Positions 1-64,000 of a DNA stretch of 64,000 nucleotides are shown one piece after another. The position numbers and the translations under genes were made by a program. The DNA comes from Eubacteriales bacterium. GTDB lineage: Bacteria > Bacillota > Clostridia > Oscillospirales > CAG-272. Position 1 is the stretch's first letter; every line of letters begins with the position of its first letter. The stretch is taken from positions 644-64,643 of the forward strand of contig JBGVRH010000051.1 of the NCBI GenBank assembly GCA_045128275.1. The letters are read 5' to 3'. Under the pieces are notes generated by a model. That model was given only the letters and a program-made list of their open reading frames with translations. It had not been told where the DNA came from and searched no databases.

Positions 1-1353
1 AGCTTCCCGCATGGAGGCGTAGTCGTCGGTGGTTCCCTGTACCGACTTGATCTTGAAGTAGCGGTAATCCGCCTTGTTGAACTTGCCGTCCTCGCAGACG
101 ATCATGCCCGCCGTGAGATGCTCGGTACCCAGGTTGGAGATATCGTAGGCCTCAATGCGGGTGGGGTAGGTGGGCAGCTCCAATAGCTCGGCCAGCCGCG
201 CCAGAGCCCCCTCGTCCTTTTCGGCATCCAGGCGGTGGCGGCGTACCTTCTCGGCGGCGTTGGAGCGTACCAGCTCGCACAGGGTATGATTAGCTCCCCG
301 CTCGGGGGTCCGGATGGTGACCTTATGACCCGCCAGCTCGGTGAGGTACTGGGAAAGTCCCTCCATCTCCTCATCCTCCAGGGGAAAGGACAAGAGGATC
401 TGCTTGGGGATGAACTCGCGGACGCGGTAATGCTCGCAGATGAAGGCCCCCAGAGTCTCCTCATCCAGGATGCGCTCGCCTCCCGCCAGGAATTCTTCCT
501 TGTCCACCACGGCGCCCCCGCGGATGTAGAACACCGACACGCAGGCGGCCACCTCGTCGGCAAAGAAGCCGATGACGTCCTGCTCGGTGTCGGGGGCGGC
601 CACCACGGTCTGCTTCTGGCGCAACCGCTCCAGGGCGTTTATGGTGTCCCGACAGCGGGCGGCGGCCTCAAACCGCTCGGCCTCGGCGTGGGCGTACATC
701 TCCTCGGTGAGGCGGCGCTTGACCTCCCCCGTGTTGCCCCGCAGAATGTCAGCGGCCAGGGAGACCGTAGCGGCGTACTCGGCCTCGGTGACCTTCCCCG
801 TACAGGGGCCGCAGCAGCGACCCATCTGGTAGTAGAGGCAGGGGCGTTCCTTGCCGATATCCCGAGGGAAACGGCGGTTACAGGTGGGAAGGGCCAGGAC
901 GGTACGCAGGGTATCCAGCACCGAAAAAACCGTGGAGACCCCCGAGTAGGGGCCGAAATACTTCCCCCTGTCCTTCTCCCGCTTACGGGTCATGACAAGG
1001 CGGGGATAGGCCTCGTCGGTGATCTTGATGTAGGGGTAGGACTTGGCATCCTTGAGGCGGATGTTGTACTTGGGGGTGTGTTGCTTGATCAGGGTATTCT
1101 CCAGGGTCAGCGCTTCCATCTCGGTGTCGCAGAGGAAATACTCGAAATCCCGCACGGCGGCCACCATGCGGGCGGTCTTGATATTCTTCTCGCTATTCTG
1201 GAAATACTGGGACACGCGGTTCTTGAGCTTGCGGGACTTGCCCACGTAAATGACCCGCCCGTCCCTGTCCTTCATGATGTAGACGCCGGGGGTCAAGGGC
1301 AGGGAGTTGGCCTTGTCCAATAGGGCTCTGCGTTCTTCTTCTTTGGTGGGCAT
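1..1353 (-). CDS. uvrC: Excinuclease ABC subunit C (partial, runs off window start)
   Basis: Manual translation from ATG at 1353 (RBS GAAAGGAG): MPTKEEERRALLDKANSLPLTPGVYIMKDRDGRVIYVGKSRKLKNRVSQYF, a GIY-YIG domain; later RIEAYDISN motif. Absent from the ORF track because there is no stop in the window. Confidence 0.95.
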   Translation of the reverse strand, partial: MPTKEEERRALLDKANSLPLTPGVYIMKDRDGRVIYVGKSRKLKNRVSQYFQNSEKNIKTARMVAAVRDFEYFLCDTEMEALTLENTLIKQHTPKYNIRLKDAKSYPYIKITDEAYPRLVMTRKREKDRGKYFGPYSGVSTVFSVLDTLRTVLALPTCNRRFPRDIGKERPCLYYQMGRCCGPCTGKVTEAEYAATVSLAADILRGNTGEVKRRLTEEMYAHAEAERFEAAARCRDTINALERLRQKQTVVAAPDTEQDVIGFFADEVAACVSVFYIRGGAVVDKEEFLAGGERILDEETLGAFICEHYRVREFIPKQILLSFPLEDEEMEGLSQYLTELAGHKVTIRTPERGANHTLCELVRSNAAEKVRRHRLDAEKDEGALARLAELLELPTYPTRIEAYDISNLGTEHLTAGMIVCEDGKFNKADYRYFKIKSVQGTTDDYASMREA

Positions 1354-1481
1354 GGCGTAGACTCCTTTCCCTGAAATCTGTCAGAACAGACAAACGGCGC
1401 GGGCCTCTGTACCCGCGTGGGTAGTCGCTCGCGCCGTTATATCTCTGCTTTGCTATGTACGATAGCGGAATGGGGACGTGC

Positions 1482-1745
1482 TTACTCGGCGAAGCCGGAG
1501 TTGATGAGGGCGGTCAGACCGTCCAGAGCGGCGTCCTCGTCCTGGCCGTCAGCGATGAGGGTGACGGTCATGCCCTTAGCGATGCCCAGAGAGAGCACGC
1601 CCAGAAGGCTCTTGGCGTTAACCTTGCGGTCGTCCTTCTCCACCCACAGGGTGCACTTGTAGCAGTTGGCTTTCTGAATAAAGAAGGTGGCGGGTCTCGC
1701 GTGCAGACCGCTGGCATTCGTGATGACTACTTCGCGACTTTTCAT
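1482..1745 (-). CDS. ptsH: HPr phosphocarrier protein
   Basis: GLHARPA (His15) and VNAKSLLGVLSL (Ser46) motifs, 87 aa. Confidence 0.93.
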   Translation of the reverse strand: MKSREVVITNASGLHARPATFFIQKANCYKCTLWVEKDDRKVNAKSLLGVLSLGIAKGMTVTLIADGQDEDAALDGLTALINSGFAE

Positions 1746-1965
1746 GACTCATTCTCCTGTTCTGAATATAGACTCGGCCCTGAAGCCGACAAGTATACGG
1801 ACGGTATTGGGGCCCGACGAAAGCCGTCGGAGACCGTCGCGCAGTATGACGATTCTACACCTGTAGTATACCAAAAATCGCAGAAGAAATCAAGTGTCAA
1901 TATTTAGGATTTTTCATAATACCAAAGGCTCTTTTTCTATCATTTTACACAATCGGGCCGCAATT

Positions 1966-2472
1966 TCAGTCATGCTCGGTTATGGAGGTGATGCGGATGG
2001 TCAGCAGGGCGCGGTCGGTGCGCACCTCCAGCACGCTGCCGGGGGTCAGATAGCGGCCGCTGTCCCCGATGAGGAGACTGCCTCCCGAGGCCCAGGTACC
2101 CCCCGTACAGACCATACAGCCCGTAGCGGTGACGCGGTTATCCCCCGTGGCACCCGCGGCGGGGGTCACTTGCAGAGCGACGGTCTGCTCCCCCGTGGCG
2201 GTGTCCCGATAGACCCCGATATAGCCCAGACGGGCGTCGTTCTCATAGAGGTAGACGGCATCAAAGCCCTTCACCTCGGCCAGCACGTTCTCGTGGGTCT
2301 CCAGCACCTCGAAGTAGACGCGGTGCATGGCGGGATCCGCCTCAGCATCCCGACGGGCGGCGTAGATCACGCGGTACACAAGCCCTGCCACCGCCACCAC
2401 AATGAGCAGCAGAATGACGGTGTCCACCGCAGACCAGCGTCTTTGATTCCTTTGATTCCAAGTTTTTTCCAT
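1966..2472 (-). CDS. Single-TM membrane protein, DUF4330-like
   Basis: N-terminal VDTVILLLIVVAVAG TM then beta-rich domain; resembles neighbouring ORF. Confidence 0.65.
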   Translation of the reverse strand: MEKTWNQRNQRRWSAVDTVILLLIVVAVAGLVYRVIYAARRDAEADPAMHRVYFEVLETHENVLAEVKGFDAVYLYENDARLGYIGVYRDTATGEQTVALQVTPAAGATGDNRVTATGCMVCTGGTWASGGSLLIGDSGRYLTPGSVLEVRTDRALLTIRITSITEHD

Positions 2473-2484
2473 ATCGGTCTCCTC

Positions 2485-3156
2485 TCAACCCTGGGCGTCG
2501 GGGTCGACCTCGTCGGGCTCTGCCATGACGGTGCCCTCTTCGGTGACGGTCTCGTCGCTCTTTTCATGCATGGAGATCACGGTACCCTCGGCCACCATGC
2601 CCTCGGCGCGGAAGCTGCCCTCCATGCCCGCCAGCAGAGTGGTCACGCCCATGCGGTAGCCCTTGCCCTCGCGGTAATGGGCAGAGGCCTCCACCGTCAG
2701 GTAGAGGGTCAGGGTATTGGCCCCGTCCTCCCCCGATACCAGCACGGTACGGACGTCGGTAACGGTGCCGAGGCAGTCGGCATCGGTGCGGTCGGAGCTC
2801 CACAGGGGGTGTCCCGTCATGGTGGGACGGCCGTCCTGGCCGTACTTGACCATAGCGGGGTCGATGCCCGTGATCTCCACACAGAAGACCACCTCGCGGG
2901 TCTCCCAGGTAGGCGCGTACATTTCACGGATGGCGCGGTAAGCGAAAATACCGCCGATCACAAGGCCGATCACCACCGCCAGCAGAATGAGATCCACCAC
3001 CAGGGTGACCCATCCGCGGTTGCCGGGACGCTTGAGCCCCACCTTACCGATCCCCTTGCTTTCCTTCCCCTCGGGGGAGGCGGGGCGATGAACCGTGGCA
3101 CTGTCCGCCAGGCTGGAGGCCTTGGGGTCGCTGCTATGACGTTTGAAAGAAGCCAT
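2485..3156 (-). CDS. Single-TM membrane protein, DUF4330-like
   Basis: RBS AAAGGAG before MASFKR; VVDLILLAVVIGLVIGG TM then beta-rich domain. Confidence 0.65.
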   Translation of the reverse strand: MASFKRHSSDPKASSLADSATVHRPASPEGKESKGIGKVGLKRPGNRGWVTLVVDLILLAVVIGLVIGGIFAYRAIREMYAPTWETREVVFCVEITGIDPAMVKYGQDGRPTMTGHPLWSSDRTDADCLGTVTDVRTVLVSGEDGANTLTLYLTVEASAHYREGKGYRMGVTTLLAGMEGSFRAEGMVAEGTVISMHEKSDETVTEEGTVMAEPDEVDPDAQG

Positions 3157-3192
3157 ATGCTTACTCCTTTGCTGTAGCAATAGATCCGAATC

Positions 3193-5130
3193 TCACCCTC
3201 GGAAAAGCACCCGATCCTCCTCGGTGGGAGTACCCGCCCGACGGGCGGTGAGGACGTCGCTTTCGTCAAAGATCAGATTCTCGTAGGCACTGCACAGGGC
3301 AATGACCAGGATGAGGGTAAAGAACACGCGGGGAGAGGTGATGAAGCTCCGTACCGAGCCGAAGATCAAAGCACCTACCATGCTGGTAATGCCGCCCAGG
3401 ATCATGGCGCGATCCCTGCGGTCGGCGGTGTAGCCCAGGCAGGTCAGTCCCTTCTGGAAGAAGAGGAACAGGAGGGCAGCGAAGATCAGAAGTCCCGCCC
3501 AGCCGTAGCCCAGGAGAAGCTCGAAGTAGAGGCTTCCGCTCTCGGTCACGGCTCCCAGATCGGGAGCGGCGTAGGAGGGATAGATCTCCCGGAAGGCGGC
3601 ATCCCCGATACCGATGCCCGCGGGATGATCCAGAACCATTTTCCACAGGCTTTCGGAAAGCAGCGCCTTGAAGTGGCGGCTTCGGGACAGGATCACCCGC
3701 ACCGACTCCGAGATGGGGAACAGGTAGGACACCCACAGACCGCCGCAGACCACGGCAGGCAGGGCAATGAGTCCCGCCGAAAGCCCCTTATACCCCGAGA
3801 GCAGGATGAACAGCACCGTCACCGCAATGATGCAGAAGAGGGCGCTGACCGAATCGGTCATGAAGATGAGGGCCATATCCAGGGCGATGAAAACCAGGGC
3901 CGACACGCGGCGCAGAAGCCGCTTGGTATGGCCGAGGTAGGCGTAGAGCCAGGGGAAGACCAGGACGAGGTATAGCTCGGAATGCTCCAGCCACAGCCCC
4001 GACAGCTTTTCGATGAGATCCTCCATCCCCGTGATGATGGCGTTGCCGCCGCGAGAGCCCTCCAGCCAGCTGAGATCGTCCACAGGGACGATCCGCAGGT
4101 AAGCCAGAAGGGTCACCACCACCACCGAGATCCCCACGCCCAGAAGGCAACGGCGGATGTATTCACGGGTAGTCATGAGGTTGACGATGAGGAAGTAGTC
4201 GGAAAGACAGATGAACAGCAGAACCCCGGTTAGTGCCGACTCACGGGATGTCGCTATCCCCGTAAAGCCCGAGAGCAGAATGAGGCACCCGAAGATCAGC
4301 ACCACGGTATCCAGAAGGCCAAAGCGGATGGTGCGGTGGAGGAACAGGAGCTTGACGCCGTAGCTCAGCCAGGTCAAGAGGATCACGGCGCAGAGAGGGA
4401 TCAGAAGATTCCGATCCAGCCAGATGGCGGGGAGCAGAACGGTGGACAGCACCACCCCCGCCTCGGGGTAGGTGAACACCAATCCCAAAGCCCCCGCCCC
4501 CAACAGAATGGCGGGGATCAGCAGAGGATGGGTCAGCAGGGCCCCCACCGCCGAGAGTAAGGACAGGAAGACGGTCAGATAGGGCAGGACGGCGGGAATT
4601 CTTTGCCGAGGCTGCTCCAGGCGGTCTCGCGGAATGCCCAGAAAACGGACGAAAATGAGGTAGGGAAGCCGCCCCGTTCCCATGGTCTCGGCCAGGGTCT
4701 TTTTGGTCAGCATCAAGGGGATAGCCAGCAAAGCCAGCACCGCCGACAGCACCAGATGCTCCAGGTCGGGGGCTATGGCCTTGTAGATCAAGGGCAGGGT
4801 AAAGTAGCCGGCTACGCCCAAAAGCCCGTAGACCAGCAGAAACAGGCCATAGAGCCACAGAGGCAGGCAGAACAGAGCATGGGACAAAGCACCGATGCCC
4901 TTGAACAGGTAGCCCGATTCCACCGCCGTCAACAGCCTCAGTCGGGCGGGGGACATGGGGGTACAGCGGTGGCGGCCGGGATAGCGGCGGCCCTTGGCGA
5001 AGGCATCATCCAGCTTGCGGTAGCCCGTACAGATCCGTCCGAGCCAGGAGCCCGCGATGAGCCCGTAGAGGCGGGCGGTGCCGCGGTTCAGCGTGTGCCA
5101 AAGAATTCCCTTGCGGGTGGTTTTGGCCAT
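3193..5130 (-). CDS. Polytopic membrane protein, O-antigen ligase/Wzy-like
   Basis: Many TM segments; LWKMVLDHPAGIGIG..F..IY and LYFELLLGYGWAGL motifs typical of Wzy_C. Confidence 0.7.
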   Translation of the reverse strand: MAKTTRKGILWHTLNRGTARLYGLIAGSWLGRICTGYRKLDDAFAKGRRYPGRHRCTPMSPARLRLLTAVESGYLFKGIGALSHALFCLPLWLYGLFLLVYGLLGVAGYFTLPLIYKAIAPDLEHLVLSAVLALLAIPLMLTKKTLAETMGTGRLPYLIFVRFLGIPRDRLEQPRQRIPAVLPYLTVFLSLLSAVGALLTHPLLIPAILLGAGALGLVFTYPEAGVVLSTVLLPAIWLDRNLLIPLCAVILLTWLSYGVKLLFLHRTIRFGLLDTVVLIFGCLILLSGFTGIATSRESALTGVLLFICLSDYFLIVNLMTTREYIRRCLLGVGISVVVVTLLAYLRIVPVDDLSWLEGSRGGNAIITGMEDLIEKLSGLWLEHSELYLVLVFPWLYAYLGHTKRLLRRVSALVFIALDMALIFMTDSVSALFCIIAVTVLFILLSGYKGLSAGLIALPAVVCGGLWVSYLFPISESVRVILSRSRHFKALLSESLWKMVLDHPAGIGIGDAAFREIYPSYAAPDLGAVTESGSLYFELLLGYGWAGLLIFAALLFLFFQKGLTCLGYTADRRDRAMILGGITSMVGALIFGSVRSFITSPRVFFTLILVIALCSAYENLIFDESDVLTARRAGTPTEEDRVLFRG

Positions 5131-5196
5131 GTTCTCCCCTCCTTTCTGTGGGTTTGGGGTGGTTATGGGGATAGGACCCCTATGGTATCGCTGCGG

Positions 5197-5919
5197 TTAC
5201 TTGTTTCCGTCGGAGGTCTCCTCCTCGGGCAGGAGGTCGGGGCGCTGACGGCGGGTCAGCTCCAGAGCCGCCTCATGCCGCCAGGCATCGATCTTCTTGT
5301 GGTCTCCCGACAGAAGCACGGGAGGCACCTTCATGCCGTGGTAATCCACGGGTCTTGTATACTGGGGGTATTCCAAAAGCCCCGAGGAAATGCTCTCGTT
5401 CTCATAGCACTCGGGGGCGGCCAGCACGCCCTCGGTGAGGCGGGCCACGCAATCCACCAGGATGCAGGCGGGGATCTCACCGCCCGTCAGCACGTAGTCT
5501 CCGATGGAGATCTCCTCGTCCACGATCTCCTCCACGATGCGGCGATCCACGCCCTCGTAGTGGCCGCAAAGGAGGATGAGGTTATCGTAATTGGCGGCCA
5601 GCTCCTCGGCGATGGACTGGGTCAGCACCCGCCCGCCGGGGGAGAGGTAGATGACTCTGCGGCGGCCGTCGTAGCCGTCCTTCAGCTGGTCGGCCAGCAC
5701 ACCGCGGTAGCAGTTGTAGATGGGGGGCGCGGCCATGAGCATACCCTTGCCGCCGCCGTAGGGGGTATCGTCCACCCGACGGTGCTTATCCTCGGAGTAG
5801 TCCCGGATGTTGTGAGCCTTGATCACGGTGTAGCCCGCCTCCTGGGCGCGGCCGATGATGCTCTCCCCCAGCACCCGCTCCACCAGCTCGGGGAACAGGG
5901 TCATGATATCGAAGCGCAT
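5197..5919 (-). CDS. trmD: tRNA (guanine37-N1)-methyltransferase
   Basis: VDDTPYGGGKGM, CGHYEGVD, SIGDYVLTGGE, LEYPQYTRP. Confidence 0.98.
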   Translation of the reverse strand: MRFDIMTLFPELVERVLGESIIGRAQEAGYTVIKAHNIRDYSEDKHRRVDDTPYGGGKGMLMAAPPIYNCYRGVLADQLKDGYDGRRRVIYLSPGGRVLTQSIAEELAANYDNLILLCGHYEGVDRRIVEEIVDEEISIGDYVLTGGEIPACILVDCVARLTEGVLAAPECYENESISSGLLEYPQYTRPVDYHGMKVPPVLLSGDHKKIDAWRHEAALELTRRQRPDLLPEEETSDGNK

Positions 5920-6479
5920 CAGTCGTTCTCCTTGTCGGGGTCGGAATTCTCAAACATCCCGTCGATGGGCATCATGCGGACGTACTCACCGGGCACCACC
6001 TCGGTGACGAACACGGGAATGGCGGGAACCAGCACCTCGCGGCCGTCGGGGGTCTTGACGGTGTAGATATCCGAGGCGGCATTGGGGGAGATGTCGGTGA
6101 CGGTGCCCAACACGTTCCCTTCTCTGCCCTCACGGCCATCCAGCACGGGAAGGCCAATGGCATCCGAGAGGAAATACTGCCCCTCCTCCAGGCCGAAGTC
6201 CTCACGGTCGGCGTAAAGCACCGTGTTGCGGAGAGAATCGGCGGCGTTCATGTCGGTAACGCCCTCCAGGGAGAGCATGAGGAAGCGGCCCTGCATGACG
6301 GAGCCCCGCAGGATCTTCATTTCCTTCTTGTTCTCGCCCTCGCCGATAAAGACGCGGCCCAGATCAATGAGGTCGTGGGGAGTGTCGGTCCAGGGCTCGG
6401 CCTTCACGTCACCGTGGCAGCCGTGGGTATTGATGATCTTCCCGCACTCGATGAAGCGGGAGACGTTGCTGTTTTTCAT
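5919..6479 (-). CDS. rimM: 16S rRNA processing protein RimM
   Basis: GKIINTHGCHGDVK, C-terminal PRC barrel (EVLVPAI); adjacent to trmD; start shortened to MKNSN. Confidence 0.93.
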   Translation of the reverse strand: MKNSNVSRFIECGKIINTHGCHGDVKAEPWTDTPHDLIDLGRVFIGEGENKKEMKILRGSVMQGRFLMLSLEGVTDMNAADSLRNTVLYADREDFGLEEGQYFLSDAIGLPVLDGREGREGNVLGTVTDISPNAASDIYTVKTPDGREVLVPAIPVFVTEVVPGEYVRMMPIDGMFENSDPDKEND

Positions 6480-6601
6480 ATCTATGTTCCATCCTTGGTT
6501 ATCTTTAATCAGAAATAGTATATCACAAAATCCGTGAAATTGCAACCGTTTCAAAAAAATAAATGGCAGGATCGGCGGTTTTGCGGCCTTTTTTCACCAA
6601 A

Positions 6602-6634
6602 GAAGCTCCCGAAAACTCGGGAGCTTCCTTTTTT
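6602..6634. terminator. Intrinsic terminator hairpin after GH3 gene
   Basis: GAAGCTCCCGA-AAAC-TCGGGAGCTTC with flanking A/T runs. Confidence 0.7.
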
Positions 6635-6639
6635 ATCCA

Positions 6640-9600
6640 TCATTCACCGTACACGGCAAGCTCATAGATGCTGAACCAATCCTCGCCGTCGCGGATCAAG
6701 CGGATGTAGCGAGCCTCCACATTCAGGTTATCCAGCGCCACGGTCAGCTCGTCCTTTCGACATTCGCGGAGAGTCTCGTAATGCTCTCCGTCGGTGGAAT
6801 ACTCAATGCGGTAGGGCACCCACGCCGCCTCCAGGAAGGCCTCCAGGCTCTTGACCTTGCAGACCTTGCCGAGATCCACCTGCAGCCAGGCCTCCCCCGT
6901 AGGCAGAGAGCCCCAGCGGGTGGTCATATCCCCGTCCACGGCGTTTTCCTTTACGTAAGACCCCTCCTGGGTGGTGGCGGTGACGGGCTTATCCTTGGCA
7001 ATGTTGACCCGCTCGACCTCCTCCTTGCCCGAGGCGATATCCTCGTCGGTGGCCTCATAGGCGCGGAACTCAAAGATGGAGACGTAGTTGCCCCGCGGGA
7101 TCTCCAGGCGGATGAATCGGGTCTTGGCACCGTGGAGGTTGATATCCGTCATCATAGAGCCGTCATCGGTGTAGACCTTATAGGCGGTGAAGGTCTTGCC
7201 GTCCTCCGAGAGGGACAGGGTGAAGGGGGCGTGGATGGACTCCCACAGGATATCCACCTCGCCGATGGCGTAGACCTGACCCAGATCCACCTGCCAGGAG
7301 TGCTTACCCGTAGACAGACCCATGCCGCTCCAGCGGGTGATGGCCGAACCGTCCACAGCGCGATCGGGAGAAAGTGTACCGTTCTCACTGTAGTTGGAGG
7401 AGGCGGGCTTGTTCAGCGCCAGATTCTCCCGCTTCTGGGAGGGATCGGGCACCTTGTAGGTGGCCTTTTGGATGTAGTTGAACTTGGTATCGGGGACACA
7501 CCGATTCTCCACGTCCTGTACCACGGCGATCTCACCCACAGATACGGTGGCCTTGGCCTTGAGATCCGCGGAGGAGGCACCCACCGAGACAGTGTAGTCA
7601 CCCTTGTCTAAAATCCAGCGGCTCTCGGCGGTGTCGTAGGTCATGAGGGACTCCACCGAGGCGCGGATGTACACCCGTTGGGACTCCCCGGGGGCAAGCA
7701 TGTCGGTCTTGGCGAATCCGCACAGCTCCAGCGCCGCCTGCTCCTGAAGGGTCTCGGGCTTGGTGACGTAGAGCTGGATGATCTCCCGTCCCGCCACCGA
7801 GCCGGTGTTGGTCACGGTGACCCAAGCGGAGACAGTCCCGTCGGGGTTCTGCTTGACCGCGAGATCGCTGTATTCATAGCTCGTATAGGACAGACCGAAG
7901 CCGAAGGGGTAGGCCACGCCCACGCCGAAGGTGGTGAAGTAGCGGTAGCCCACGTAGATGTCCTCGTAGTAGGTCACGTCGATGGCACTGCCGGGGAAGT
8001 AGTCGGCGGCGGGGGTGGAATCGTAGCTCACAGGCCAGGTCATGGCGGTCTTGGCGGAGGGATTGACCGCCCCCGTCAGCACGGAGGCCAGGGCGGTACC
8101 GCTTCCCTGCCCCGCGTAGCCCAGGTACAGAATGGCATCCACCTTGTCCCGCCAGGAGACCACCTCCATGGGAGAGCCCATGTTGAGAACCACGATGACC
8201 TTCTTGCCCTTGGCATGGAAGGCCGCCGAGACGCGGTTGATCATGTCGGCCTCGGTGTCGTTGAGCAGGAAGTCGCCCTTGAGGTTGGAGCGATCCTGTC
8301 CCTCGGTGGAGCCGCGGGAGATGACGATGACCGCCGCGTCGGCGCCGTCGGCCATTTCCTTGGCGTAGGCATCGGTCACCACGATGTCCTTGGAGGGATC
8401 CATGGCATCGTGGGCCGCACAGTTCTCAAAGGGATTGTTCTTGGCGTTGACAACCGTCAGACCGTCGGCCCTGCGAAGGCCGTCCATGATATTCACGGTG
8501 GTGTTGGGACTCACACCGCCCGAACCAGCACCGCCGAACACCGTCTGATACGCGCCGTTGCCGAAGACGGCCACCGAGGCATCCTTGGCCAGGGGCAGGG
8601 CGGCATCGGTGTTCTGCAGAAGGATGATGGTATCCGCGGCGGCCTCGGTCGCCACCTTGTTATGCTCCTTGGTGTTGACACGGGTGTTCATCTTCAGCCC
8701 CTTATGGGTGGGAGACTCGGCCACCACGGTGAGGATATGGTAGCAGCAGGCATCCAGGGCGGCATCGGTGATCTTGCCCGCCTTGTAGGCCGCCAGCACG
8801 TCGGCGGGGTCGGTCTCATTACCGGGCATATTCACGTCGTTGCCCGCATTGACCTTATCGGTCATAGAGCCCGCCGCGCCCCAGTCGGACATGACGAAGC
8901 CCTCAAAGCCGAACTCGCCCCGCAGAATATCGGTGAGAAGCTCCCTCTTGACCGAGGTATGCTCCCCGTTGAGGCAGTTGTAGGAGGACATGACGGTGAG
9001 GGGGTCGGCATCGGCCACCACCATACCGAAGGCCTTGAGGTAGATCTCCCGCAGGGCGCGCTCGGTGACGTTGGCGGAGGTAGAGCCGCGGGCGGTCTCC
9101 TGGTTGTTGGCGGCGTAGTGCTTGAGGCAAGCCCCCGCGCCCGTGGATTGCATACCCCGGACGTAGGCGGTGGACATGATCCCCGTGAGGATGGGATCCT
9201 CGGAGCAGTATTCAAAGTTACGCCCGCACAGAACGTTCTTCTGGATGTTCATACCCGGGCCCAGGACGATGTCGATGCCCAGAGCCAGGGAGTCCTCACC
9301 GATGGCCTGTCCCACCTTGGAGATGAGGGCAGGATCCCAGGAGGCGGTGAGATTATGCACCGAGGGATACCACACCGAGGTGCTGTAGCGCACCCCCGCA
9401 GGGCCGTCGTTGACGGTGATGGAGGGGACACCCAGGCGGTCGATGGGGTAGGTACCGCCCGAAGCCCCCGCCTTCACGGGATTCTTCACGCCCGTGACCA
9501 TGTGGGCCTTCTCCTCGGCGGTCATGGCGGCCACCACACAGCGGACACCGTCCGGGGTCAGCTGGGGCAGACCGTTCTTCATCATCAGGGTCATCTCGTC

Positions 9601-10086
9601 CAGCATCTCGCCGTCGGGAGACGTGACACTACCCACGATGGAAAGCTCCCCGTTCAGACGATCGGCGGGGCACTCCAGCACAGCGGTATGCTCTCCGTCG
9701 GCGGCGAAGGATACGTCGGAGATGATCCCGTCCTTGTCGGACAGGGTGAGTTTCACAGTACCCGACAGTCCCTCCTCCTTGGCCTCGGCGGCCATGGTCA
9801 GGGTGATCTTGCCGTCACCCGCCGTCAGGGTATGGGCGATGAGGTCAATCTGATCCCCCAAAGCGGGGATGGCGGGCTGAGTTTCAGGCTCGGTGTCGGC
9901 AGACCCGGTCTCGGCGGGGTCGGCAGTCTCCACCGTCCCGTCTCCCTCGGTGTCTGCGGGATCGGCAGACGTATCGGTGACCGCCGTATCGGAGGCGGTC
10001 TCATCGGGAAGATCATTTCCGCGACAGGACGAAGTAAAAAGCAGGACGGCGATCAGGACCGTCAAAAGCGGCAGGATCTTTTTCAT
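6640..10086 (-). CDS. Lipoprotein GH3 beta-glycosidase with Fn3-like and two F5/8 type C (CBM32) domains
   Basis: Lipobox FTSSC; DGPAGVR, GRNFEYCSEDP, KHYAANNQE, VMSDWGA, YPFGFGLSYT; two NLAL/NIAK..AVDG..TRW..WxQVDLG repeats. Confidence 0.92.
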   Translation of the reverse strand: MKKILPLLTVLIAVLLFTSSCRGNDLPDETASDTAVTDTSADPADTEGDGTVETADPAETGSADTEPETQPAIPALGDQIDLIAHTLTAGDGKITLTMAAEAKEEGLSGTVKLTLSDKDGIISDVSFAADGEHTAVLECPADRLNGELSIVGSVTSPDGEMLDEMTLMMKNGLPQLTPDGVRCVVAAMTAEEKAHMVTGVKNPVKAGASGGTYPIDRLGVPSITVNDGPAGVRYSTSVWYPSVHNLTASWDPALISKVGQAIGEDSLALGIDIVLGPGMNIQKNVLCGRNFEYCSEDPILTGIMSTAYVRGMQSTGAGACLKHYAANNQETARGSTSANVTERALREIYLKAFGMVVADADPLTVMSSYNCLNGEHTSVKRELLTDILRGEFGFEGFVMSDWGAAGSMTDKVNAGNDVNMPGNETDPADVLAAYKAGKITDAALDACCYHILTVVAESPTHKGLKMNTRVNTKEHNKVATEAAADTIILLQNTDAALPLAKDASVAVFGNGAYQTVFGGAGSGGVSPNTTVNIMDGLRRADGLTVVNAKNNPFENCAAHDAMDPSKDIVVTDAYAKEMADGADAAVIVISRGSTEGQDRSNLKGDFLLNDTEADMINRVSAAFHAKGKKVIVVLNMGSPMEVVSWRDKVDAILYLGYAGQGSGTALASVLTGAVNPSAKTAMTWPVSYDSTPAADYFPGSAIDVTYYEDIYVGYRYFTTFGVGVAYPFGFGLSYTSYEYSDLAVKQNPDGTVSAWVTVTNTGSVAGREIIQLYVTKPETLQEQAALELCGFAKTDMLAPGESQRVYIRASVESLMTYDTAESRWILDKGDYTVSVGASSADLKAKATVSVGEIAVVQDVENRCVPDTKFNYIQKATYKVPDPSQKRENLALNKPASSNYSENGTLSPDRAVDGSAITRWSGMGLSTGKHSWQVDLGQVYAIGEVDILWESIHAPFTLSLSEDGKTFTAYKVYTDDGSMMTDINLHGAKTRFIRLEIPRGNYVSIFEFRAYEATDEDIASGKEEVERVNIAKDKPVTATTQEGSYVKENAVDGDMTTRWGSLPTGEAWLQVDLGKVCKVKSLEAFLEAAWVPYRIEYSTDGEHYETLRECRKDELTVALDNLNVEARYIRLIRDGEDWFSIYELAVYGE

Positions 10087-10164
10087 GATCGGAACTCCTT
10101 TTCAAGATCAGTCGGATAAAAACACAAGGGGAGCCTCCCCAAACGGCAAAAGCTCCCCCAAGGA

Positions 10165-11688
10165 TCACTGGTTTCTCTTACGGTTGACCATCTGAAGCTC
10201 GCCCACCATGGCATCGGTGATCTCCTCGATACCCGACTTACCCGCGTAACGGGCCTTGTCATACACGGCGAACAGTGCCTTCTCGTCGTCCTCCAGAGCG
10301 ATCTCTGCGCCAATCTCGGCGGGGGTCATGCTCCGCTTCATGAAGTAGCCCTTCTTGATGCGACGGATCATGTAATCGATGAAGATGAAGCGCACGCGGG
10401 CGGCATTGTCGGTCTGCTCCACCCACTTGAGGTCATTCTTGAGCTTTTTCTTGGCCTTCTTGACCTTCTCGGTGTCATCAAACACGAAGGTCTTCTCATC
10501 CCGTCCGCCCAGGCGGTTGCGGCGGGAGAGGTCGATACCGATGGAGAGCAGGAGCTTGTTGACCGCCTTGATCACGGGCGCGACCAGCCTCTTGGCGAAC
10601 TTGACGGCGGCCTGACCCAGCTTCTTGCGCATACTGGCGGTGAGCATCCGCAGGAATGCCCGACAGCCCATGACGATGAAGAAGATGGCCAGAAGCACCG
10701 TGACGGCGCGGATGGTGTTGGAATTGGCGATGAAGAAGTCGGTCTGGATGTTGGGGACCACGATGGAGGCATAGAGGTCTCCGATGAGCAGCAGCAGCCA
10801 GATGATGAACTCTGCCATGCGCCGCTTGTCGATGTTGCGCCAGACCTCCACAAGGGAGTTGTGGGTCTCGTCATCGATCATCCTGCGCTTGCGGGGCATG
10901 ACCGTCCCGCTATCAGCGGGACCCTCGTCGCCCTCGGCGGAGGCATCCTTGGCGGTCTTGGCATCCTTGCGGGTGACCCGCACCACCTCGTCGCCACCCT
11001 TGGGAGCGGTTGTCTCGGCGGGCTTTTCCTTCTTCTTCTTTTCCTTGGGTCTGACCTTATTGGCCAGCTTACGGCAGGCAACGGCCTGCTGGGCGGCATC
11101 CGAGTAGACCGCGATCTTCTCGAATTTCTCGGCGGCCTCCTCGAACTCCGAGAACACGTGGCCGTGCTCCATGAGGTGGAGGGCCTCGTTGTACATACGG
11201 TCGAAGTAGTATTTTTCAAACCGCTCGATGAGCTCGCGGGTGTTCTTGAAGCCCTTGATGGACTTGAGCAGCTCCACGCCCTCGCCCAGCTCCTCGGTGG
11301 TGGCCTCGGCGTTGGAGAGCAGGGTCATGGCCTCCTCGTAGACCAGGGCGTTGGCCTTGACGGTGTAGACGCGCATGACCTCGCGGGCATCCTGGTAGTC
11401 CTGGATGATCTGCATGATGCGGGCGGCCTCGCGGTAGTCGGCGGCGGTATTCTCGGCACCTCTGGTGCGGATCTCGTCGGTGATATCGCGGTAGGCGGGG
11501 GCGGAGGCGGCCTTGACGCACTGGCTGTACTTCTGAGCGGAGTCCTTGTAGGTATCCAGGGCGCGGAACTCCTCGGCCAGAGCCAGGTAGTCCCGCCAGT
11601 TCGACACGGAGGCGAACTTATAGGTGGCGGCGGTATAGCGGGCGTTCAGCTCGCTCTCGGAGAGATTGGTCTTCTTCTCATTGGCCAT
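10165..11688 (-). CDS. Membrane protein with N-terminal helical repeats and DUF4129-like C-terminus
   Basis: Four repeats (YKDS/YQDA/FKNT/YSDA), two TMs, C-terminal MTPAEI..YDKARYA. Confidence 0.7.
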   Translation of the reverse strand: MANEKKTNLSESELNARYTAATYKFASVSNWRDYLALAEEFRALDTYKDSAQKYSQCVKAASAPAYRDITDEIRTRGAENTAADYREAARIMQIIQDYQDAREVMRVYTVKANALVYEEAMTLLSNAEATTEELGEGVELLKSIKGFKNTRELIERFEKYYFDRMYNEALHLMEHGHVFSEFEEAAEKFEKIAVYSDAAQQAVACRKLANKVRPKEKKKKEKPAETTAPKGGDEVVRVTRKDAKTAKDASAEGDEGPADSGTVMPRKRRMIDDETHNSLVEVWRNIDKRRMAEFIIWLLLLIGDLYASIVVPNIQTDFFIANSNTIRAVTVLLAIFFIVMGCRAFLRMLTASMRKKLGQAAVKFAKRLVAPVIKAVNKLLLSIGIDLSRRNRLGGRDEKTFVFDDTEKVKKAKKKLKNDLKWVEQTDNAARVRFIFIDYMIRRIKKGYFMKRSMTPAEIGAEIALEDDEKALFAVYDKARYAGKSGIEEITDAMVGELQMVNRKRNQ

Positions 11689-12880
11689 CCTCGTCACCTC
11701 CCTCCAGGATCACGGTCTGGACAGAGTTACCGAACTGCTCCAGAGTGGAAATGCGATCCAGCACCTCCTCGTTGTGGTCGAAGGCGATGATGATGACCTC
11801 GGTGTCCCGCATGCCTCCGCGGATATCGTTCTCCAAGAGAGAGGCAAAGGACGCGCCGTCGGTGGGATTCATGCGGGCCATCTCCTTCATGATGGCGATG
11901 AGGTGAGCGTCCGAGCTCTCGCAGGGGAAGCGGGAGGACATCTCACCGTCGATGGCCTTACAGTTGGCGGCAAAGCCCACCGAAAAGCCTCCGTAGATGG
12001 CATCGCGGATGAGGGCGGCGCAGAAGGACAGACCGTTCTCGGCGCGGCGGTTGTACTCGCGACCGTCGATCTTACTGCCCATGGGCAGGTGGAAGTCCAT
12101 GTAGATCATGAGCTTACGGGAGGCGCAGTAGTCTCTCGCGTTGACCTTCAGAGGAGAGCCGGAGGAGCCCGTCATGGGCACCTTGGCCGAGGCCTTGAAG
12201 TTGATCTGGGAGACCGAATCGCCGAAGCGGTAGTCACGGATGCCCGCCAGGGAGAAGGGATCCATGAACAGGGGTCTCTGGGAGACGAAATCACCCTGCA
12301 TGCGGCCTACGGCAATGGCGGGGAGTCCCAGGGGGACGGCCTTGGGGTAGACGTACAGCTCGGTGGGAGCCTCCATGGGGATGGGGCCCTTCTTGGCGTA
12401 GATGGTGGCGATCTGAAGCTTGTAATGGCCGCGCTTCTTGGCGGTGATGCGGTGGTGGCGCTTGATCTGCATGTAGGGCCAGAGGTTGAAGCGGGAGATG
12501 CAATACTGCATGGTACTGCTCCCATCGTTCTCGTATTCCTCCAGCTCCAGCTCGTTGAAGAAGTAGGACTCCACGTCCACGCCGAGCAGGGGGAAGAAGC
12601 CGGGGTTACGGATGGTCTCGATCAGCTCCACCTCCTCACCCTCGTAAACGCCCTCCTCCGAGAAGTGGCGCTCGTAGATGATGCGTCCCAGTCTGGCGGC
12701 GCGCATGGAGCCGTAGATCTTGAGCAGGATCCACAGCACGATCAGCACCGCGACCACGACGATCAAGGCGGTGAAGTAGGGGGATGTGATGAAGTTGAGG
12801 ATACCGTTGATGATGCCCTCCGCCGCCGTACCGACCACCGATCCGCCCGAAAGAAGGGCTGCGATTGGCAGGAATGTCAT
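11678..12880 (-). CDS. DUF58 domain protein
   Basis: GIRDYRFGDSVSQINFKASAK motif; follows MoxR. Confidence 0.88.
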   Translation of the reverse strand: MTFLPIAALLSGGSVVGTAAEGIINGILNFITSPYFTALIVVVAVLIVLWILLKIYGSMRAARLGRIIYERHFSEEGVYEGEEVELIETIRNPGFFPLLGVDVESYFFNELELEEYENDGSSTMQYCISRFNLWPYMQIKRHHRITAKKRGHYKLQIATIYAKKGPIPMEAPTELYVYPKAVPLGLPAIAVGRMQGDFVSQRPLFMDPFSLAGIRDYRFGDSVSQINFKASAKVPMTGSSGSPLKVNARDYCASRKLMIYMDFHLPMGSKIDGREYNRRAENGLSFCAALIRDAIYGGFSVGFAANCKAIDGEMSSRFPCESSDAHLIAIMKEMARMNPTDGASFASLLENDIRGGMRDTEVIIIAFDHNEEVLDRISTLEQFGNSVQTVILEGGDEDGQ

Positions 12881-12883
12881 GGC

Positions 12884-13855
12884 TTATCTCTCCTCGAACA
12901 CAGCCTCGGTGGGAACCGTGACCATACCCAGAATGTCGTCGATGATCTCGTAGGCGGCATTCTTCTTGATACGGGCGGCGTTCTCCAGGGTCAGACGGTG
13001 ATCCAGGACGGGGTGAGCGGCGCGCTTGACGTCGTCGGGGGTGACGTAGTTGCGGCCTGCGATGGCGGCATAGCCCTTGGCGGCCTTCATGAGGGACAGG
13101 GCACCACGGGGAGATACGCCCAGCAGCACCTTGGGATAGGAGCGGGTCTTCTCCACGATGGAGGTGATGTAGCCCATCATCTCGCGGCAGATGTAGACCT
13201 TGGGCAGCTCCTGGATGGCGGTCACCAGCTCCTCGGCGGTGACCACGGGCTTCAGGGTCTCCAGGGGGGAGAACTTATCGAAGCGGGCCAGGATATCCAC
13301 GCCCTCGGAGTGGTTGGGGTAGTCCATTCTGCCCTTCATGAGGAAGCGGTCCAGCTGTGCCTCGGGCAGGGGGAACGTACCCATGGACTCCACGGGGTTC
13401 TGGGTAGCGATGACCATGAAGGGCTGGGCCAGCTTGAAGGTCTTGCCGTCGATGGTGGCCTGAATCTCCTCCATACACTCCAGAAGACCCGACTGGGTCT
13501 TGGGGGTGGCGCGGTTGATCTCGTCGGCCAGGACGATGTTGGCGAAGATGGGGCCGGGGACGAACTCGAACTCCGACTTCTTCATGTTGAAGAAGTTGAC
13601 GCCCGTGATATCCGAGGGGAGCAGGTCGGGGGTGAACTGGATACGCTTATATTCGCAGGACACCGAGGCGGCCAGAGACTTGATCAGCACCGTCTTACCC
13701 GTACCGGGGACGTCCTCCAGCAGGACGTGACCGCCGCAGAGCAGGGAGACGATGAGCATATCGATGGTATCGGACTTACCGACGATGACCTTACCGATAT
13801 TATCCTTGATCTTTTCGTAGACCTCGGTGATGTGGGCGGAGATCTGGGTGGACAT
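12884..13855 (-). CDS. MoxR family AAA+ ATPase
   Basis: LLEDVPGTGKT, RIQFTPDLLPSD, LADEINRATPKTQS, ATQNP, LPEAQLDRF. Confidence 0.96.
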   Translation of the reverse strand: MSTQISAHITEVYEKIKDNIGKVIVGKSDTIDMLIVSLLCGGHVLLEDVPGTGKTVLIKSLAASVSCEYKRIQFTPDLLPSDITGVNFFNMKKSEFEFVPGPIFANIVLADEINRATPKTQSGLLECMEEIQATIDGKTFKLAQPFMVIATQNPVESMGTFPLPEAQLDRFLMKGRMDYPNHSEGVDILARFDKFSPLETLKPVVTAEELVTAIQELPKVYICREMMGYITSIVEKTRSYPKVLLGVSPRGALSLMKAAKGYAAIAGRNYVTPDDVKRAAHPVLDHRLTLENAARIKKNAAYEIIDDILGMVTVPTEAVFEER

Positions 13856-13999
13856 GATGGGTTACCTCTTTTCTTCTAAGTTCGCATCTCTCGGAGAGAT
13901 ACAGATATACCCTTTTATTTTACTATTTTTCAAGGCTTTTGTCAATACAGTTGAGTCCTTTTCTACATTTTCAACAGTTTCATAAAGGCTTTTTTGGAC

Positions 14000-14036
14000 A
14001 AAAAACGGACTGATACAATGCGTATCAATCCGTTTG
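14000..14036. terminator. Intrinsic terminator downstream of radical SAM gene
   Basis: AAAAAACGGACTGATAC..GTATCAATCCGTTT hairpin giving a U-run on the minus strand. Confidence 0.6.
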
Positions 14037-14040
14037 ATTC

Positions 14041-14703
14041 TTATACCTTTTTGGTCGGGATCTTGTAGGCGAACACGTCAAAGCCCGTCACCCCCATGGT
14101 CGTCAGCTCGGCCACCGAGGCCTCCACGTCGGAGTCGGTGTTGAAGCCGGGGATATGGGGCACGCGGACGGTAATCCGATCGGCTCCCACAAGGGACAGA
14201 AGCAGGGCGAGGTTGGACTTCACAAGGGTGTTGTCGCGCCCCGTGTAGGCTTTGTAAATGGCGGGGTTCATGTCCTTGATATCGATGAAGAAATGATCCA
14301 CCACCCGTGCGGCGGCGCGGACGTTGTCCTCGGGGATGTTCAGGCAGGACTCGGCGTAGATGCGCCAGTCGGGGTGGCAGACCTGGCGGAAGGCGGTGAT
14401 GAAGTCGGTGTGGAGCAGAGGCTCCCCGCCGCCGAAGGTCACACCGCCCCCCGTGGCCAGGTAGTAGAGGCTGTCGATCTTGACCCTCTCAAACAGCTCG
14501 GCCGCCGTGACCCGCTCGAAGGGGGGCTTCCCGTCCTTTCGCTCATGCCAGGTCTGGGGGTTGATGCAGAGCTTACACTGCAAGGGGCACCCGAAGGCCC
14601 CCACGAGAGCCGTCACCCCCGCGCCGTCGGTGGCCATGCGGAGGCGGTCGCAGAAGGCCAGGGGAAAGGTGGGCAGAGCTTGATCCATCATAGCGTCCAT
14701 CAC
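14041..14703 (-). CDS. Radical SAM protein, glycyl-radical (PFL) activase-like
   Basis: DGAG..GCPLQCKLCINP (CxxxCxxC), GGVTFGGGEPLL, IDIK, RVPHIPGFN. Confidence 0.9.
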   Translation of the reverse strand: MMDAMMDQALPTFPLAFCDRLRMATDGAGVTALVGAFGCPLQCKLCINPQTWHERKDGKPPFERVTAAELFERVKIDSLYYLATGGGVTFGGGEPLLHTDFITAFRQVCHPDWRIYAESCLNIPEDNVRAAARVVDHFFIDIKDMNPAIYKAYTGRDNTLVKSNLALLLSLVGADRITVRVPHIPGFNTDSDVEASVAELTTMGVTGFDVFAYKIPTKKV

Positions 14704-15269
14704 TCCACAGGCTCGCCCATCAGCTCGTCCTCGAAATTCTCCTCGACGGTATCCGTCTCGGTAGCCGTCTCGGTAGCCTCCTCGGTGATCTCCTCGGTAA
14801 TCTCCTCGATGACCTCGCCCTCCCAGACCACGTCGCCCATCAAAGGCTCCTCGGTCTCTTCCACGGGCACACCCGCAAGAGGCAGATCGCAGGCCGTCTC
14901 GGTCTCGGGCGGGGGTATCATCTCTCCGTCTACAGCGATATAGGTCTCCTCGGCAGAGGTATCGGGGAAGGGCATATCTCCCGCGACGGGCTCACCCGCC
15001 TCGGTGGAGGGGAAGGGATTCACGCACCCCGTCACCGATAGGGCGATGGAGGCGGAGATGCCCACCACGGCCACGGTCTTGCCCAGGGCCTCCCGCTTGG
15101 CCAGGGCGTTCTCCAGCTGGCGCACCTCCTGCTCGCACTTGGGGCAGGTACCCTTGCAGTTGCCCTTATGCTTGCACTCGGACACCACCCACTCAATATC
15201 GTTCTCGCGGGCGATCTCGGCGCGGATCTGTTTAAGGATGCGGCATTTTTCTTTTCCGTAATATTTCAT
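14700..15269 (-). CDS. Hypothetical protein: Cys-rich N-terminal domain, TM/lipobox, acidic Gly-motif repeats
   Basis: KCRILKQIR..ECKHKGNCKGTCPKCE; LSVTGC; repeats VAGDM/VDGEM/LAGVP/LMGDV/LMGEP; RBS GAAAGGAG. Confidence 0.85.
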   Translation of the reverse strand: MKYYGKEKCRILKQIRAEIARENDIEWVVSECKHKGNCKGTCPKCEQEVRQLENALAKREALGKTVAVVGISASIALSVTGCVNPFPSTEAGEPVAGDMPFPDTSAEETYIAVDGEMIPPPETETACDLPLAGVPVEETEEPLMGDVVWEGEVIEEITEEITEEATETATETDTVEENFEDELMGEPVE

Positions 15270-15356
15270 GGGAATTGCTCCTTTCGTTATGGAAGAGTTT
15301 CAGATGGGTCACGCGTAATACGTACCGGATGGGTCAAAGCGGCGTTTATGCGGATT

Positions 15357-15986
15357 TTATCTTTTCTGATCCACGCTGACCGGTCGATCCTTCTGGTCCA
15401 CCTCTTTCAAAGCACGCTCGCTGAACCAGATCACGTTGCCGTTTGAAGCATAATAGACCGTCACCTCGGCGGTATATCCCTCGTACAGATCTTCTTTGAT
15501 GTACAAAGTAACGTCGATCTGTCCGCGGCACTCCCCCGTGGGGAGGGTGATCTCAATGTCCTCAAAATAATTCGGTGTCTTGGTGGGATAGCTCCAGTAG
15601 TGTTCTTCGACCGTCGCACGGAAATCCGTGTTTGTAAAATAGTCGTGATATTCCTTCTCAAAGAGATCCGCAACACCGTTGATGAGGCACCCCTCGGCAT
15701 CAATTTCCAAAACCGCTGTCTGGTTCTCATGGGCCGAGATCTTCATATCCCCGCCCAGGCCAATCGTCACCGTGACGGTATTCGAATCGGTGACCTGCAC
15801 GGACTGGTGGGGAATGGTGATATCCACCACGTTGCTCTTCTCTCCCGAGCCGCCGGCGCGGGAGGAGCGGAGGTAGAGAGGATCTGTGCCCTGTTGGCAA
15901 GAGACGCACAGAAGGGTGACGGTCAGAAGCATCAGCACGATCAAGACCCTTCTTTTTGGAGAAAACATTCGGTGTGTCATATTCAT
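15357..15986 (-). CDS. Hypothetical lipoprotein
   Basis: Signal peptide with LCVSC lipobox; RBS GAAAGGAG. Confidence 0.7.
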   Translation of the reverse strand: MNMTHRMFSPKRRVLIVLMLLTVTLLCVSCQQGTDPLYLRSSRAGGSGEKSNVVDITIPHQSVQVTDSNTVTVTIGLGGDMKISAHENQTAVLEIDAEGCLINGVADLFEKEYHDYFTNTDFRATVEEHYWSYPTKTPNYFEDIEITLPTGECRGQIDVTLYIKEDLYEGYTAEVTVYYASNGNVIWFSERALKEVDQKDRPVSVDQKR

Positions 15987-16070
15987 TCGGCTCCTTTCCT
16001 GTAGCTACGAAAACCTCTCGCTTATGACGGTGTCTGCTCTGTACAAGGCTCGGTTTTTCCCGCCAAGCCG

Positions 16071-17330
16071 TTACAGCCGTGTCACCACCCCCACGAACAG
16101 GGGCAGTCCCGTCTTGGTATCCACGATGGCGTACACGAAGGGACGGTCGAGGTAGACGTATTTCGGCTCCATGGGGGCAGCAGACTCGGCCTTGTTGACC
16201 GCCCAGGTCACGGCGGCGGCCTTGGTGCCGTTGCGGTCTACCTGAATGAAGGTCTTCTGGAAGACGCCGTCGCAGTAGAGGTTGCCCATGGCAGAGGTAC
16301 CCAGCCCCGAGAGGTCGGCGGTGTCACTGCTAAAGAGATGAGTCACGCCCATCTCCTTTAGGGAAGCGGTGAGATTCATGTCGCTGGCATAGGTGAACTC
16401 GGGGATGCGGGTGTAGACCGTCTCGCGGGTCTGCTCCTGCCACATGGCCGTCCAGTCCCCGCCGTCCAGGGAGGCGGCGAACTCATAAATGTCGGTTCCC
16501 TCCTCGGGCAGAAGACCCACGAAGCAGTAGGCGCTTCCCTTGTAGGGCTTGGCTACCCCGAAGCCCCCCTCCACGGTGAGGTAGCGGGACTCCTCGGAGC
16601 GGAGCATGGCCACGGGGGACTCGGTGCCGTTCAGGGAGGTGAAGGTGTCGGTGAGAATATCCTTCTTCTCGTACTCCTCCTCCCACTTGGCATCGAAGAC
16701 CAGGGCGTTGACCACGTACATCACCGCCTCGGCGGGGATGGGATCCTCCAGGATGGAGTCGATCATGCCGTCGGTGTAGTGATCCACCCACTTGTTGATA
16801 TCCTTGCGGGTGGTCTCGTCAAAGGGGGCGGCGTACTGCTGGGCCTCGTACCAGTCGGCGCAGGTCTGGAGGAACTCCTCGCGGACAGAAAAGCTGTCCC
16901 CGTCCCGATACCAGATGGAATCCGCCACCGAGACCTTGCAGTCCTTGCCTGTGTACAGTCCGCTGGTGTAGGCGTAGAGTGCCTTGTTCAGCTCGTCAAT
17001 GGGCATCCCCAGCACCGCCTCCATCTGGGCGAGGGTCTCCCCCTCGGCACCGTTGGCCAGCATGGAGAGACAGATCAAAGCGGAGAGGGGAGACACCAGG
17101 TGGTTGGCCTTGCCCTCCTTCTCCAAAGACACGGTGGTATTGGTCAGCGCCAGGGAGAAATCCGCCATGGCGGTCTTGAACTGGTCGGTGACCTTCCCTG
17201 CCTCGGTCACTTCGCGGGTATAGCCCGCCGACAGCTCGGAGGCCTTGACGTTGAGCGCGCAGGAGGTCATCTGCGCGGGGATGGCGGCCAGCATGAGCAC
17301 CGCCAGCAGAACATTCAATAGCTTTTTCAT
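16071..17330 (-). CDS. Serpin family lipoprotein
   Basis: NHLVSPLSA, INKWVDHYTDGMI, NALVFDAKW, hinge GTKAAAVT, LDRPFVYAI..PLFVG; RBS AGGAGG. Confidence 0.93.
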   Translation of the reverse strand: MKKLLNVLLAVLMLAAIPAQMTSCALNVKASELSAGYTREVTEAGKVTDQFKTAMADFSLALTNTTVSLEKEGKANHLVSPLSALICLSMLANGAEGETLAQMEAVLGMPIDELNKALYAYTSGLYTGKDCKVSVADSIWYRDGDSFSVREEFLQTCADWYEAQQYAAPFDETTRKDINKWVDHYTDGMIDSILEDPIPAEAVMYVVNALVFDAKWEEEYEKKDILTDTFTSLNGTESPVAMLRSEESRYLTVEGGFGVAKPYKGSAYCFVGLLPEEGTDIYEFAASLDGGDWTAMWQEQTRETVYTRIPEFTYASDMNLTASLKEMGVTHLFSSDTADLSGLGTSAMGNLYCDGVFQKTFIQVDRNGTKAAAVTWAVNKAESAAPMEPKYVYLDRPFVYAIVDTKTGLPLFVGVVTRL

Positions 17331-17375
17331 GGGATACCTCCTATGGGGTGGGCCTTTTGAAATGCCCTTCACCCA

Positions 17376-17405
17376 TATAGACGACATTTTTTGAGATCCA
17401 TTACC
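17376..17405 (-). promoter_or_regulatory. Putative ECF-sigma promoter of serpin
   Basis: GGTAAT..AAAAATGTCGTCTATA; matches the motif upstream of the ECF sigma gene (41487-41517). Confidence 0.5.
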
Positions 17406-17478
17406 CCCAAAGCCCAACGTTTACAAAATATTCACAAAAACCCACGCGCAAAATGAACTTGCGGCGTGGGTTCGGAGA

Positions 17479-17958
17479 TCAGTTTTCGGGGTCTTGGGTC
17501 TTTTTGGTCTTGGCGTGCTTCTTCTTGAGCTTCTTCAGCTCGTCCATGAAGGAGTCCACGTCGGTGAACTGGTGGTAGACCGAGGCGAAGCGGACGTAGG
17601 AGATCTCGTCGATAGCGCGGAGCTTCTCCAGCACCATGTCACCCAGCTCCACAGAGGGCACCTCCAGGCGCAGGGTGTTCTGCAGCTCGGACTCGATCTC
17701 GTCCACAATGGCGTCAGCGTCCACGGTGCGCTTGCGGGTGGATTTCAGAATGCCGTTGATGAGCTTGTTGCGGTCAAAGGGCTCCTTGGAGCCGTCCTTC
17801 TTCAGCACCATGATCTGGGCTTGCTCGATCATCTCGAAGGTGGTGAAGCGCTTGGCGCATTGGAGGCATTCGCGGCGGCGGCGGATGCTGTTGCCCTCTT
17901 CAATGGGGCGGGAGTCGATGACCTTCAGGTCGGGATTGCCGCAGGCGGGGCATTTCAT
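17479..17958 (-). CDS. nrdR: Transcriptional repressor NrdR
   Basis: MKCPAC..VIDSR..IRRRREC..KRFTTFE, ATP cone, YVRFASVY. Confidence 0.97.
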   Translation of the reverse strand: MKCPACGNPDLKVIDSRPIEEGNSIRRRRECLQCAKRFTTFEMIEQAQIMVLKKDGSKEPFDRNKLINGILKSTRKRTVDADAIVDEIESELQNTLRLEVPSVELGDMVLEKLRAIDEISYVRFASVYHQFTDVDSFMDELKKLKKKHAKTKKTQDPEN

Positions 17959-17993
17959 GGGCAGAATTCTCCTTTCGGGAGGTCGTTACCCCA

Positions 17994-18374
17994 TTATATC
18001 ATACTTTGATCGGTTTGTAAAGTATTTTGGGAAATTTCTCCCGCCTCCTTCGCTCTTTGCCCCTGCTCCCATAAAAGATCCGCCACCACGTCCTCCAGAT
18101 GGACGGGGGACAGTTCCCCCTCGGTGATACGGGAAAACAGGGCGCGGGCATCCTCCTCATGGATCCCCACGCAGTACAGGTACCGCTCGGTGGGGCTCTC
18201 CATACCGATGGCGTAGGTGGGGATCGGGGACGGGAACGGACGATCGCCTTCCTCGGACGGGCGCATGGACCACAGGCGGCAGACCACAGGGCATTGGGGG
18301 GTCACACGGTAGTAACGCTCCTCCAACAGGCTCATGACCAAGCGGGATCGGGGATCTTCGGCGTGTAAGCTCAT
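17994..18374 (-). CDS. Hypothetical protein, DUF6514-like
   Basis: C-terminal ARALFSRITEGELSPVHLEDVVADLL. Confidence 0.6.
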   Translation of the reverse strand: MSLHAEDPRSRLVMSLLEERYYRVTPQCPVVCRLWSMRPSEEGDRPFPSPIPTYAIGMESPTERYLYCVGIHEEDARALFSRITEGELSPVHLEDVVADLLWEQGQRAKEAGEISQNTLQTDQSMI

Positions 18375-18713
18375 AGTTTTCCTCCATTTTGACGACCGAC
18401 GGCGACGTCTGTCGTTTTTCCTCATTATAGCACGGCTTTCGGAGAAGGAAAACCTTAACGTTTATGGAAGAAAGCGGTATATTGGCCGCCCTTCTCTCCC
18501 TAAAAAGGGAAATTTGCAAGCTGTGACAAGGTCTTTTCGTAATGATCGTACCGATCCGCACAGGCAGGATCTTCCTCCTATCCCACAAATTCACCCTTGA
18601 TTTTGTGTATATTTTTCTGTATAATCAAGTCGTATATGCAACAAATCTGCCCGAGATCACCATTTACGAATGTTTTGGTGACAAGGATCTGACCCAAAAA
18701 GAAAGGAGTGACC

Positions 18714-18986
18714 ATGAAACCGACTGTCTCACGGCGCGTCAAACAGCGTCCTTCCCTGCCCCCGTGGCTCCTCCGTCCCCTGGCGGGAAAGCTCTTGGTG
18801 GCGGGACATATCCTCATGCTGATATCCCTGTGCCACTTTGCCTGTCTGCTGGGCGGAGAAGGGCAGGGGGAGGCCCTCCTGTACATGGATGTCTACATGG
18901 AAACGGTAGCCGTCTCCGCCGTCCTCCTGTGGGCGGGGGTGTTGGGGCTGGATTGGCTGGAGCGGAGAATCGATAGCTCTCGGTGA
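18714..18986 (+). CDS. Small two-TM membrane protein
   Basis: RBS GAAAGGAG; two hydrophobic segments. Confidence 0.6.
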   Translation: MKPTVSRRVKQRPSLPPWLLRPLAGKLLVAGHILMLISLCHFACLLGGEGQGEALLYMDVYMETVAVSAVLLWAGVLGLDWLERRIDSSR

Positions 18987-19003
18987 TCTCCTCCCATCCT
19001 TCC

Positions 19004-19270
19004 CTACTCCCCGAAGCACTCCGCCCCCAGCCGCACACCCATGCGGAAGCCCTCGGAGAACCGCTCCCGCTCCCGCTCGGCTCCCAGGGTGTCCAGGGCG
19101 GTGTCGTAGGACTCCAGGAGCACACGCTGCTCGGGGGTCAGAGTGGCGGCCAGGGCATCCCGCTTGGCCTTGACCTCACCGTACAGGCGGTCTCCCTCGG
19201 AGGGCTTTGGAGGCTTGCGCTCAAAGGGCGGCGGATTGCCGTAGTAGAGGGTGGTGATGGGTGACTTCAT
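19004..19270 (-). CDS. Hypothetical protein, DUF6809-like
   Basis: ITTLYYGN..LTPEQRVLLE..FSEGFRMGVRL pattern; divergent from XRE gene. Confidence 0.65.
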   Translation of the reverse strand: MKSPITTLYYGNPPPFERKPPKPSEGDRLYGEVKAKRDALAATLTPEQRVLLESYDTALDTLGAERERERFSEGFRMGVRLGAECFGE

Positions 19271-19364
19271 AAGCAATCCCCTTTATGCCTTGTAAGATAT
19301 AATTTCCATATATTATACACCCTAAAGGATATAATGTCAATAGTAAATTGCCAGTATATCGGAG

Positions 19365-19589
19365 GTGTATATGGAAGTATATCAACGAATGAAGGATCTC
19401 CGCGAGGATCACGATCTGAGCCAGGAGGATATCGCCAAGGTACTACAGACCACCCAGGAGCAGGTCAGCAAATACGAGACGGGACGGCAGATGATGGGCA
19501 TTGATAAATACATCAAGCTGGCAAAGCATTACAATGTGAGCCTGGATTATCTGACGGGCCTGATCGACACGCCGAGGAAACTATTCTAA
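19365..19589 (+). CDS. XRE family HTH regulator (copy 1)
   Basis: RMKDLREDHDLSQEDIAKVL..VSKYETG..LAKHYNVSLDYLTG. Confidence 0.9.
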   Translation: MYMEVYQRMKDLREDHDLSQEDIAKVLQTTQEQVSKYETGRQMMGIDKYIKLAKHYNVSLDYLTGLIDTPRKLF

Positions 19590-19669
19590 ATATTGCGTAC
19601 CTGATAAGGTACATTTTCACGCGTTTCATAACGAATCATGTATAATCATATCCAATACTGTATTGGGGG

Positions 19670-19894
19670 ATGTATATGACGCCGAATGAACGCCTGAGAG
19701 AAATGCGTATCCGACACGGCCTGCGGCAAGCCGAAGTAGCGGAATTATTGAATACGACTCAAAGACAGATCAGCAAGTACGAAAGAGGTCTGCAAGTCAT
19801 GGGAACGGATAAATATATAATTCTTGCGAAACACTACAACGTCAGCCTCGACTATCTGACGGGTCTGATCGACACGCCGAGAAAGCTGCATTAA
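19670..19894 (+). CDS. XRE family HTH regulator (copy 2)
   Basis: RLREMR..QAEVAELL..ISKYERG..LAKHYNVSLDYLTG. Confidence 0.9.
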   Translation: MYMTPNERLREMRIRHGLRQAEVAELLNTTQRQISKYERGLQVMGTDKYIILAKHYNVSLDYLTGLIDTPRKLH

Positions 19895-20053
19895 AAGATA
19901 AGGGCCACCTTTTCAAGGGTGGCTCATTTCTGTTCTTGGCGGGGCGCGTCACCGAAAAGTCCTTTCCTCTCCGTGAAAAACGCCATAATTCCCGCCACGA
20001 TTCCTCCACAATGTGACAGAATCCTGAAATCTTTTCCACATTGGAAAAACCCA

Positions 20054-20082
20054 TTGACAAAACCCATTGGATGTGATATAAT
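20054..20082 (+). promoter_or_regulatory. Sigma-A promoter of surface lipoprotein
   Basis: TTGACA-17bp-TATAAT perfect consensus. Confidence 0.8.
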
Positions 20083-20144
20083 ACGAAAACTGTTTGGGGC
20101 AAAAAAGCACGGCCCCACAATAGAAAAAGAAAGGAAACAATACC

Positions 20145-21458
20145 ATGAGAAAGCATCTTTTGATCCTGCTGGCTCTGGTCGCCGCTCTGTCCCTGGTCTT
20201 CGTGGCCTGCGACAAGACCCCCGATCAGCCCGCTGACACCACCGTCGCCACCGATGCTCCCACCGAGGAGCCCACCGACGCTCCCACCGAGCCCGAGTCC
20301 GAGGACGTGACCGAGCCCGCTACCGAGGAGGGCACCACCGCCGCTCCCGAGACCCAGGAGCCCGAGACTCAGGAGCCCGAGACCCAGGAGCCTGAGACCC
20401 AGGAGCCCGAGACCCAGGAGCCTGAGACCCAGGCCCCCGAGACCGAGGAGCCCGAGACCGAGCCCCAGGTCCCCCACTACGACAACTACAACGTTCCCCA
20501 GGATCAGTGGACCGTTTCCGGTCACTGCCCTGAGATCGTTGGCAGCGAGGGTCACGCCAACTCCCCCATGGTTGCCGCAGGCGGTGTTGCCTCCGGCGCT
20601 CTCCTGCACCAGGGTTCCATCAGCCTTGGTGAGATCGACCTGTCCAAGTACGAGAAGGTCGTGATCTACTTTGGCGTTGACAACTCCGACGTTACCTGGG
20701 GTCGTTACAATGAAAACGCCAACAACCGCATCATGCTGGTTTCTGCCGACACTCACCTGACCAACTCTCCCGCTGAGGAGACCGTCATCGCCGGCGCAAC
20801 CTACGAGCCCTGCGGCTGGGCTGTCGTTGCCTTCGAGATCGACCTGACCGACGTGGACTACAACGGCCCCGTGTTCGTGACCTACGACACCCTGCCCGGC
20901 ACCTTCATGCTGTTCAGCGAGATCGAGTTCATCGGTGCAGAGATGCCCGCTCCCGCTGAGCCCACCATTGTGGATCTGACCACCGTCGGCATCACCGGCA
21001 GCTACCCCACCGTGGACGTGCCGATCAACGCCGGTTCTCTGGGTCTGACTGAGGGTCACGTCATCACCCTCCACTACGGCTCCATCAACCTGGGCGAGAT
21101 GGATCTGTCTCAGTACAGCAAGGTCACCGTGACCTACGCTACCCCCTGCGGTGTGGCAAACGGCCAGGATATGAACGCCGAGTACGAGGCTACCGGCAAG
21201 CGCGTTCTGCTTCTGAACGCTCCCTCCGCTATTCAGGAGGGCTCCGCTTTCGAGCTTCTGCCCGCTGAGGATGCCATCGTCACCACCGCTCCCTACGAGA
21301 TCTCTCCCACTTACAGCCAGATCATGACCGTGGAGATCGACCTGACCAACGTTGACTACAACGGCCAGCTCTACCTCTCCTTCGATTTCCGTAACGCCGA
21401 CAACGCATTCGGCGCACTGGGCTATCTGGTGTTCGTGACCGAAATCGCCTTCGCGTAA
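20145..21458 (+). CDS. Surface lipoprotein with ETQEP linker and two homologous beta-rich domains
   Basis: Lipobox FVAC; (PETQE)n; duplicated GSIxLGExDLSxYxKV..EIDLTxVDYNG domain; strong codon bias. Confidence 0.85.
   Translation: MRKHLLILLALVAALSLVFVACDKTPDQPADTTVATDAPTEEPTDAPTEPESEDVTEPATEEGTTAAPETQEPETQEPETQEPETQEPETQEPETQAPETEEPETEPQVPHYDNYNVPQDQWTVSGHCPEIVGSEGHANSPMVAAGGVASGALLHQGSISLGEIDLSKYEKVVIYFGVDNSDVTWGRYNENANNRIMLVSADTHLTNSPAEETVIAGATYEPCGWAVVAFEIDLTDVDYNGPVFVTYDTLPGTFMLFSEIEFIGAEMPAPAEPTIVDLTTVGITGSYPTVDVPINAGSLGLTEGHVITLHYGSINLGEMDLSQYSKVTVTYATPCGVANGQDMNAEYEATGKRVLLLNAPSAIQEGSAFELLPAEDAIVTTAPYEISPTYSQIMTVEIDLTNVDYNGQLYLSFDFRNADNAFGALGYLVFVTEIAFA
20345..20466 (+). repeat. 15-bp coding tandem repeat (PETQE, about 8 units)
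   Basis: CCCGAGACCCAGGAG units. Confidence 0.9.
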
Positions 21459-21477
21459 TTCCGTCCATAACGAAACT

Positions 21478-21516
21478 GACCCCTTGCCTTTCGGCAAGGG
21501 GTCTTCTTTGCTTTTG
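21478..21516 (+). terminator. Intrinsic terminator
   Basis: GACCCCTTGCC-TTTC-GGCAAGGGGTC followed by T-rich tract. Confidence 0.8.
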
Positions 21517-21525
21517 GGGTGTTTT

Positions 21526-23883
21526 TCAATACTCCGAGAGCATCTCGGCAAGCCTGGCCTCGGCCTCATCCGCGCGGAGACGGTCGGCGGCGTAGGCACG
21601 GCGGAGCAGCTCGGCGGGGACGTGCTCGTCGTACTTCTCAAAGATGGGCACCTCCCCGCTCTGGACAAGGCTCTCGCAGTCGATGCCGTCGGTCTCCACG
21701 ATGCCGCACAGGTGGGAGAGCAGGTCGTAGTCGTTCCCTCGCTCCATGCGGAAGGTCATGTAGTAGCAGCCCTCGAATTCCAGATTGCTGATCTTGCAGA
21801 GGGAGGCGTTGCGGGCGATGAACTTCCGCAGGGTACGGAAGGATCGTGTCCCCAGCCAGGGGAACAGGCACCAGGTGTAGCCGCCCAGGGACACCAAGGA
21901 ATGCTCCAGCATCCCCGTGTTCCGCGCCACGTGGCGGGCGACCTCAATGCGCTTTTGGGCGTTGGGCTTGAGGTAAGGATAAACGGTATCCTCCTCCAGA
22001 ATACGGCGCATCCGCTTGAGTATTTTGGTGTGGATCTCACCGAAATCTCCCGGCCAGGACACCTCCATCTTGCCGTCCACCTGCTTGACGTAAATGAGCT
22101 TGCGCTGGATATCCAGCTCCTCCACCTCCCAGACGCGGCCCGCCAGGGCGAAGCGATCCCCCACGGGGGGCGGGGTGGTGATGGTGCCGATCTCATCCGA
22201 CCCCGCGCGGACGGTGAAGTCCTCGGAGTCCTTGAACACGGCGTAGAACTTGAAGCTTTTCAGCAGCCGCTCTCCCGCCATGCCCACGATCAGTCCCTTT
22301 TCCTCGGTCATCTCCATGAAATCGTGCTCGATCATGGACACCATGAGGGTGCGGTAGTCCTCCTTGGTCACCTCTGCGAAGGGGGGGAGGGACAGGACGC
22401 GCTCGGCCAGACGGCGGGGGGTCAGCTCACCCGAGGCGGCCAGCACCGACAGGGTCTGGTGGAAGAGCAGGGACATGGGCATCTTGCGGCGCAGAGGCGG
22501 CTCGATGAACCGCTCCTCGATATAGAGCTGGATGATGGCGATACCGCGGAGCAGCTCCCACGGGATAAGCTGGGGCAGGGGGGTATTGGGCAGAGGATCC
22601 TCCTCGCGGAAGACCATCATCATCTCGGGGGGCTCGCCCCGTCTGCCCGACCGTCCCAGCCGTTGCAGGAAGGAGGAGACACTGTTGGGCGCGCCGTTCT
22701 GGAGTACCCGCTCCAAGCGGCCTATGTCGATACCCAGCTCCATGGTCACCGTGGCGCAGGTGACGGCGAAGATCTCCTCGTCCTTCATCTTGGCCTCGGC
22801 TTCCTCGCGGATGGAGGCGGAGAGGTTGCCGTGGTGGATGAGGAACACGTCCTGATCCCCCCGCGCGCGGGCGATCTGACGGAAGGTAGCACAGAGGTAT
22901 TCTGTCTCCTCGCGGGAATTGGAGAAGACCAGGGATTTCTTATCCTTGACGCAGTCGTACATGTACTCGTAGCCCGCATCGAGAGGGTGGGCGGCGATCT
23001 TCGGGAGAGCGGACTCCACCATAGCGGCGGCCACCGCTTGGGCGGTGGAAAGGTCGAGAGCCTTTTCATAGTCGGTGAGTTCATCGCCGCTCTCGGTGTT
23101 GTCCTCGGTCATGTCGTCGGTGCCGTCCTGTTGAGAATCGGCAGGCTCCGCCGACTGGTCATCCTTGGGGTTCTGGATGTAGAAATGCTCCAGACCCAGC
23201 CGCCAGCGGATCTTGCCCTCCTCAAAGGTGGGCACGTCCACGGGGATGCCCGTGTCCCCTGCCAGCCAGTCAGCGGCGAGGTTTGGGTCACCGATGGTGG
23301 CCGACAGACCGATACGGCGGGGGGTACGGCCGATGAGATGGCCGATACGGGTGAGCTGACAGATGATCTGGTTGCCGCGATCCGTGCCCGTGAGGGTGTG
23401 GATCTCATCGATGACGATGTAGCGGAGGTCACCGAACAAGCGCAGGATATCGTTGGAGCGGTTGATGAGCATGGCCTCCAACGACTCGGGGGTGATCTGC
23501 AGAATGCCCGAGGGCTTTTCCAGCAGCTTTTTCTTGTGGGACTGAGCCACGTCCCCGTGCCAGCGGGTCACGCGGATGCCCGTCATGTCCAGAAGCTCCT
23601 CCATGCGCCCGAACTGGTCGTTGATGAGGGATTTCAGGGGGCAGATGTACAGTGCCCCCACACTCATGGGCGGGTTCTCGCAGAGATCCGAGAGAATGGG
23701 GAAAAAGGCCGCCTCGGTCTTGCCGCTGGCGGTGGAGGAGGTGAGCAGGAGGTGGTGGTCGGTCAGAAACAGCGTCCTCGCCGCCGCCACCTGCACCCCT
23801 CGCAGGGACTCCCAGCGGTGGGTGAAGATGTACTCACGGATGAATTCGGGGAAGCGGGAAAAAATGCGGTCGGCTTCGGTCAT
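21526..23883 (-). CDS. Lhr-like DEAH-box helicase, Shango SngC-like
   Basis: STASGKTEAAF, PLKSLINDQF, ITPESLE, IDEIH, GLSATIGD, HHGNLS, ELGIDIG, QRLGRSGRR. Confidence 0.88.
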   Translation of the reverse strand: MTEADRIFSRFPEFIREYIFTHRWESLRGVQVAAARTLFLTDHHLLLTSSTASGKTEAAFFPILSDLCENPPMSVGALYICPLKSLINDQFGRMEELLDMTGIRVTRWHGDVAQSHKKKLLEKPSGILQITPESLEAMLINRSNDILRLFGDLRYIVIDEIHTLTGTDRGNQIICQLTRIGHLIGRTPRRIGLSATIGDPNLAADWLAGDTGIPVDVPTFEEGKIRWRLGLEHFYIQNPKDDQSAEPADSQQDGTDDMTEDNTESGDELTDYEKALDLSTAQAVAAAMVESALPKIAAHPLDAGYEYMYDCVKDKKSLVFSNSREETEYLCATFRQIARARGDQDVFLIHHGNLSASIREEAEAKMKDEEIFAVTCATVTMELGIDIGRLERVLQNGAPNSVSSFLQRLGRSGRRGEPPEMMMVFREEDPLPNTPLPQLIPWELLRGIAIIQLYIEERFIEPPLRRKMPMSLLFHQTLSVLAASGELTPRRLAERVLSLPPFAEVTKEDYRTLMVSMIEHDFMEMTEEKGLIVGMAGERLLKSFKFYAVFKDSEDFTVRAGSDEIGTITTPPPVGDRFALAGRVWEVEELDIQRKLIYVKQVDGKMEVSWPGDFGEIHTKILKRMRRILEEDTVYPYLKPNAQKRIEVARHVARNTGMLEHSLVSLGGYTWCLFPWLGTRSFRTLRKFIARNASLCKISNLEFEGCYYMTFRMERGNDYDLLSHLCGIVETDGIDCESLVQSGEVPIFEKYDEHVPAELLRRAYAADRLRADEAEARLAEMLSEY

Positions 23884-23903
23884 GGGGGCTCCTTTCTGGA
23901 GAG

Positions 23904-23985
23904 CGGGGGGACGGGAGAACGTGCCTCCGGCGGCTTAAGAACCCTTTTGGAAAAGGGTTCTTAAGAATCTCCTAAAACTTTAAAA
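23904..23985. repeat. REP-like palindromic element (family A)
   Basis: Stem CTTAAGAACCCTTTT-GG-AAAAGGGTTCTTAAG; similar copies at 39250-39327 and 31102-31172. Confidence 0.8.
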
Positions 23986-23989
23986 TGGG

Positions 23990-24271
23990 TCAATCATTTC
24001 CGTAAAATGCAAGGAGAGAAGGGTCTTGGACGATCTCATCCAAGGCTCGGCGGATGGTGCCCTCGTCAATGCGCTTTACGACGATATACTTGAACGACGG
24101 CGATAGAAAATCTTCATGGTTGGATTCCATCAAGGATTTCAGATTGTCGGGCGTGATAAAGACCAACGTGTAGGATTCACCGTCTACGGTGGTCACGCAC
24201 ACGTCCATGTTGTCATTGGTGGGATCGGCTATGCCTTCTATGGGTGTGGGGAAGAAAATGTCATACTTCAC
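23990..24271 (-). CDS. Hypothetical acidic protein, immunity-protein-like
   Basis: DPTNDNMDVCV..YTLVFITPDNLKSLM; GTG start with GAAAGGAG RBS; lower GC. Confidence 0.65.
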   Translation of the reverse strand: MKYDIFFPTPIEGIADPTNDNMDVCVTTVDGESYTLVFITPDNLKSLMESNHEDFLSPSFKYIVVKRIDEGTIRRALDEIVQDPSLLAFYGND

Positions 24272-24283
24272 GGCGATCTCCTT

Positions 24284-24907
24284 TCAAAAAGCTCGGAACA
24301 TATCCTCGATCGGCTTAATCTCCGCGCCCGTAAGCTTATGCTTGCGGATGACCTCGGCCACCCGCTCGTTGCACACAAACATAGCGGGGAAATCCCCCAC
24401 GCGGCAGAGGTCGTGACCGCTCCAGGTGTCCATATCCAAGGCGGCGGGGATGGTGTACAGCCTTTCGCGGCTCCAAGCGAATCGACCGCAAGCGGGGCAT
24501 AGGTTCTTTTTCTTCAGCTTCATGGCGAAAAGGTCAAGCTCCACACGTCCCATGATGGGTGCGTAGCAGTAGACGGGATCGGCAACAGGCTCGGCCTTTG
24601 CCCCTTTCACGCGAAAGACAGGAACCGACTCGATCTCTCCCAGACCGCTGATCCCCGCCTCGTGGAGCAGGTCGATCACCCGCGCGGAGCAGAGAAAGTC
24701 TCCCACAGGCACCCCCGTAAACTCCAAAAAGTCGGGGTACTTGGCTCCACCCTCCACCTCATAGGCGCGGGGAAAGATGCGCGGTAGGGGAGTGGCGATC
24801 TCCCGCCCACAGGAGGGGCAGGGGGTGCGGTCAAAGCCACCGAAACCGCGATCCCGCCATGCGTAGGCGTAGCGGTTGGAGGAGTGGATGGAGAGGGTGT
24901 AGAGCAT
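24284..24907 (-). CDS. Double-CXXCG motif protein (immunity-like)
   Basis: CPSCG and CPACG; YPDFL; TWSGHDL..FVCNERVAEVIRKHKLTG. Confidence 0.7.
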   Translation of the reverse strand: MLYTLSIHSSNRYAYAWRDRGFGGFDRTPCPSCGREIATPLPRIFPRAYEVEGGAKYPDFLEFTGVPVGDFLCSARVIDLLHEAGISGLGEIESVPVFRVKGAKAEPVADPVYCYAPIMGRVELDLFAMKLKKKNLCPACGRFAWSRERLYTIPAALDMDTWSGHDLCRVGDFPAMFVCNERVAEVIRKHKLTGAEIKPIEDMFRAF

Positions 24908-24941
24908 GGCGGTGTCCTTTCCGAAAAGGGAATTCTCGTGC

Positions 24942-25331
24942 TTAATTGTTTGGTTGATTTTCGTCTAAATACTGCACACGGCTATTCCACCATGCAACAA
25001 ATCCCTCCGCATCTGCCTTCTCGTGCTTGGATTTTCCCCACCAGCAGGAACGGAATTCAAAATTGTCCATCATTTCCAGAACACCTGTTCTGAATACTTT
25101 TTGGCACCGTACATTTTCAATGAGGGAAATATCCGTTTGAACCACCTGCAATTTCTTTCCACGGGTTATTCCTAAAGTGCTGATCTCATCCCTTGAACGA
25201 TCCCAAAGCCGTCCGCAAAGATACACCTTGGCACCGCCCGCAAAAGCGGCTGTTCCGTTACGCAGTATTCCGTTTTCATCAACGTGGGATTCCTTAATAT
25301 TACCCACCACACAATACGTCCAGTTTTGCAT
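24942..25331 (-). CDS. Hypothetical protein, AT-rich
   Basis: RBS GAAAGGAG before MQNWTYCVVGNI; markedly lower GC than flanks. Confidence 0.7.
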   Translation of the reverse strand: MQNWTYCVVGNIKESHVDENGILRNGTAAFAGGAKVYLCGRLWDRSRDEISTLGITRGKKLQVVQTDISLIENVRCQKVFRTGVLEMMDNFEFRSCWWGKSKHEKADAEGFVAWWNSRVQYLDENQPNN

Positions 25332-25401
25332 ATCTGCACAGTCTCCTTTCAGAAAAATCATATTCGGGGTTTGGCAAGACGGTTGGATGGCCGATACCCC
25401 C

Positions 25402-25541
25402 CTGTAGGGAGCGACGCCCTCGTCGCTCCGCCACAGAAGGCATACCGATATTTTTCGGCTTTAGGTTCACAAAAAACTAATCAAGCAAAGGAAATTGGAA
25501 TTGAATAGGTCGCGGAGCGGTGAGGGCACCGCTCCCTACAA
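25402..25541. repeat. GTAG-type REP doublet (REPIN-like)
   Basis: TGTAGGGAGCGACGCCCTCGTCGCTCCGC .. GCGGAGCGGTGAGGGCACCGCTCCCTACA in inverted orientation. Confidence 0.8.
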
Positions 25542-25559
25542 TGGGTTGTCTGCAACCTC

Positions 25560-26966
25560 TCAAAAATCCAGATCCTCGGGGTTAAACTTCTTCTTATCCT
25601 CCGCTGTCACGGGAGTCGTTCCCTTCTCTGCGGCGGTGGGTGCCCACGCGTCCTCGGGGTCGCTGTCCTCATGCTTCAGCGTCACCGCCGACCCCACCAC
25701 CTGCTCAAAAGTAGCCTCGGGGTTCTGCATGAGGATGTTCAGGACGGTCATATAGTCGCGAAGCATCTCGCGGGGGGTGATCATGCTGTCCGCGCCCGCG
25801 CGGGAGAGGCAGAGGTTGAGAAATGCCAGCTGCTGGGCGTCGGTGATGCGGCACTCCCAGTTGTAGAACTGGGCGTACAGCGCCGTCACGCGGCGGATCA
25901 GAGCCAGCAGCTCGTCGTCGGCCAGACGGCGCAGACGGATCACGGGGCCGATGAGGTTCTTGAAGCCCTCCAGGGCAAATCGGCTGTCGCAGAGACGGGA
26001 GCGGAGAGCCTCATAGGAGAACAGGCCTCGACGGGTGTCCTCGAGAAACTGGGGCGTGCCGCCGAAGACGATGCCCAAGCCCGGGGCGCGGCCCTGGAGG
26101 GTATCGTTGAACATGGACAGGATCTTCTCGTAGTTGTTCTCCCGGCTGACGCGGTGGACGATCTTGTAGAGGTTGACGCACTCGTCGATGAAGACCACGA
26201 GGCCGCGATACCCCATCTTGCGGACGAGGGATGCCCAGAGCTTGAGGAAATCGTACCAGTTATCGTCGTCGATGATGACCGACACGGCAAAGCCCAGCTC
26301 GGATCGAGCCTCTGTTTTGGTGGCGTACTCACCTCTGAGCCAGCGCAGGCAGGCCGACATCCGCAGGCGGGCGGTCTCGCCGTCCTCACGGTAGGCCTTG
26401 TAGTAGGCGGTGATGACGCGGGCGAAGTCAAAGCCTCCCACCAGAAACTCCAGCTCCCGCATGGTGTCGCTGACCTTGCGGGTCATGAGATCGTCAAAGC
26501 GGGGATCCTCGGGAGACACGCCGCCCGAGATCAGCTCATCCTGCATCATACCGATCCAGCGGGCGATGAGCTTGGGGAGAGCCCCGCCGTCGGGGGAGGC
26601 CTTGGAGGCCAGATTCTTCATCAGCTCGCGGTAGGTGGCCACACCCGACCCGCCGCTGCCGTAGAGACGGCGCTCGGGGGACAGGTCAGCATCGGCGGTG
26701 ATGAAGTCCCGCTCCAGAGCGTAGCCACGGATGAGCTGGATGAGGAAGCTCTTACCGCTGCCGTAGCGGCCGATGAGGAAGCGCATAGAGCCGCCGCCAC
26801 CGTCGATCTGCTCCAGATCCGACAGGAGTGCGGCGATCTCGTCCTTGCGCCCGATGGCGATGTAGGGCGCGCCCGCGCGAGGCACCACCCCCGCCGAAAC
26901 GGACGCCAGCAGCGACCCCAGCACACGGCGGGGGACTTTCACTTGATTCTGATTGGTATTTTCCAT
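25560..26966 (-). CDS. DUF2791/BrxD-like P-loop ATPase, Shango SngB-like
   Basis: AGVVPRAG, GRYGSGKSF, ADLSPERRL, GLVVFIDECVNLYKI, YEALRSRL. Confidence 0.9.
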   Translation of the reverse strand: MENTNQNQVKVPRRVLGSLLASVSAGVVPRAGAPYIAIGRKDEIAALLSDLEQIDGGGGSMRFLIGRYGSGKSFLIQLIRGYALERDFITADADLSPERRLYGSGGSGVATYRELMKNLASKASPDGGALPKLIARWIGMMQDELISGGVSPEDPRFDDLMTRKVSDTMRELEFLVGGFDFARVITAYYKAYREDGETARLRMSACLRWLRGEYATKTEARSELGFAVSVIIDDDNWYDFLKLWASLVRKMGYRGLVVFIDECVNLYKIVHRVSRENNYEKILSMFNDTLQGRAPGLGIVFGGTPQFLEDTRRGLFSYEALRSRLCDSRFALEGFKNLIGPVIRLRRLADDELLALIRRVTALYAQFYNWECRITDAQQLAFLNLCLSRAGADSMITPREMLRDYMTVLNILMQNPEATFEQVVGSAVTLKHEDSDPEDAWAPTAAEKGTTPVTAEDKKKFNPEDLDF

Positions 26967-26981
26967 ATAGTTTCTCCGTAA

Positions 26982-28976
26982 TTATAACAACTCAATGACC
27001 TGTTCGCGATAGTCTGCAATGACGGTATAGCCGCCCATCCCATCGTCCTCCAGCACGATATCCCCGATCTCTCCGTCGGCGGTGAGAGCGTTGATCTCAT
27101 CGGCCAGGGCATCGGGCATCTTCCCGAGAGCCTTGGCGGCGGCGCGCATAGCGGCAGAATCCCCGTCCAGAGCGGCCTTGATGAAGGGGGCGTAGGGCGC
27201 AAGTGGACGGTCTTCCCCCCTCTCAACGGTCATGGTAGGCTCACCGTTTACCGCGTCCTCGGCGTTCCCCTCCGTTTGCGCCGCAGGCGCAACATCATTT
27301 CCGCGAAGCGGAACATCATTTGCCGTGTCAACGGCATCCTCATTGCCTCGCAGAGGCACATCATTTGCGCCCCGCGCAACCTCATTTGCCGCTCCGTCGG
27401 CAACCCCAAAAGCCTCCACGAGGATTTTGGTGGTCTCCCAGGAATCCGCCTCGATAGCCGCCGCATCCTCCAGAGACACCGCCTTGCGGGGCAGATCGTA
27501 CAACGCCTCGTAGGCGGGGCGGGGTTCTTCCTTCTTCTTGACAATAGCGGCAGATTTGGTCGGTTCCATGGGGTTCAGGTAGACGTCCAGTGCATCCCGC
27601 AGAGGGATGGGCAAGGACATGACCGACAGCTTGGAGCGCACCCCGATCCATCCGCGAAGACGGTTCTCCACGTGCTTGACCATGTCTCCCATGAGGAAGC
27701 GCAGCTCGTGGGAGCGGGAGAAGGAGGTGTAGGCCACCTCGACCTTGCGCTTGTTGCGGTAGGAACAGAGAGCCCCCACGAAGGCGTCGCGGGTGACGGT
27801 GGAATCCAGCATCGTAATGGCGGGCTTCTGTCCGTTTGCCCCCAGAAGCAGGGGCAGGACGTGAGCCACGGCGGCGGGGATGGTGGAGTCGAACAGCTCC
27901 TTATGCTCTCCTCCCGCAAACTTGGACTTGCGGTAATCGTACTGACAGCAATGCCGCATCAGAATGCGGGCGGTGCGGAGGGCGGTGGGGTCGGCTTTGC
28001 CCATGGACGAAGCACCATCACCCTCGGGCAGGCGGACGGCGGCGGAGAGGTAGAATTCCTTCAAGCGGCTCTCCTGAATGATGGCATCCAGCGCGGGGGC
28101 AAGGAGATCCACGGGGGCGATCAGCTCATGGATCAGGCAGTAATCGCAGAGCCACTCGCACATGTAGTGATCCAGCTGGGGAAAGGGCTTGCGGTAGGCC
28201 ATCCAGACCTTCGCCATAGCATCGCGGCGGTCTCTTGCCTCGGCGGCCTCCCCCACGGGGAGGTTGATCAGCTCGAAGAGGTAGAGCAGGATGTAGGCGT
28301 AATCGGTGTCGGGGTACTGTCCCTTCCGCACGAACTCCCGCCAGTAGAGATACCACCCCTCGGAGCGGCGGTTCAGCTGGGTGTATTGAGGGAAATAGGA
28401 GAAAAAGCTGACCTTCTCGGCGGTCTTCGGGGGCTTCATGCCGTCGTAGCGGAGGGCATCCTCCACGAAGCTGTCAAAGTAGTGGTAGCCCGCCTGCCAG
28501 CCGTAGACCTTGACGCTGTGGAGCAGGACACCGTGGGGGCGATACTCCCGCAGAGGCTCGGCGGGCTTGCTCTCGGCTCGCTTGTAGGAGGGGACGTAGC
28601 GGGTGGCCTCGGCCTCCCCTTGGACAGCGGGACGGGGATCGGAATTCGGATTCGGGTTGGGCGCGGGCTGGGGTGCTGGCATGGGACGGCCATATTCCCC
28701 CGCGCTTGGGGTGCTTCCCTCCTCCCTTGCAAAGACCGTTAAGGGAGCGGCGGTCACAGGCTCAGAGGCTTTGGGGAGTGAGACTTCACCAACAGGCTCC
28801 GCCGTCCTCTGGGGCACCAGCTCGATCTCTACGGCAGTGGGCGCGGGACGGGGCGGAGGCGGGGTACGGCGGGCGGGTCGCTCGGGGAGGAGCTTATCCA
28901 CGTCCCAAAAGTCGTCGATCTCCCGCTTGCGGTCGGATTCGGGGGTATTTTGGTGTTTTTTCTCCCATTCGGTCAT
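26982..28976 (-). CDS. TerB N-terminal/TerB-C domain protein, Shango SngA-like
   Basis: FFSYFPQYTQLN..YLYWR..TDYAYILLYLFELIN (TerB-N); MPDALADEIN..IGDIVLE (TerB-C). Confidence 0.85.
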   Translation of the reverse strand: MTEWEKKHQNTPESDRKREIDDFWDVDKLLPERPARRTPPPPRPAPTAVEIELVPQRTAEPVGEVSLPKASEPVTAAPLTVFAREEGSTPSAGEYGRPMPAPQPAPNPNPNSDPRPAVQGEAEATRYVPSYKRAESKPAEPLREYRPHGVLLHSVKVYGWQAGYHYFDSFVEDALRYDGMKPPKTAEKVSFFSYFPQYTQLNRRSEGWYLYWREFVRKGQYPDTDYAYILLYLFELINLPVGEAAEARDRRDAMAKVWMAYRKPFPQLDHYMCEWLCDYCLIHELIAPVDLLAPALDAIIQESRLKEFYLSAAVRLPEGDGASSMGKADPTALRTARILMRHCCQYDYRKSKFAGGEHKELFDSTIPAAVAHVLPLLLGANGQKPAITMLDSTVTRDAFVGALCSYRNKRKVEVAYTSFSRSHELRFLMGDMVKHVENRLRGWIGVRSKLSVMSLPIPLRDALDVYLNPMEPTKSAAIVKKKEEPRPAYEALYDLPRKAVSLEDAAAIEADSWETTKILVEAFGVADGAANEVARGANDVPLRGNEDAVDTANDVPLRGNDVAPAAQTEGNAEDAVNGEPTMTVERGEDRPLAPYAPFIKAALDGDSAAMRAAAKALGKMPDALADEINALTADGEIGDIVLEDDGMGGYTVIADYREQVIELL

Positions 28977-29024
28977 ATATATGCCTCCTTTCCCGGGGCC
29001 TTGCGTGATTCTTTGTAATATATT

Positions 29025-29053
29025 ATTGTACCATACATTGGGATGCTTGTCAA
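29025..29053 (-). promoter_or_regulatory. Sigma-A promoter of Shango-like operon
   Basis: TTGACA-17bp-TACAAT on minus strand. Confidence 0.7.
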
Positions 29054-29101
29054 TGATTTTTCGGGAATTTGCGGGAGGAACACGAACAGAAATTCAAACA
29101 C

Positions 29102-29131
29102 AAAAAAGCCCCCGCCGAGGCAGGGGCAAAT
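29102..29131 (-). terminator. Intrinsic terminator after deacetylase gene
   Basis: GCCCCTGCCTCGGCGGGGGC followed by U-run on minus strand. Confidence 0.7.
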
Positions 29132-29140
29132 TATAGGAAA

Positions 29141-29992
29141 TCAGCGGAACTTCTTGGTCTCACCGGGCTCGACCTTGCAGGTCACACCCGCGTACTCGAA
29201 CCACACGGGGATGGCCGTGGGGTTGTGGACAAACTTACCCTCCACCGAGAAGTGCAGGGCGCGGTAGGCCTCCACGTACTCGTAGATCTCCATGTTGGTA
29301 GCGTACCAGATATCCTCATGACCGCCCAGCTTCTCGCAGGCGGACTCGATCAGTTCCCAGTTGTTGTCGGCGTCAAACTCGTAAGCATGCCCCCAGACGT
29401 AGTAGAGCCAAGGGGTATCCCACGGGCCGGGATTTCCGTTCAGGAAGGTATCGGTCAGCTGGGGGAAGCGGGGATCCTTATGGTGGCAGGTGGCGGGCAT
29501 ACGGAGCCAGTCGGTGGGGATGGAGAAGTTGCCCGTGGACACGGTGGTGCGGGCGTAGGCAATGCCGTTATCACGGAGGACGTCCACAGTCATGTCGCTG
29601 AAGGTGCCCATGGGGTAGGCACAGCCGCGGATGAGGCGGTCAAAAAGCTTCTCCAACACCTCCCGGTCCTTGGCCACCTCGTAGTTGGCGATGGGGCGGG
29701 GGATACGGTCGAGGAAGGGGTGGGTGTAGCTGTGGATGGCGATCTCGTGGTTCTTGCCCAGTTCGCCGCCGTAGGTCTCCAGGGCCATCTTGTAGCCCAC
29801 GCGGCGGTGGATGGTGCCCTCGGGCCAGGTGTACTCGGCGGTCTCCAAGGGCTGGCCGTTGAGGTTGAAGGTACCCTTCAGGCCGTGCTTGTTGAAGATC
29901 TCCATGAGGCGGGCATCCTGCTCCACACCGTCGTCGTAGGAGAAGGTGAGGGCCTTGCGCTTGGCGTTGGGGAAAAGCATGTACATCATCAT
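29141..29992 (-). CDS. Polysaccharide deacetylase (CE4) family protein
   Basis: KALTFSYDDG, GTFNLN, HEIAIHSYTHP, YVWGHAYEF. Confidence 0.9.
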   Translation of the reverse strand: MMMYMLFPNAKRKALTFSYDDGVEQDARLMEIFNKHGLKGTFNLNGQPLETAEYTWPEGTIHRRVGYKMALETYGGELGKNHEIAIHSYTHPFLDRIPRPIANYEVAKDREVLEKLFDRLIRGCAYPMGTFSDMTVDVLRDNGIAYARTTVSTGNFSIPTDWLRMPATCHHKDPRFPQLTDTFLNGNPGPWDTPWLYYVWGHAYEFDADNNWELIESACEKLGGHEDIWYATNMEIYEYVEAYRALHFSVEGKFVHNPTAIPVWFEYAGVTCKVEPGETKKFR

Positions 29993-30045
29993 GGTCTTAG
30001 TCTCCTTATCAATATGTTTTTTGGATAACTGATCTTTTTTGTTGG

Positions 30046-31014
30046 TCAAGGGGAGATCTCGTTCCCCTCGGGGTCATAGTAGGTATCGGTCAGCACCTCT
30101 CCGTTTTCACCGTAGGTGATCACACGGCACACGTATTGACCGTATCCGTATTCTTCCACAAAGAAGGTCTCCTCGATCACGGCTCCGTTGAGTTTCTTCA
30201 CCTGATGGTTCGGTTCCCTCCACTCGTCATAGGTATATTCCCACGTGTAGTGCCGCTCGGGATCACCGTTTTCATCGTAGAAGATCTCGTAATCCCAATA
30301 CCACGCGACGCTCGGGCTTAGGAAGCACAGATACTCGTATACGCGTAGGTCATCCGCGTAGTGAACCTGCCCGAGAAGCCTCCCCATGGCGTCATAGGTG
30401 TTCACGAACCGCTCGGTCTTGGTCAGCTTGCCTTCGGCATCGTAATAGAAAATGTAGTCCTTATGGTCAAATTTGTACAGGGAAACCGTCCGACCGCCGT
30501 CCTCTTCGTAGGAGATACACTCCCGATAGGTATGCTCGGGATCCACCTCGGGTTTGACGGCACGGTTCTCCTCATAGATCAGCACGTCGTTTTCATACAC
30601 GAGCGTGTGCTTGGGCTCCATGTCACCGGGGTTTTCGTACTCATACGCATAGCGGGTCACCTTGACGGCGTTCCCCTCGGCATCGTATTCGGTCTCCAGG
30701 GTCAGGAGCCATCTATGGTCGGGATCATACTCACGGACGGTATAGCCCCCGTTTTCCAGCTTACCGTACAAGCCGCAGTCGCAGTAGCGAAATTCCTCCT
30801 CGACAAAGACGTGTTCATGGGGTCGGGACTCGGCGGGATCTCCACGGTCATGAGTGCCGTCCGAGAGATCCCCCCAGTCCTCAAAGGGCTTCTCCAGAAG
30901 CACCCCGATGGCATCCGCCAGGGAAAAACCCGAGTGGATCAGTAAAGCGAGTCCCCCCGCAAGGAGGAGGGCGGCGCACAGACATAAAAGCGGGATGAGT
31001 ATCCGTTTTTTCAT
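30046..31014 (-). CDS. Secreted/membrane-anchored protein with YD-like beta repeats
   Basis: N-terminal hydrophobic segment; repeated EYDAEGN/YYDAEGK/YDENGD/YYDPEGN. Confidence 0.7.
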   Translation of the reverse strand: MKKRILIPLLCLCAALLLAGGLALLIHSGFSLADAIGVLLEKPFEDWGDLSDGTHDRGDPAESRPHEHVFVEEEFRYCDCGLYGKLENGGYTVREYDPDHRWLLTLETEYDAEGNAVKVTRYAYEYENPGDMEPKHTLVYENDVLIYEENRAVKPEVDPEHTYRECISYEEDGGRTVSLYKFDHKDYIFYYDAEGKLTKTERFVNTYDAMGRLLGQVHYADDLRVYEYLCFLSPSVAWYWDYEIFYDENGDPERHYTWEYTYDEWREPNHQVKKLNGAVIEETFFVEEYGYGQYVCRVITYGENGEVLTDTYYDPEGNEISP

Positions 31015-31101
31015 AGTCGTTTCCCATTTCTGTATTTCGGTTTTGCGCAAAACGCGCCCCTTGTCACCCAAGAGACGCGTTTTTCAATTATCAAAGATAT
31101 A

Positions 31102-31172
31102 TTTAAAAGTTTTGGGGATTCATAAGGGACTTTTTCAAAAGTCCCTTATGCGGGGGTCAGGGGCAGAGCCCC
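31102..31172. repeat. REP-like palindromic element (family A variant)
   Basis: CATAAGGGACTTTT-TC-AAAAGTCCCTTATG stem plus GGGGCAGAGCCCC; reverse complement shares the GAATCnCCnAAAACTTT tail. Confidence 0.7.
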
Positions 31173-31182
31173 TCGTTCTCCA

Positions 31183-33837
31183 TTAACCCAACTTAGCCAG
31201 AGCAGCCTTGGTCGCGCCCAGCTTCTCCTGTGCGGCGGCCAGCTTAGCCTTCTCGGCATCCACAACGGCGGCGGGAGCCTTGGCCACGAAGCCTGCGTTG
31301 CCCAGCTTGCCCTCCAGACGCTTGACCTCGCCCTCCAGCTTGGTGATCTCGGAGGCAAGGCGAGCCTTCTCCTTCTCGAAGTCGATCAGATCGGCCAGAG
31401 GCAGGTAGGCGGTGGCGGAGGGAGTGATGACCTGTACGGCGGTGTCGGCGGAAACCACAGACTCGTCGAACTTCTCGGCCACGGTCATGTCGGCGGCAGA
31501 GGCCAGACGGGCGAAGAAGGGAGCGGTGCCGGCGTGGAAGGTGTCCACGTACTTGGTCTCGATGAACAGAGCGGCCTTGCGAGAGGGAGCAATGTTCATC
31601 TCGGAGCGGCGGTTACGGATGGCGCGGATCAGCTCAATGATACGCTCCATCTCGGCGGCCTCGGCGGCAAAGGACAGAGCCTCGTTGTAGGTGGGGTAGG
31701 TGGAGATCATGATGCTCTCGGCATCCCCCGCGAGGGTGGGCAGGGAGGCGAAGATCTCCTCGGTGATGAAGGGCATGAAGGGATGCAGGAGCTTCAGAAT
31801 GCCGTTCAGCACGTAGGAAATGACGTTCTGGCAGACCAGGTTCTGCTCAGTGTCCTTCTCATTCAGACGGGACTTGGCCAGCTCGATGTACCAGTCGCAG
31901 AAGATGTCCCAGGTGAAGTCATACAGCGCGCCCAGAGCCACGCCCAGCTCGTACTTGTCCAGGTTGGCATTGACGCGGGCGGCCAGCTCGTTGAAGCCGT
32001 TGAGGAGCCACTTGTCCTCGGGGGAGAGCTTGTCGGCCTCGGGCAGGTGGATCTCGTCGATGGTAAGGTTCATGCGCACGAAGCGGGAGGCGTTCCACAG
32101 CTTGTTGGCGAAGTTACGGGCGGCCTCGATCTTCTCGTCGGAGAAGCGCATATCGTTTCCGGGGGAGTTACCCGTAGCCAGCGCGAAGCGGAGAGCATCC
32201 GCGCCGTAGTTGGCGATGATCTCCAGAGGATCGATGCCGTTGCCCAGGGACTTGGACATCTTACGGCCCTGTGCGTCGCGCACCAGACCGTGGATGAGGA
32301 CGGTATCGAAGGGCACCTCACCCGTGTACTCCAGGGCAGAGAAGATCATACGGGAGACCCAGAAGGTGATGATATCGTAGCCGGTAACCAGGGTGTTGGT
32401 GGGGTAGAAGTAAGCCAGATCCTCGGTCTCCTCGGGCCAGCCCAGAGTGGAGAAGGGCCAGAGGGCGGAGGAGAACCAGGTGTCCAGGGTGTCGGGATCC
32501 CGGGTCACGGTGCCGCCGCACTTGGGGCAGGCGGTGCAGCCGTCGGGAGCCACCTCCACGTGGCCGCAGGCGTCGCAGTAGTAGGCGGGAATGCGGTGGC
32601 CCCACCAGAGCTGACGGGAGATACACCAATCCTGGCTGTTCTCCATCCAGTGGAAGTAGTTCTTATCAAAGCGCTCGGGGACGAAGCGGGTCTTGCCCTC
32701 GCGGACGGCATCAATGGCGGGCTTGGCCAGAGGCTCCATGCGGACGAACCACTGGAGGGAGATCATGGGCTCGATGGTGGTGCCGCAACGGTAGCAGGTG
32801 CCCACCTCGTGCTTCAGATCCTCGATCTCGGCCAGGAAACCGCCCTCGCGCAGGTCGTTGACGATGGCCTTACGAGCCTCGTAGCGATCCATACCGGCGT
32901 ACTTGGGGTAGTTGTCGGTGATCTTGGCGCGGTTGGTCAGCACCACCTCCATGGGCAGGTGGCAACGGCGGCCCACCTCGAAGTCGTTGGGGTCGTGGGC
33001 GGGGGTGATCTTCACGCAGCCCGTACCCTTATCCAGCTGGGCGTGCTCGTCGGCCACGATGGGAATGCGGCGGCCCACCAGAGGCAGGACAACGTACTTA
33101 CCGATCAGATCCTTGTAGCGCTCGTCGGCGGGGTTGACGGCCACGGCGGTATCGCCCAGCAGGGTCTCGGGACGGGTGGTAGCCACCTCCACGTATCCGC
33201 CGCCGCCCACCAGGGGGTAACGGATGTGCCAGAAATGACCGTTCTGCTCCTCATAGTCCACCTCGGCGTTGGAGATGGAGGTCTCGCAGTGGGGGCACCA
33301 GTTGATGATGCGCTCGCCGCGGTAGATCAGACCCTTCTCGTAGAGGCGGCCAAAGACCTTGCGGACGGCCTTGGAGCAGCCCTCGTCCAGGGTGAAGCGC
33401 TCACGGCTCCAGTCGCAGGAGGAGCCCATCTTCTTCAGCTGGGAAATGATGCGGTTGCCGTACTGCTCCTTCCACTTCCAGGCGCGCTCCAAAAACTTCT
33501 CACGGCCGAGGTCTTCCTTAGTCAGACCTTCCTTGCGCATAGCCTCCACGATCTTGGCCTCGGTGGCGATGGAGGCGTGGTCGGTGCCGGGGAGCCACAG
33601 GGTGGCGTAGCCCGACATACGCTTGTAGCGGATCAGGATATCCTGGAGGGTGTTGTCCAGGGCGTGACCCATGTGGAGCTGGCCCGTAATGTTGGGCGGA
33701 GGGATGACGATGGTGTAGGGCTTCTTGTCGGGATCGCGGTGGGCGGTGAAATAGCCCTTATCCACCCAATTCTGGTAGATCCTGTCCTCAAATTCGGACG
33801 GGGCGTATGTCTTGGGAAGCTCGGTGTTGGGATTCAT
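31183..33837 (-). CDS. valS: Valyl-tRNA synthetase
   Basis: PPPNITGQLHMGH, DWCISRQLWWGHRIP, KMSKS, C-terminal coiled coil. Confidence 0.99.
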   Translation of the reverse strand: MNPNTELPKTYAPSEFEDRIYQNWVDKGYFTAHRDPDKKPYTIVIPPPNITGQLHMGHALDNTLQDILIRYKRMSGYATLWLPGTDHASIATEAKIVEAMRKEGLTKEDLGREKFLERAWKWKEQYGNRIISQLKKMGSSCDWSRERFTLDEGCSKAVRKVFGRLYEKGLIYRGERIINWCPHCETSISNAEVDYEEQNGHFWHIRYPLVGGGGYVEVATTRPETLLGDTAVAVNPADERYKDLIGKYVVLPLVGRRIPIVADEHAQLDKGTGCVKITPAHDPNDFEVGRRCHLPMEVVLTNRAKITDNYPKYAGMDRYEARKAIVNDLREGGFLAEIEDLKHEVGTCYRCGTTIEPMISLQWFVRMEPLAKPAIDAVREGKTRFVPERFDKNYFHWMENSQDWCISRQLWWGHRIPAYYCDACGHVEVAPDGCTACPKCGGTVTRDPDTLDTWFSSALWPFSTLGWPEETEDLAYFYPTNTLVTGYDIITFWVSRMIFSALEYTGEVPFDTVLIHGLVRDAQGRKMSKSLGNGIDPLEIIANYGADALRFALATGNSPGNDMRFSDEKIEAARNFANKLWNASRFVRMNLTIDEIHLPEADKLSPEDKWLLNGFNELAARVNANLDKYELGVALGALYDFTWDIFCDWYIELAKSRLNEKDTEQNLVCQNVISYVLNGILKLLHPFMPFITEEIFASLPTLAGDAESIMISTYPTYNEALSFAAEAAEMERIIELIRAIRNRRSEMNIAPSRKAALFIETKYVDTFHAGTAPFFARLASAADMTVAEKFDESVVSADTAVQVITPSATAYLPLADLIDFEKEKARLASEITKLEGEVKRLEGKLGNAGFVAKAPAAVVDAEKAKLAAAQEKLGATKAALAKLG

Positions 33838-33890
33838 GGGAATCTCCTTTCTATTTGGTGAGGTAATAATATAATCAGAATCAATGGAAT

Positions 33891-34220
33891 TTATCGTTTG
33901 CGTGTGGTGATCATCGCGACAATCGATGCGATAAATACCGTAATATCCACGATATACACATAAAAAACCGGTGTGCCAACGGTGCCGATCAAAAATTCTC
34001 CGAAGGTTTTCCCCTCGCTTGTGGAATTGCCGTTTTCGGTTTGGTTCAGGATTGCATCTCCCAATTCAGATGCTACGTTTCCCAATACCCACATGAAAAC
34101 CGTAAACAAACCCAGCAGGATCAAAACTGTTAAAGAGAACGCAAATATACATATCCATACAGAACGCATCATATGATTTTTCCTATCAAACATAATCAGA
34201 TATAGTGATTCGTTTCGCAT
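33891..34220 (-). CDS. AT-rich two-TM hypothetical protein
   Basis: 109-aa ORF with two hydrophobic helices; strongly lower GC; start uncertain. Confidence 0.6.
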   Translation of the reverse strand: MRNESLYLIMFDRKNHMMRSVWICIFAFSLTVLILLGLFTVFMWVLGNVASELGDAILNQTENGNSTSEGKTFGEFLIGTVGTPVFYVYIVDITVFIASIVAMITTRKR

Positions 34221-34490
34221 TTAAGCATAGCTGTTTGACAGAGCAGATCAAAATCGGGAAGGGTGACCCTCATCCGTCAGCTTCGCTGACACCTTCCCCC
34301 AGGGGAAGGCAAGCACGAGGTATGTTTTCCGTTTTCCGCACCAGAAAACATACGGATACCAAAAAGTTTTTAAGCCGACGCGAAACGCAAAACCCTTGCC
34401 TTCCCCTGGGGGAAGGTGGCACGGCGTAGCCGTGACGGATGAGGGTCACCCGAAAAATTGGCATTCTGTTCCGTCAAACAGCTCGTTAAA
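34221..34490. repeat. Inverted-repeat element enclosing a REP-like doublet
   Basis: Ends AGCTGTTTGACAGAGCAGA / TCTGTTCCGTCAAACAGCT; inner inverted pair GGGTGACCCTCATCCGTCA..CACCTTCCCCCAGGGGAAGGCAAG. Confidence 0.8.
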
Positions 34491-34507
34491 GCACGATCCA
34501 CCTCTGT

Positions 34508-34752
34508 TAAAACAAAAAAGTCCTTTCGTTCCATATCAGGACGAAAAGACGCGGTACCACCTGATTTCGTCTGATCCGCATGGGAAAAGACGCACTCAAC
34601 GAGCGATAACGGGCTCAAACGGGGAAACTAACGGAAGCACCTCCGCTTCATCTCCGCAGGCTCACGGGCGACCCGCTCTCTGCCTCACAAGGACTCGCAC
34701 CAACCGTCCTCTCTCTGGGCAAGGCTTCAAAAGCTCCTCCCGGTCATAGCCG
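34508..34752 (-). ncRNA. T-box riboswitch (Val) of valS
   Basis: Minus strand: AGAGA..GGTTGGTGCGAG stem I motifs, candidate GTC specifier, T-box CAGGTGGTACCGCG, then terminator GTCTTTTCGTCC..GGAACGAAAGGAC-TTTTTT. Confidence 0.88.
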
Positions 34753-34870
34753 AAACATATGAAAAGTACCCCTTGCGCGGGGCACGGGATCGCGGTTGAG
34801 ATCCACACCGACACGCAGGGGGCTTACCTCTCTGCGTGTCGATTGTATCTCACGGTCTTACAAGAAAGAC

Positions 34871-35152
34871 TTAGTCGGCGTAAACGCTGACCTGCTTCTT
34901 GCTCTTGGTGGCGTGCTCGAACTTGACGCGACCGTCGATCAGAGCGTACAGGGTATCGTCAGAACCGATGCCGACGTTGTTGCCGGGACGGATTGCGGTA
35001 CCTCTCTGACGGACGATGATATTGCCGGCAAGAACTGCCTGGCCGTCAGCCTTCTTCACACCCAGTCTCTTGGACTCGGAATCACGGCCGTTCTTGGTAG
35101 AACCGACACCCTTCTTATGAGCAAAAAACTGCAAACTGAGCTTCAACATCAT
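34871..35152 (-). CDS. rpmA: 50S ribosomal protein L27 with Prp-cleaved N-terminal extension
   Basis: [10 protein letters not shown]|[15 protein letters not shown]. Confidence 0.98.
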
Positions 35153-35219
35153 GAATTACCTCCATTTTTCAGTAAATAGGTGGGTTGGCGAATGAATGGT
35201 TTGAGAAGTGAAACGGATC

Positions 35220-35582
35220 TCACGCTCCGTAGTGGCGGTTGACCACCTTCACGTCCAGGTAGTCTCCGTACTCCTCCAGCATATCGGTGAGCTGCTGGTA
35301 GTAGCCGAGGAAGATACCCGACACGGCGTACCGCTTCATATCGTCCTCCTCGAACTCGGGAAGGGCGGACTTGCAGGTAACGCGGATGGTGGTGGTGCCG
35401 TCATCGATCTCGTAATCGATGGAGGATGAGAAGGCAACCTCAACGGTGTTGATGAGGAACATGGTCATAGCCGAGATAGCCGAGCAGAGGATATCGTCCC
35501 CTTCCTCGCCGTAGCCCGTGTGGCCCTGCTCTTCAAAGCCGTAGAAAATGCCGTCGCTTCGGAAAAATACGATCTTGGTCAT
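35220..35582 (-). CDS. prp: Ribosomal-processing cysteine protease Prp
   Basis: GHTGYGEEGDDILCSAIS; between rplU and rpmA. Confidence 0.92.
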   Translation of the reverse strand: MTKIVFFRSDGIFYGFEEQGHTGYGEEGDDILCSAISAMTMFLINTVEVAFSSSIDYEIDDGTTTIRVTCKSALPEFEEDDMKRYAVSGIFLGYYQQLTDMLEEYGDYLDVKVVNRHYGA

Positions 35583-35621
35583 AGGAAATCTCCTTTCGGG
35601 CACCTATGGGATCGGAGGGGA

Positions 35622-35930
35622 TTAGCCCTCGATCTTGACGATCTGCACCTTGGTGAAGGGCTGACGGTGACCGATCTTCTTCTTCTCGTTCTTCTTAGCC
35701 TTGTACTTCAGAACGTAGATCTTCTTACCCTTACCGTTCTTCAGTACCTTGCCGGTGACGGTAGCACCCTCGACAACGGGGGTACCGACCTTGAAGCCTG
35801 CGTCGGTGGACAGAGCGGCTACGGGGAAGGTAACCTCTGCGCCCTCTTCAACGTCCAGCTTCTCGACAAAAATGATGTCCTGCTCGACGACCTTGTACTG
35901 CTTTCCGCCTGTAGTAATAACAGCAAACAT
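35622..35930 (-). CDS. rplU: 50S ribosomal protein L21
   Basis: MFAVITTGGKQYKV..GHRQPFT. Confidence 0.98.
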   Translation of the reverse strand: MFAVITTGGKQYKVVEQDIIFVEKLDVEEGAEVTFPVAALSTDAGFKVGTPVVEGATVTGKVLKNGKGKKIYVLKYKAKKNEKKKIGHRQPFTKVQIVKIEG

Positions 35931-35944
35931 GGAAAAGCACCTCT

Positions 35945-36013
35945 TTTCTTAAGACTCGCTATGGGGGCGTTGCGCCTATTTGGACGCACGCTTAAAAAGC
36001 CCCTTTTAAGCGG
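35945..36013 (-). promoter_or_regulatory. L21 leader-like structured 5' UTR
   Basis: Hairpins GCTTAAAAGGGGCTTTTTAAGC and GCGTCCAAATAGGCGC behind a TTGACA-17-TATAAT promoter (36020-36048). Confidence 0.55.
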
Positions 36014-36141
36014 CAAATTATTATAACATAATTTCCCCTTGATGTCAATAGTTTTTCGAGTTTTTTCTTTGTGACAATATACAAAAAAGCATCCCGCAAG
36101 GCGCAAAACCTTGCGGGATGTGTGCAGAATATCAAAGAGGA

Positions 36142-37599
36142 TCAATCCTCGGCGAACATCCTGTTGAGCTGACGCTCGGCGGCCTTCTGGTTCTGCTTGT
36201 AGTAGGTCGCGTAAGCGGGCTTACCCTCGACGGAAACGTGGTGAGGGATCGCGTACAGCAGGCAGTCCATCTGGTTGGAGGAGGAGGAGAAGACCAGACC
36301 CATGTCGGAGACCTGACCAGCCCAGACAAGGTTCAGCATCTCAACGTCCTCGGGAGCATCGGCCACCTTGGAGCCCAGCAGGGTCTCGTAGAAGGCGGTG
36401 TTGACGGGCTCGGAGTACCAAGCCAGCATCTCGATGACGTCGCCGACCATATCGTCGTTCTGCACAGTGGTGGGGATACCCAGAACGCCGTTCCAGCTCA
36501 GGGTCTTATAGCTATCCTGATTGGAATCCCACAGAGGATAGGGCAGAACGCCGACCTTGACGTCCTCTTCCTTGGTGGCGACCAGGGAGTAGTTATTGAC
36601 GATTTCGAACATAACGCGGCCGGACTTCAGGTTGAGCTGAGGCTTGCCGTCGAAGGGAGACCAGGTGTAGGTAGACTCAGCCTTCATGAAGTCGTAGATC
36701 ATCTCGTCCAGCTTGACGATCTTATCGGCGTTGTCCACCATGGGGGAGATATAGAACTCGCCGTCGGAATTCTCTTTCACGATCGGGATGTTGGAGGCGT
36801 GCTGGAAGGAGACCAGGGGCACCCATGCATGGCAGGCGAAGCCGTAGGTATCCTGATCGTCCCACTTACCGTCACCGTTGTCACGGCTGACCAGACCGGT
36901 GAACTCAATGAGCTTCTCCAGGGTCCAGGTCTTGTTGCGGACGTGATCGTACAGGCTGCCGATGGAGTTGCTGTACTCGGCGACCATGGCCTTGTTGAAG
37001 CCGATCATGTAGCAGTTAGCCAGGCAGAAGTCGTTGTAACCGCAGTACATCTTGTCGTTGATGGACAGATCCTCCATCAGGCCGTAGTTCCAGTAATCGG
37101 CATCCAGCTGCAGGCTCTCAAAGTCCTGGAAGTCGCGGAGGTAGTTACTGGTGATGAGGTTGGCGACCTCCATGTACACGTGAGTCATGACCATCTGGTA
37201 AGAGTCGTCACCGGCGGAGATGGCGTTCTTCAGAGGAGTGGTATACGCCTGGAAGTTACCGCCGTTCTCGGCGATGATGTCCACGCCCAGATACTCTTCC
37301 ACGTTGAGGGCGCGCTCATAGACCTTATCGTCCATGTCGTTACCGGGCTTGCGCTCATCCTCTTCGATGAAGAAGTAGCCGGGGTTAAAGGTATCGGCGC
37401 AGTAGATCGCGACGAATTCTGCATCCTCGTAGTCCTTCTTGGCTACGGCGGGCTGCTTTTCGGTATCACCCTCGGTGACAGCGCCACCAACGGTGGTGTC
37501 CTCGGTTCCCCCCTGGGTATCGCCACAGGCTGCCAGCATGGGCAGAACCATCAGCGCGGCCAGAAGAAGAGCCAGAATCTTGATCGTGACTGATTTCAT
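36142..37599 (-). CDS. Extracellular solute-binding lipoprotein (carbohydrate-type)
   Basis: Lipobox LAAC; WTLEKL..DNGDGKWDDQDTYG, GVLPYPLWD; no permease adjacent. Confidence 0.8.
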   Translation of the reverse strand: MKSVTIKILALLLAALMVLPMLAACGDTQGGTEDTTVGGAVTEGDTEKQPAVAKKDYEDAEFVAIYCADTFNPGYFFIEEDERKPGNDMDDKVYERALNVEEYLGVDIIAENGGNFQAYTTPLKNAISAGDDSYQMVMTHVYMEVANLITSNYLRDFQDFESLQLDADYWNYGLMEDLSINDKMYCGYNDFCLANCYMIGFNKAMVAEYSNSIGSLYDHVRNKTWTLEKLIEFTGLVSRDNGDGKWDDQDTYGFACHAWVPLVSFQHASNIPIVKENSDGEFYISPMVDNADKIVKLDEMIYDFMKAESTYTWSPFDGKPQLNLKSGRVMFEIVNNYSLVATKEEDVKVGVLPYPLWDSNQDSYKTLSWNGVLGIPTTVQNDDMVGDVIEMLAWYSEPVNTAFYETLLGSKVADAPEDVEMLNLVWAGQVSDMGLVFSSSSNQMDCLLYAIPHHVSVEGKPAYATYYKQNQKAAERQLNRMFAED

Positions 37600-37729
37600 T
37601 ATATCAGCCTCCCTTCGTAAAGTTAATATTATCATACCACACTTTCCCGAAAAATGCAAGAGGATATGAAATTTATTTACAAGTTGCGCCGTGATATTCC
37701 CATCATTTTTTCCGATCTCTTCATTTCCC

Positions 37730-37758
37730 TTGACATCCCCCGCCAAATATGCTATACT
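37730..37758 (+). promoter_or_regulatory. Sigma-A promoter of GH20 operon
   Basis: TTGACA-17bp-TATACT. Confidence 0.7.
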
Positions 37759-37791
37759 GAATCCATCCTATAAACAGAAAGGAAGAGAATC

Positions 37792-39237
37792 ATGCTCCGA
37801 CTCATTCCCGCCCCTGCCCATACCACCATGGCCGATACCCTTGTAGCTATCAAACCCGTATATACCGCCGAAGAGTTCTTCGCCGACGCCGCACAGACCC
37901 TGGCCGACTACGCCCGCCGCACCCACGGCATCACCCTGACCGAGGGAGAGGGCGGCATCGTCTTCACCGTCGATCCTTCCCTGCCCACCGAAGCCTACAC
38001 CCTGACCGTCACCGAGAGCGGTGCCACCGTCAAGGCCTCGGATATCCTCGGCGCCCAGAATGCCGCCGTGACCCTCATCCAGCTCATGGAGAAGGCCGAG
38101 GACGGTCTGACCCTGCCCGTGGGTGTGATCGAGGATGCCCCCAAGTGTACCTGGCGCACCGTCATGATCGACCTGGCCCGGGACTGGCACGAGCTGCACG
38201 TCCTCTACGAGTACGTGGATATGTGCCGCTTCTACAAGGTCAAGTACCTCCACCTCCACTTCACCGATGACCAGAGCTATACCCTGCCCTCGAAGGCATT
38301 CCCCAAGCTCCCCACCGAGGGTCGCCACTACACCGAGGCCGAGATCAAGGGTCTGATCGCCTATGCCAAGTCCCGCGGGGTGGAGCTGATCCCCGAAATC
38401 GACGTGCCCGGCCACACCACCTCCTTCGCCGCCGCGTACGGCGAGATCTTCGGCACCGACGGCATCATCTGCCTCTCCGAGGAGTCCATGGCGGGAATGG
38501 CTACCCTGTTCCGTGAGCTGTGCGAGCTGTTCGCCGACTCCGAGTACATCCACCTGGGCGGCGACGAGGCGGCTATCGCCAAGTGGATCACCTGCGATAA
38601 GTGCCTGGCCGCCTTTAAAAACCGCGGTGTGGACGTGGATACCTACCTCGCCACCGAGGAGGGCAAAAAGGAACTGACCGAGCTGATGTACGCCACCTTT
38701 ATCAAGGATATCTGCGAGGTCATCCTCTCCTGCGGCAAAACCCCCGTGGTCTGGGAGGGCTTCCACAAGAGCATGAACCACCTCATCCCCCGTCAGTCGG
38801 TGATCGTGAGCTGGGAGAACTTCTACCAGACCACCCCCGAGCTTCTGGAGGCAGGCTTCCGCGTGGTCAACGGCGCATGGAAGCCCATGTACGTGGTGAC
38901 CCCCGTGGTCTACTGGTCCCCCGAGGAGGTCTACAACTGGGACGTCTACACCTGGGGCGCGGTGCATCCCGGCTCTCCCTACAACCAGAATCCTCTGCAC
39001 ATCGACCCCACCATGCAGGTGGAAGGCGGTCAGCTCCTGGCCTGGGGCGACCAGATCGTGGTCAAGTACCCCGTGGTAGCCGAGGGTGTCCGCGAGGAGC
39101 AGAGACTCATCGAGGAACGCACCCCCTGCCTGTCCGAGAACGTGTGGAACCGCGTCAAGCCTACGGATTGGGCAGAGTTCAGCGGCAGAGCCGCACAGGT
39201 GGCGGAGCTGTACGAGGCGTTCAGGAGCAATAAGTAA
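37792..39237 (+). CDS. GH20 beta-N-acetylhexosaminidase
   Basis: WRTVMIDLAR, LHLHFTDDQ, IPEIDVPGH, catalytic HLGGDE. Confidence 0.93.
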   Translation: MLRLIPAPAHTTMADTLVAIKPVYTAEEFFADAAQTLADYARRTHGITLTEGEGGIVFTVDPSLPTEAYTLTVTESGATVKASDILGAQNAAVTLIQLMEKAEDGLTLPVGVIEDAPKCTWRTVMIDLARDWHELHVLYEYVDMCRFYKVKYLHLHFTDDQSYTLPSKAFPKLPTEGRHYTEAEIKGLIAYAKSRGVELIPEIDVPGHTTSFAAAYGEIFGTDGIICLSEESMAGMATLFRELCELFADSEYIHLGGDEAAIAKWITCDKCLAAFKNRGVDVDTYLATEEGKKELTELMYATFIKDICEVILSCGKTPVVWEGFHKSMNHLIPRQSVIVSWENFYQTTPELLEAGFRVVNGAWKPMYVVTPVVYWSPEEVYNWDVYTWGAVHPGSPYNQNPLHIDPTMQVEGGQLLAWGDQIVVKYPVVAEGVREEQRLIEERTPCLSENVWNRVKPTDWAEFSGRAAQVAELYEAFRSNK

Positions 39238-39453
39238 ATTGCAGTTTATGGGGGAACGGGGGAACGGCCTCCGGCGGCCAAGAACCTTTTTGGAAAAAGG
39301 TTCTTGGATCTCCAAAAACTTTCAAAAAAGCATAGATATGCCAAGAGATTTGATAGTGGGTAGCATAGGGAAAACCCCCATGGGGCCCCTTCCCCATTGG
39401 TATATTTGATTTGTGAAAGGGATATGCATCCCACCGATAAACCCAAATTTAAA
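39235..39453 (+). mobile_element. MITE-like element with conserved inverted ends (copy 1; family A hairpin inside)
   Basis: Left TAAATTGCAGTTTATGG, right CCGATAAACCCAAATTTAAA. Confidence 0.6.
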
Positions 39454-39468
39454 GAAAGGAGCCCCGCC

Positions 39469-39894
39469 ATGTCCCCCACCTACACCCCCATCCTCACCCC
39501 CGAGGACGCAAAGAGCTTCGTGGAAGCCGTCAACTCCCTCCACGACGGCGAGATCACGGCCATCAATTACCAATTCAACGGCATCACCAAGCTCCCCGAG
39601 GGCGGGCATATGTATGCCCCCGACATGACCGAAATGCGCATCACGGTGCTGGTCACCTCCATCTGGGACAGCGTGGTGGAGCTGGTCTTTGAGGCTTTGG
39701 ACGATTGGCAGCTCGGCGGCCACAGCGGGAGCTGTATCTACGACATTCTGGTGGACTTCAGCGACCGGGGCTTCGTGATCTGGACGACGGGCTGCTCCAC
39801 CGACATAGCCGTCATGCGGGAGGAGGATTTCGTTATCGCCCGCCGTATGAAGTGGCGCTTTGTTGAGGATAACCGCCCCGACGAATACAAGTAA
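39469..39894 (+). CDS. Hypothetical acidic protein
   Basis: RBS GAAAGGAG; SLHDGEITAI motif reminiscent of immunity-type proteins. Confidence 0.7.
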   Translation: MSPTYTPILTPEDAKSFVEAVNSLHDGEITAINYQFNGITKLPEGGHMYAPDMTEMRITVLVTSIWDSVVELVFEALDDWQLGGHSGSCIYDILVDFSDRGFVIWTTGCSTDIAVMREEDFVIARRMKWRFVEDNRPDEYK

Positions 39895-39924
39895 ACCGCG
39901 CAATAGCGCAAACAGGAGTAACAC

Positions 39925-40851
39925 ATGGAATTTCTATACTGGCTCGAATCCATCCGCAACCCCATCCTGGACACCCTCATGCTGATCTTCACCGAGTTCG
40001 GTAACGAGCTGCTCTTCATCGTAGCGGGGCTTCTCATGTTCTGGTGCATTGACAAGAAGCAGGGCTATTTCATCCTGCTGATCGGCTTCTTCGGGGTCTA
40101 CATCAACCAGTTTTTGAAGATCGCCTGCCGCATCCCCCGCCCCTGGGTGCTGGATCCCAATTTCACCATCGTGGAGGCTGCCCGCGAGGCCGCCTCGGGC
40201 TACTCCTTCCCCAGCGGACACACCCAGACCGCCGTGGGCTGCTACGGTGCCCTGGCCGTCTGCCGTAAGGAGACATGGGTCAAGATCGTGGGCATCGTCA
40301 TGTGCCTGCTGATTCCCTTTACCCGTATGTACCTGGGTGTCCACACCCCTTGGGACGTAGGCGTGTCCATTGTCATCGCCCTGACCCTCATCTGCATCCT
40401 GTGGCCTCTGTTCTGTGAGTTTGGTCATCAAAGAAAGCTCGTGTACCCCCTCATGGGCGTGCTGTCGGTCTTCGCCGTGGCCTTCCTGCTCTTCGTGACC
40501 CTCTACAAATTCCCCTCCGACATCGACGCGGCCAACTTTGAGAGCGCCGTCAAGAACGCCTACAAGTTTCTGGGCTGTACCCTGGGCATGTGGGTCATCT
40601 ACGAGGCGGATGCCCGCTTCATCAGGTTTGACACCAAGACCGCCAAGTGGTGGGCACAGATCATCAAGCTGGCGGTGGGCTTCGGGCTTCTGCTTTTGGT
40701 GATGGAGGGCTCCAAGCCTCTGTTCAATCTCATTTTCCAGGGCAACTACATCTCCTACGCGATCCGCTACTTCTGTACCGTCCTCTTTGCGGGGGCTGTG
40801 TGGCCGCTGACCTTTAAGTGGTTCGCGAAGTTGGGAGTCAAGAAAGCATGA
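39925..40851 (+). CDS. PAP2 family membrane phosphatase
   Basis: LKIACRIPRP, YSFPSGH, TRMYLGVHTPWDV. Confidence 0.93.
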   Translation: MEFLYWLESIRNPILDTLMLIFTEFGNELLFIVAGLLMFWCIDKKQGYFILLIGFFGVYINQFLKIACRIPRPWVLDPNFTIVEAAREAASGYSFPSGHTQTAVGCYGALAVCRKETWVKIVGIVMCLLIPFTRMYLGVHTPWDVGVSIVIALTLICILWPLFCEFGHQRKLVYPLMGVLSVFAVAFLLFVTLYKFPSDIDAANFESAVKNAYKFLGCTLGMWVIYEADARFIRFDTKTAKWWAQIIKLAVGFGLLLLVMEGSKPLFNLIFQGNYISYAIRYFCTVLFAGAVWPLTFKWFAKLGVKKA

Positions 40852-41417
40852 CGGACATTCGACTTTCACCCTTGCGCGAGGCAGACCGTCCCGCCTACGA
40901 AGCCCTCTACGAGTCCTCCTTCCCCGCCTCGGAGCGCAAGGAGCTTGGCTATATGCTTTCGGGTGAGCACGCCTCCGCTTACGAGGTGCTGGTCATCTCC
41001 ACCCCCGACTGCCCCGTGGCGGGCATGGTCATCACCGTGACCCACGGGGATCTCACCATGCTGGACTACCTCGCCATCTCCCCCGACCTCAGAGGACAGG
41101 GGCTGGGTCATGCCGTCCTGCCCATGATCCGCGACCGCGTGAAGGAGAGGATAGGCGGTCACTTCTTCCTGGAGATCGAGACCCCGCCCCCGCTCTGCAT
41201 CCCCCGCGATCCCTGTGACAACGCGGAGCAGAGGGTGCGCCGTAAGGCCTTCTACGCCTCGGCGGGCATGGTGGAAACGGGTGTGCGGGCGTTCATTTAC
41301 GGAAACGATATGGAGCTGCTGGCCTTTCCCGAGGACGCGGGGGCGATCACCTTTGCGGGGTACGATGCCCTGCTGAGGGCCACCTTCCCCAAGGGGATGG
41401 AGGCCGAAAAGATCTGA
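40848..41417 (+). CDS. GNAT family N-acetyltransferase
   Basis: LYESSFPASER, LDYLAISPDLRGQGLG, RRKAFY. Confidence 0.88.
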   Translation: MTDIRLSPLREADRPAYEALYESSFPASERKELGYMLSGEHASAYEVLVISTPDCPVAGMVITVTHGDLTMLDYLAISPDLRGQGLGHAVLPMIRDRVKERIGGHFFLEIETPPPLCIPRDPCDNAEQRVRRKAFYASAGMVETGVRAFIYGNDMELLAFPEDAGAITFAGYDALLRATFPKGMEAEKI

Positions 41418-41486
41418 ATCAAAGGGGGAGGCCGACACGTCTCCCCTTTTGCGATCCCAAAAAATTTCAAGAAATATCATGTTTTC

Positions 41487-41517
41487 GGTATCCCTCCCCC
41501 GAAAAATATCGTCTATA
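41487..41517 (+). promoter_or_regulatory. Putative ECF autoregulatory promoter
   Basis: GGTAT..AAAAATATCGTCTATA (CGTC -10 typical of ECF promoters). Confidence 0.5.
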
Positions 41518-41571
41518 CCTTACGAGGGGACATCCCGCCCCTCCATCTCCCTGAAAAGGAGGCAACCAACC

Positions 41572-42156
41572 GTGAAAGATACGACCACCGCCGCCCTCCC
41601 GTCAGACGAGGCCATTATCGACCTCTACTGGAATCGGGACGAGGCCGCTATCGCCGAGACCGACCGCAAGTACCGCGGGTATCTCCATACCGTAGCTTGG
41701 AATATCGTAAAGGACGAGCAGGACTGCGAGGAGTGCCTCAACGACACCTACCTCAAGACCTGGAACTCCATCCCGCCTCAAAGACCCAACTGCCTGAAGG
41801 CCTTCCTCACCAAGATCACCCGCACCATCGCCATCGACCGCTACCGCAAGGAGCGGCGGCAGAAGCGGGTGCCTTCTGAGTGCACCCTATCCCTGTCCGA
41901 GCTGGCCGAGACCTTGTGCGGGGACTCCCCCGAGGTGGAGTACGAATCCGCTCTGGTGGGCAAGGTCATCAACGATTACCTGCGCACACTGCCCGAGCGG
42001 GATATGTGTTTGTTCGTCAGCCGCTACTTCTGCTCGGATCCCATCGGGGACATTGCAGAGAAGTGCGGCATGAGCGAGTCGGGGGTCAAGAAGGCCCTTG
42101 CGCGGCTCCGTGAGGGGCTGCGGGAAAAGCTGGAAAAGGAGGGGATCAAGCTGTGA
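41572..42156 (+). CDS. ECF RNA polymerase sigma factor
   Basis: DEAIIDLYWNRDEAAI, DCEECLNDTYLKTWNSIPP, region 4 HTH; GTG start after AAAGGAGG. Confidence 0.92.
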   Translation: MKDTTTAALPSDEAIIDLYWNRDEAAIAETDRKYRGYLHTVAWNIVKDEQDCEECLNDTYLKTWNSIPPQRPNCLKAFLTKITRTIAIDRYRKERRQKRVPSECTLSLSELAETLCGDSPEVEYESALVGKVINDYLRTLPERDMCLFVSRYFCSDPIGDIAEKCGMSESGVKKALARLREGLREKLEKEGIKL

Positions 42157-43673
42157 AACGACCCAATGAAAAGAAGCAGGATCTGCTGTTGGATGCTCTG
42201 TCCTGCATTGACGAGGATATTTTAGCGAGGGGTCTGGCTCTCCGTGACGGAGCCGCCGCGCCCGCGCCCAAGGCGGCTGAGCCTGCGCCCAAGGCTCCCC
42301 GCCCCGCCACCGTCATTCCCCCGCTGTACGATCTGACCCGACAGCCCGACAAGCCCCCGAAGAAGAGCCCCTGGCGGGTGATTTCGGTGGTAGCGGCGGC
42401 CTGCCTGCTCCTTTGTGTCGTCCCTCTGTCCATGTGGATGGTGGGGAGCATGACCAAGAACGATGCCGAGGCGGGAGACACCCTGTTCGATAGTATCGGC
42501 ACTCACGCGGGGATTCAAAACGGGACGAGCGCGGAGGACTTCCTCCCGGGTGCGCCCGGTGACGGCTGGGGGGAGAATGACGCGCCCGAGGCGGAATGCC
42601 CCGTGGATACGGAGGTGTTCGAGGAATCCTTCGAGATCATGGCTCCCGAGGGTGCTGAGACCGATGGCTGGCAGGATCCGGAGGCAGATACAGAGGGCGT
42701 GATCTTCCCCACCAAGCCCTACTCCCCCGAGGCGTGGGTGTGGAATACCGTCTCCCATACCAACGGCTACGCCGAAAAGAACATCCAAGTGACCCTTCCC
42801 GGTCAGCCCGATCGTATACTGAACTACTTCTACACCGCCACGGTGGAAACCTTTGCGGGATCACAGGCTGATCAGGATGCCTTCCGCGACCAAAACGTCA
42901 GCCCCGAGGATGCGCTGGTGCTGGATCTCTTCGCCCAGTACTGCATGAGCCTGTATACCATGGATTACGGCTCCCACTTCCTGCTGTTCCATCCCGCTAT
43001 CGTAGAGGAAAGGTTCACCAAGGAGGTAGCTCCCCATTCCTACGAGGCTGCTCTGGGTACCATCAACACCCTTTTGGGTCTCATGCTCCCCTACGATACC
43101 GTCTCGGCGGATATCACCCTGACAGGCAACTATGCGCTGACGGGTGATGCCCTTGACGAGTACCTGGCCGATCTGCGAAAGCGCACCGAGTCTGCTGGAC
43201 TGTCCATAGAGAATGTCACCGCCGCCCGCTGCTTCACCGCCGAGAGCATCCTGACGGTGGGCGGTCGCTTCACTCCCGAGGAGTGGGGCTACGGGCCGGA
43301 CTTCTACTGCTTTGAGTATGATGGGGTCTGGTATCTGGACGGTCGGAACATGGACGATGACCTCTGCATCGACTTTGCCCTGTCCGGCACGATCCAAGGC
43401 ACGGGCTACCTCCGCCCCGAGACCTACGAAGGCACCGTGGCCGTCATAGAGGAGGGCTATCTCTTCATGGACGATGGAACGGTCTTCTACACGGATGCCG
43501 TCGTCTCCGAGCAGATCGCGGGACACCGTCTGTCCGTCGGGGACAGCGTGTCCATTCGGCATTACGATTTCGGACTTGCCGTGAGCGATGAAGCATACGG
43601 TGCGGGGATCCTTGACGGTGAAGGGATCCTATACAAGGCAGTCCAACTGACCGTTATTGAACGAGATGAATAA
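42153..43673 (+). CDS. Putative membrane anti-sigma factor
   Basis: LLDALSCIDEDIL N-terminus, TM VAAACLLL, acidic external region; overlaps sigma stop. Confidence 0.75.
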   Translation: MKRPNEKKQDLLLDALSCIDEDILARGLALRDGAAAPAPKAAEPAPKAPRPATVIPPLYDLTRQPDKPPKKSPWRVISVVAAACLLLCVVPLSMWMVGSMTKNDAEAGDTLFDSIGTHAGIQNGTSAEDFLPGAPGDGWGENDAPEAECPVDTEVFEESFEIMAPEGAETDGWQDPEADTEGVIFPTKPYSPEAWVWNTVSHTNGYAEKNIQVTLPGQPDRILNYFYTATVETFAGSQADQDAFRDQNVSPEDALVLDLFAQYCMSLYTMDYGSHFLLFHPAIVEERFTKEVAPHSYEAALGTINTLLGLMLPYDTVSADITLTGNYALTGDALDEYLADLRKRTESAGLSIENVTAARCFTAESILTVGGRFTPEEWGYGPDFYCFEYDGVWYLDGRNMDDDLCIDFALSGTIQGTGYLRPETYEGTVAVIEEGYLFMDDGTVFYTDAVVSEQIAGHRLSVGDSVSIRHYDFGLAVSDEAYGAGILDGEGILYKAVQLTVIERDE

Positions 43674-43674
43674 A

Positions 43675-43714
43675 AAGAGATCCCGCAGGGCATCACGCTC
43701 TGCGGGATCTTCTT
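43675..43714. terminator. Intrinsic terminator between convergent genes
   Basis: AGATCCCGCAGGGC..GCTCTGCGGGATCT. Confidence 0.75.
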
Positions 43715-43793
43715 ACGCGGTTCATAGGATTCGTCTTGGTGGCGGCTGATAGCCGCCGCTACGGAACGTGCTATGTTATGTGTCCCTCTTCCC

Positions 43794-44540
43794 TCACCCG
43801 TGGGAGTCCGTCCGCGCCACGGTACAAAGGATCACGCTCCTTGCCCCCGCCTCCACCAAAAGTGCGGCACAGCGGTTCAGAGTCGCCCCCGTGGTACACA
43901 GATCGTCGCAGATCACCACGGTGCGGTCGCGGACGATCTCGGCGGCTGTATCGGACAGGACATAGGAGGAGGTGGCGTTGACTTCTCTCTCGGCGGCGTT
44001 CAGGGTCTTCTGCTCGGCGGTCTTGCGGTGGGTTCGCTTTATGAGCGGGGCAAAGTCACCGTCACAGGCCACCGCCAAGGCCTTGGCCAGCCTCCTCGCT
44101 TGGTCGAAGCCGTCCTCGCGGACAGCCGAGCGGCGGCGGGGCGGGTAGGTAAAGAGCAACGGCCTATCCTCCCCCACAGGCGCGCAGGTAGGCAGGGTGG
44201 CGGCGGCATCCAACAGGCGGGGTGCCAGCCGCTCCGCCACGAAGGCGAATACGCGGGGATCCCCTTGGTGCTTGACGTGGTAGATGAGCTTTTCGGGCAC
44301 ACCGTCGGCATGACCCGGGCGGTAGTGGACGAGGTAGACCAGCCCGCGGCTCGCGTCGGCGGCGGCATGATCGGCGGCCTCGGTCATGGCGGTCTCCCAG
44401 GCGGTACGGCAGAGGGGGCAGAAGACCGTGGCGCGCTTCGCAAAGGGAGGGAGGAGATCGTCACAGCCCACGCAACGGGGCGGGAAAAGGAGGTCGCGGG
44501 CGGCGGATGCGGTTCGGTGGAAGCCGTTCCCCTTACCCAT
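43794..44540 (-). CDS. ComF family phosphoribosyltransferase-like protein
   Basis: LLFPPRCVGC..CPLC, GFDQA, DDLCTTGATL. Confidence 0.9.
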   Translation of the reverse strand: MGKGNGFHRTASAARDLLFPPRCVGCDDLLPPFAKRATVFCPLCRTAWETAMTEAADHAAADASRGLVYLVHYRPGHADGVPEKLIYHVKHQGDPRVFAFVAERLAPRLLDAAATLPTCAPVGEDRPLLFTYPPRRRSAVREDGFDQARRLAKALAVACDGDFAPLIKRTHRKTAEQKTLNAAEREVNATSSYVLSDTAAEIVRDRTVVICDDLCTTGATLNRCAALLVEAGARSVILCTVARTDSHG

Positions 44541-44847
44541 TACGGGACAGCTCCTTCATGAGACGGCAGACCAGCTTCTGGGATTCCCTCGGCAAGCCGT
44601 AGAACATCTCGGTCAGCTCGTCCGCCGAAATGACCTCGCCCTTTTCCTCCTCGGTCTCGGTGAAAAACTCCGCGAGCGTGATACCAAAGCCCTTGCAGAT
44701 GGCCTCCAAGGTAGCAATGGAGGGTTGGGTCTCCCGATTGAACATATTAACGAGGGTAGATTGGGGCACTTCAGATTCCTCAGAAAGGCGGTAAACCGTC
44801 CATCCCCGCTCCAAGCGCATACGGTTGATCTTCCTTAATGCGTCCAT
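44533..44847 (-). CDS. XRE family HTH regulator
   Basis: RGWTVYRLSEESEVPQSTL..PSIATLEAICKGFGITLAEFF; RBS GGGAGG. Confidence 0.88.
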   Translation of the reverse strand: MDALRKINRMRLERGWTVYRLSEESEVPQSTLVNMFNRETQPSIATLEAICKGFGITLAEFFTETEEEKGEVISADELTEMFYGLPRESQKLVCRLMKELSRNG

Positions 44848-45018
44848 ATTTACCTCCCAAATGGAATGTAGTAAATATATTATAGCGAATATGGACGAAT
44901 AAATATTTATCCTTATGGGTTCTATTAACAACTCATTTGAGTATAAAATAATCCAAAAGCTGATTCTATGTGTTTGCACCAATGAAAAAGCGACACGAAA
45001 GTTCCCTGTCGCATCGCC

Positions 45019-45231
45019 TTATCGATTCACTTTCGGATTATCGGTTCGCCCCATAATATAATCCATGCTGACACCGTAGTAGTCAGCCAAGATCATGAGT
45101 GTATCGGTGGGCGGGATCCGCACGCCATTTTCATACTTTGACAAAAGTGCCTGTTCAATGCCCGTTTCCATCTGTACTTGGAGTTGGGTCTTTTCTTTAT
45201 AGAATCGCAGTTCCTTCAATCGGTTGATCAT
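45019..45231 (-). CDS. XRE family HTH regulator
   Basis: NRLKELR..LSKYENG..LADYYGVSMDYIMGRTD; RBS AAGGAGG. Confidence 0.88.
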   Translation of the reverse strand: MINRLKELRFYKEKTQLQVQMETGIEQALLSKYENGVRIPPTDTLMILADYYGVSMDYIMGRTDNPKVNR

Positions 45232-45330
45232 AACCCCCTCCTTTATTCTCTTATGACATTTTATCATATCGGCACACGGCGTGTCATGACATTTTGTCAT
45301 GTCAAATAGAGGTGGGTTAGATCGGTTTAC

Positions 45331-45566
45331 TTTCAAATTTGGGTTTGTCGGTAACAGAAATCCATTGTAGGGGAGGGGCTTGCCCCTCCCGCGGGCGACC
45401 ACATGGGGTCGCCCCTACACACATTTTTTTAAAAACAGTATAATCAAAAATTTGTTGATACACAATAAGATTTGCTCGTAGGGGCGGCCCCATGTGGCCG
45501 CCCGTGAACGCGCGAAGCGCGTTCAATTCCGAAGGAATAAAACACACCGCTAAACCCCAATTTGAA
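45331..45566 (-). mobile_element. MITE-like element with conserved inverted ends (copy 2; GTAG REP hairpins inside)
   Basis: TTTCAAATTTGGGTTTGTCGG .. CCGCTAAACCCCAATTTGAA; inner GTAGGGGAGGGGCTTGCCCCTCCC, GGGCGACC..GGTCGCCCCTAC, GTAGGGGCGGCC..GGCCGCCC. Confidence 0.65.
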
Positions 45567-45641
45567 GGTCAGCCGAATCGCCACACTGCCATTCCCCCCA
45601 AACAAAAAACCCCGCAGAGCCAACGCCCTGCGGGATTCATG

Positions 45642-47258
45642 TTACATATTCTGATGGAACTCCGACAGCTTCAGCCCCGGATTCTTATCCAGCGCCCAGT
45701 CGATCTCGTAGTCGCCCACGAAGACCAGGAGGTTCCTTCCCTTCACGTCCTGTACCCACTTGGTGTTCTGCATGAGGCGGAGGGAGGCGGGGTTCAGCTC
45801 GGCGGGATCGTTGTCGATGTAGCGGATGAGCTGGTGGGGGGTGTCCCGCTTGTAGTACTTCACGCCGTACTCGGATTCCATGCGGAACTGCAGCACGTCG
45901 AACTGCAGCACGCCGACCACACCCACGATGACCCGCTCCATACCCGTACCGGGCTCAAAGAAGATCGGGATGGCACCCTCCTGGGCGATCTGGGTCATGC
46001 CCTTGGCGAACTGCTTGCGCTTCATGGAGTCGATCTGCTCGATGACGGCGAAATGCTCGGGGGCGAAGGTGGGGATGCCCGCGTACTGGATCTTGGCACC
46101 CTTGGCGCAGATGGTGTCACCGATGGAGAAGATACCGGGATCGAACACGCCGATGATGTCGCCCGCGTAGGCGGTGTCGATGATCTCGCGCTCCTGGGCC
46201 ATCATCTGCTGGGGCTGGGAGAGCTTGACTGGCTTGCCTGCCTGCACGTGGAAATACTCCTCCCCGCGCTCGAACTTACCCGAGCAGATACGCATGAAGG
46301 CGATACGGTCGCGGTGAGCCTTGTTCATGTTGGCCTGGATCTTGAAGACGAAGGCGGAAAAAGGCTCGTCGAAGGGAGAGATCTCGGTGGGCTCCACGGC
46401 GGGATGGACGCTCTTGTGGGACAGGGGGGCGGAGGTCATCTCCAGGAAGCGCTCCAGGAAGGCCTCCACGCCGAAGTTGTTCAGAGCCGAGCCGAAGAAC
46501 ACGGGGGAGAGCTGACCGCAGCGCACCTTCTCGATATCGAAATCGAAGCACGCGCCGTCCAGAAGCTCGATCTGCTCGGTGAGGATCTCGCGGGCGCGCT
46601 CACCGATGAGGCTGTCCATCTGCTCGGTATCGTTGATATCACACTCGATGCCCTTGAGTCTCTTGCGACCTGCGTGGCGCTCGTCGAAGGTGAGGATGGA
46701 CTGGCGATCCCGCTCGTAGACACCCTTGAACTCCACGCCGCAGCCGATGGGCCAGTTCATGGGGTAGGTGCCGATGCCGAACTCCTTCTCCAGCTCGTCG
46801 ATGAGGTCGAAGGGGTCTCTTGCTTCTCTATCCATCTTGTTGATGAAGGTGAAGATGGGAATGTGCCGCATGGCGCAGACCTTGAAGAGCTTACGGGTCT
46901 GGGGCTCGATACCCTTGGCGCCGTCAATGACCATGACCGCGCTGTCGGCGGCCATGAGGGTACGGTAGGTATCCTCCGAGAAGTCCTGGTGGCCGGGGGT
47001 GTCCAGGATGTTGATGCAGAAGCCCTCGTACTCGAACTGCATGACGGATGAGGTGACCGAAATACCTCTCTTCTTCTCGATCTCCATCCAGTCGGAGGTG
47101 GCGTGGCGGTCGCTGGACTTGCCCTTGACCGCGCCCGCAGACTGGATCGCACCTCCGTAAAGGAGGAACTTCTCGGTGAGGGTCGTCTTACCCGCGTCGG
47201 GGTGGGAAATGATGGCGAACGTCCGACGACGCTCGATCTCCTGCTTGAAGTCTGCCAT
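45642..47258 (-). CDS. prfC: Peptide chain release factor 3
   Basis: RRRTFAIISHPDAGKTTLTEK, SDWMEIEKKRGIS, DTPGHQDFSEDTYR. Confidence 0.98.
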   Translation of the reverse strand: MADFKQEIERRRTFAIISHPDAGKTTLTEKFLLYGGAIQSAGAVKGKSSDRHATSDWMEIEKKRGISVTSSVMQFEYEGFCINILDTPGHQDFSEDTYRTLMAADSAVMVIDGAKGIEPQTRKLFKVCAMRHIPIFTFINKMDREARDPFDLIDELEKEFGIGTYPMNWPIGCGVEFKGVYERDRQSILTFDERHAGRKRLKGIECDINDTEQMDSLIGERAREILTEQIELLDGACFDFDIEKVRCGQLSPVFFGSALNNFGVEAFLERFLEMTSAPLSHKSVHPAVEPTEISPFDEPFSAFVFKIQANMNKAHRDRIAFMRICSGKFERGEEYFHVQAGKPVKLSQPQQMMAQEREIIDTAYAGDIIGVFDPGIFSIGDTICAKGAKIQYAGIPTFAPEHFAVIEQIDSMKRKQFAKGMTQIAQEGAIPIFFEPGTGMERVIVGVVGVLQFDVLQFRMESEYGVKYYKRDTPHQLIRYIDNDPAELNPASLRLMQNTKWVQDVKGRNLLVFVGDYEIDWALDKNPGLKLSEFHQNM

Positions 47259-47405
47259 GTGGGTGGGTTCCTTTCTTTCTATGGGTGCCCCGTGGGGGGA
47301 AATGTGTATACGTATCAATCTTATCTATTATAGCCGAAAAACGCCGTTCTGTCAATGGTGGGGAATACAAATTTTTCATTGGTTGGAGAGGATTTACCGA
47401 ACATC

Positions 47406-47434
47406 TTGACAAATGAGGGCGACCGTGGTAGAAT
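47406..47434 (+). promoter_or_regulatory. Sigma-A promoter of toxin mRNA
   Basis: TTGACA-17bp-TAGAAT. Confidence 0.75.
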
Positions 47435-47589
47435 AAGAGCGGTCATATGACCCTTAGGGGTTACCTGCTTTGCCCTCGGGTAAAGCAACGGTGGCGGCTT
47501 GCTTCCTCTTTCGGTTTTACCGCGGAGAAGCGAATTTCTGATTGGAATCATTCAGCCTTCTCCGACAAAACGCGGGGGAGGTGATGCAC

Positions 47590-47688
47590 ATGGTTACATG
47601 GATCGAGCTGATCGCGCTTCTGGCGTTGATCGCCCAGATTATTGGCATTTGTGTCAGCATCTATCTGAACAATAACAAAAAGAAATAA
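47590..47688 (+). CDS. Small hydrophobic peptide, putative type I (holin-like) toxin
   Basis: Manual translation MVTWIELIALLALIAQIIGICVSIYLNNNKKK (32 aa); RBS GGAGGTG; one TM plus basic tail. Confidence 0.8.
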   Translation: MVTWIELIALLALIAQIIGICVSIYLNNNKKK

Positions 47689-47775
47689 CCGCCTACACCT
47701 TGCACGTTAAGACGGTTATTTCTTGACTTGTAAGGGAAGCAACCGTCAGTCGTTCTCGACGGTAGCCCCTTCGTA
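47672..47775 (-). ncRNA. Putative antisense antitoxin RNA
   Basis: Minus-strand TTGACA-17bp-TATAAT at 47781-47809; hairpin AGAAATAACCGTCT..AGGCGGTTATTTCT plus U-run overlapping toxin 3' end. Confidence 0.7.
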
Positions 47776-47842
47776 CTCTTATTATACCGCAAAGGGACTG
47801 ATTTGTCAACCCCTTTGCGGTATTTTCTTTTCAACGCTTCCC

Positions 47843-48979
47843 TTACTGTTTCTTCCAGTCCTTTACGGGGGTGATGCACTTGGCCACCTCACGGAGTCTT
47901 TCCATGATCGCTTGGAAGCGCGGTTCCTCGCGAATGGCATCGTAACGGCTCTGATGCTTCATTTTGTAATAGCAGAAGTATGCGGTATTGATGTGCTTAT
48001 TGCTCCATTCTTCACCGTAAACCAAGCAATTCGTAAAGGGGGATGTGAAGGGATCCCCGGGCTTGGCAGCTTCGGCGGCAACAGCATGGTCACACATCTT
48101 TTCCAGAGCATCCAGCGTCTCTTCGGTCTTTCCTTGGGCAATCAGGTAGGTGGCCATAAAGCGGTAAACCTTTGCCACATCACCGTGATAGTGATTGAGG
48201 TTCTCGCCAAAGATCATGTGGTAGAGGTCAATGACCTGCCGATAGTAGGCGATCTTTTGATCCCACCCCTCGGGATCATTGGGGATAACGCAGGCGATAT
48301 AGTCGGTGAGACATGCGCAAAGTCTGTCAGCCAACTGCTCCATATATTCCTGCTTGGGCTTTTGGTCTCCGCCGTTTCCGCTCAAAATGGCACTGCGCGT
48401 AACCTCTCGGCAATTCCGCATGGACGGCAGAGTAGCCATGATACGCTCCGCGCGCAGAGTATCGTGAAAGCCGTTATAGTACAAGGATGCCAGACGGGTG
48501 ATCATACTGTTTTTGAATTCCTGATCCTCCGTACGGTCGATGAGGGCAAGATAGATTTTTTCGGCCTCAGTCAACTCTGCCAGATGGGATTCAGCCTCCC
48601 CGTCCCACATGTAGACGCGGCATAGGGTATTGGCCAGATGCGCCTGAATCCTTTCGTCGGAGGGGAATTCAGCCGTAAACTTTCTTGCTTCGGGAATGGC
48701 AGTTTCTTTGCTTCCCAACTCATCATGCATAGCAATGACGTCATATATCTCCGCGAGTCTCTTTTCCTTTTCTGTTCGGTTCAGCCCCAGCAGCTCGTCG
48801 GTGCTGACCGAGAAAAACTCCGCGATGGAGGGCAGAAGCTCGATATCGGGGTAGCTGGTCTCGGACTCCCAGCGGGAGATGGCCTGGGGGGTACAGCCCA
48901 GGAAGGTGGCGAGCTGATCCTGCGTGACTTTGTTCTTGGTGCGGAGGCTTTTGATGGTAGTTCCGATCTTCAGGTTCAT
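47843..48979 (-). CDS. XRE HTH regulator with long helical (TPR-like) C-terminus
   Basis: IKSLR..TQDQLA..QAISRWE..YPDIELLPSIAEFFSVSTDELLG. Confidence 0.85.
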   Translation of the reverse strand: MNLKIGTTIKSLRTKNKVTQDQLATFLGCTPQAISRWESETSYPDIELLPSIAEFFSVSTDELLGLNRTEKEKRLAEIYDVIAMHDELGSKETAIPEARKFTAEFPSDERIQAHLANTLCRVYMWDGEAESHLAELTEAEKIYLALIDRTEDQEFKNSMITRLASLYYNGFHDTLRAERIMATLPSMRNCREVTRSAILSGNGGDQKPKQEYMEQLADRLCACLTDYIACVIPNDPEGWDQKIAYYRQVIDLYHMIFGENLNHYHGDVAKVYRFMATYLIAQGKTEETLDALEKMCDHAVAAEAAKPGDPFTSPFTNCLVYGEEWSNKHINTAYFCYYKMKHQSRYDAIREEPRFQAIMERLREVAKCITPVKDWKKQ

Positions 48980-49152
48980 GTTGTCTCCTTATTTTGTTTT
49001 TCGTGTATGGTTGGTAGGTGTGTTGTAAGCTTACGCCTATATCATACCACAGAAAGACGCAAAAATCAATTATCAATCGGTTGTTGCGGGGTTAAGAGTT
49101 GGTTAACATCGGGGGTAAGAAGACCGTCCCCACGGGGAGGACGGTCATCTTC

Positions 49153-52100
49153 TTATTTCGCCACCACGTTTTCCTTCCCCAAAATCCCTTCCAATCTTGT
49201 CAGCACGAAGGGCGTAGCCTTCATGCGCAGATTGCTGGCATAATACTTCCCGTCGCTCATGTCGTAGAAGATCACGGCAGTAGTCCCGTCGCAGAAGATC
49301 TCGGCGAGATTGAGGGCTTTCTTGTAGGCCTCTCCCTCTCGGTCGGGGACGCGGAGGTAGAGCTTTTGCGGGGGGGCGGCGGGGGTGGGCTTGGGTGCGG
49401 GCTTGGGCGCGGCCATGGACTCGTAGGGATTGTATGCGGGCTTTTGAGTCTGCGCCGAGGGCATGGATTCGTAGGGGTTGTACGCAGGCTTGGAAGTCTG
49501 CGCCGAAGGCATGGACTCATAAGGATTATACGCGGGCTTGGGAGCCTGCGACGAGGGCATGGATTCATAAGGATTATACGCGGGCTTTCCCTCGGTAGCG
49601 GGCTTGGGCGCGGGGGTGGTCTGTTGGGGCTTGACGGTGGGCGCGGGCGCGGGCTTGGACGCAGGCTTCTCTGCGGGCTTGGGCGCACCGTTGAAGTGGG
49701 CGTTGTCCACCAGCTTTCCCATGACCGAAACCAGGATCTTGGGGGATTCCTCCTCACGGACAGACAGATTGCCCTCCACGAAGACGGCTTCGTCGGCCTC
49801 GATGATCTCCCCGTACTGGGTAAAGGTCTTGGGGAAAGCCAGGCACTCGATGACGCCGCCCGAGTCCTCCACCGTGAAGAAGGCCATGCGCTCCTCCTTC
49901 TTGGTGGTTTTCAGAGTGACACCGCTCACGATACCCGCGATCTTGACTCGGGCGCGGTCGGGCAGAGCGGGGGTGTCGGTCTCGCCGGCGTTGCCGTCAA
50001 CGCTCTCGCCTGCGGGAACGATCTCGGAGATCTGCATGGGCTGCAGAGCCTCCACGCACTTGGAAAAATCGTCCAACAGCTGACCCGAGAAGAACATCCC
50101 CGAGGCTTCCTTTTCCAGCATGAGCATTTCACGGAGGGTATGCGGGCGTACTTCGGGATAGCTGAAGGAGGGGGCGGTGTCTATGATATCCTCGGCCATG
50201 GAGAACATATCCATCTGCCCCTCCAGGTTGGCGCGGTTCTTGGCGGACAGGGTGTCGATCATGGTCTCAAAGACCGCCAGGAGCTGGGCGCGGTGGTGGG
50301 GGAGGGTATCGAAGGCACCCGCCTTGATGAGAGCCTCCACCTGCCGCTTGTTGAGATCGTGACCCGACAGGCGGTCGAGGAAGTCCTCGAAGGAGGCAAA
50401 GGGCTTGCGCCGTCTTTCGTTCAGAATGGCGCGGAGGAAGGCCTCGCCCACGTTCTTGAGGGCCAGGAGACCGTAACGAATGTGACCGCCCCGCCCCGTT
50501 TGGGTGGCGTGGAAGTCCATCTGGCTCTCGTTGATATCGGGGGGGAGCACCTGAATGTCGTATTTGGCACACTCGGCGGTGTACTCCGCCATCTTGGGCT
50601 GGTTGCCCAGCACCGAGGTGAGGAGCGCGGCAAAATACGCCCCGGGGTGGTGGGCTTTCAGGTAGGCGGTGCGGTAGGAAATGAGGGCATAGGCGGCGGC
50701 ATGGGACTTGTTGAAGGCGTAGTTGGCAAAGCTCCCCATATCGTCGAAGAGCTTTTCGGCCTCGACATGGGTCATGCCGTTCTTTTCCGCGCCCGCCACG
50801 AAGTCCGCCCGCTCGGCTTCCAAAACAGACGCTTTTTTCTTGGACATGGCACGGCGCACAATATCCGCGTGGCCGTAGGTATATCCTGCCATGACGCGGA
50901 AGATGCTCATGACCTGCTCCTGGTACACCGTCACGCCGTAGGTGGAGGACAGGACGGGCTCCAGGAGAGGGGAGGGGTACTTCACAAGGGAGGGATCCTC
51001 GCGGTTGGCGATGTAACGGGGGATAGCCTCCATGGGGCCGGGGCGGTAGAGGGCGATGGCGGCCTCAATATCGCCAATGGCGCGGGGCTTCAGCCCCGTC
51101 AGCATCTGCCGCATGCCTCCCGATTCCAGCTGGAACACGCCCAGGGTCTGCCCGCGGCTGATCAACTCATAGGTTTCGGGATCGTCCAAAGGGACACGGT
51201 CAAGGGAAAAATCGGGGTCGGACTCCCTCACCTGCGCCTCGGCATCGTGCATGATGGTAAGGTAGCGCAGACCCAAAAAGTCGAATTTCAGCACACCCAG
51301 CTTGGCCACGGTGTCCATATCGTACTGGGTGACGGTGGTGCCGTTGTTGACGGCCAGGGGCACGAAATCGCACACGGGGCGGTCGGTGATGACGATGCCC
51401 GCGGCGTGAACAGAAGCGTTGCGGGGCATACCCTCCAGGGACATGGCAGTATCCACCAGCTTCTTGACCGCCTCCGAGCCTTCATAGAGGGCTTTCAGAT
51501 CTGGGAGCCGCAGAGCCTCCTTGATGGTAATGCCCAGCTCCTGGGGCACAGCGCGGGCCACCACGTCCACGTCGGCGTAGCTCATGCCCATGGCGCGGCC
51601 CGAATCCCGAATGGCGGCGCGGGCGGCCAGGGTGCCGAAGGTGATGATCTGGGACACGTGATCCCGTCCGTACTTATCGGCCACGTAGGATATGACCTCG
51701 TCGCGGCGGTTGTAGCAGAAGTCCACGTCGATATCGGGCATGGACACGCGCTCGGGGTTGAGGAATCGCTCAAAGAGCAGGTCAAAGGCGATGGAATCCA
51801 CCTCGGTGATGCCGATGCAGTAGGCGACGAGAGAACCCGCGCCGGAGCCACGGCCGGGGCCTACGGGGATATCCTTGGATTTGGCGAAGTTGACGTAGTC
51901 CTGCACGATGAGGAAGTAATCGTCATAGCCCATGCTCCCAATCACGCCCAGCTCGTAGGCGATGCGGTCGCGGTAGGCCTGCTCGGAGTGCTTGCCGTCA
52001 TCAAAGACGATTTGACCATCCCGCACACGGCGGGAAAGCCCCTCCTCGGTAAGGCGGGCGAGGTACTCCCCCGCGGCCAGCCCGTCGGGACAGGGGAATT

Positions 52101-52959
52101 TGGGCAGGTAGGTCTTGGTGAAATCGAATTCCAAATTGCACCGCTCAGCAATGCGGACGGTGTTCTCAATGGCACCGGGATAGCGGGAGAAGAGCATCTC
52201 CATCTCCCCCGTGTCCTTGTAGTAGAATTCGTCGGTGGCAAAGCCCACCTTGCCGTCCTCGCCAACGGTGCGCCCCGTCTGGATACAGGTCAGCACCTCC
52301 TGCATGTAGGCGTCCTCGCGGCGGAGGTAGTGGCAATCGTTGGTAGCCACCAGCGGGAGGTCGCACTCCCGCGTCAGCCTCATGAGAGCGGGGAGGATCT
52401 GCCTCTCCTCGAGGAGGTTGTGGTTCTGGATCTCGATGTAGTAGTTCCCCGCTCCGAAGACGGCGGACATGGTGAGGGCGGCGTTCTTGGCCCCCTCGTA
52501 GTCCCCCGCCAAGAGCCGCTTGGGGATGTCACCCGACAAACAGGCCGACAGGGCGATCAGACCCTTGTGGTGGCGGCGCAACAGCTCCATATCCACGCGG
52601 GGACGGCCGTAAAAGCCCTCGGTAAAGCCCGCCGAGACCAAAGTCATGAGGTTTTGGTAGCCCTCCATATTCTCGCAGAGGAGGACGAGGTGGTTGTAAG
52701 CCCCCTCGCGGCCCTGCATACCCGTCTTGTCGAAGCGGGAATTGGGGGCGACATAGACCTCACAGCCGATGATGGGCTTAATACCCGCCTTCTTACAGGC
52801 CTCGTAGAAGGAGACTGCGCCGTACAGCACGCCGTGATCCGTAATGGCCACGGCATCGTGACCGCACTCCTTCACCCGCGCGGGGAGGTCGGATATACGG
52901 CACGCGCCGTCCAGAAGGCTGTATTCGGTGTGGAGGTGAAGATGGACGAAGGTGCCCAT
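49153..52959 (-). CDS. dnaE: DNA polymerase III alpha subunit
   Basis: FVHLHLHTEYSLLDG, GRGSGAGS, FERFLNPER..PDIDVDF, KFDFLGL, YAFNKSH. Confidence 0.99.
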   Translation of the reverse strand: MGTFVHLHLHTEYSLLDGACRISDLPARVKECGHDAVAITDHGVLYGAVSFYEACKKAGIKPIIGCEVYVAPNSRFDKTGMQGREGAYNHLVLLCENMEGYQNLMTLVSAGFTEGFYGRPRVDMELLRRHHKGLIALSACLSGDIPKRLLAGDYEGAKNAALTMSAVFGAGNYYIEIQNHNLLEERQILPALMRLTRECDLPLVATNDCHYLRREDAYMQEVLTCIQTGRTVGEDGKVGFATDEFYYKDTGEMEMLFSRYPGAIENTVRIAERCNLEFDFTKTYLPKFPCPDGLAAGEYLARLTEEGLSRRVRDGQIVFDDGKHSEQAYRDRIAYELGVIGSMGYDDYFLIVQDYVNFAKSKDIPVGPGRGSGAGSLVAYCIGITEVDSIAFDLLFERFLNPERVSMPDIDVDFCYNRRDEVISYVADKYGRDHVSQIITFGTLAARAAIRDSGRAMGMSYADVDVVARAVPQELGITIKEALRLPDLKALYEGSEAVKKLVDTAMSLEGMPRNASVHAAGIVITDRPVCDFVPLAVNNGTTVTQYDMDTVAKLGVLKFDFLGLRYLTIMHDAEAQVRESDPDFSLDRVPLDDPETYELISRGQTLGVFQLESGGMRQMLTGLKPRAIGDIEAAIALYRPGPMEAIPRYIANREDPSLVKYPSPLLEPVLSSTYGVTVYQEQVMSIFRVMAGYTYGHADIVRRAMSKKKASVLEAERADFVAGAEKNGMTHVEAEKLFDDMGSFANYAFNKSHAAAYALISYRTAYLKAHHPGAYFAALLTSVLGNQPKMAEYTAECAKYDIQVLPPDINESQMDFHATQTGRGGHIRYGLLALKNVGEAFLRAILNERRRKPFASFEDFLDRLSGHDLNKRQVEALIKAGAFDTLPHHRAQLLAVFETMIDTLSAKNRANLEGQMDMFSMAEDIIDTAPSFSYPEVRPHTLREMLMLEKEASGMFFSGQLLDDFSKCVEALQPMQISEIVPAGESVDGNAGETDTPALPDRARVKIAGIVSGVTLKTTKKEERMAFFTVEDSGGVIECLAFPKTFTQYGEIIEADEAVFVEGNLSVREEESPKILVSVMGKLVDNAHFNGAPKPAEKPASKPAPAPTVKPQQTTPAPKPATEGKPAYNPYESMPSSQAPKPAYNPYESMPSAQTSKPAYNPYESMPSAQTQKPAYNPYESMAAPKPAPKPTPAAPPQKLYLRVPDREGEAYKKALNLAEIFCDGTTAVIFYDMSDGKYYASNLRMKATPFVLTRLEGILGKENVVAK
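49411..49587 (-). repeat. 48-bp coding tandem repeat in dnaE (KPAYNPYESM x4)
   Basis: Four copies visible in translation and DNA. Confidence 0.9.
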
Positions 52960-52978
52960 GGGCGGTCTCCTTTCTAAG

Positions 52979-53219
52979 TTTCAAATTTGGGTTTGTCGGG
53001 CGGAGCCCGTCACGCCCGTAGGGCATATCGCGCCCGAAGGGCATATCTCGCCTGCAAGGCAAATCGTGCCCGAAGGGCATCTCGCAAACTCCTAAAAAGG
53101 CTGATTTCGCCTAACGGCGAGCGATATGCGCTTCGCGCGAGATATGCCCGCTGGGCGCGATATGCCCGTTGGGCGCGATATGCCCTTCGGGCGTGAACAG
53201 ACCGCTAAACCGCAATTTA
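52979..53219 (-). mobile_element. MITE-like element with conserved inverted ends (copy 3; tandem mini-hairpins inside)
   Basis: TTTCAAATTTGGGTTTGTCGG .. CCGCTAAACCGCAATTTA; inner inverted arrays of 18-bp GCGATATGCCCnnnGGGC units. Confidence 0.65.
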
Positions 53220-53489
53220 CTGTTCGGGCAAAACCTCTTTCGCTCGGTAGATCAGACTCGCATTCCCTTTCTTATCCACCACCAAAATGGCCTGCTCTGC
53301 CTCCCCCTCCTCATCCACGATGCGGAAGGGCTCGCGGCGGGCGGCCTTCAAGGACAGAAAGCCTGCGGACAGGACGAACTCGTCCCCGTCCAGGGTGACG
53401 GTCATTTTCCCCGTGAATTTATTGAGGGAATAGGTAACGGTATGGGTGGGCGCATCGGCAGGGATGCGCCACGTAATGATTTTCGCCAT
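53217..53489 (-). CDS. Hypothetical protein
   Basis: 90-aa ORF with RBS GAGGA between folD and dnaE. Confidence 0.7.
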   Translation of the reverse strand: MAKIITWRIPADAPTHTVTYSLNKFTGKMTVTLDGDEFVLSAGFLSLKAARREPFRIVDEEGEAEQAILVVDKKGNASLIYRAKEVLPEQ

Positions 53490-53498
53490 GGATCATCC

Positions 53499-54353
53499 TC
53501 ACTTGGCGGCCGCCTCGGTGGCGGCGGTCAGGGTGTTCTGCATGAGCATGGTGATGGTCATGGGGCCCACACCGCCTGGGACGGGGGTGATGTAGGAGGC
53601 CTTGGGCGCGACGGTGGCGAAGTCCACGTCACCCGTGAGCTTGCCGTCAGCCTTGCGGTTCATGCCCACGTCGATGACCACGGCCCCCTCCTTGACCATG
53701 TCTCCCGTGACGAAATCGGCCTTGCCGATGGCCACAACCAGAATATCGGCGCGGCGGGTCACCTCGGAGAGATCCTTGGTGCGGCTGTGGCAGATGGTCA
53801 CGGTGCCGTTGGCCTGGAGCAGGAGCATGGCCATGGGCTTGCCCACGATGTTGGAGCGGCCCACCACCACGCACTCCTTGCCTGTGCAGTCGATGCCGGA
53901 GCGGCGGATCAGCTCCATGACGCCTGCGGGAGTGCAGGGGAGGAACTTCTGGTTCCCAATCATAATTCTGCCGACGTTATAGGGATGGAATGCGTCCACG
54001 TCCTTCTTGGGGTCGATGCGGAGCAGGATGGACTCCTCGTTCAGATGCTTGGGCAGAGGCAGCTGGCAGAGGATGCCGTGGATGGCGGGGTCGGCATTGA
54101 GCTTGTCCACCAATGCCTCCAGCTCCTCCTGTGTGGTCTCCTCTGGCAGCTCGTAGGCCTCGGAGTAGAAGCCCACCTCCTCGCAGGCTCTCCGCTTGTT
54201 GCGGACGTAGACCTGGGAGGCGGGGTCGGTGCCCACGATGATCACCGCCAGACCGGGGGTGATGCCCGTCTCGGCAATGAGCTTTTGGGTATTTTCCTTG
54301 ATCTCCCCGCGGACGGCGGCGGAGATGGCTTTTCCGTCGATGATGTTGGCCAT
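53499..54353 (-). CDS. folD: Methylenetetrahydrofolate dehydrogenase/cyclohydrolase
   Basis: IIDGK, QLPLP, KDVDAFHP, PCTP, GRSNIVGKP, TPVPGGVGPMT. Confidence 0.98.
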   Translation of the reverse strand: MANIIDGKAISAAVRGEIKENTQKLIAETGITPGLAVIIVGTDPASQVYVRNKRRACEEVGFYSEAYELPEETTQEELEALVDKLNADPAIHGILCQLPLPKHLNEESILLRIDPKKDVDAFHPYNVGRIMIGNQKFLPCTPAGVMELIRRSGIDCTGKECVVVGRSNIVGKPMAMLLLQANGTVTICHSRTKDLSEVTRRADILVVAIGKADFVTGDMVKEGAVVIDVGMNRKADGKLTGDVDFATVAPKASYITPVPGGVGPMTITMLMQNTLTAATEAAAK

Positions 54354-54367
54354 GGTCTGATTCTCCT

Positions 54368-55411
54368 TTATTCGGTATCGGTATCGTCCGCGGCGGTGTT
54401 CTCGCCGTCGGCGGTCGGGAGGGGAGACCCCTCCTCTGCGGGATCGGCGGTATTCTCCTCTGCTTGGGTCTCGGCGGCGTTCTCAACGCCATTCTCAGCG
54501 GTATCCTCGGCGTCAGTCTCGGTCGCAGCCTCCCCCTCGGCGGGCACAGCCTCCGCCCAGCGGACGGTGAGCCACTTATCCAGCTTGCCCTTGCTTGCCA
54601 GCACGAAGCCCGCGATCATGAGGCCCATGCCCGCGATGAAGCAGAAAGCACCCACCACCTGGGAGATGCGGAAGGGACCCACGTAGAGGCTATCGGTGCG
54701 CAGACCCTCAATGAACATCCGCCCAAAGCCGTACCACGCGAAGTAGGTGAGGGCCATCTGACCGTTGAACTTTTTCTTGCGGTAGATGCAGGCAATGAGG
54801 ATAAAGCCCGCGACATTCCACAGGGACTCGTAGAGGAAGGTGGGGTGGTAGTAGTGCATGGTACTGCCCGTGTGGGTGTAATCCGAGATCAGACCCATGC
54901 GGAAGGGGTAGAGGAGGCTCCCCTCGGCCACCTCGTAGCCGAAGGCCTCACCGTTCATGAAGTTGCCCCAACGGCCGATGGCCTGGGCCAGCATGACACC
55001 GGGGCCTACGGCATCCATGACCTTCAAGGGGTTGATCTTCTTGTACACCGCCGTCAGCACCAGGGCGGTACAGCCCGCGATGATGCCGCCGTAGATGGCC
55101 AGACCTCCCTCCCACACGGCGATGACGTCGATGAAATTCTTGTACTCATGGGTATCCAGGGTGGTCACCACGTAGTAGAGGCGGGCGCCCAGGACACCGA
55201 AGAGGACGGTGAAGATGCCCATGTCCAGCACGTCGTCGGTGGTAAAGCCCTCTCTCTTGGAGCGGATGATGGCGTGGACAAAGGCGGCCACGATACCCAG
55301 CATGATGATGACGCCGTACCAGTAGATGGGCTTACCGAACAGCTCAAAGGCCACGCGGTCGACCGAAAACTCGCCGATGCCCAGGCCGGGGAAGGATACT
55401 GTGGTGCTCAT
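54368..55411 (-). CDS. lgt: Prolipoprotein diacylglyceryl transferase
   Basis: WYG, GARLYYV, GGLAIYGG, QAIGRWGNFMNGE, HPTFLYES. Confidence 0.97.
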   Translation of the reverse strand: MSTTVSFPGLGIGEFSVDRVAFELFGKPIYWYGVIIMLGIVAAFVHAIIRSKREGFTTDDVLDMGIFTVLFGVLGARLYYVVTTLDTHEYKNFIDVIAVWEGGLAIYGGIIAGCTALVLTAVYKKINPLKVMDAVGPGVMLAQAIGRWGNFMNGEAFGYEVAEGSLLYPFRMGLISDYTHTGSTMHYYHPTFLYESLWNVAGFILIACIYRKKKFNGQMALTYFAWYGFGRMFIEGLRTDSLYVGPFRISQVVGAFCFIAGMGLMIAGFVLASKGKLDKWLTVRWAEAVPAEGEAATETDAEDTAENGVENAAETQAEENTADPAEEGSPLPTADGENTAADDTDTE

Positions 55412-55438
55412 AGGTTTTCCTTTCCGATCCCACAGGGA

Positions 55439-56770
55439 TCAGTCGGTAGCCTCGGTGGGGAGGATGACCGACAGGGTGTACTGACTGTCACGGAAGGCCT
55501 TGGAGAAAAGCTCCGTAACGTCGCGGTAGGTGATGCTATCCATCACCGCAAAGAAATCGTAGGCGCAGAGGCCGTCCTGGGCGTAGCTGCCCAACAAGGA
55601 GGCAATGTCCTCGGTGGTGTCGAAGGTGGCCACGAGATCGGCGTAGACCACCCGCTTGGCCCGCTCGAAATCCTCTCGGGGCAGTCCCTTCTCACGGACA
55701 CGCTCCACGAAGGACAGGAAGGCGGCCATAACCTCGTCGGGGTCATCGCATTCCCCCGACAGATCGAAGTAGCCGTAGGCGAAGGAGGCGGGCAGGCGGG
55801 GGGAGTCCCCCACCAGAAAGCCGTAGGACGTGCCGGGGCTGACCAGCCCTCTTTCAAACAAGTCGCTGTAAAAATCTCCCGCGTGGGAGAACAGGGTCTC
55901 GCACAGCACCGAGACCGTCATGTCCCGCTTCCACAAAGCCTCGGCACCTGCGGGCGGGTCGGGGTACTTGATCCCGATGGAGAACAGGGGCTTGGCCACT
56001 TGGCGGTAGGCCACGGTGCGGGGAGTAAAGGCGGCGGGGGACACCCGCACGCGGGGAGCGGTGATCCCCACGGGGAGCGGCTCTTTTTCGGGGAGGCCCG
56101 CCATGACCGATTCCGCCGTAGCCAGGATCTCCTCGGCCTCCACCCGTCCGCAGACCGTCAGGATCATGTTGTCGGGGCGGTAGAAGGTGTCGAAGGCCTC
56201 CCGCAGGACGGCGGGGGTGATCCGACGGATGGAGGACAGGCTGCCGCAGATCTCCTCACGGACGGGATGACGGCCAAAGAGGGCCGTTCTCGCGGCGGCC
56301 GAGCATCTCTCCCAGGGGTCGTCGGCATTCATGCGGATCTCCTCGGCGATGATCCCCCGCTCTCTGGCCACCGATTCGGGGGTGACGTACAGGGAGGAGA
56401 CCATGGAAAGGAGGGCCTTCAGCCCCTCGGTAAAGCGGTCGGTGCAGGAAAAGTAGTAAACGGTGCGATCGTGGGAGGTGTATGCGTTGGACTCGGCACC
56501 CATGGCGGCGAAATCGTCGTCAAAGCTGTCGCTCCCCCCGTAGAGGTCGGGGTCACGCTCGAACATCTTGTGCTCCAGGAAATGGGCGGTGCCCATGGGG
56601 AGGGTACGCCCTCCCGAAAAACGATCCATGGAGCCGTAGCCCACGCTCACGGCGGCATGGTAGGTGTGTCTGTCCTTGGGGCAGATCAGGACACGGAGAC
56701 CGCAGGGGAGTCGGGTCTCGGTGTAGCTCTCCTCCAGCCGCTCACAGGTGTGCAGGATGGGATCAGTCAT
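55439..56770 (-). CDS. M16 family zinc peptidase, YmfH-like
   Basis: GTAHFLEHKMF (HxxEH), NAYTS, ERGIIAEEI. Confidence 0.9.
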   Translation of the reverse strand: MTDPILHTCERLEESYTETRLPCGLRVLICPKDRHTYHAAVSVGYGSMDRFSGGRTLPMGTAHFLEHKMFERDPDLYGGSDSFDDDFAAMGAESNAYTSHDRTVYYFSCTDRFTEGLKALLSMVSSLYVTPESVARERGIIAEEIRMNADDPWERCSAAARTALFGRHPVREEICGSLSSIRRITPAVLREAFDTFYRPDNMILTVCGRVEAEEILATAESVMAGLPEKEPLPVGITAPRVRVSPAAFTPRTVAYRQVAKPLFSIGIKYPDPPAGAEALWKRDMTVSVLCETLFSHAGDFYSDLFERGLVSPGTSYGFLVGDSPRLPASFAYGYFDLSGECDDPDEVMAAFLSFVERVREKGLPREDFERAKRVVYADLVATFDTTEDIASLLGSYAQDGLCAYDFFAVMDSITYRDVTELFSKAFRDSQYTLSVILPTEATD

Positions 56771-58082
56771 CGTAGTCCTCCTCCTCTTCCCCGCAGGCGG
56801 TGCCGTTGAGGAAGAATACCGTGTCGGGCAAAAACGTCTTGGCGACCTTCGCCACATCGGCGGGAGTCACCTCCAGGATACGGGAAAGCTCATCCTCGGG
56901 GGTATCGGGGGTACCGTTCAGAAGGCGGTTCAGAGCAAAGACCTCCAGGGAGGACTGGCTGTCCCCCATCTGGCGGTAGGCGTTCTGCAGGGAGAGCTTG
57001 GCCAGCTCCACCTCCTCGGCGGTGATGCGCCCCTCTTGGATAGCCGTCAGCTCGGCGCGGATGGCATCCTCGGCCTCGGCGCGGTTCTCGGGGCTGATTC
57101 CGCAGGAGACCCAGAGGATGCCCTTGGTCATATCCAGGGCGGAATCACAGAAGTAGCAGAGTCCCCGCTCCTCCCGCACGTGACGGAAGAGCCGCGAGCT
57201 CTGCATGACCCCGAACAGCTCGTTGCAGACGGCGTAGGCCGCCAGCGCGTCGGGGGAATGCTTCAGAGTGGTGAAGTTCTCCCCGCAGGACCAGCCCATG
57301 CAGAGCTTGCCCTGGCTCACCTCCATGTCCTCCGACACGGCGCGAGGGGCGACGGGGGGGATGTGGGGGGGTGTGGGCGGGGTATGGATCAAGGCGGGAG
57401 TCCAACCGCCAAAGGCCTCGTCCCATGCGGCGGCCACGGTCTCTGCCGAGGCCCGTCCCGTATAGAAGACCTCCATGCGGGTGGCGTTCAGCAATGCCTG
57501 GTGGTGAGCCGTGACCTCATGGACGGTCATGGCCTCTACCTGCTCCACGGTACCGCCGATGGACAGGCCGTAGGGCTCCCCTTCGCACATGATCTCGCGG
57601 AGGCGGTTGCCCGCGTAGGCGCGGGTATCGTTGCGCAGGGAGCGAAGGCTGTCGCAGAGGGCGATCTTCTCGGCCTCTACGGCGGCTTTACGGAGGCAGC
57701 CGTCTCCGTCTCGCAGAGGGCGCAGGATCATATCCGCCAGCAGCTCCATGACCCCGCCCAAAATGTCCATGTGGGCATCCGCGGGGGGCAGGAAGGCCTG
57801 CTCGGGCATTTCGGCGGTGTAGCACACCACGTGGTTGTCCCCGTGGAGGTAGTTGCGGATGGTGAGGGTGGTGCCGTACAGCTCGTCCAGGCGGCGGTTG
57901 AGGAGAGCCAAGCGGGGGTAATGCTCGCTTCCCCGTCGGTAGATCCCAAAGAGCAGGGTAGTCAGCGGAGAGCCGTTGGGGTGGGCGGGCATCACCGTAA
58001 AGAGGCTGAGCCGCGCCGTCTTGAAGCGTCCGTCACGGGTGTGGCGGAGGGTGGCGGCGGGGTTGAGGGTGATCTCAGTCAT
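56763..58082 (-). CDS. M16 family non-catalytic partner, YmfF-like
   Basis: RFKT, LDELYG, QGKLCMG, SRLFRHVREERGLCY. Confidence 0.88.
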   Translation of the reverse strand: MTEITLNPAATLRHTRDGRFKTARLSLFTVMPAHPNGSPLTTLLFGIYRRGSEHYPRLALLNRRLDELYGTTLTIRNYLHGDNHVVCYTAEMPEQAFLPPADAHMDILGGVMELLADMILRPLRDGDGCLRKAAVEAEKIALCDSLRSLRNDTRAYAGNRLREIMCEGEPYGLSIGGTVEQVEAMTVHEVTAHHQALLNATRMEVFYTGRASAETVAAAWDEAFGGWTPALIHTPPTPPHIPPVAPRAVSEDMEVSQGKLCMGWSCGENFTTLKHSPDALAAYAVCNELFGVMQSSRLFRHVREERGLCYFCDSALDMTKGILWVSCGISPENRAEAEDAIRAELTAIQEGRITAEEVELAKLSLQNAYRQMGDSQSSLEVFALNRLLNGTPDTPEDELSRILEVTPADVAKVAKTFLPDTVFFLNGTACGEEEEDYDD

Positions 58083-58908
58083 GCTTGTGCTTGATCCCAT
58101 CCCAGATCTCGTCCAGCTCGGCCATGGTCAAGGTCTCCATGTCCTTCCCCGCCTCCATGACGGCGTTCTCCACCTTCTCAAAGCGGTCGATGAACTTGTT
58201 GGTGGCGTGGAACAGAGCCTCCTCGGACTTGACCCCCAGCTTGCGGGCCAAGGACGTGACGGTGAGGAGCAGATCTCCCAGCTCCTCCTCCACGGCGGCC
58301 TGATCTCCCGACGCGGCGGCGGCCTTCACCTCGGCGATCTCCTCGTCCAGCTTCTTATACACCTCGTCGGCGTTGGCAAAGTCAAAGCAGGCAGCCTTCT
58401 TACCCACCTTCTGGGCACGCATGAGGGCGGGGTACATGGGCGGGATGGCGCGGAGCTTGTCGGTGACGGTGACTCTCTGCTTCTCCTCTCCCTTGATGGC
58501 CTCCCAGTTCTTCAGCACCTCGGCGGAGTTCTCCACCTCGACGGTGCCGAACACGTGGGGATGGCGGTGGATGAGCTTGGCGCAGATGTCATTGGAGACC
58601 TCGGCCATGCCGAAGACGTCATTTTCCTGCTCGATGCGGGCGTGGAAGACCACCTGCAACAGCACGTCTCCCAGCTCCTCCCGAAGGAGGACGGGATCCT
58701 CGGTGTCGATGGCCTCGATGACCTCGTAGGTCTCCTCAATGAAGTCATTGCGGATGGACTTATGGGTCTGCTCCATATCCCAGGGGCAACCACCCTCGCT
58801 TCGGAGAAGCTCCACGACGGTCACAAGGTCGTCGAAGGTGTAGGGGGCGTTCTTTTCCAGCAGGTAGCGGACGTTTGCGTCCCGCTGTTCTTTGGTCAGC
58901 TTATTCAT
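58075..58908 (-). CDS. mazG: Nucleoside triphosphate pyrophosphohydrolase MazG
   Basis: GGCPWD..QTH, EELGDVLLQVVFH, KLIHRHPHVF, second EELGDLL. Confidence 0.95.
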   Translation of the reverse strand: MNKLTKEQRDANVRYLLEKNAPYTFDDLVTVVELLRSEGGCPWDMEQTHKSIRNDFIEETYEVIEAIDTEDPVLLREELGDVLLQVVFHARIEQENDVFGMAEVSNDICAKLIHRHPHVFGTVEVENSAEVLKNWEAIKGEEKQRVTVTDKLRAIPPMYPALMRAQKVGKKAACFDFANADEVYKKLDEEIAEVKAAAASGDQAAVEEELGDLLLTVTSLARKLGVKSEEALFHATNKFIDRFEKVENAVMEAGKDMETLTMAELDEIWDGIKHKHD

Positions 58909-60505
58909 GATGTAGTTCCTTCTTTTTATCTATAGGTAATTGTTTTCCGAGTAAAAGTGCGATCAGCAGCCCCGCTCCGTAGAGGCAGGCCACCGAGGCA
59001 ACGGTACAGACCGTATGAAATGAGGTCACGGTCTGCCAGTCAAGCAGGGCGCGCAAAAGCTTGGTCAAGGTCACCGCTCCCACCGCCATGCCTGCGGGAA
59101 GTGCCACAACGGACAATCCCCCGCGGAAAGACGGGAGCATATCGGGGGCGTAGCGGGCGATGAAGCCCAGATTGCAGATCACGATGACGGTATCGCAGAG
59201 CAGAGAGCTGACGGGCGCGCCCGCCATGCCCCAGCTCTCCCGCCCCAACAGAATATAGGCGGTGATGATCTTTGCCCCCACTCCCAAGAGCATGGAGACA
59301 ATGGGCTTGTGGGCCTTTCCCGCGGCCTGGAGCATAGCCCCCGTGACCGTGGTCAGACAGGCGGCGGGGACAGATAATCCCAGACAGGAGAGCCACGGCG
59401 CGGCCTGGGCTACCGCCTCGGGCTGACCCCGAAACAGGAGGCTCAGGATATCCTCGGCAAAGACGGCGATCCCCAAGGCTGCGGGGAATGCCAACATCAG
59501 CGTCACCCCCAAGGCCGAGGAGGCTGTTTTTTTCAGCTCGGGGATGCCCTCCCTTCCCTTTTTCAGAGCCGCCGACAGGGCGGGAGTGGCGGAGAGAGCC
59601 ACCGACGTAGTCAAGGAGGGCAGGATGTTGAACACGGGCACCGCCAGGGTGGAGTAGCACCCGTACAGGGAGGTCGCCTCGGCGGCGGTGTAGCCCACGG
59701 CCTGCAAACGGCGCAGGATGAGGGCGAGGTCGATGCACTTGGTGAGGCTGATGATCCCCGCGCTCACCGTGACGGGGATGGCGGTGGCCAGCAGGGGCTT
59801 CAGGATGGGACAAGACTCACCCCGCGGAGTGACGGCGGGCAGAGGCTCGCGGCGGTCGGTCAGGGTCTTGTGGCAGAGGAGGTACATCACCGACAGGGCG
59901 GTGCCAACGGTCAGCCCCAGAACGGCATAGGCGGCGGCCACGGGGAGGGTCTCTCCTCTTGACTGAGCCAGACCCGCGAAGGCCAGCCCCAGAAACAGCT
60001 TGCCCGCCGCCTCCATGACCTGGGAGATGGCGGTGGGGAGCATCTGCCCCTTGCCCTGGAAGTAGCCCCGAAAGGCCGAGGACAGGCAGATGAGGAAGAC
60101 GGTAGGAGAGATGGCCCGCATACAGGCGGCGGACAGGGGACTGCCCAAAAGGAATGCGAAGGGGGCGGATAAGCCCCACAGCAGGAGAGTCCCGAGGCCC
60201 CCCACCCCCGCAAAGAGGGCGAGAGCCACCCGAAAGACCCGTCCCGCATCGTGTGAATTGCCCTCGGCCTCAAAGGAGGCGATGAGCACCGACATGGCCA
60301 CGGGAAGCCCCGCCGTGGAGATGACGCAGAACAGGGCGTAGAGCTCGTAGGCGGTGTTGAAATACCCCATGCCCTCGGTGCCGAGGTAGTTCAGAAGGGG
60401 GATGCGGTAGAAAAGTCCGATGACCTTGACGATTAGGGAGGACAGGGTCAGGATCCCCACCCCCGAGAGGAAGGAGGGGCGTTTGGTCTTTTGGTTTGGA
60501 AGCAT
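58901..60505 (-). CDS. MOP-superfamily flippase (YabM/SpoVB-like)
   Basis: IVKVIGLFYRIPL..GMGYF, RGYFQG, PTAISQVME; many TMs; upstream of mazG. Confidence 0.88.
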   Translation of the reverse strand: MLPNQKTKRPSFLSGVGILTLSSLIVKVIGLFYRIPLLNYLGTEGMGYFNTAYELYALFCVISTAGLPVAMSVLIASFEAEGNSHDAGRVFRVALALFAGVGGLGTLLLWGLSAPFAFLLGSPLSAACMRAISPTVFLICLSSAFRGYFQGKGQMLPTAISQVMEAAGKLFLGLAFAGLAQSRGETLPVAAAYAVLGLTVGTALSVMYLLCHKTLTDRREPLPAVTPRGESCPILKPLLATAIPVTVSAGIISLTKCIDLALILRRLQAVGYTAAEATSLYGCYSTLAVPVFNILPSLTTSVALSATPALSAALKKGREGIPELKKTASSALGVTLMLAFPAALGIAVFAEDILSLLFRGQPEAVAQAAPWLSCLGLSVPAACLTTVTGAMLQAAGKAHKPIVSMLLGVGAKIITAYILLGRESWGMAGAPVSSLLCDTVIVICNLGFIARYAPDMLPSFRGGLSVVALPAGMAVGAVTLTKLLRALLDWQTVTSFHTVCTVASVACLYGAGLLIALLLGKQLPIDKKKELHHE

Positions 60506-60556
60506 GGCATACCTCGCGGAAAGGATTCCCTACAAGGTATGCCCAAGGCTTTGCTT

Positions 60557-61525
60557 TTATATCAGAATGAACTCGTGGTACAGGGAATTCTCCGCCAGGC
60601 AGGCGGGGTCGATGCCCTCCACCCCCTCCACCGAGGCAAGGATGCGGGCTGACCACTCCACCTCCAGCCCGTCGCAGGGCTGCTCGGCGAAGATGCGGCG
60701 AAGATGGGGAGCCAGCATGTGGATATCGAAGGCCATGTTGGAATCGATACCGTAGTCGCAGGTGTGGGCGTAGGGGTAGATGGACTTGACCTCGTTGTCA
60801 CGGACGCTGTGCCACAGGGTGAGGGTGAAGTCGGGGGAGGTGCCCCGCTTGGCCTCGTCACGCACCAGGCGGCGGAGGAGTCGGATGTCGTCGGGCGCGA
60901 AGACCCGCTCGGAGCCGTCGGGGGCGACCAGCACAGTCTCCTTCATGACGTTGATGAAGATGCTCCGCTCGGGGATACCCGCAAAGAGGGCCGCCACCTC
61001 GGGGTAGACCGCCTGGATGCCCTCGAAGAGGAAGATAGGCTCCTCGTCCTCGGCCACGGTCAGCTCACGGTAGCCCTCGGTGTAGCCCGTGACGAAATCG
61101 AAGATGGGGATTTTCGCGCTTCCCTTCTCCATGAGGTCGCGGACACAGGCGGCCAGGGCGGGGAGGTCGATGGCGGCCACCGAATCGTAATCCAGCTTGC
61201 CGTCGGGACGGCTCTCGGCCATGGCCTCCAGCACGTCGCGGCCGTAGAAGAAATCGTCGATGGAAATGGGATGCACCACCCGCCCCGCGGCCTCCAGCAC
61301 GGCGGTCAGCTTGTCGGCGGTGGTGGTCTTGCCCGCGCAGGTAGGCCCCGACAGGCGGATGACCTTCACGCCGTGGGCCACGCAATCGGCGCAGATCGCC
61401 TCGGCGGCGGCGTTCAGACGGGCATCGAATTCCCGCTCGTTCTCCCCCACCAGAGCCACTCCCTCGGCGGGATCGGCAAAGGTCAAGGGCAGGCGGACGG
61501 GGGTGGGAGAAGAGAATCGTTTCAT
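60557..61525 (-). CDS. Nucleoside (uridine) kinase family protein
   Basis: LSGPTCAGKTT, ISIDDFF, FEGI, RLLRRLVRD..RG. Confidence 0.85.
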   Translation of the reverse strand: MKRFSSPTPVRLPLTFADPAEGVALVGENEREFDARLNAAAEAICADCVAHGVKVIRLSGPTCAGKTTTADKLTAVLEAAGRVVHPISIDDFFYGRDVLEAMAESRPDGKLDYDSVAAIDLPALAACVRDLMEKGSAKIPIFDFVTGYTEGYRELTVAEDEEPIFLFEGIQAVYPEVAALFAGIPERSIFINVMKETVLVAPDGSERVFAPDDIRLLRRLVRDEAKRGTSPDFTLTLWHSVRDNEVKSIYPYAHTCDYGIDSNMAFDIHMLAPHLRRIFAEQPCDGLEVEWSARILASVEGVEGIDPACLAENSLYHEFILI

Positions 61526-61545
61526 GCTGGGAGATCCTTTCTTTG

Positions 61546-61707
61546 AAATGCAAAATGCAAAATGCAAAATCAAGCGCGGAATACGGGCAAAACGGAAGTT
61601 GTTCGGGGAGAGAAAAGAAAGCGAACCTGCAAAACACTCCTGCAAAACAGGATACGCTTACCGACGCATCGGCTTTACACCCAATTTTGCATTTTGCATT
61701 TTGCATT
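61546..61707. repeat. Inverted heptamer arrays (AAATGCA)3 .. (TGCATTT)3
   Basis: 61546-61570 and 61684-61707 are reverse complements. Confidence 0.85.
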
Positions 61708-61712
61708 CTTCC

Positions 61713-63221
61713 TCAGTCCAGCATATTCCGCTCGCGGTAGAAGGCCTCGGCTCGGGCCAACCGCTCACGGTTGGTGACCTCTCCTACCTCGTCCAGGTAC
61801 TCGAAGGGGTACTTGGGGTTGAACATACGGTCGATGAAGCGGGGAGAGCCATCCACGGGGGCGTAATCCACCAGCTTGGTGACAGCGCCCGCGCCTGCGG
61901 CGAAGATGGAGTGAACCTCCTCCATCATGTAGATGTTGTAGAGGCCCTCGTAGCCGGGCAGGGCAAAGCCAACGTTCTCGAAGTTGCCCACGGTATTCTT
62001 CTGACGGTACATATAGTAGGGAATATACCCCTCGTGAGCGCATTGGATCTGGGAGTAGTCCACGCACTTACCCGTGTCACCGCCCCGCATGGAGTAGACG
62101 TCAGCCCCCTCCTTGCGCAGCTCGGCGGATTTCTTCACGCAGAAGGTATGTACCGTAACGTTCTCGGGGCGCAGGGCCATGATGCCGTCAAAGGAGGCCG
62201 AGAAGGTCTTGAAGCTGTCTCCGGGAAGCCCCGCGATGAGGTCGGTGTTGATGACGGGAATGCCCGAGGCACGGGCGATCTCGTAGGCCTTGTAGAACAT
62301 CTCGGTATTGTGGGCGCGGCCGATGTTGCGGAGCACGTCGTCACAGAGGGTCTGGGGATTGACGCTGATGCGGCCCACGCCGTACTCTCTGGCCACCGCC
62401 AGCTTCTCGGCGGTGATGGTATCGGGGCGGCCCGACTCCAGGGTATACTCCTCCAGGGCGCGGACGTTGGTCATGCGCTCCACAGCCCCCAGAAGGAAGG
62501 CCAGCTGATCCGGCTCCAGGATGGTGGGGGTTCCGCCGCCCACGTAGATGGTGCGAACCCGCAGACCCAGGCGGTTGATGGTCTCAAAGGTCTCCTCCAG
62601 GTCGTGTACCAGACGCTTGAGGTACTCGGGGATGAGGGAGAGAAGCCGCTTGGAGGTATAGGACACGAAGGAGCAGTAGGCGCATCTTGTGGGACAGAAG
62701 GGGATGGAGATGTAGACCGAGCAATCCTTTCTGCCGGGGGTACCGGTGAGCCGTGCCTCGTTGATGGCTACGTCGGTGGCCAGGGCGGCCTTCTTGGGGA
62801 TGACGAAGTAATCCTTGGTCAGCTCCTTGCGGATGCGGGTCTTACTCAAGCCCTTCTGGAGTAGCTCGGTGGCCACCTTGGAGGGACGGACACCCGTCAG
62901 CATACCCCAGGAGGGGCGATAGCCCATGACCTCGGCGCAAACAGAGGTCACGGCATCTCCCAGGGCGATCTTCTCGCGGCGCTCCTTGGTATAGCCCTCG
63001 TCGTAGTCGTAGTGGCGGGTGACCTCGGCGGACTGACCGCGGTAGGAGAGCTTGGCGGTGACGTCAATGCCCGCCTCGGGGGATTTGGACAGATTCACCC
63101 ACATCTCGGGGGTATCCTCGGTCACGGGATCCTCGTCCGAGAACTTGGAGCCGGGGAAGAAGATCATACAGAGAGTCTGTATGTAGTATTTGTTGACGGG
63201 TCCTTCTATATAGAGTCTCAT
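61713..63221 (-). CDS. hemZ: HemZ radical SAM protein (coproporphyrinogen dehydrogenase-like)
   Basis: WGMLTGVRP, YISIPFCPTRCAYCSF, GRPDTIT, PYYMYRQK; start may lie upstream (63344). Confidence 0.92.
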   Translation of the reverse strand: MRLYIEGPVNKYYIQTLCMIFFPGSKFSDEDPVTEDTPEMWVNLSKSPEAGIDVTAKLSYRGQSAEVTRHYDYDEGYTKERREKIALGDAVTSVCAEVMGYRPSWGMLTGVRPSKVATELLQKGLSKTRIRKELTKDYFVIPKKAALATDVAINEARLTGTPGRKDCSVYISIPFCPTRCAYCSFVSYTSKRLLSLIPEYLKRLVHDLEETFETINRLGLRVRTIYVGGGTPTILEPDQLAFLLGAVERMTNVRALEEYTLESGRPDTITAEKLAVAREYGVGRISVNPQTLCDDVLRNIGRAHNTEMFYKAYEIARASGIPVINTDLIAGLPGDSFKTFSASFDGIMALRPENVTVHTFCVKKSAELRKEGADVYSMRGGDTGKCVDYSQIQCAHEGYIPYYMYRQKNTVGNFENVGFALPGYEGLYNIYMMEEVHSIFAAGAGAVTKLVDYAPVDGSPRFIDRMFNPKYPFEYLDEVGEVTNRERLARAEAFYRERNMLD

Positions 63222-63379
63222 GATTTTCTCCGAATATTCCTGAATTTTGGTCGCATTCGCGGAGGGCGTTCCCTCCGTGGCAGGGGACATGCGGGGATCA
63301 GGCGAAGGGGTATTGCGAAGAGGGGATTTGCGGTTTTGGTTCATGCTATTATCTTCTTTGTGGTGGAACGAATGGAGGG

Positions 63380-63613
63380 TAATTCGCAATTCGAAATTCG
63401 TAATTCGTAATTCGTAATGAAGAAAGCATTTTGCCACGGGCAAAATGTGATCGAATGGTAAGGGTGGGTTCGCGCCATAGGATAACGGAGGTTTACCCTT
63501 ATTGGCGTTTTCCGGTCAGAATTCTTCTGATCCAAGTTCGTTGGAGCGGCTTTCACATAAGCAATGGGAATCCGTCAAATCAATTACGAATTGCGAATTA
63601 CGAATTGCGCATT
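63380..63613. repeat. Inverted heptamer arrays (AATTCGT)5 .. (ACGAATT)4
   Basis: 63380-63418 and 63582-63613 are degenerate reverse complements. Confidence 0.85.
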
Positions 63614-63638
63614 TTTTCTGACCGCCACCAAAAAGGAT

Positions 63639-64000
63639 TCACGCCTTATTTGCGGGCTTCAACACGTCACTCTCCATGACGATGGTCACAGGCCCATCGT
63701 TGAGGAGGGACACCTTCATATCCGCGCCGAACTGTCCGTGACCCACGTGCTTGACGTAGGCTTTTGCCTTTTCCACGAACAGCTCGTAGAGGCGGTTGGC
63801 CTCGGCGGGGGCGGCGGCGCCCAGGTAGTCGGGACGGTTGCCGTGCTTGTAGTTGGCGAGAAGGGTGAACTGGGACACCACCAGCAGCTCTCCGTCGATG
63901 TCCTGCACCGAGCGGTTCATCTTGCCGTTCTCGTCCTCGAAGATGCGGAGCTTGACGATCTTCTGGAGCATCCGATCCAGATCCTCCTCGGTGTCCCCCG
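63639..64000 (-). CDS. dtd: D-aminoacyl-tRNA deacylase (partial, start beyond window)
   Basis: LRIFEDENGKMN, VSQFTL, GNRP, FGADMKVSLLNDGPVT. Confidence 0.96.
   Translation of the reverse strand, partial: GDTEEDLDRMLQKIVKLRIFEDENGKMNRSVQDIDGELLVVSQFTLLANYKHGNRPDYLGAAAPAEANRLYELFVEKAKAYVKHVGHGQFGADMKVSLLNDGPVTIVMESDVLKPANKA

Follow-up and report, generated by a model that had tools for sequence, protein, structure and literature searches.

Two adjoining genes on the minus strand encode a short radical SAM (rSAM) enzyme resembling the activase of pyruvate formate lyase (PFL) and, directly upstream of it, a small protein with a Cys-rich N-terminal domain, a lipoprotein-type signal and an acidic tail. 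The pair lies in a 64,000-nucleotide stretch of DNA from a Eubacteriales bacterium, referred to here as the window. Its features are as follows, in window positions.

14041..14703, minus strand: rSAM gene, short and PFL-activase-like; 220 aa with the GTG start at 14703, 216 aa with the more probable ATG start at 14691
14688..14703, minus strand: gene junction; TGA of the small gene at 14702-14700, with candidate rSAM starts that overlap or closely trail it
14700..15269, minus strand: small-protein gene (189 aa), abutting the rSAM gene
14703..15023, minus strand: acidic hypervariable tail with seven Gly-centred motifs, residues 83-189
14994-14996, 14979-14981, 14925-14927, 14871-14873, 14835-14837, 14817-14819 and 14715-14717, minus strand: tail Gly codons (Gly 92, 97, 115, 133, 145, 151 and 185)
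15024..15089, minus strand: signal segment of lipoprotein type, made up of a basic residue, a hydrophobic stretch (residues 65-81) and the lipobox VTGC with Cys82
15090..15269, minus strand: five-Cys domain, a proposed rSAM docking module, residues 1-60; Cys9, 32, 38, 42 and 45, spaced C-x5-C-x3-C-x2-C from Cys32 onwards
15278..15284, minus strand: Shine-Dalgarno-like AAAGGAG, read from the sequence, 8 nt ahead of the ATG of the small gene

An earlier note on this DNA had reported a 189-residue reading frame whose end overlaps the start of an rSAM gene. The reading frames are as it described, with a 4-nt overlap if the enzyme starts at GTG 14703. Other candidate starts are ATG 14700 (1-nt overlap) and ATG 14691 or 14688; because rSAM homologues are mostly 216 aa long, ATG 14691 fits. 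Across 62 related loci, a conserved R-x-R motif some 10-20 codons into the rSAM gene lies a median of 39 nt from the stop of the small gene, and no more than 120 nt from it in 61 of the 62. The small protein also carries what the note had attributed to it, namely the five cysteines, the hydrophobic stretch and exactly seven glycines in the tail, each in the sequence context it had given.

Genes neighboring the pair in the window include a lipoprotein, a serpin and a MoxR ATPase. None of six window neighbors recurs as a third conserved gene within 1.5 kb in nine other order-level loci. An Rfam search of the whole window returned no matches, and nothing resembling a sigma-70 site turned up ahead of the small gene in a promoter scan. 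One 11-of-12 sigma-70-like site at 13945-13917 on the minus strand fits the downstream MoxR gene, and terminator-like matches inside the rSAM gene occur at chance level. Contigs from four metatranscriptome runs in three studies span the junction and take in both genes, a weak sign, given possible DNA carry-over, of the pair in RNA libraries; in these contigs positions 13901-13967 are without cover.

A short activase-like radical SAM enzyme

At E <= 0.01 the enzyme matches only Pfam PF04055 and PF13353, and a search of Pfam at this threshold found no SPASM, twitch or RRE domain. A SPASM or twitch domain is present in most peptide-modifying rSAM enzymes, as a typical rather than universal feature. 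The best NCBIfam model is TIGR02494 (127.2 bits vs a cut-off of 174.35), TIGR02493 scores 77.7 against a cut-off of 231.75, and the enzyme falls below the curated cut-off in all 17 NCBIfam families that it matches. Elsewhere it is annotated as ‘radical SAM protein’ or, misleadingly, as ‘pyruvate formate lyase activating enzyme’. Its closest solved relative is the E. coli PFL-activating enzyme (PFL-AE, PflA; PDB 3C8F, 3CB8, 8FO0), with an E value of 9.5e-12. The two share a core of the same size without a ferredoxin insert, a CX3CX2C motif, a DG-x-G loop, GGGE and D-x-K. Cys39, Cys43 and Cys46, GGGEP and DIKD line up with PFL-AE as the core motifs of glycyl-radical enzyme (GRE) activases, and the CX3CX2C motif formed by these cysteines and GGGEP are both invariant in an 18-row alignment (A2). 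The model of a relative in which the enzyme is fused to the Cys domain superposes on 3C8F with a TM of 0.86 over the target.

Despite this likeness, the enzyme departs from PFL-AE in several ways. It has no cognate GRE, and its scores lie below the curated cut-offs. A DGxGxR substrate loop is a defining feature of GRE activases; the window enzyme reads TDGAGVT at this loop, and the Arg position is occupied by Thr or Val in 18 of 18 rows of the alignment, while fused relatives retain DGPGVR. The enzyme ends at the position equivalent to HPY, ~30 residues short of PFL-AE, and is obligately linked, in some genomes as a fusion, to a five-Cys domain with no counterpart in PFL-AE. In a quick, arbitrarily rooted tree, the rSAM clade stands apart from the canonical activases of the genome on a long, supported branch; 12 small-protein ORFs had also entered the tree along with one or more other strays, and their long branches were ignored. 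The TIGR02494 family, the closest NCBIfam model, comprises GRE activases with a ferredoxin-like insert and resembles the system in having an extra Cys-rich, possibly cluster-binding module, as described in PMC13450708. It differs in that the insert (model positions ~42-101) is absent from the window enzyme, and the extra five-Cys module is instead C-terminal or on a separate protein.

The five-Cys domain, its linkage and predicted docking

All five cysteines of the domain are invariant in a family alignment (A1), as are two glycines, and the spacing CX5CX3CX2C recurs in 149 of 150 cluster representatives. The predicted model consists of a helix, a Cys-rich loop and a second helix. Neither the small protein nor the domain has a match in Pfam, NCBIfam, PADLOC or PHROGs. 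For the domain, a profile search against the PDB gave a best E of 0.14 and a Foldseek search with the model a best E of 1.8, and the ESM Atlas returned only unnamed clusters. A zinc-binding anti-sigma factor (zf-HC2), which would have an HxxxCxxC domain and a sigma-factor gene beside it, was considered and rejected: there is no Pfam match at E <= 0.01, and the neighbors are the lipoprotein, serpin and MoxR ATPase named above. A full-text search of the literature did not find a description of such an rSAM/Cys-domain pair. At least 583 species-level genomes carry the domain, and clustering at 50% identity gives 2864 clusters of proteins that contain it; its hosts are mostly uncultured Oscillospiraceae, Lachnospiraceae and other Clostridia of animal guts.

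The rSAM gene adjoins the small gene in 74 of 80 species-level loci, and in the other six the contig ends 68-452 nt past the small gene. Adjacency also holds in 8 of 10 order-level loci and in 10 of 10 class-level loci other than that of the window. The association is reciprocal in a class-level sample of 400 genomes, where the nine genomes besides the window genome with an rSAM match at E <= 1e-33 all fall among the ten that carry the Cys domain; in the tenth (G379), the rSAM gene is broken. The earlier note would have abandoned its proposal had homologs of the two genes been unlinked across genomes. Genetic linkage of the rSAM and Cys-domain genes is near-obligate. Tandem small genes accompany a single rSAM gene in 6 of 79 loci, an arrangement common among the precursor genes of RiPPs (ribosomally made, post-translationally modified peptides). 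One genome (G271) has two small genes with no adjacent rSAM gene, and its rSAM gene, which contains an in-frame TGA, lies 4 kb from one of them.

Other architectures separate the domain from the tail. In three loci (L032, L033 and L037), and also in eight protein clusters, the Cys domain is fused to the C-terminus of the enzyme. In 3 of 3 fused loci, the gene directly downstream encodes a small lipoprotein of its own, which has a canonical signal peptide and carries the Gly motif seen in the tails (for example, LMGDV). In two further loci, L030 and L031, the domain ends a protein of 333-347 aa that has neither lipobox nor acidic tail, with no lipoprotein gene nearby, and the tail is thus not universal. 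The N-terminal domain of the L030-type protein gave weak ESM Atlas leads only (tubulin/FtsZ, 0.83), treated as noise.

Co-folding of the pair, a check suggested by the earlier note, gave an ipSAE of 0.62 for the enzyme with the Cys domain, against 0.01 for the best of three controls; this is a mark that 116 of 157 solved complexes reach, as against 2 of 215 mismatched pairs. The runs agree in 100% of contacts, with a partner pLDDT of at least 83. The predicted interface draws on residues that are invariant in each of the two proteins, and the contacts of the domain include the G-T of GTCPKC. It is placed beside the barrel, outside the active site, with no Gly motif located there. Together, the natural fusions and the co-fold support docking of the Cys domain on the enzyme. 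The note had offered the domain as a docking or metal-binding leader; a classical leader is not retained, since the domain is not attached to the tail in the fused form. Being detachable, it is closer in behavior to a portable module for docking the enzyme than to a classical leader.

Lipoprotein signal and glycine motifs of the tail

The signal segment is the most conserved part of the small protein among close relatives (97.9% identity). Its VTGC fits the lipobox pattern [LVI][ASTVI][GAS]C, and a strict lipobox pattern fits 127 of 149 representatives. A short basic N-region at the extreme N-terminus is not found in the window protein, in which the 60-residue Cys domain precedes the signal; it is present in the separate lipoproteins of the split architecture. 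Because the hydrophobic stretch and its cysteine form a signal peptidase II-type signal, the tail is probably extracellular, judging from the sequence. The small protein had previously been taken to be membrane-anchored. The anchor stands, corrected to a lipobox signal, and since the enzyme is cytoplasmic and the tail predicted to be exported, any modification would have to precede export.

Identity across the 120 nearest relatives drops from 95.4% in the Cys domain to 57.9% in the tail, where conserved islands remain at PLMGDV, EGE and MGxP. Across 226 different tails, Gly and Met have the most constrained neighborhoods of the 20 residues, and 516 of 2165 glycines (23.8%) fit [LIVMFWAT]-x-G-[DE]-[LIVMFAP]. 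The same pattern is matched by 2.9% of glycines in 1992 long ORFs of the window genome and by 2.5% in their acidic stretches, so that the motif rate in tails is 8- to 9-fold over that of the proteome. In the 149 representatives, the motif count is 312, compared with 44 in shuffled tails; the motif is absent from 21 of these tails under the pattern applied, and some of them look frameshifted. Loss of the Gly motifs among homologs had been named beforehand as evidence against the proposal; the motifs are kept across the family, above both the shuffled and the proteome rates. A sortase or C-terminal sorting signal was rejected as an explanation for the terminal LMGEP-type motif, as neither a hydrophobic segment nor a basic tail follows it.

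A proposed pre-export modification and competing explanations

The pair points to an undescribed protein-modification system with three putative modules: a short rSAM enzyme from a PFL-activase scaffold; a five-Cys helical-hairpin domain of roughly 55 residues that would dock on the enzyme; and a lipoprotein signal followed by a hypervariable acidic tail keeping hydrophobic-x-G-[DE]-hydrophobic islands. In the window, the second and third modules form one protein, with the first encoded by the next, translationally coupled gene. Our preferred reading, which we hold with belief and doubt in about equal measure, is that the Cys domain serves as a docking site, from which the enzyme modifies the tail of the pre-lipoprotein before export. 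In the course of events that we infer, the Cys domain, probably metal- or Fe-S-bound, would tether the enzyme to the newly made pre-lipoprotein in the cytoplasm. The enzyme would cleave SAM, and the 5'-deoxyadenosyl radical would take a hydrogen at or beside the Gly of the tail motifs. The tail would then undergo Sec export, lipidation at Cys82 and cleavage by signal peptidase II, with the Cys domain staying behind. A more specific form of this proposal, which we offer tentatively and consider clearly less probable than docking and modification as such, is that an activase-derived enzyme makes C-alpha radicals on glycines in disordered, repeated pre-lipoprotein motifs, with the help of a domain that is rich in cysteine, possibly holds an Fe-S cluster and belongs to the substrate or is fused to the enzyme. 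This would be a new pre-export backbone modification, with alpha-hydroxyglycine and cleavage into amidated fragments, or a cross-link, as possible outcomes.

Parts of this arrangement have parallels in known systems. Radical SAM maturases of RiPPs, such as the SCIFF maturase and sactipeptide synthases, act on leader-plus-core precursors. As in those systems, the enzyme gene adjoins a substrate-like gene, sometimes in tandem precursor-like copies, which encodes a conserved N-terminal recognition part and a hypervariable C-terminal part with short motifs. The present enzyme differs in lacking SPASM, twitch and RRE (RiPP precursor recognition element) domains, the recognition part is a Cys-rich domain, predicted to fold, that also occurs fused to the enzyme, and the ‘core’ would be the mature part of a Sec/SPII lipoprotein, 60-380 residues long, rather than a short peptide. 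Anaerobic sulfatase-maturing enzymes, which act on Sec-exported sulfatases, and QhpD, which acts on QhpC, modify a linear motif before export. These are SPASM-type enzymes with two auxiliary clusters and known targets (Cys/Ser, or Cys-Asp/Glu). The likeness here is by analogy only, in the combination of a cytoplasmic rSAM enzyme, a short linear motif and action before export, and the scaffold differs in being activase-like.

One competing explanation, that the enzyme is an ordinary spare activase for PFL, NrdD or another GRE encoded elsewhere and is unrelated to its neighbor, draws on GRE activases being its best family and structure matches. The earlier note had stated that the window contains no GRE; the four PF01228 matches of the genome are indeed on contigs C74, C94, C95 and C34, none of them on C51, the contig of the window. 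These four GREs are balanced by four canonical activases, three of them adjacent to a GRE once contigs C74 and C56 are joined; the GRE on C95 has no adjacent activase, which speaks for a spare, although no cognate GRE is left over by the count. At least one GRE is also present in 8 of 8 other pair-bearing genomes tested, and a genome with the pair and without any GRE was not found. In five other genomes, however, an activase-like gene lies beside 7 of 7 GREs, with the enzyme of the pair as an extra. Service to a PFL or NrdD encoded elsewhere, which the note had said would overturn its idea, is contradicted by these counts, as each GRE checked has its own activase: the enzyme is surplus to every GRE checked. 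The scores below every curated activase cut-off, the long branch off the canonical activases and the near-obligate linkage to the Cys-domain gene, fusions included, also argue against a spare activase, an explanation to which we give very little credence.

The other two explanations keep the enzyme and the Cys domain together and look for the substrate outside the tail. The domain may be an auxiliary Fe-S or electron-transfer subunit replacing the ferredoxin-like insert, with a small molecule or an unlinked protein as the substrate, and with the signal and tail serving only, unmodified, to anchor, localize or regulate the enzyme. Fusion of the domain to the enzyme away from the tail, its presence on a different protein in L030 and L031, CX3CX2C spacing among the five invariant cysteines and a predicted interface that amounts to a stable side-on contact all speak for such a subunit, and most GRE activases have a ferredoxin-like auxiliary domain, according to PMC13450708. 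However, the split lipoprotein remains directly downstream of the fused enzyme in 3 of 3 loci. Having a cleavable signal peptide and no Cys domain, it would have no physical link to the cytoplasmic enzyme after export. The Gly motifs as the sole conserved features of the tail, the tandem small genes beside one enzyme and the lack, within 1.5 kb in nine other order-level loci, of a third conserved gene that could supply a substrate likewise weigh against an auxiliary subunit, which we regard as unlikely while giving it more room than a spare activase. Alternatively, the Cys domain itself may be the substrate, with the enzyme installing a cross-link (for example, a thioether) or a radical at Gly36 or Gly40 in the Cys-rich loop. 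It is the only module common to all three architectures, its two glycines and five cysteines are invariant, and it contacts the enzyme in the co-fold through residues that include the G-T of GTCPKC. A domain fused to its own enzyme, however, would allow one turnover only, its contacts with the enzyme fall away from where the active site is expected to open, and the tail and its motifs staying linked when split from the domain would be left unexplained; we consider a Cys-domain substrate improbable, falling between the spare activase and the auxiliary subunit.

Modification of the docked pre-lipoprotein tail has to be set against findings of its own that do not favor it. The predicted interface is off the active site, the enzyme has no SPASM or twitch domain, and DGxGxR reads DGAGVT. 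In addition, the tail is missing in L030 and L031, the motif in 21 of 149 tails and the adjacent enzyme in G271. The split lipoprotein that carries the motif beside the fused enzyme, along with the tandem small genes, counts for the tail as part of the system.

Gut and rumen Clostridia commonly carry the rSAM/Cys-domain system, which lacks an annotation, and the gene pair is small, self-contained and directly testable by co-expression. Should the enzyme act on the tail, its activase scaffold would have a second use outside GREs. The enzyme would then be recruited in a new way, by a docking domain that its own substrate bears, and cell-surface proteins of the gut microbiota may carry a new kind of modification. 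If the chemistry does involve Gly C-alpha radicals, a class of radical-SAM-modified surface lipoproteins would be widespread in gut and rumen Clostridia.

The gene pair and its surroundings

The two ORFs of the pair lie on the minus strand among the following features.

6640–10086 (−): GH3 glycosidase, 1148 aa, with an Fn3-like domain, two F5/8 type C domains and a lipoprotein-like N-terminus
10165–13855 (−): MoxR-type AAA ATPase (AAA_3 and AAA_lid_2), 400-aa protein matching DUF58 weakly, and 510-aa membrane protein without a known family
13945–13917: promoter-like site (11/12) between the radical SAM (rSAM) and MoxR genes
14703–14041 (−): rSAM ORF, by ORF reading
15269–14700 (−): ORF of the 189-aa small protein, by ORF reading
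15357–15986 (−): 209-aa protein without a known family, predicted to be a lipoprotein, next to the pair on its upstream side and not found beside it elsewhere
16071–17417 (−): serpin, 448 aa (PF00079, E 2.1e-77), its N-terminal hydrophobic segment ending in a lipobox-like MTSC; a bacterial member of its family, found in a gut Clostridia genome and not conserved beside the pair in other genomes
17479–17958 (−): NrdR (TIGR00244, E 3.5e-54), 2.2 kb from the pair and without conserved relation to it
19365–19589 and 19670–19894 (+): two tandem 74-aa XRE-type HTH genes with near-identical C-terminal halves

Residues 1–60 of the small protein carry five cysteines (Cys9, 32, 38, 42 and 45; spacing C-x5-C-x3-C-x2-C), residues 61–82 run from a basic residue through a hydrophobic stretch to VTGC, and residues 83–189 form an acidic tail. 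The tail contains exactly seven glycines, every one in a context named by the earlier note, whose count of seven Gly-centred repeats is correct. A Shine-Dalgarno-like AAAGGAG lies 8 nt 5' of the small gene's ATG, and its stop (TGA, 14702–14700) is overlapped by the earliest candidate rSAM starts, GTG 14703 and ATG 14700. Further candidate ATGs lie at 14691 and 14688, and the start at 14691 fits because most rSAM homologues are 216 aa long. The median distance from the small-gene stop to the enzyme's conserved R-x-R motif is 39 nt across 62 loci, and the two genes therefore abut or overlap. Downstream, the MoxR-type ATPase, DUF58-like and membrane-protein genes appear to form an operon, which the promoter-like site suggests is separate from the pair.

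Contigs from four metatranscriptome runs (three studies) fall on both genes, and 166-nt records in two runs bridge the junction (14631–14796). As such libraries can also contain DNA, transcription of the pair is only a possibility.

Linkage, gene forms and tail variation

A profile built on the first 80 residues retrieved 2864 clusters at the 50% identity level with E ≤ 0.001, of which 2329 reach E ≤ 1e-10, and the small protein has no family in Pfam, NCBIfam, PADLOC or PHROGs. Records of the Cys domain are titled Oscillospiraceae, Lachnospiraceae, Ruminococcus, Eubacteriales and similar MAGs, many from ruminant or other animal guts. The pair is a conserved unit. Linkage across genomes, a check set by the earlier note, holds at each level: in one genome per species, the small protein or its Cys domain occurs in at least 583 stretches, and among the best 80 loci kept the rSAM gene is adjacent in 74, the remaining six all ending 68–452 nt past the small gene. 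All 74 rSAM genes share the small gene's strand; 73 follow it and one (L113) precedes it. Across 301 genomes of the order, the small protein or Cys domain is present in nine including the window's own (0/17 others of its family), with adjacent rSAM at 8/10 loci; the other two loci are both in one genome, G271, whose rSAM gene contains an in-frame TGA and sits 4 kb away from one of its two small genes. Among 400 genomes of the class it is present in 11, again including the window's, and rSAM is adjacent at 10/10 non-own loci (L029 being broken). The reverse class search with rSAM as query found nine non-own genomes at E ≤ 1e-33, all within the 10 non-own Cys-domain genomes, plus a fragment at the start of a contig (G423) and four matches of lower strength (36–40% identity). 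None of six window neighbours of the pair recurs in the nine other order-level loci.

The gene break itself is mobile, and the forms that result are the central evidence. At three loci (L032, L033 and L037) the rSAM C-terminus carries the Cys domain, in proteins of 305–315 aa, a fused form for which eight protein clusters were found. The adjoining gene in 3/3 loci encodes a small lipoprotein whose signal peptide, of the ordinary N-terminal kind, ends in LLTGC and whose short tail has the same kind of motif (e.g. LMGDV, VMGIM, LMGIP). Because this gene lies directly downstream in every case, the three modules (short rSAM enzyme, Cys domain, and lipoprotein signal with acidic tail) stay together though the break moves. 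In a third form, upstream of rSAM, the Cys domain ends a 333–347-aa protein without a known family (L030, 1447–2490, −; L031, 1447–2448, −), whose N-terminal domain of about 280 residues likewise belongs to no known family; no lipoprotein gene lies near in these two loci, and the protein is possibly a second kind of client. From the fused and third forms, the Cys domain is therefore a portable module accompanying the enzyme. In genome G501 (L034), a stand-alone TSCPD-domain gene (8222–8470, +, 82 aa) faces the fused gene and its lipoprotein, in a locus bordered by AddAB and shikimate-pathway genes.

Among the best 150 of the 2864 clusters, CX5CX3CX2C is present in 149, and 127 of these also carry a strict lipobox. 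The tail motif [LIVMFWAT]-x-G-[DE]-[LIVMFAP] occurs at least once in 128/149 tails and at least twice in 99, in total 312 times versus 44 in shuffled tails. Across 226 different tails, no other of the 20 residues has neighbourhoods as constrained as those of Gly and Met, and the Met constraint arises mostly from Met preceding Gly. The motif takes in 23.8% of Gly in these tails, versus 2.9% in 1992 long ORFs of the window's genome and 2.5% in the acidic parts of those ORFs. Small globular domains are also present in many tails, and two tandem small genes precede a single rSAM gene in 6/79 loci. The 120 nearest relatives match the window protein at 95.4% identity in the Cys domain, 97.9% in the signal segment and 57.9% in the tail, where conserved islands remain at the Gly motifs and just past the lipobox Cys. 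The Gly motifs are thus conserved across the family, as the earlier note's reading supposed. The tail-coding region (14792–15009) varies between near-identical strains: one 3324-nt RNA-library contig matches both flanks (14056–14792 and 15009–15700) and differs between them, with 195 letters of its own where the window has 216, which fits the low tail identity among close relatives. This pattern suggests a surface-exposed segment that diversifies rapidly.

The enzyme and glycyl-radical enzymes

The rSAM enzyme matches Radical_SAM and Fer4_12 in Pfam, and its nearest solved protein is the E. coli pyruvate formate-lyase activating enzyme (PFL-AE; E 9.5e-12). Its best NCBIfam model is TIGR02494, a glycyl-radical activase subfamily (127 bits versus a cut-off of 174), whose ferredoxin-insert region it skips, and it reaches the curated cut-off of none of 17 matched NCBIfam models. 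CX3CX2C, GGGEP and DIKD are conserved, whereas the DGxGxR loop of PFL-AE reads DGAGVT. In a quick tree with an arbitrary root, the fused forms and the canonical activases of the window's genome fall on one side of a long branch (SH-aLRT 99) and the unfused pair-linked enzymes on the other; 12 small-protein ORFs and at least one other stray ORF on long branches were disregarded. Public annotation gives the enzyme generic names only. A full-text literature search, mostly outside subscription journals, returned no description of such a pair, and the activase-domain passages of a 2026 review describe only insert-bearing and insert-less types among activases of glycyl-radical enzymes (GREs) (PMC13450708).

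The earlier note saw no GRE in the window, and the four glycyl-radical domains of this genome indeed lie on other contigs (C74, C94, C95 and C34), with none on the window's contig, C51. Four canonical activases match them in number. Two adjoin their GREs, on C94 and C34; a third, on C56, overlaps the end of C74 at the 5' side and so follows the C74 GRE. The fourth, insert-bearing and unlinked (C35, 21170–22204, −), has its counterpart in the unlinked GRE (C95, 9053–11329, −), and these two presumably work together. In five other genomes (G143, G290, G245, G238 and G271), an activase-like match lies within about 1 kb of 7/7 glycyl-radical matches, and the pair's rSAM is an extra, much stronger match elsewhere in each. 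The pair's rSAM is not needed by any GRE checked in these genomes, and the note's alternative, an enzyme serving a PFL or NrdD encoded elsewhere, is not borne out.

Predicted docking and a proposed enzyme–substrate system

Co-folding of the window enzyme with residues 5–62 of the small protein, two 4Fe-4S clusters and SAM scored 0.62 (0.58, 0.62 and 0.62 in three runs) versus 0.01 for the best control, with 100% contact agreement and partner pLDDT of at least 83. This level is attained by 116/157 solved complexes and 2/215 mismatched pairs, counts that hold only roughly here, because the co-fold used custom alignments and ligands. The predicted interface brings the two helices of the Cys domain, and the G-T that precedes the third Cys of its run, against the R-L-R-M strand (residues 20–23) and residues 76–84 of the enzyme; several of these positions are invariant. 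AlphaFold2 models the Cys domain as helix, Cys-rich loop and helix (mean pLDDT 70), without a fold match in the PDB; the fused protein is modelled at pLDDT 79.9, its core superposing on PFL-AE at TM 0.86 over the target.

The earlier note proposed that the enzyme may modify the repeated glycines or that the Cys domain may be its docking or metal-binding leader. The fusions and the co-fold support docking; the leader role fares worse, since the domain is detachable from the tail. In the main rival explanation, which we consider rather improbable, the Cys domain serves the enzyme as an auxiliary subunit and the tail is no substrate; this accounts for the fusions but leaves unexplained the linkage of a fully exported lipoprotein without a Cys domain. 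An enzyme–substrate system is the most economical reading of the pair, and we give it an even chance. The activase-like enzyme, docked through the Cys domain, would act on the pre-lipoprotein while this is still cytoplasmic, with the Gly motifs as the most likely sites; export and lipidation of the tail would follow.
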